From Candidatus Hadarchaeales archaeon (lineage in GTDB: Archaea; Hadarchaeota; Hadarchaeia; Hadarchaeales; Hadarchaeaceae): a stretch of DNA of 11,174 nucleotides. Positions 1 to 11,174 of the stretch are shown here, piece by piece. The stretch spans positions 1-11,174 of the forward strand of contig JAWCKV010000027.1 in assembly GCA_038851565.1 (NCBI GenBank), read 5' to 3'. Each line of letters starts with the position of its first letter. The first letter of the stretch is position 1. The notes beneath the pieces were generated by a model. The model was not told the DNA's origin, did not search any database, and saw nothing but the letters and a program-made list of their open reading frames with translations. The translations under genes were made by a program, and so were the position numbers.

Positions 1-43
1 ATGGCTTAAATCCCTTCCTTTTTCAGCCGGGCGTTTTTTCGAT

Positions 44-56
44 TGTGTTTAAACCA
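44..56 (+). promoter_or_regulatory. Putative archaeal TATA box for the DHH gene
   Basis: TTTAAA at 48-53, about 30 nt upstream of the likely TTG start at 85. Position fits; BRE is poor. Confidence 0.4.
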
Positions 57-84
57 AGTGCGCGAAATTAATAAAGGTGTGCTC

Positions 85-1071
85 TTGCCTGTCAGGATAC
101 TGGCCCACGGAGATGCGGACGGGATATGCGCTGCTGCCCTTGTCAAATCAAGATTCCCGGATGCTGAGGTCTGGTTCGCCAGGCCGGTAAGCCTCCCCCG
201 ATATCTTGCCGAGGTCGAACCCGGAACCACCGTGATCATATGCGATGTTGCCATAAGCGAGACCCAGAAGGAGGACCTGTTCAAGCGCATCCGTGAGCTT
301 GCGCAGAGGGACGAGGTGATATACATGGACCACCATCCGCTGCCGCCGGATACCCTCAAGAAGGATGTTCCTGCGACGCAGTTCGCGCACGAGATAGGGG
401 TCAGCACATCTGAGCTTGCCTTCAGGATATTCATTCAGGACCAGAGGTCTGACCTCGACCGCGTGGCTCTCTGGGGAGCGATAGGGGACTACTGCGAGGA
501 GACGGACTTTGTCAGGGACGGCCTGAGCAAGTACGACAGGCGCACAGTGTACATGGAGGCGGGCCTGCTCAGCCAGGCCCTGGGAGACGCGGCTGGAGAT
601 TACGACTACAAGAGGGAGGTGGTGCTCAGGCTTTCCAGGGGGGAGCTCCCGACTGAGATACCTGGAATAGTCGACAGGGCGATAAAGGCCACCAGAAAGG
701 AGTGGGAGACGTACGAGTACGTGAAGGGGCACGTGGTTAAGGAGGGCAACCTGGCCATAGTCTACGACCTCCCATCCGGGAGCCTTGGAAAGGCGGCGAT
801 GCACGCGCTTGGCGTAGCAGGGACAGACGTCGGCCTCTGCACGAGAAGAGACGAGAACGAGGTGGACGTCAGCTTGAGGAGAAGGGCGGGAGCGAAAATA
901 GACCTTAACCTGCTTTTGAGGCATATAACTGCCAGGCTCGGAGGCTCAGGGGGAGGGCATGAGGGGGCTGCCGGTGCCACGATTCCCGTAGATCTCCTGC
1001 CGGTCTTCATTGAAACCCTGAAAAAGGAGATAGCTCCCGTGATCGGAAGGGAGCCCGGCCTGAGGAGGTAG
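85..1071 (+). CDS. DHH/DHHA1 family phosphoesterase (RecJ/NrnA-like)
   Basis: Motifs in order: HGDADG (DxD), ICDVA, MDHHP (DHH), STSEL, AIGD, SLRR, C-terminal GGSGGGHEGAAG (DHHA1). Start moved from 43 to TTG at 85 (GTG at 79 possible) because SD-like AAGGTG lies at 74-79. Confidence 0.88.
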   Translation: MPVRILAHGDADGICAAALVKSRFPDAEVWFARPVSLPRYLAEVEPGTTVIICDVAISETQKEDLFKRIRELAQRDEVIYMDHHPLPPDTLKKDVPATQFAHEIGVSTSELAFRIFIQDQRSDLDRVALWGAIGDYCEETDFVRDGLSKYDRRTVYMEAGLLSQALGDAAGDYDYKREVVLRLSRGELPTEIPGIVDRAIKATRKEWETYEYVKGHVVKEGNLAIVYDLPSGSLGKAAMHALGVAGTDVGLCTRRDENEVDVSLRRRAGAKIDLNLLLRHITARLGGSGGGHEGAAGATIPVDLLPVFIETLKKEIAPVIGREPGLRR

Positions 1072-1111
1072 GTGGCGCCGGGGGGAGGACTCGAACCTCC
1101 GACCTCACGGT

Positions 1112-1168
1112 TTCAGCACGGCGCGCGTCGTCCATTTTTCATGGAGGTTCGCTCTTCATCCGCGCGTT
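1112..1168 (-). other. 57-nt tRNA intron at canonical position 37/38
   Basis: Interrupts the anticodon loop after GUUA. BHB geometry: C32-U35 (CUGU) against intron GCUG (one U-U mismatch, one U-G), bulges UA^A and AA^A, intron helix ACGCGCG with CGCG(C)CGU. Confidence 0.9.
1113..1159 (-). ncRNA. Putative intron-encoded box C/D guide sRNA
   Basis: C AUGAAGA (1159-1153), 10-nt guide GCGAACCUCC, D' AUGA (1142-1139), AAAA, degenerate C' UGGACGA (1134-1128), 11-nt guide CGCGCGCCGUG, D CUGA (1116-1113). Order and spacer lengths match archaeal C/D sRNAs. Confidence 0.65.
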
Positions 1169-1197
1169 TAACAGCCGTGCGCTCTACCTGCTGAGCT

Positions 1198-1216
1198 TTC
1201 GGGCTGCTGGCACAGC
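1198..1216 (-). other. 19-nt non-canonical tRNA intron at position 8/9
   Basis: Insert GCUGUGCCAGCAGCCCGAA between U8 and A9. Strict hBHBh': G1C2/G10C11, bulge AA^A, central helix CGGG/CCCG, bulge GU^G, intron helix CUGU/GCAG with GCCA loop. Confidence 0.85.
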
Positions 1217-1232
1217 ACCCCGGCACCCCGGC
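1217..1232 (-). repeat. Exact tandem duplication of tRNA nt 1-8 (GCCGGGGT x2)
   Basis: Minus strand reads GCCGGGGT GCCGGGGT GC at 1232-1225 and 1224-1217. Confidence 0.95.
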
Positions 1233-1257
1233 GTCATTTCTCAATTTTGATGTGGCG

Positions 1258-1270
1258 CTAATAAGCCCTT
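1258..1270 (-). promoter_or_regulatory. Putative BRE/TATA promoter of the tRNA-Asn gene
   Basis: Minus strand AAGGG-CTTATTAG, about 26-30 nt upstream of the first GCCGGGG, in the gap after the pps stop. Confidence 0.55.
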
Positions 1271-1276
1271 GGGTGG

Positions 1277-2029
1277 CTACCCGCTGGCGACTCCCTTCAG
1301 GATCAGGGCCAGCGATTCCCGTAGATTCCTTTTGTTGTCGAATTTTTCCACGATTTCCTCAAGGCGCGCATGGCTCATCTTCTTTATCCTCCCGCATTCC
1401 CTGATCAGAAGCGGCATTGTCCTTGTCACATTGTCCACGATAGTCACGCTGGCCGCCCTCGCTGTTCTGGACAGGGGATTCAGGTCTATGGCTATGATCT
1501 TCTTTCCCAGCTTTCTCAGCGCCTGTGTCCGGTCGCCGTCCTCCAGCGGCACGAGCACTACATCTGCAGCCGCTATCCCTCTCCTGTCCACAACCCTTCT
1601 TTCGCTGTGTACCTCGGGAATGCGCTTGAGGAATCCTGCCTCGGTTCCCAGAACCCTCGCGGCTCCGTGCGCCTTGAGCCATTTTTCTATCCTCCTTATT
1701 CTCTCCCCGGATCTGTGAAACAGGTTGACCTCGATCTCAGATCCCGTGATCCTCGCAAGCCTCACGGTTTCACGTGGAACTAGGGCAGCCGTATTTCCAT
1801 TGACCGATATCACCGGATGTCTTGCGAGAAGCATGAGGGCTGCAGCGGCCCTTACTGCCCGCCTTGCCGGTTCCGTGGTTTTCTCCCCAAGCAGGTAGTC
1901 AAACGCCTCTCCTCTTCCGTGAGCAGCCAGCCCCTCGGGGACCACCATCCCGCGCCTGAACCCTTTAACTATTTTTTCCCTCATGCGAAGAGATTCTGCA
2001 CGCGGGTGACGTGGGGAGATGTATGACAT
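1277..2029 (-). CDS. pps: 4-phosphopantoate--beta-alanine ligase (archaeal phosphopantothenate synthetase, COG1701)
   Basis: Signature motifs HPRAESL, GLAAHGRGEAFDYLLGEKT, PVISVNGN, EVNLFHRS, ADVVLVPLEDGDR, IDLNPLSRTA, IVDN. True start is ATG 2029 (MSYISPRHPR, 250 aa); the ORF-track extension to 2281 overlaps the opposite gene. Confidence 0.95.
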   Translation of the reverse strand: MSYISPRHPRAESLRMREKIVKGFRRGMVVPEGLAAHGRGEAFDYLLGEKTTEPARRAVRAAAALMLLARHPVISVNGNTAALVPRETVRLARITGSEIEVNLFHRSGERIRRIEKWLKAHGAARVLGTEAGFLKRIPEVHSERRVVDRRGIAAADVVLVPLEDGDRTQALRKLGKKIIAIDLNPLSRTARAASVTIVDNVTRTMPLLIRECGRIKKMSHARLEEIVEKFDNKRNLRESLALILKGVASG

Positions 2030-2056
2030 CCTATCAGGTGAAGTACTCTGCCCGGG

Positions 2057-2072
2057 AGAAAAGCTTTTTGAA
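2057..2072. promoter_or_regulatory. Putative bidirectional promoter core with palindrome AAAAGCTTTT
   Basis: Palindrome at 2059-2068 lies in the 61-bp gap between divergent starts (2029 and 2091). Each strand reads purine run then T-rich box about 25-33 nt before an ATG. Confidence 0.4.
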
Positions 2073-2090
2073 GCGTCGATTTTATCTCTA

Positions 2091-2771
2091 ATGGATAACA
2101 TGAGGATAAACCCCCTGGCCATAATCCCTCTTGCGCTGGCCATGCTTGCGCTCGTCATCTCAGCATTCACAGTGGGCTGGTCCCCATCTCTCATGGCGAT
2201 CACCATTGGACTGGCAGTTGCCACCGCCCTGGTTGCGATCGCCACCCTCTTCCAGTACACGAGGTCTTCCGCCGAGGCCAAGCAGGTCCCGGTTGAGAAC
2301 TTCTCGCTGTGGGCAGATGTGGGGGAGCCGGCCGCGGAGCTGAGGCGTATGGGGTATGAAAATGTTCAGGCGGCCGTTAGGATAGCAGCGGCAGACCTGG
2401 GATCCCTCGCCGCCAACGCGGAGCTCCTGTCAGCCAGAATTGCCATGTTGCTGGGCAAGGAGGGCTTTGCGGAGCTAAGCTCGTCAGGGGTTCACAGGGA
2501 GGTTGAGAAGATAGCGCGCGGAGTCAACTTGGTGGTCGAAAAGCTCAGATCCGGAAATGGCCTCTCCCCGGAGATCGTGGCCCCGCTTGAGGAGCATGCT
2601 TCCTCGGCGGACAGGGTGGCGAATAAGCTCTTCGAGTTCGAGAAGGGAAAGTCGGAGGTCGTGAGGATATACGTGGATCCCCTCCGCAGGGCTTCTGAAA
2701 AGCTCTCCAGGGATCTCAGGGTGGCGTTCGGCAACATAAATTCGTTCATTTCAGGAAAGCCGCCCCAGTGA
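2091..2771 (+). CDS. Hypothetical membrane protein: two N-terminal TM helices plus alpha-helical soluble domain
   Basis: Hydrophobic stretches LAIIPLALAMLALVISAFTVGW and LMAITIGLAVATALVAIATLF, then about 170 aa rich in A/E/L/R/S. Fills the gap between pps and the GTPase, ending 9 bp before it. Start 2091 or 2100. No family recognised. Confidence 0.75.
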   Translation: MDNMRINPLAIIPLALAMLALVISAFTVGWSPSLMAITIGLAVATALVAIATLFQYTRSSAEAKQVPVENFSLWADVGEPAAELRRMGYENVQAAVRIAAADLGSLAANAELLSARIAMLLGKEGFAELSSSGVHREVEKIARGVNLVVEKLRSGNGLSPEIVAPLEEHASSADRVANKLFEFEKGKSEVVRIYVDPLRRASEKLSRDLRVAFGNINSFISGKPPQ

Positions 2772-2780
2772 GGGAAATAT

Positions 2781-4028
2781 TTGAAAAAGCCCCACGTCAA
2801 TCTTGTCTTCATTGGCCACGTTGATCACGGCAAGTCCACCCTCATAGGCAGGATACTTGTTGAGCTGGGGATAGCCTCAGAGAAGGACCTGTCGCCGGAA
2901 GCGGGAAGCTTCAAGTTCGCCTGGTTGATGGACCGGGAGAAGGAGGAGCGCGAGAGGGGGCTCACGATCGACATAGCCTACCAGAAGATAGAGACATCCA
3001 GAAACGTGATAACAATAATAGACGCTCCTGGTCACAGGGACTTCGTGAAGAACATGATAACAGGGGCAAGCCAAGCCGACGCCGCTGTTCTTGTGGTGGC
3101 AGCGGACGATGGGATAATGCCGCAGACGAGGGAGCACGTCGCACTCGCATTCACCCTCGGGGTAAATCAGCTGGTGGTTGCCATAAACAAGATGGACCTC
3201 GTCGGATACGAGCAGAAGGTCTACTCGGAGCTGAGGGAGAAGCTGATCTCGCTGCTGACCAGCGTCGGGTACAGGAGGGCGGAGGAGTTCCAGTACATCC
3301 CAATTGCTGCGTTTCACGGGGAGGGGATAAAGGCGCACAGCGCCAAGATGCCCTGGTACAGGGGCCCCACCATCATTGAGGCCATCGAGGCCCTCGTTGA
3401 GCCGCCAAAGCCGGTTGAAAAGCCCCTCCGGGTGCCAATTCAGGAGGTCTACTCGATAACCGGAGTGGGCGTTGTGCCTATAGGGAGGGTTGAGACAGGG
3501 GTGTTGAAGGTGGGCGACAGGGTTATTTTCGAGCCGGCGGGGAAGGTGGGGGAGGTCAGATCAATAGAGATGCACCATGAACCGCTGGAGAGGGCGGAAC
3601 CGGGGGACAACATAGGTTTCAGCGTGAGGGGAGTGTCCAAGGGCGAGATAAGAAGAGGCGATGTGGCAGGTCCTCCGGACAGGCCTCCGACCGTGACGAG
3701 GGAGTTCGTGGGAAAAATAATCGTCCTCACGGTGCCCACCGAGCTCTCTTCCGGATTCGCACCGCTTTTCCACTGTCACGCCGCCCACTCTCCGGGAAGG
3801 TTCGTTGAGATTCTTCAGAGAATAGATCCCCGCACCGGAGGCGTTGTGGAGGAGAATCCAAGAGCCCTGAGAAGGGGGGACGCGGGGCTGGTCCGCGTGG
3901 TTCTTGATAAGCCCATGGTGATTGAACGGGCGGGAGATCTTCCGGAGCTGAGCAGGTTCGCGGTGAGGCACGGAGGCCAGACGATAGCGGCAGGCATATG
4001 CACGGACCTTGTTCCCCTAAAGAGTTAG
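2781..4028 (+). CDS. tuf: Translation elongation factor EF-1alpha-like GTPase (probable divergent paralog)
   Basis: G1 GHVDHGKST, switch I ERERGLTI, G3 DAPGHRDFVKNMITG, G4 NKMD, domain II GRVETG, SIEMHH, PGDNIGF, domain III RFAVR. TTG start after SD-like GAGGGA. Confidence 0.92.
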   Translation: MKKPHVNLVFIGHVDHGKSTLIGRILVELGIASEKDLSPEAGSFKFAWLMDREKEERERGLTIDIAYQKIETSRNVITIIDAPGHRDFVKNMITGASQADAAVLVVAADDGIMPQTREHVALAFTLGVNQLVVAINKMDLVGYEQKVYSELREKLISLLTSVGYRRAEEFQYIPIAAFHGEGIKAHSAKMPWYRGPTIIEAIEALVEPPKPVEKPLRVPIQEVYSITGVGVVPIGRVETGVLKVGDRVIFEPAGKVGEVRSIEMHHEPLERAEPGDNIGFSVRGVSKGEIRRGDVAGPPDRPPTVTREFVGKIIVLTVPTELSSGFAPLFHCHAAHSPGRFVEILQRIDPRTGGVVEENPRALRRGDAGLVRVVLDKPMVIERAGDLPELSRFAVRHGGQTIAAGICTDLVPLKS

Positions 4029-4843
4029 GGCCTGAGCAGGGTGGGCGGAGCGAGTTTGTGTTCGGTTCTCCTCTCCCTCTCGATGAACTTTATGACGGTG
4101 TCCTGGTCCACGCCTGCGCATCTTGCGATTGTGGCGGGCCTCAGCTTAAGGTCTAGCCCCGCATATATCACGTCCAGCTTTTCGTACGGGATGCCGAGTT
4201 CCCCCTCATCCGTCTGTCCCCTCCACAGCCCTGCCGATGGCTTTTTTCCTATTATATGCCTTGGGACTCCAAGATACCCCGCAAGCTGCAGCACCTGGGT
4301 TTTGTACAGGTGCCCTATTGGCAGCAGGTCTGCCCCCCCGTCCCCGAACTTGGTGAAGTAACCCGCCCTGATCTCGCTCCTGTTGCCACACCCAAGGACC
4401 ACGCCGTTCAGGAGGTTTGCATAGTAGTAGAGAACCGTCATCCGTATCCTGGGCTTCAGGTTGGCAAGGGGGAGCGGATTCTCGCCCGTCTTGTCCGGGA
4501 GTATCCCCATCAGGCTCTGTATGGCGGGGGAGATCTCTATGATCCTGAACCTTATCCCCAAGGAGGTCGCCACTTCCCGTGCGTCCGCAACGTCATGCGG
4601 ATCCGTGACGTTGCTTTCTGGAAGCGATATTCCAAGAACGCTCTTTCCACCCAGGGCCCTGGCGGCCAGCGACGCGACCACGCTGGAATCAACGCCTCCA
4701 CTCATCCCGATTATCGCCCAGTTCGCCCCAGCCTTTCTGAAGACCTCTGAGATGAAACTTCCTATCCTCCGTGTCTCCTTGTCCGGGTTTATCCTCAGGT
4801 ACTCCGCTATTCTCTCCGAGGCAGTTTTGGCGCTCATTTCCAT
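4025..4843 (-). CDS. nadE: NH3-dependent NAD+ synthetase
   Basis: SGGVDS PP-loop, NLKPRIRM, GNRSE, GYFTKFGDG, LYKTQV, KPSAGLW-GQTDEGELG. No glutaminase domain. Start 4843 or 4837. Confidence 0.96.
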   Translation of the reverse strand: MEMSAKTASERIAEYLRINPDKETRRIGSFISEVFRKAGANWAIIGMSGGVDSSVVASLAARALGGKSVLGISLPESNVTDPHDVADAREVATSLGIRFRIIEISPAIQSLMGILPDKTGENPLPLANLKPRIRMTVLYYYANLLNGVVLGCGNRSEIRAGYFTKFGDGGADLLPIGHLYKTQVLQLAGYLGVPRHIIGKKPSAGLWRGQTDEGELGIPYEKLDVIYAGLDLKLRPATIARCAGVDQDTVIKFIERERRTEHKLAPPTLLRP

Positions 4844-4846
4844 CTC

Positions 4847-5662
4847 CTAGAACCTTCTCGGGTAGGAGCCCAGGACCTTCAGCATCGCTGTTTTTTTTCT
4901 TACTCCCTCAATTGCCTCCTTAACGGTCGGGTCCTCCCTGTGGCCCTCGAGATCTATGAAGAAGAGGTAATCCCCGAGCGCTTTTTTGGAGGGACGGGAC
5001 TCTATCTTTGTTAGATTTATCCTTCTCGACGAGAATTCCCCGAGGATCTCGTGGAGTATGCCAGGCCTGTCCCTGGCGGTGTAGAATACTATTGAGGTCT
5101 TGTCCTTCCCGGTCCTGCCGGAGTCCGATCTGGAAATGCATAGGAATCTGGTGAGGTTCGGTTCAGCAACTTTGACCTCATCAAGCACCTTCAGCCCGTA
5201 GATCCCCGCAAGCTCCCTGGGCCCCAGCGCAGCGATGTCGTCCGATCCGGCGTTTTTCACCTCCTCGGCCGCCCGTGCCGTGCTTGCCGTTTCCACGGTT
5301 TCCGCCCCTGGGAGCTTTTTCCTCAGGTATTCTCTGCACTGGGCCAGGGCCTGCGGGTGAGAGAGGACCTTCATCACCTTTTTGATGTTTGAGCCCCGGT
5401 TTCCGAGCAGGAAGTGATCAACTCGATAGACGATTTCTCCCCGCACCCTGAGCTCCATCCATGCAAGAGCGTCGAGGGTTTCCCCAACTGATCCGTTTCT
5501 GAGGCTCTCGACCGGAACTACCCCCACATCAACTCTTCCATCGACTACGGCCTCAGCCACATCCGTTATGGTTGGGAAATAGACCAGTTCACACCTCCCG
5601 TACTCCTGCCTCGCCGCGAGTTCCGCATAGGTGCCTCTGGGACCCAGAACCCCCACCCTCAT
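4847..5662 (-). CDS. pheA: Monofunctional prephenate dehydratase with ACT domain
   Basis: LGPRGTY, VVPVES, SHPQALAQC, STARAA, NLTRF, and ACT domain DRPGIL...INLTKIESRP...YLFFID...LGSYP. Confidence 0.96.
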   Translation of the reverse strand: MRVGVLGPRGTYAELAARQEYGRCELVYFPTITDVAEAVVDGRVDVGVVPVESLRNGSVGETLDALAWMELRVRGEIVYRVDHFLLGNRGSNIKKVMKVLSHPQALAQCREYLRKKLPGAETVETASTARAAEEVKNAGSDDIAALGPRELAGIYGLKVLDEVKVAEPNLTRFLCISRSDSGRTGKDKTSIVFYTARDRPGILHEILGEFSSRRINLTKIESRPSKKALGDYLFFIDLEGHREDPTVKEAIEGVRKKTAMLKVLGSYPRRF

Positions 5663-6516
5663 CTTTTCCTCCCCTCAAATCTCCTGTATAACTCTCTGTA
5701 GCTTTTTTCAAGTTCACTCCTGTCGAACATCTTCATGGCCCTCTTGAGGAATTCCGGCGTTGATCTGAAGTCCCCACTGGAAAAGGCAAGATCCAGGGAA
5801 CGACATGCCTCAATGAAGTGACTCCTGATTATCCTGCTGTACCTGTTGTGCACCTGTATCTCTCCGTACATCTTGAGATCCCCGCGCAGGAGGCATTTCG
5901 CGAGTTCCCTGAGCTCCTCGAAGATGGGGGTTCTTATCTTCCCGGTTTTGCAGTATTCCTTTAGGGTGCTGGCGGAAGCGAGATATGAGATTAGCGTGAA
6001 ATGCGTCAGCGACTGGATAACGGACATCAGCCTGTCATGCTCCTCCGCATCCATCTCCGTGAATGTGGCTCCATTCTTCACCATGAACTGCTTCAACCAC
6101 CTGTACCATCTTCCGGTTTTTACTGGAACCGATATGACATCCTTACCCCTCAGGGTGGTTGCGCCGGGCCCGAATAGAGGGTGTACTGATGCGAGCTCTA
6201 TCCTGCCCTTGAACTCCTTCATGACCTCCACGACTTCACTTTTCACTGATGAGATATCAACCAGAAGCGCGCCTGTCTTCATAAAGCCAAGAGCTGACCT
6301 CACCACCCTCGGGGTTTCGGATATTGGAACCGCTACTAGGATTATGTCCGCGCTCCTCACGGCCTCGTGCTGTGGAGCGGAGGAGACCCCGAGCCTGGAG
6401 GCGGCATCGTCTGCAATTTTCCTTTCTATGTCGCACAGCGTTACCTTCCCCTCCTCCTTCAGAAGATTTGCAAACCAGCTCCCCATAGTCCCCGCCCCAA
6501 TGATTGTTATCTTCAT
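5659..6516 (-). CDS. tyrA: Prephenate/arogenate dehydrogenase
   Basis: Rossmann MKITIIGAGTMG, DISSVK, HPLFGP, EEHDRLMSVIQSLTHF. Start ATG 6516 follows SD GAGGAGG and overlaps the aroE stop (ATGA). Confidence 0.93.
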   Translation of the reverse strand: MKITIIGAGTMGSWFANLLKEEGKVTLCDIERKIADDAASRLGVSSAPQHEAVRSADIILVAVPISETPRVVRSALGFMKTGALLVDISSVKSEVVEVMKEFKGRIELASVHPLFGPGATTLRGKDVISVPVKTGRWYRWLKQFMVKNGATFTEMDAEEHDRLMSVIQSLTHFTLISYLASASTLKEYCKTGKIRTPIFEELRELAKCLLRGDLKMYGEIQVHNRYSRIIRSHFIEACRSLDLAFSSGDFRSTPEFLKRAMKMFDRSELEKSYRELYRRFEGRKR

Positions 6517-7349
6517 ATCCTCCTCAGCTCCATTTGGGCCGCTTTTCTCATGACCTCTACTGGGGCCCTTTTTCCAGTCCATATCTCAAAGGAGAGGGCC
6601 CCCTGATGAACCAGCATATCCACCCCCCGTATTGTCTTCGCGCCGGCCTTTTTCGCCTCCCTCAGAAGCCTGGTTTCCTGGGGCTTGTACACTATGTCAA
6701 ATACGACTGCGTTATCCGGTATCATCTTCGAAGTGAGAAGAGTGCGTTCGCTCTCGGGATACATCCCCACGGAGGTTGCGTTTATGATTATGTCGGAGCC
6801 CATCGCCGCCGTTGAGAGCTCATCGCCCCTGAGAGCCACGCACCTCACATCCTCCCCCAGTTTTTCTTTTATGTCCCTGGCGAGGGCGCTTGCGCGGGGG
6901 ATCGTCCTGTTTGCGATCGTGAGCTCTGCGCCCTCAGCCGCAATGGAGAAAGCTATTGCCCTGGCCGCCCCTCCGGCTCCCAGCAGCAGCACCTTTTTTC
7001 CGCTGACCCTCGTGGCCGCCTTCAAGGCTCTAAGGGCCCCAGGCCCATCCGTGTTGAACCCGATCAGCTTTCCGCCGGCATTCTTTATCGTGTTGACTGC
7101 ACCCACCAGACTGGCAGTCTCGTGAAGTTCGTCCATGAATGGCATCACGGCTACTTTGTGAGGGATGGTGACGTTCGCTCCGGCGATGCCGAGTGCCCTG
7201 ATCCCAGCTACCGCGTCCTGAAGATTCGGGGGAGGAACGTCAGCGGCCACATAGACGCAGTCGAGGCCCAACTGAGAAAATGCAGCATTGTGCATGGAGG
7301 GGGAGGGGCTGCCCTTCACGGGGTGCCCTATGAGCGCGAATACCTTCAT
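6513..7349 (-). CDS. aroE: Shikimate dehydrogenase
   Basis: GHPV..S.SP.MHN, NVTIPHK, GAVNT, GFNTDG, GAGGAARA, NRT, NATSVGM, DIVY.P, MLVHQG. Start ATG 7349 overlaps the aroD stop (ATGA). Confidence 0.96.
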   Translation of the reverse strand: MKVFALIGHPVKGSPSPSMHNAAFSQLGLDCVYVAADVPPPNLQDAVAGIRALGIAGANVTIPHKVAVMPFMDELHETASLVGAVNTIKNAGGKLIGFNTDGPGALRALKAATRVSGKKVLLLGAGGAARAIAFSIAAEGAELTIANRTIPRASALARDIKEKLGEDVRCVALRGDELSTAAMGSDIIINATSVGMYPESERTLLTSKMIPDNAVVFDIVYKPQETRLLREAKKAGAKTIRGVDMLVHQGALSFEIWTGKRAPVEVMRKAAQMELRRI

Positions 7350-8068
7350 TCGCGGACCTCCAGCTCCCTGAGGTAATGAATCCACTCCACGGCTGTTTTC
7401 AGGTCCGGTTGACCGGGAGCGGTTTTCTCAAGCACACCGGCATACATCCATGGTGAGCCCAGCACGGGTGCTATGTACCTGGTGATCTTCCCAGCCTCAC
7501 CCATGGCAAATGATATCAGCGGAACTTCGGAGCGTTCCTGCGTTCTCACGAGGAACTCCAGCATCCTCGTTGCATCCTCACGCGTTTTTGCCATCGTCAC
7601 TATCTTCACGAAGTTTCCCTTGTCTGTCGCCTTTTTCAGGATATCTTCAAGGAACTCTGGTTTCGGAGTCCCTGAAAACTCGTGATGGGAGATCAGCACC
7701 GAGATCTTCTTCCGCCTGGCTTCGTCCAGCACCTCGCGCATTAGGTCGGGAGGAGTTGACAGCTCGACGTCAACACACGATGGGCGGAGGTCCATGGACT
7801 CCAGAAGAGCGCCCACTCTTTCCTTCTCTCCTCCCTCGTAACCTCCGCCTTCCTTCCTTGGGCGATTTGTGAGTATCAAGGGAATCCCGCAGGGCATTAT
7901 CCTGCTGAGGTCCAGTTTCTTCCCGGCAAGGTCCATCCTGACCTCCACAAGGTCGGCTTCCCCAGCGAGTTTGATCTTCCTCTCCATCTCGCTTTCTTCC
8001 CTGCCGGCGATGGATGCGCAGACGGCAGGCGTCTTGACTTTGTGCTTCCCGACGAAGATCTCCCCCAT
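7346..8068 (-). CDS. aroD: Type I 3-dehydroquinate dehydratase
   Basis: EVRMD, TNR...EGG, DVEL, SHHEF, Schiff-base lysine in VKIV, FAMG, TR, TAPGQ. Start ATG 8068 after GAGGTGAGG. Confidence 0.93.
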   Translation of the reverse strand: MGEIFVGKHKVKTPAVCASIAGREESEMERKIKLAGEADLVEVRMDLAGKKLDLSRIMPCGIPLILTNRPRKEGGGYEGGEKERVGALLESMDLRPSCVDVELSTPPDLMREVLDEARRKKISVLISHHEFSGTPKPEFLEDILKKATDKGNFVKIVTMAKTREDATRMLEFLVRTQERSEVPLISFAMGEAGKITRYIAPVLGSPWMYAGVLEKTAPGQPDLKTAVEWIHYLRELEVRE

Positions 8069-8078
8069 GGACTCGCCC

Positions 8079-9188
8079 TCACCTCTCAACTATCGTCTCG
8101 TCAACCTTTATTCCAAAGTGCCTCCCGGTCTTTTCCACGCGCATGAGCACCTCGTCGCCCTCTCTGAGCCTCGTAACTGATATCGGATTCCCATCCGCGC
8201 TTACAAGGTTTATCGTTTCTGCGTTCTGAAGGAGCGTTCTGTACTTCTCCCCTCCGCATTCGACCTCAACCAGCGTCATCGGCCTTCTCTCTATTTTTAT
8301 CCTGCCCACTATCGCAGTTCTTCCCCTCCCCTTGCTGTTGACTATGAGTACCTCGTCCCCCGCCTTCAGCTCAGAGATGTACTTGGTTCTTCCCCCTGGC
8401 AGAAGCACATATGCATGAACTGCTCCAGCGTTGACCCTGAAGGGACGCGGCTCAACGAAATCCGAGTGCAGCGTCTCGGAGTGTACCAGGAAAAGACCGC
8501 TCGCCTGGCCGCCGACAAGCATCCCTTCGCCCACCTCCATGAGGGTGGTTGTGTCTATGCAGGCTCTGTCTCCCAGCCCTACAGGTTTGACCAGTGTCAC
8601 CCTGCCCCGGACGAGCTCCACTTTTTCCACGTTCGCGGCATCCAGACGCTCCCTGACCCTTGCTATCTCCTCTGGCCCCCGGGACCTTGGATCCAGAAGG
8701 ATCCCGTCTGCCCCGGCCTCCAGCGTGTCCACCGCCAGCCTGGCCTCCTCGGCATCTCTGACCCCGGCCAGTATAGTCACGGTTCCCTTGAGTTCAGCTA
8801 TCAGGTTCTCGAGCGGGATCACCTTCCATCCGGGAGTCATCACGAGCAGGTAGTCGGCCAGCTTTCCAAGCTCGACGGCAAGCCTTTCCGACTGCTTGTC
8901 CTTCACAGTTACGAGAACAGCGACTTTTTTTCCCATTTTTCTTGCGGACTGGATCTCAAATGCGGCTTCGTTCTTTTTCCCCTCCTCTGGGCATACAATA
9001 GATATGCTGGCGCTGTTGTCAATTCCGCGGCACGCTGTTAGCGTTCCCCCTATCCCAATCACTTCCTGAACGTCCTCGGGTTTAACGACAATGGCATCGG
9101 CCCCAGCCTCAACGGCCTTGAGGATGAACGGTCTCTTTTCTTCTCGACCTTCCCCCCAGTCGGCAAGGACCCAAAGCAGCTTGTGCAA
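8079..9188 (-). CDS. aroB': 3-dehydroquinate synthase II (archaeal AroB', MJ1249 family)
   Basis: WKVIPLENLIA, LEAGADG, GDRACIDT, GEGMLVG, FLVHSET, RPFRVNAGAVHAY, GRIKIERRP, LQNAETI, GRHFG. Probable TTG start at 9188 after SD AGGTGAGG (9198-9191). Confidence 0.95.
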   Translation of the reverse strand: MHKLLWVLADWGEGREEKRPFILKAVEAGADAIVVKPEDVQEVIGIGGTLTACRGIDNSASISIVCPEEGKKNEAAFEIQSARKMGKKVAVLVTVKDKQSERLAVELGKLADYLLVMTPGWKVIPLENLIAELKGTVTILAGVRDAEEARLAVDTLEAGADGILLDPRSRGPEEIARVRERLDAANVEKVELVRGRVTLVKPVGLGDRACIDTTTLMEVGEGMLVGGQASGLFLVHSETLHSDFVEPRPFRVNAGAVHAYVLLPGGRTKYISELKAGDEVLIVNSKGRGRTAIVGRIKIERRPMTLVEVECGGEKYRTLLQNAETINLVSADGNPISVTRLREGDEVLMRVEKTGRHFGIKVDETIVER

Positions 9189-9192
9189 GGCC

Positions 9193-9990
9193 TCACCTGA
9201 GCTCTCGCATCGCTCTCTCAACGCCTGCTCCTTCATGGACTACCGTGGCAAGCGCTCTCGTCATGGCTGCTGGGTCTTTGTGCTGAAATATGTTTCTTCC
9301 TATGGATATCCCTATGGCCCCCGCCTCCATGGCTTCGTGTGCCATCTCCAGCACCTCGCGGGGGGTGGACATCTTTGGGCCCCCTGCTATGACAATCGGA
9401 ACCGGACACCCCCTAACGACCTTTCGGAAGGTTGAGGGGCTTCCGGTGTAGACGGTCTTCACTATGTCTGCCCCCAGCTCTGCCCCGACCCTTGCGGCGT
9501 GTGCGACCAGCTCCGGGTTGTGCTGGTTTTTAATCTTGGGCCCCCTGGGATACATCATTGCGAAAAGGGGCATGCCCCACCTCGCGCAGGCCTCAGCGGT
9601 TCTGCCAAGCTGCTCAAGCTGCTCGTTCTCGTTTGGTGCTCCCACGTTCACGTGGATCGATATGCCGTCGGCTCCGAGCGAAATCGCCTCCTCCACGCTG
9701 CTAACGAGCACCTTGCTGTTTGGGTCTGGTCCCAGGGACGTGCTTCCCGAGATGTGTATGAGCAATCCGATGTCCTTACCGTAACCCCTGTGCCCGGCCC
9801 GCACTATGCCCTTGTGCAGGACCACCGCATTCGCGCCCCCCTCCGCCACCTTATCGATTACTCTGGTCATGTCCTCTATTCCGGGTATGGGGCCCATGGA
9901 GAGTCCGTGATCCATGGGCACGATCACAGTGTGGCGGGTTCTTCTGTCTATTATCCTCTCGAGCCTTATTCGCTTTCCCACATCTGACAT
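9193..9990 (-). CDS. aroA': 2-amino-3,7-dideoxy-D-threo-hept-6-ulosonate (ADH) synthase (AroA', MJ0400 family class I aldolase)
   Basis: [57 protein letters not shown]; adjacent to aroB'. Start ATG 9990 after SD AGGTGG. Confidence 0.93.
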
Positions 9991-10014
9991 GGGCTCCACC
10001 TTTCTGTGGTTAGT

Positions 10015-10050
10015 TTTAAGCCCATTTAACCCCATCGCCACTGTGTGGCG
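10015..10050. promoter_or_regulatory. Divergent promoter region with 10-bp tandem repeat and 6-bp inverted repeat
   Basis: TTTAAGCCCA (10015-10024) and TTTAACCCCA (10025-10034); CGCCAC-TGT-GTGGCG (10036-10050). On the minus strand the repeats give TATA-like TTAAA boxes upstream of aroA'. Confidence 0.45.
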
Positions 10051-10101
10051 CGGGTTTCAGAGAGGTTGATAAGATAGTCAGCGTAGAGATGTAGGGAAAG
10101 G

Positions 10102-11174
10102 ATGCCAGCTGTCGTGATAAGGGACGGCAGGATAGTTCTGCCTGAGGGCATCATTAGAGGGGAGCTCTCGATAGAGAATGGCAAGATAGGCACAATAGCC
10201 CTGACAGGGATACCAAGGGGAGACGTGGAGATCAGGGCAAGAGGAGGGCTGGTGATCCCGGGAGCTATAGATGGGCACACGCACTTCTACAGCAGGAAGT
10301 ACATATACCGCGAAAACTTCAGGACCGGCAGCATCGCAGCCGCAGCCGGCGGCGTGACGACCGTTGCGGTTTCCCTGCTGGACGATCCGATAAAAACGCC
10401 GAAGAAAGCGCGTGAGGTGATAGAGTTCGGGGAGAAAAATTCAATGGTGGATTTCATGCTCCACGCGGGCAACCTCACTCCGGGCTCCATAAAAAACATG
10501 GTGAAGCTCGCCTCCATTGGGATAAGATCTTTCAAGGTATCGAATTGCTATCCCAACCCCTGCAGCTACGAGGGAATGGGGAGGATGATGGAGCTGGCGA
10601 CAAAGCTGGATTCCCTGATGATAGCATACCCCGAGGATGTGGTTGCCCTCAGGGAGGTCAGGAGAAAGCTGATAAGGGAGGGAAAGAGGGACATCCTCGC
10701 GTACATGCAGGGACATCCGGCAGAGGCGGAGGAGAGGGGAATCGAAAAGATCGCTGAGATGGCGTTGCGTAGCAACTGCCCGGTCCACTTTGCTCCCGTA
10801 ACCACAGAGTCCGGCTCGAAGGTGGTATCAAGCTACAAGAAAAAGAGGAGCAGGGTTACAGCCGAAACGTGTCCGCATTATCTGGTTTTCAGCGCGGAGG
10901 ATTTTAAGAGGATGGGGCCCTGGATAAAGGTGAGCCCTCCCATAAGAAGTCCAGGCGATGTGGCAGCCCTATGGTCGGCGATTGAGGATGGCACAATAGA
11001 TATGGTCACCAGTGGGCATGCCCCCACAACAAAGGCTGAGAAGATGGGGAAAATTAGCGTATGGGGAAGTCCCTCCGGGATTCCCAGCCTGGAGACCCTG
11101 ATCCCAGTGCTTTTCACGGAAGGCGTGGCGAGGGGAAGAATGTCGGTAGAAAAGATGGTATCGCTCCTTTCCTC
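10102..11174 (+). CDS. Dihydroorotase/allantoinase-like cyclic amidohydrolase with degenerate active site (3'-truncated by window)
   Basis: My translation is open from ATG 10102 to the window end: MPAVVIRDGRIV..IENGKI..VIPGAIDGHTHF..TGSIAAAAGGVTT..RSFK..AETCPHYL..KVSPPIR..IEDGTIDMVTSGHAP..GIPSLET. Absent from the ORF track, presumably because it has no stop in the window. Confidence 0.9.
   Translation, partial: MPAVVIRDGRIVLPEGIIRGELSIENGKIGTIALTGIPRGDVEIRARGGLVIPGAIDGHTHFYSRKYIYRENFRTGSIAAAAGGVTTVAVSLLDDPIKTPKKAREVIEFGEKNSMVDFMLHAGNLTPGSIKNMVKLASIGIRSFKVSNCYPNPCSYEGMGRMMELATKLDSLMIAYPEDVVALREVRRKLIREGKRDILAYMQGHPAEAEERGIEKIAEMALRSNCPVHFAPVTTESGSKVVSSYKKKRSRVTAETCPHYLVFSAEDFKRMGPWIKVSPPIRSPGDVAALWSAIEDGTIDMVTSGHAPTTKAEKMGKISVWGSPSGIPSLETLIPVLFTEGVARGRMSVEKMVSLLS

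Follow-up and report, generated by a model that had tools for sequence, protein, structure and literature searches.

The main intron of a tRNA-Asn(GUU) gene from Candidatus Hadarchaeales archaeon carries a conserved antisense element complementary to the T arm of its own host tRNA, placed one base behind the box C-like half of a single putative C/D-type kink-turn. In our best explanation, which is held tentatively and at somewhat below even confidence, this intron is a reduced methylation guide, predicted from its sequence to specify 2'-O-methylation at A51 of tRNA-Asn. The window, i.e., the whole stretch of DNA that was analysed, is 11,174 nt long, and tRNA positions (G49, A51, G53, etc.) are given in tRNA numbering. 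The features are the following:

1073..1224, minus strand: tRNA-Asn(GUU) gene with two introns (G1 = 1224, encoded CCA = 1075-1073), from the Rfam RF00005 match at 1197-1084 and the exon/intron reading
1225..1232, minus strand: 8-nt leader repeat of the tRNA's 5' end, identical to 1224-1217
1198..1216, minus strand: second intron, 19 nt, separating U8 from A9, with a bulge-helix-bulge of its own, read from the sequence
1112..1168, minus strand: main intron, 57 nt, at 37/38, the A37/A38 exon junction being read from the sequence
1161..1166, minus strand: 5' strand of the kink-turn closing stem, from stem-anchored pair counts in 96 genes
1153..1159, minus strand: box C-like motif AUGAAGA (RUGAWGA in 47/50 and UGA in 50/50 BLAST genes)
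1142..1151, minus strand: antisense element, 10 nt, positions 2-11 behind box C (U1145 = position 8; 1.2-2.0 bits per column)
1132..1141, minus strand: variable linker, 10-13 nt, of no conserved sequence, holding most of the box D' of an earlier note (AUGA, 1142-1139)
1128..1131, minus strand: box D-like motif ACGA (GA immediately 5' of a stem of at least 3 bp in 96/101 genes)
1122..1127, minus strand: 3' strand of the kink-turn stem, paired with 1166-1161 (fold and pair counts), part of the earlier note's "D guide"
1112..1117, minus strand: 3' splice-site strand, in which GCUG pairs with C32-U35 (one U.U mismatch) beside an AA bulge, holding the earlier note's box D
1092..1100, minus strand: host T-arm segment G49-G57 (A51 = 1098, G53 = 1096), with GAGGUUCG in 101/101 hosts

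The neighbouring genes encode a DHH-family protein and a phosphopantothenate synthetase. RF00005 was the sole Rfam match of the window at the gathering score; ARAGORN made no call at this locus in intron-free mode and a wrong one, tRNA-Val, in intron mode. The 37/38 intron was missing from none of the 51 tRNA-Asn genes that the 56 genomes of the order yielded; five of these genomes (75-88% complete) gave no tRNA-Asn match. The 8/9 insertion was detected by regex in 21 of 50 relatives, and the 8-nt leader copy in 23 of them, including all 21 with the 8/9 intron. Judged from the sequence, this copy could pair with the 3' strand of the acceptor stem while the splice helix holds the true 5' strand. 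Further introns occur in the tRNA-Asn genes of the order in varying sets, i.e., in the D loop of 7/50 and in the T loop of 9/50 genes (regex; L024-L050). One RNA run (X1) provided a 179-nt contig spanning the unspliced intron and a contig in the neighbouring gene; since their depth was similar, these contigs are evidence of neither expression nor splicing. Contigs of a second run (X2) covered other tRNAs only. Elsewhere in the window, a run of minus-strand genes at 4025-10041 presumably serves aromatic amino acid and NAD synthesis; from their translations, we take them to encode ADH synthase, DHQ synthase II, DHQ dehydratase, shikimate and prephenate dehydrogenases, prephenate dehydratase and NAD synthetase. 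The assembly holds two splicing-endonuclease matches (G000:C49:3577-3834 and G000:C10:17891-18148), against one in the relatives tested, and three tRNA-Pro entries with identical arms, so that gene duplication or bin redundancy is possible.

For comparison, 170 loci were collected, 50 by BLAST within the order, 46 by pattern in genomes, 72 by pattern in metagenomes and 2 fetched singly. Parsing succeeded for 162, giving 103 distinct genes, and 101 were analysed once two had been set aside as different introns; the remaining eight loci were seven non-tRNA or unrelated matches and the intron-less tRNA-Asn gene of G056, an outgroup in the same phylum. Because the search patterns demanded box C (the guide was not demanded), the frequency of box C was taken from the 50 BLAST loci only. 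The 101 genes probably descend from one intron gain and are hence kin rather than independent cases, and the trees built from the two flanking proteins lacked the resolution needed for counting independent changes at position 49. Across 185,579 species genomes of GTDB, a pattern of tRNA-Asn anticodon, box C and T loop matched 46 times. Relatives made up 42 of these matches, nearly all Hadarchaeota by name, two being labelled just uncultured archaeon or Methanobacteriota. The four matches outside Hadarchaeota were three without the intron and one Nitrososphaeria tRNA-Asn with a guide-less 26-nt intron (L085), in which GUGAAGA and CUGA are present and the T-arm complement is absent. Box C plus guide outside the order matched in 18 of 236 genomes, about the level of a reversed-pattern control, and none of the 20 stretches fetched (these 18 and two second matches inside the order) gave a tRNA call with ARAGORN. 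The best-looking outside copy (G148, CUGA at 13-16) was rejected as lying inside an ORF, as was one more match. On a marine contig (L186), a tRNA cluster includes a pair of tRNA-Asn-like genes with inserts of about 50 nt bearing GUGAUGA and a small hairpin; these inserts are not the Hadarchaeota element.

The nine nucleotides at 1151-1143 (CGAACCUCC) are the exact complement of 1100-1092 (G49-G57, GGAGGUUCG) on the minus strand, as the earlier note had it, and form the longest complement between intron and exons. Across the 101 distinct genes, positions 2-9 pair with G50-G57 (8 bp) in 100, and 9 bp are formed in 24, within the 8-12 nt of an antisense element. Just one change recurs within the duplex: opposite U54, A is replaced by G (14/101), which keeps the pairing. 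Host position 49 is G in 29 genes and A in 72; position 10 is C solely with G49 hosts (24/24), while with all 72 A49 hosts it is A, never U, and hence unpaired. Position 11, an A in 100/101 genes, faces C48 and is likewise unpaired; neither base choice is explained by the tRNA. The search for guide/target covariation that the earlier note had suggested gave no two-sided change in 101 genes, none being visible because G50-G57 is invariant in all hosts. This invariance is not special, since the T stems of the Met and Trp tRNAs are nearly as invariant. When the intron was dinucleotide-shuffled, complements of at least 9 nt to the 76-nt exon sequence arose in 124 of 10,000 cases. Such a frequency (1.2%), the single intron gain behind all genes and a target that never varies would suit a chance or relic complement, the element being kept for protein binding or splicing alone. 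Such an origin would leave a near-invariant block next to a hypervariable linker and a freely covarying stem to be accounted for, and this block outlasts the loss of box D, its sole recurrent change preserving the pairing. We consider it scarcely credible.

The anatomy of the intron points to one stem-closed motif. Tandem GA/AG pairs and a 3-nt bulge stand on a covarying stem in 96/101 genes, as in a terminal C/D kink-turn, the boxes (AUGAAGA and ACGA) being degenerate relative to the RUGAUGA and CUGA of archaeal guides. In these 96 genes, pair 2 of the closing stem is C-G in 19, U-A in 62 and U-G in 15, pair 3 is G-C in 37, A-U in 57 and G-U in 2, and the box D variants are ACGA (78), other NYGA (14) and NGGA (4). 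The distance from box C to box D is 19-21 nt in 90/96, and the sequence would thus fold as a C/D-type kink-turn closed by a stem, with a loop of 19-21 nt. Its C/D pairs deviate from the U.U and G-C of the consensus kink-turn, being A.C in 80/96. Behind box C comes one purine (position 1, 1.0 bits), then the 10-nt block, and positions 12-22 hold at most 0.44 bits each. No internal C'/D' motif, as in a bipartite layout, was conserved in this loop among the 101 genes, and a small hairpin predicted there by RNAfold was dismissed as not conserved. Five short introns of 41-42 nt, probably a single event, all lack box D, and their closing stem begins at position 13. At the 3' end, the splice-site strand keeps at least three of four pairs with CUGU in 49/50 genes and reads ACAG or GCAG in 25. 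An H/ACA guide RNA, marked by a 3' ACA and, below the kink-turn, a two-sided pocket for pseudouridylation, was also considered and rejected: here, the antisense sequence runs uninterrupted through the loop over the motif, and the ACA at the 3' end belongs to the variable splice-site strand (ACAG in 15/50).

The earlier note was right about a C/D-type motif and an element directed against the host T arm, which proved to be conserved, and had fitted them into a four-box C/D'/C'/D guide with D' AUGA and D CUGA, directing Gm53 and possibly Gm31. This layout finds little in the 101 genes to sustain it, as its boxes are not conserved. The D' motif occurs at the proposed place in 3/101 genes, and a contig from an RNA run, 95-99% alike to the window, has AUCG there. 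The D motif (CUGA, 1116-1113), also present in 3/101, shares bases with the intron strand opposite C32-U35 in the bulge-helix-bulge of the splice site. The match between GCCGUG (1122-1117) and C27-C32 (1179-1174) is an exact complement, as claimed, but at chance level: complements of at least 6 nt arose in 6,856 of 10,000 shuffles, and this one is kept in 7/101 genes, all with the same CACGG anticodon stem. The full "D guide", suggested as possibly targeting another RNA, consists mostly of the 3' strand in the stem that closes the kink-turn (1127-1122), and the idea of a second guide finds no support. The targets G53 and G31, derived from D' and D, lose their basis with these boxes. Only in the genome of the window does AUGA adjoin the guide and CUGA follow the 6-bp match, and the four-box guide is thus very improbable.

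The tRNA-Trp introns of the phylum provided a ruler for reading the register of the Asn element. In the outgroup G058, the Trp intron shows box C', 12 nt and CUGA, with position 8 opposite C34, which is the site reported for the Trp-intron guide (PMC7994747; PMC7714728). Parsing of 36 of 40 Trp loci gave 35 distinct Hadarchaeota introns, 34 of which keep the C34 register, with two-sided changes at the intron end. None of the 35 has CUGA at positions 13-16 (GUGA in 3). Applied to the Asn intron, this box-C ruler, i.e., position 8 opposite the target, leads to the A51 prediction: position 8 (U1145) is opposite A51 in 100/101 genes. The register would then be set from box C and not from box D, position 8 being N+5 of a 12-nt spacer. 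The conserved block covers exactly spacer positions 2-11, positions 1 and 12 being variable. In structures of archaeal RNPs, the substrate pairs with positions 2-11 of a 12-nt spacer, and Nop5 sits mainly on the box C side (PMC9670817); the coincidence of the two stretches counts for an A51 guide. So do the short introns, with a stem from position 13 onwards, the place at which box D can be substituted by an engineered stem. A canonical reading fails, since N+5 from the actual box D falls in the variable linker, where the base is A in 42, G in 27, C in 16 and U in 11 of 96 genes. The guide does not stand directly upstream of a box D or D'; only in the five short introns does it adjoin a stem in this way.

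Other introns of the phylum showed related layouts. The Met intron has one motif, and a canonical C34 guide upstream of CUGA was seen in the 27 distinct genes that 29 of 38 loci yielded under a regex demanding both boxes. An elongator tRNA-Met gene (L230 / G000:C8:25913-26034), which ARAGORN wrongly called Ser, contains an intron with a single CUGA/AUGAUG motif and a guide that is in the C34 register, and the elongator tRNA-Met gene of two f5 genomes is without intron. The Trp introns L231 / G000:C6:11329-11457 and L265-L304 have the C34 guide behind box C', without box D. In some f4 genomes, the Trp C39 guide is decayed and the C34 guide covarying. The Hadarchaeota Trp introns are candidate natural one-motif guides. 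A wider proposal, that Hadarchaeota possess natural box-D-independent guides with a single kink-turn and a box-C register (A51 in Asn, C34 in Trp), one family being reduced to a plain stem, is possible and is put forward with more reserve than the A51 prediction itself.

In the proposed mechanism, the one C/D motif on its covarying stem would fold into a kink-turn, bind L7Ae, Nop5 and fibrillarin, and let the element pair with the T arm, probably in trans from a precursor or an excised intron, as reported for the Trp intron (PMC7994747; PMC7714728; PMC4090602). Genes for fibrillarin, Nop5 and L7Ae were found in 5/5 genomes and the splicing endonuclease in 4/5, all four being present in the genome of the window. 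Besides, sRNA targeting of position 51 has been predicted for Pyrobaculum (PMC6009581). A report of Am51 in archaeal tRNA was not found in the literature on Am51, tRNA and archaea, as covered by titles and abstract openings. Deletion of C'/D' from an archaeal guide abolished in vitro methylation by the guide behind box C (PMC7229835). It is counted against A51 methylation because the deleted RNA has nearly the layout of the Asn intron; point mutations of single boxes were tolerated (PMC7229835). The invariant target, the unpaired positions 10-11, the deviations of the kink-turn and the probable single origin of the short introns also speak against it, as does the duplex of 8 bp, which is marginal for a guide and its substrate.

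Several of these observations would suit equally a pairing with the T arm that does not lead to methylation. An antisense loop on an L7Ae-bound kink-turn could hold the T stem open and so either chaperone folding or act as a brake by which splicing and T-loop modification are put in order. The same conservation of 8 bp in 100/101 genes would be expected, and the guide/T-arm duplex (-14.9 kcal/mol) is more stable than the T hairpin (-6.7 kcal/mol). No box D or stem stands at the needed distance in 96/101 genes, which is the arrangement that the inactive C'/D' deletion resembles (PMC7229835), and conserved sRNA/target pairings without methylation are known in Pyrobaculum (PMC6009581). However, a pairing function leaves unexplained why, as in the Trp guide, a single base separates the 10-nt block from box C, and why the stem of the short introns stands at position 13; T-loop introns, whose splice helix involves the same bases, exist in just 9/50 genes. 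We consider this non-catalytic function rather unlikely, and the A51 guide is retained as the preferred explanation.

Another RNA could be the main or a second target, the best candidate being 16S rRNA near nucleotides 33-42. The comparison covered 36 genomes with both genes (G010, dropped by the regex, shows two mismatches). All ten positions of the element pair with 16S rRNA in 17/36 genomes, against 0/36 for the tRNA, with position 11 paired in 36/36 and position 10 in 26/36. Against this, the 8-nt core is broken in 16/36 genomes without a compensating change, including five of five g15 genomes of f4, three of three of f5 and the genus mate G001, whereas against the tRNA it is intact in 36/36; position 8 would moreover be a U.G wobble in all 36. 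The assembly of the window holds neither 16S nor 23S rRNA, and in four relatives the sense strands of 23S, 5S, SRP and RNase P RNA showed no common site. Such a target is improbable. The suggestion that other tRNAs share the T arm did not hold either: among 38 T-arm-like hairpins of the same genome, G50-A51-G52-G53-UUCG occurs solely in tRNA-Asn. From five relatives, 18 other A51-type pattern matches were fetched and none was a tRNA with that arm, the single tRNA among them being a tRNA-Leu with 7 bp. Replacement of Trm56, the Cm56 enzyme, was rejected as an explanation, Trm56 being present in 39/61 genomes searched, including many with the intron, and the element being out of the C56 register. 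Trm56 was not found in the genome of the window (87% complete), its genus mate, or the genera g8 (0/7) and g9 (0/6), and a clade-wide loss of this enzyme is possible (the 13 g8 and g9 genomes include some more than 90% complete).

If natural box-D-independent guides exist, they would be an exception to the rule of N+5 from box D, and among them would be the first guide directed at a tRNA T stem from within an intron. PMC9670817 leaves it open if some archaeal guides do without a C/D motif or carry a stem in its place, and the Asn introns, of 41-64 nt, are short natural candidates for such guides. Even without methylation, an intron conserved for pairing with its own T arm would have a still undescribed function. 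No description of this element was found in the literature on Hadarchaeota and archaeal tRNA introns, as covered by the titles and abstract openings of a collection with few subscription papers.

Among known systems, two free-standing C/D guides are directed at the T arm, i.e., Pyrobaculum sR64, with a predicted target at G51 in sixteen tRNA families (PMC6009581), and the P. aerophilum Cm56 sRNP (PMC6313347). Both are canonical sRNAs, unlike the intron-borne Asn element, which is not in the C56 register. The halfmer and C/D-free engineered guides (PMC7229835; PMC9670817; PMC6770171) resemble it in that a single C/D motif, or a plain stem replacing one, guides methylation; their active element is directly upstream of box D or the stem, which fits the five short Asn introns and not the 96 long ones. 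The C/D-like intron of Nanoarchaeum equitans elongator tRNA-Met (PMC3491384), a stable tRNA intron, shares with the Asn intron its one named pair of boxes C and D; it belongs to another tRNA, and no target is named in the passages that describe it. A further parallel is the archaeal pre-tRNA-Trp intron (Haloferax volcanii; Pyrococcus sR50), which guides Cm34 and Um39 (PMC7994747; PMC7714728; PMC4090602). Both are long 37/38 introns with a C/D-type motif and antisense to their own tRNA. The Asn intron differs by its host, its T-arm target, one motif instead of two and one guide, which is tied to box C and separated from box D by 10-13 variable bases. Since it lacks C'/D' and a guide beside box D, it is not classified as a member of the archaeal C/D guides. 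Whereas tRNA-intron guides in archaea are known for tRNA-Trp and have been proposed for one tRNA-Met (PMC7994747; PMC7714728; PMC3491384), the Asn intron would bring a third host tRNA, a target in the T arm and a one-motif layout kept across an order.
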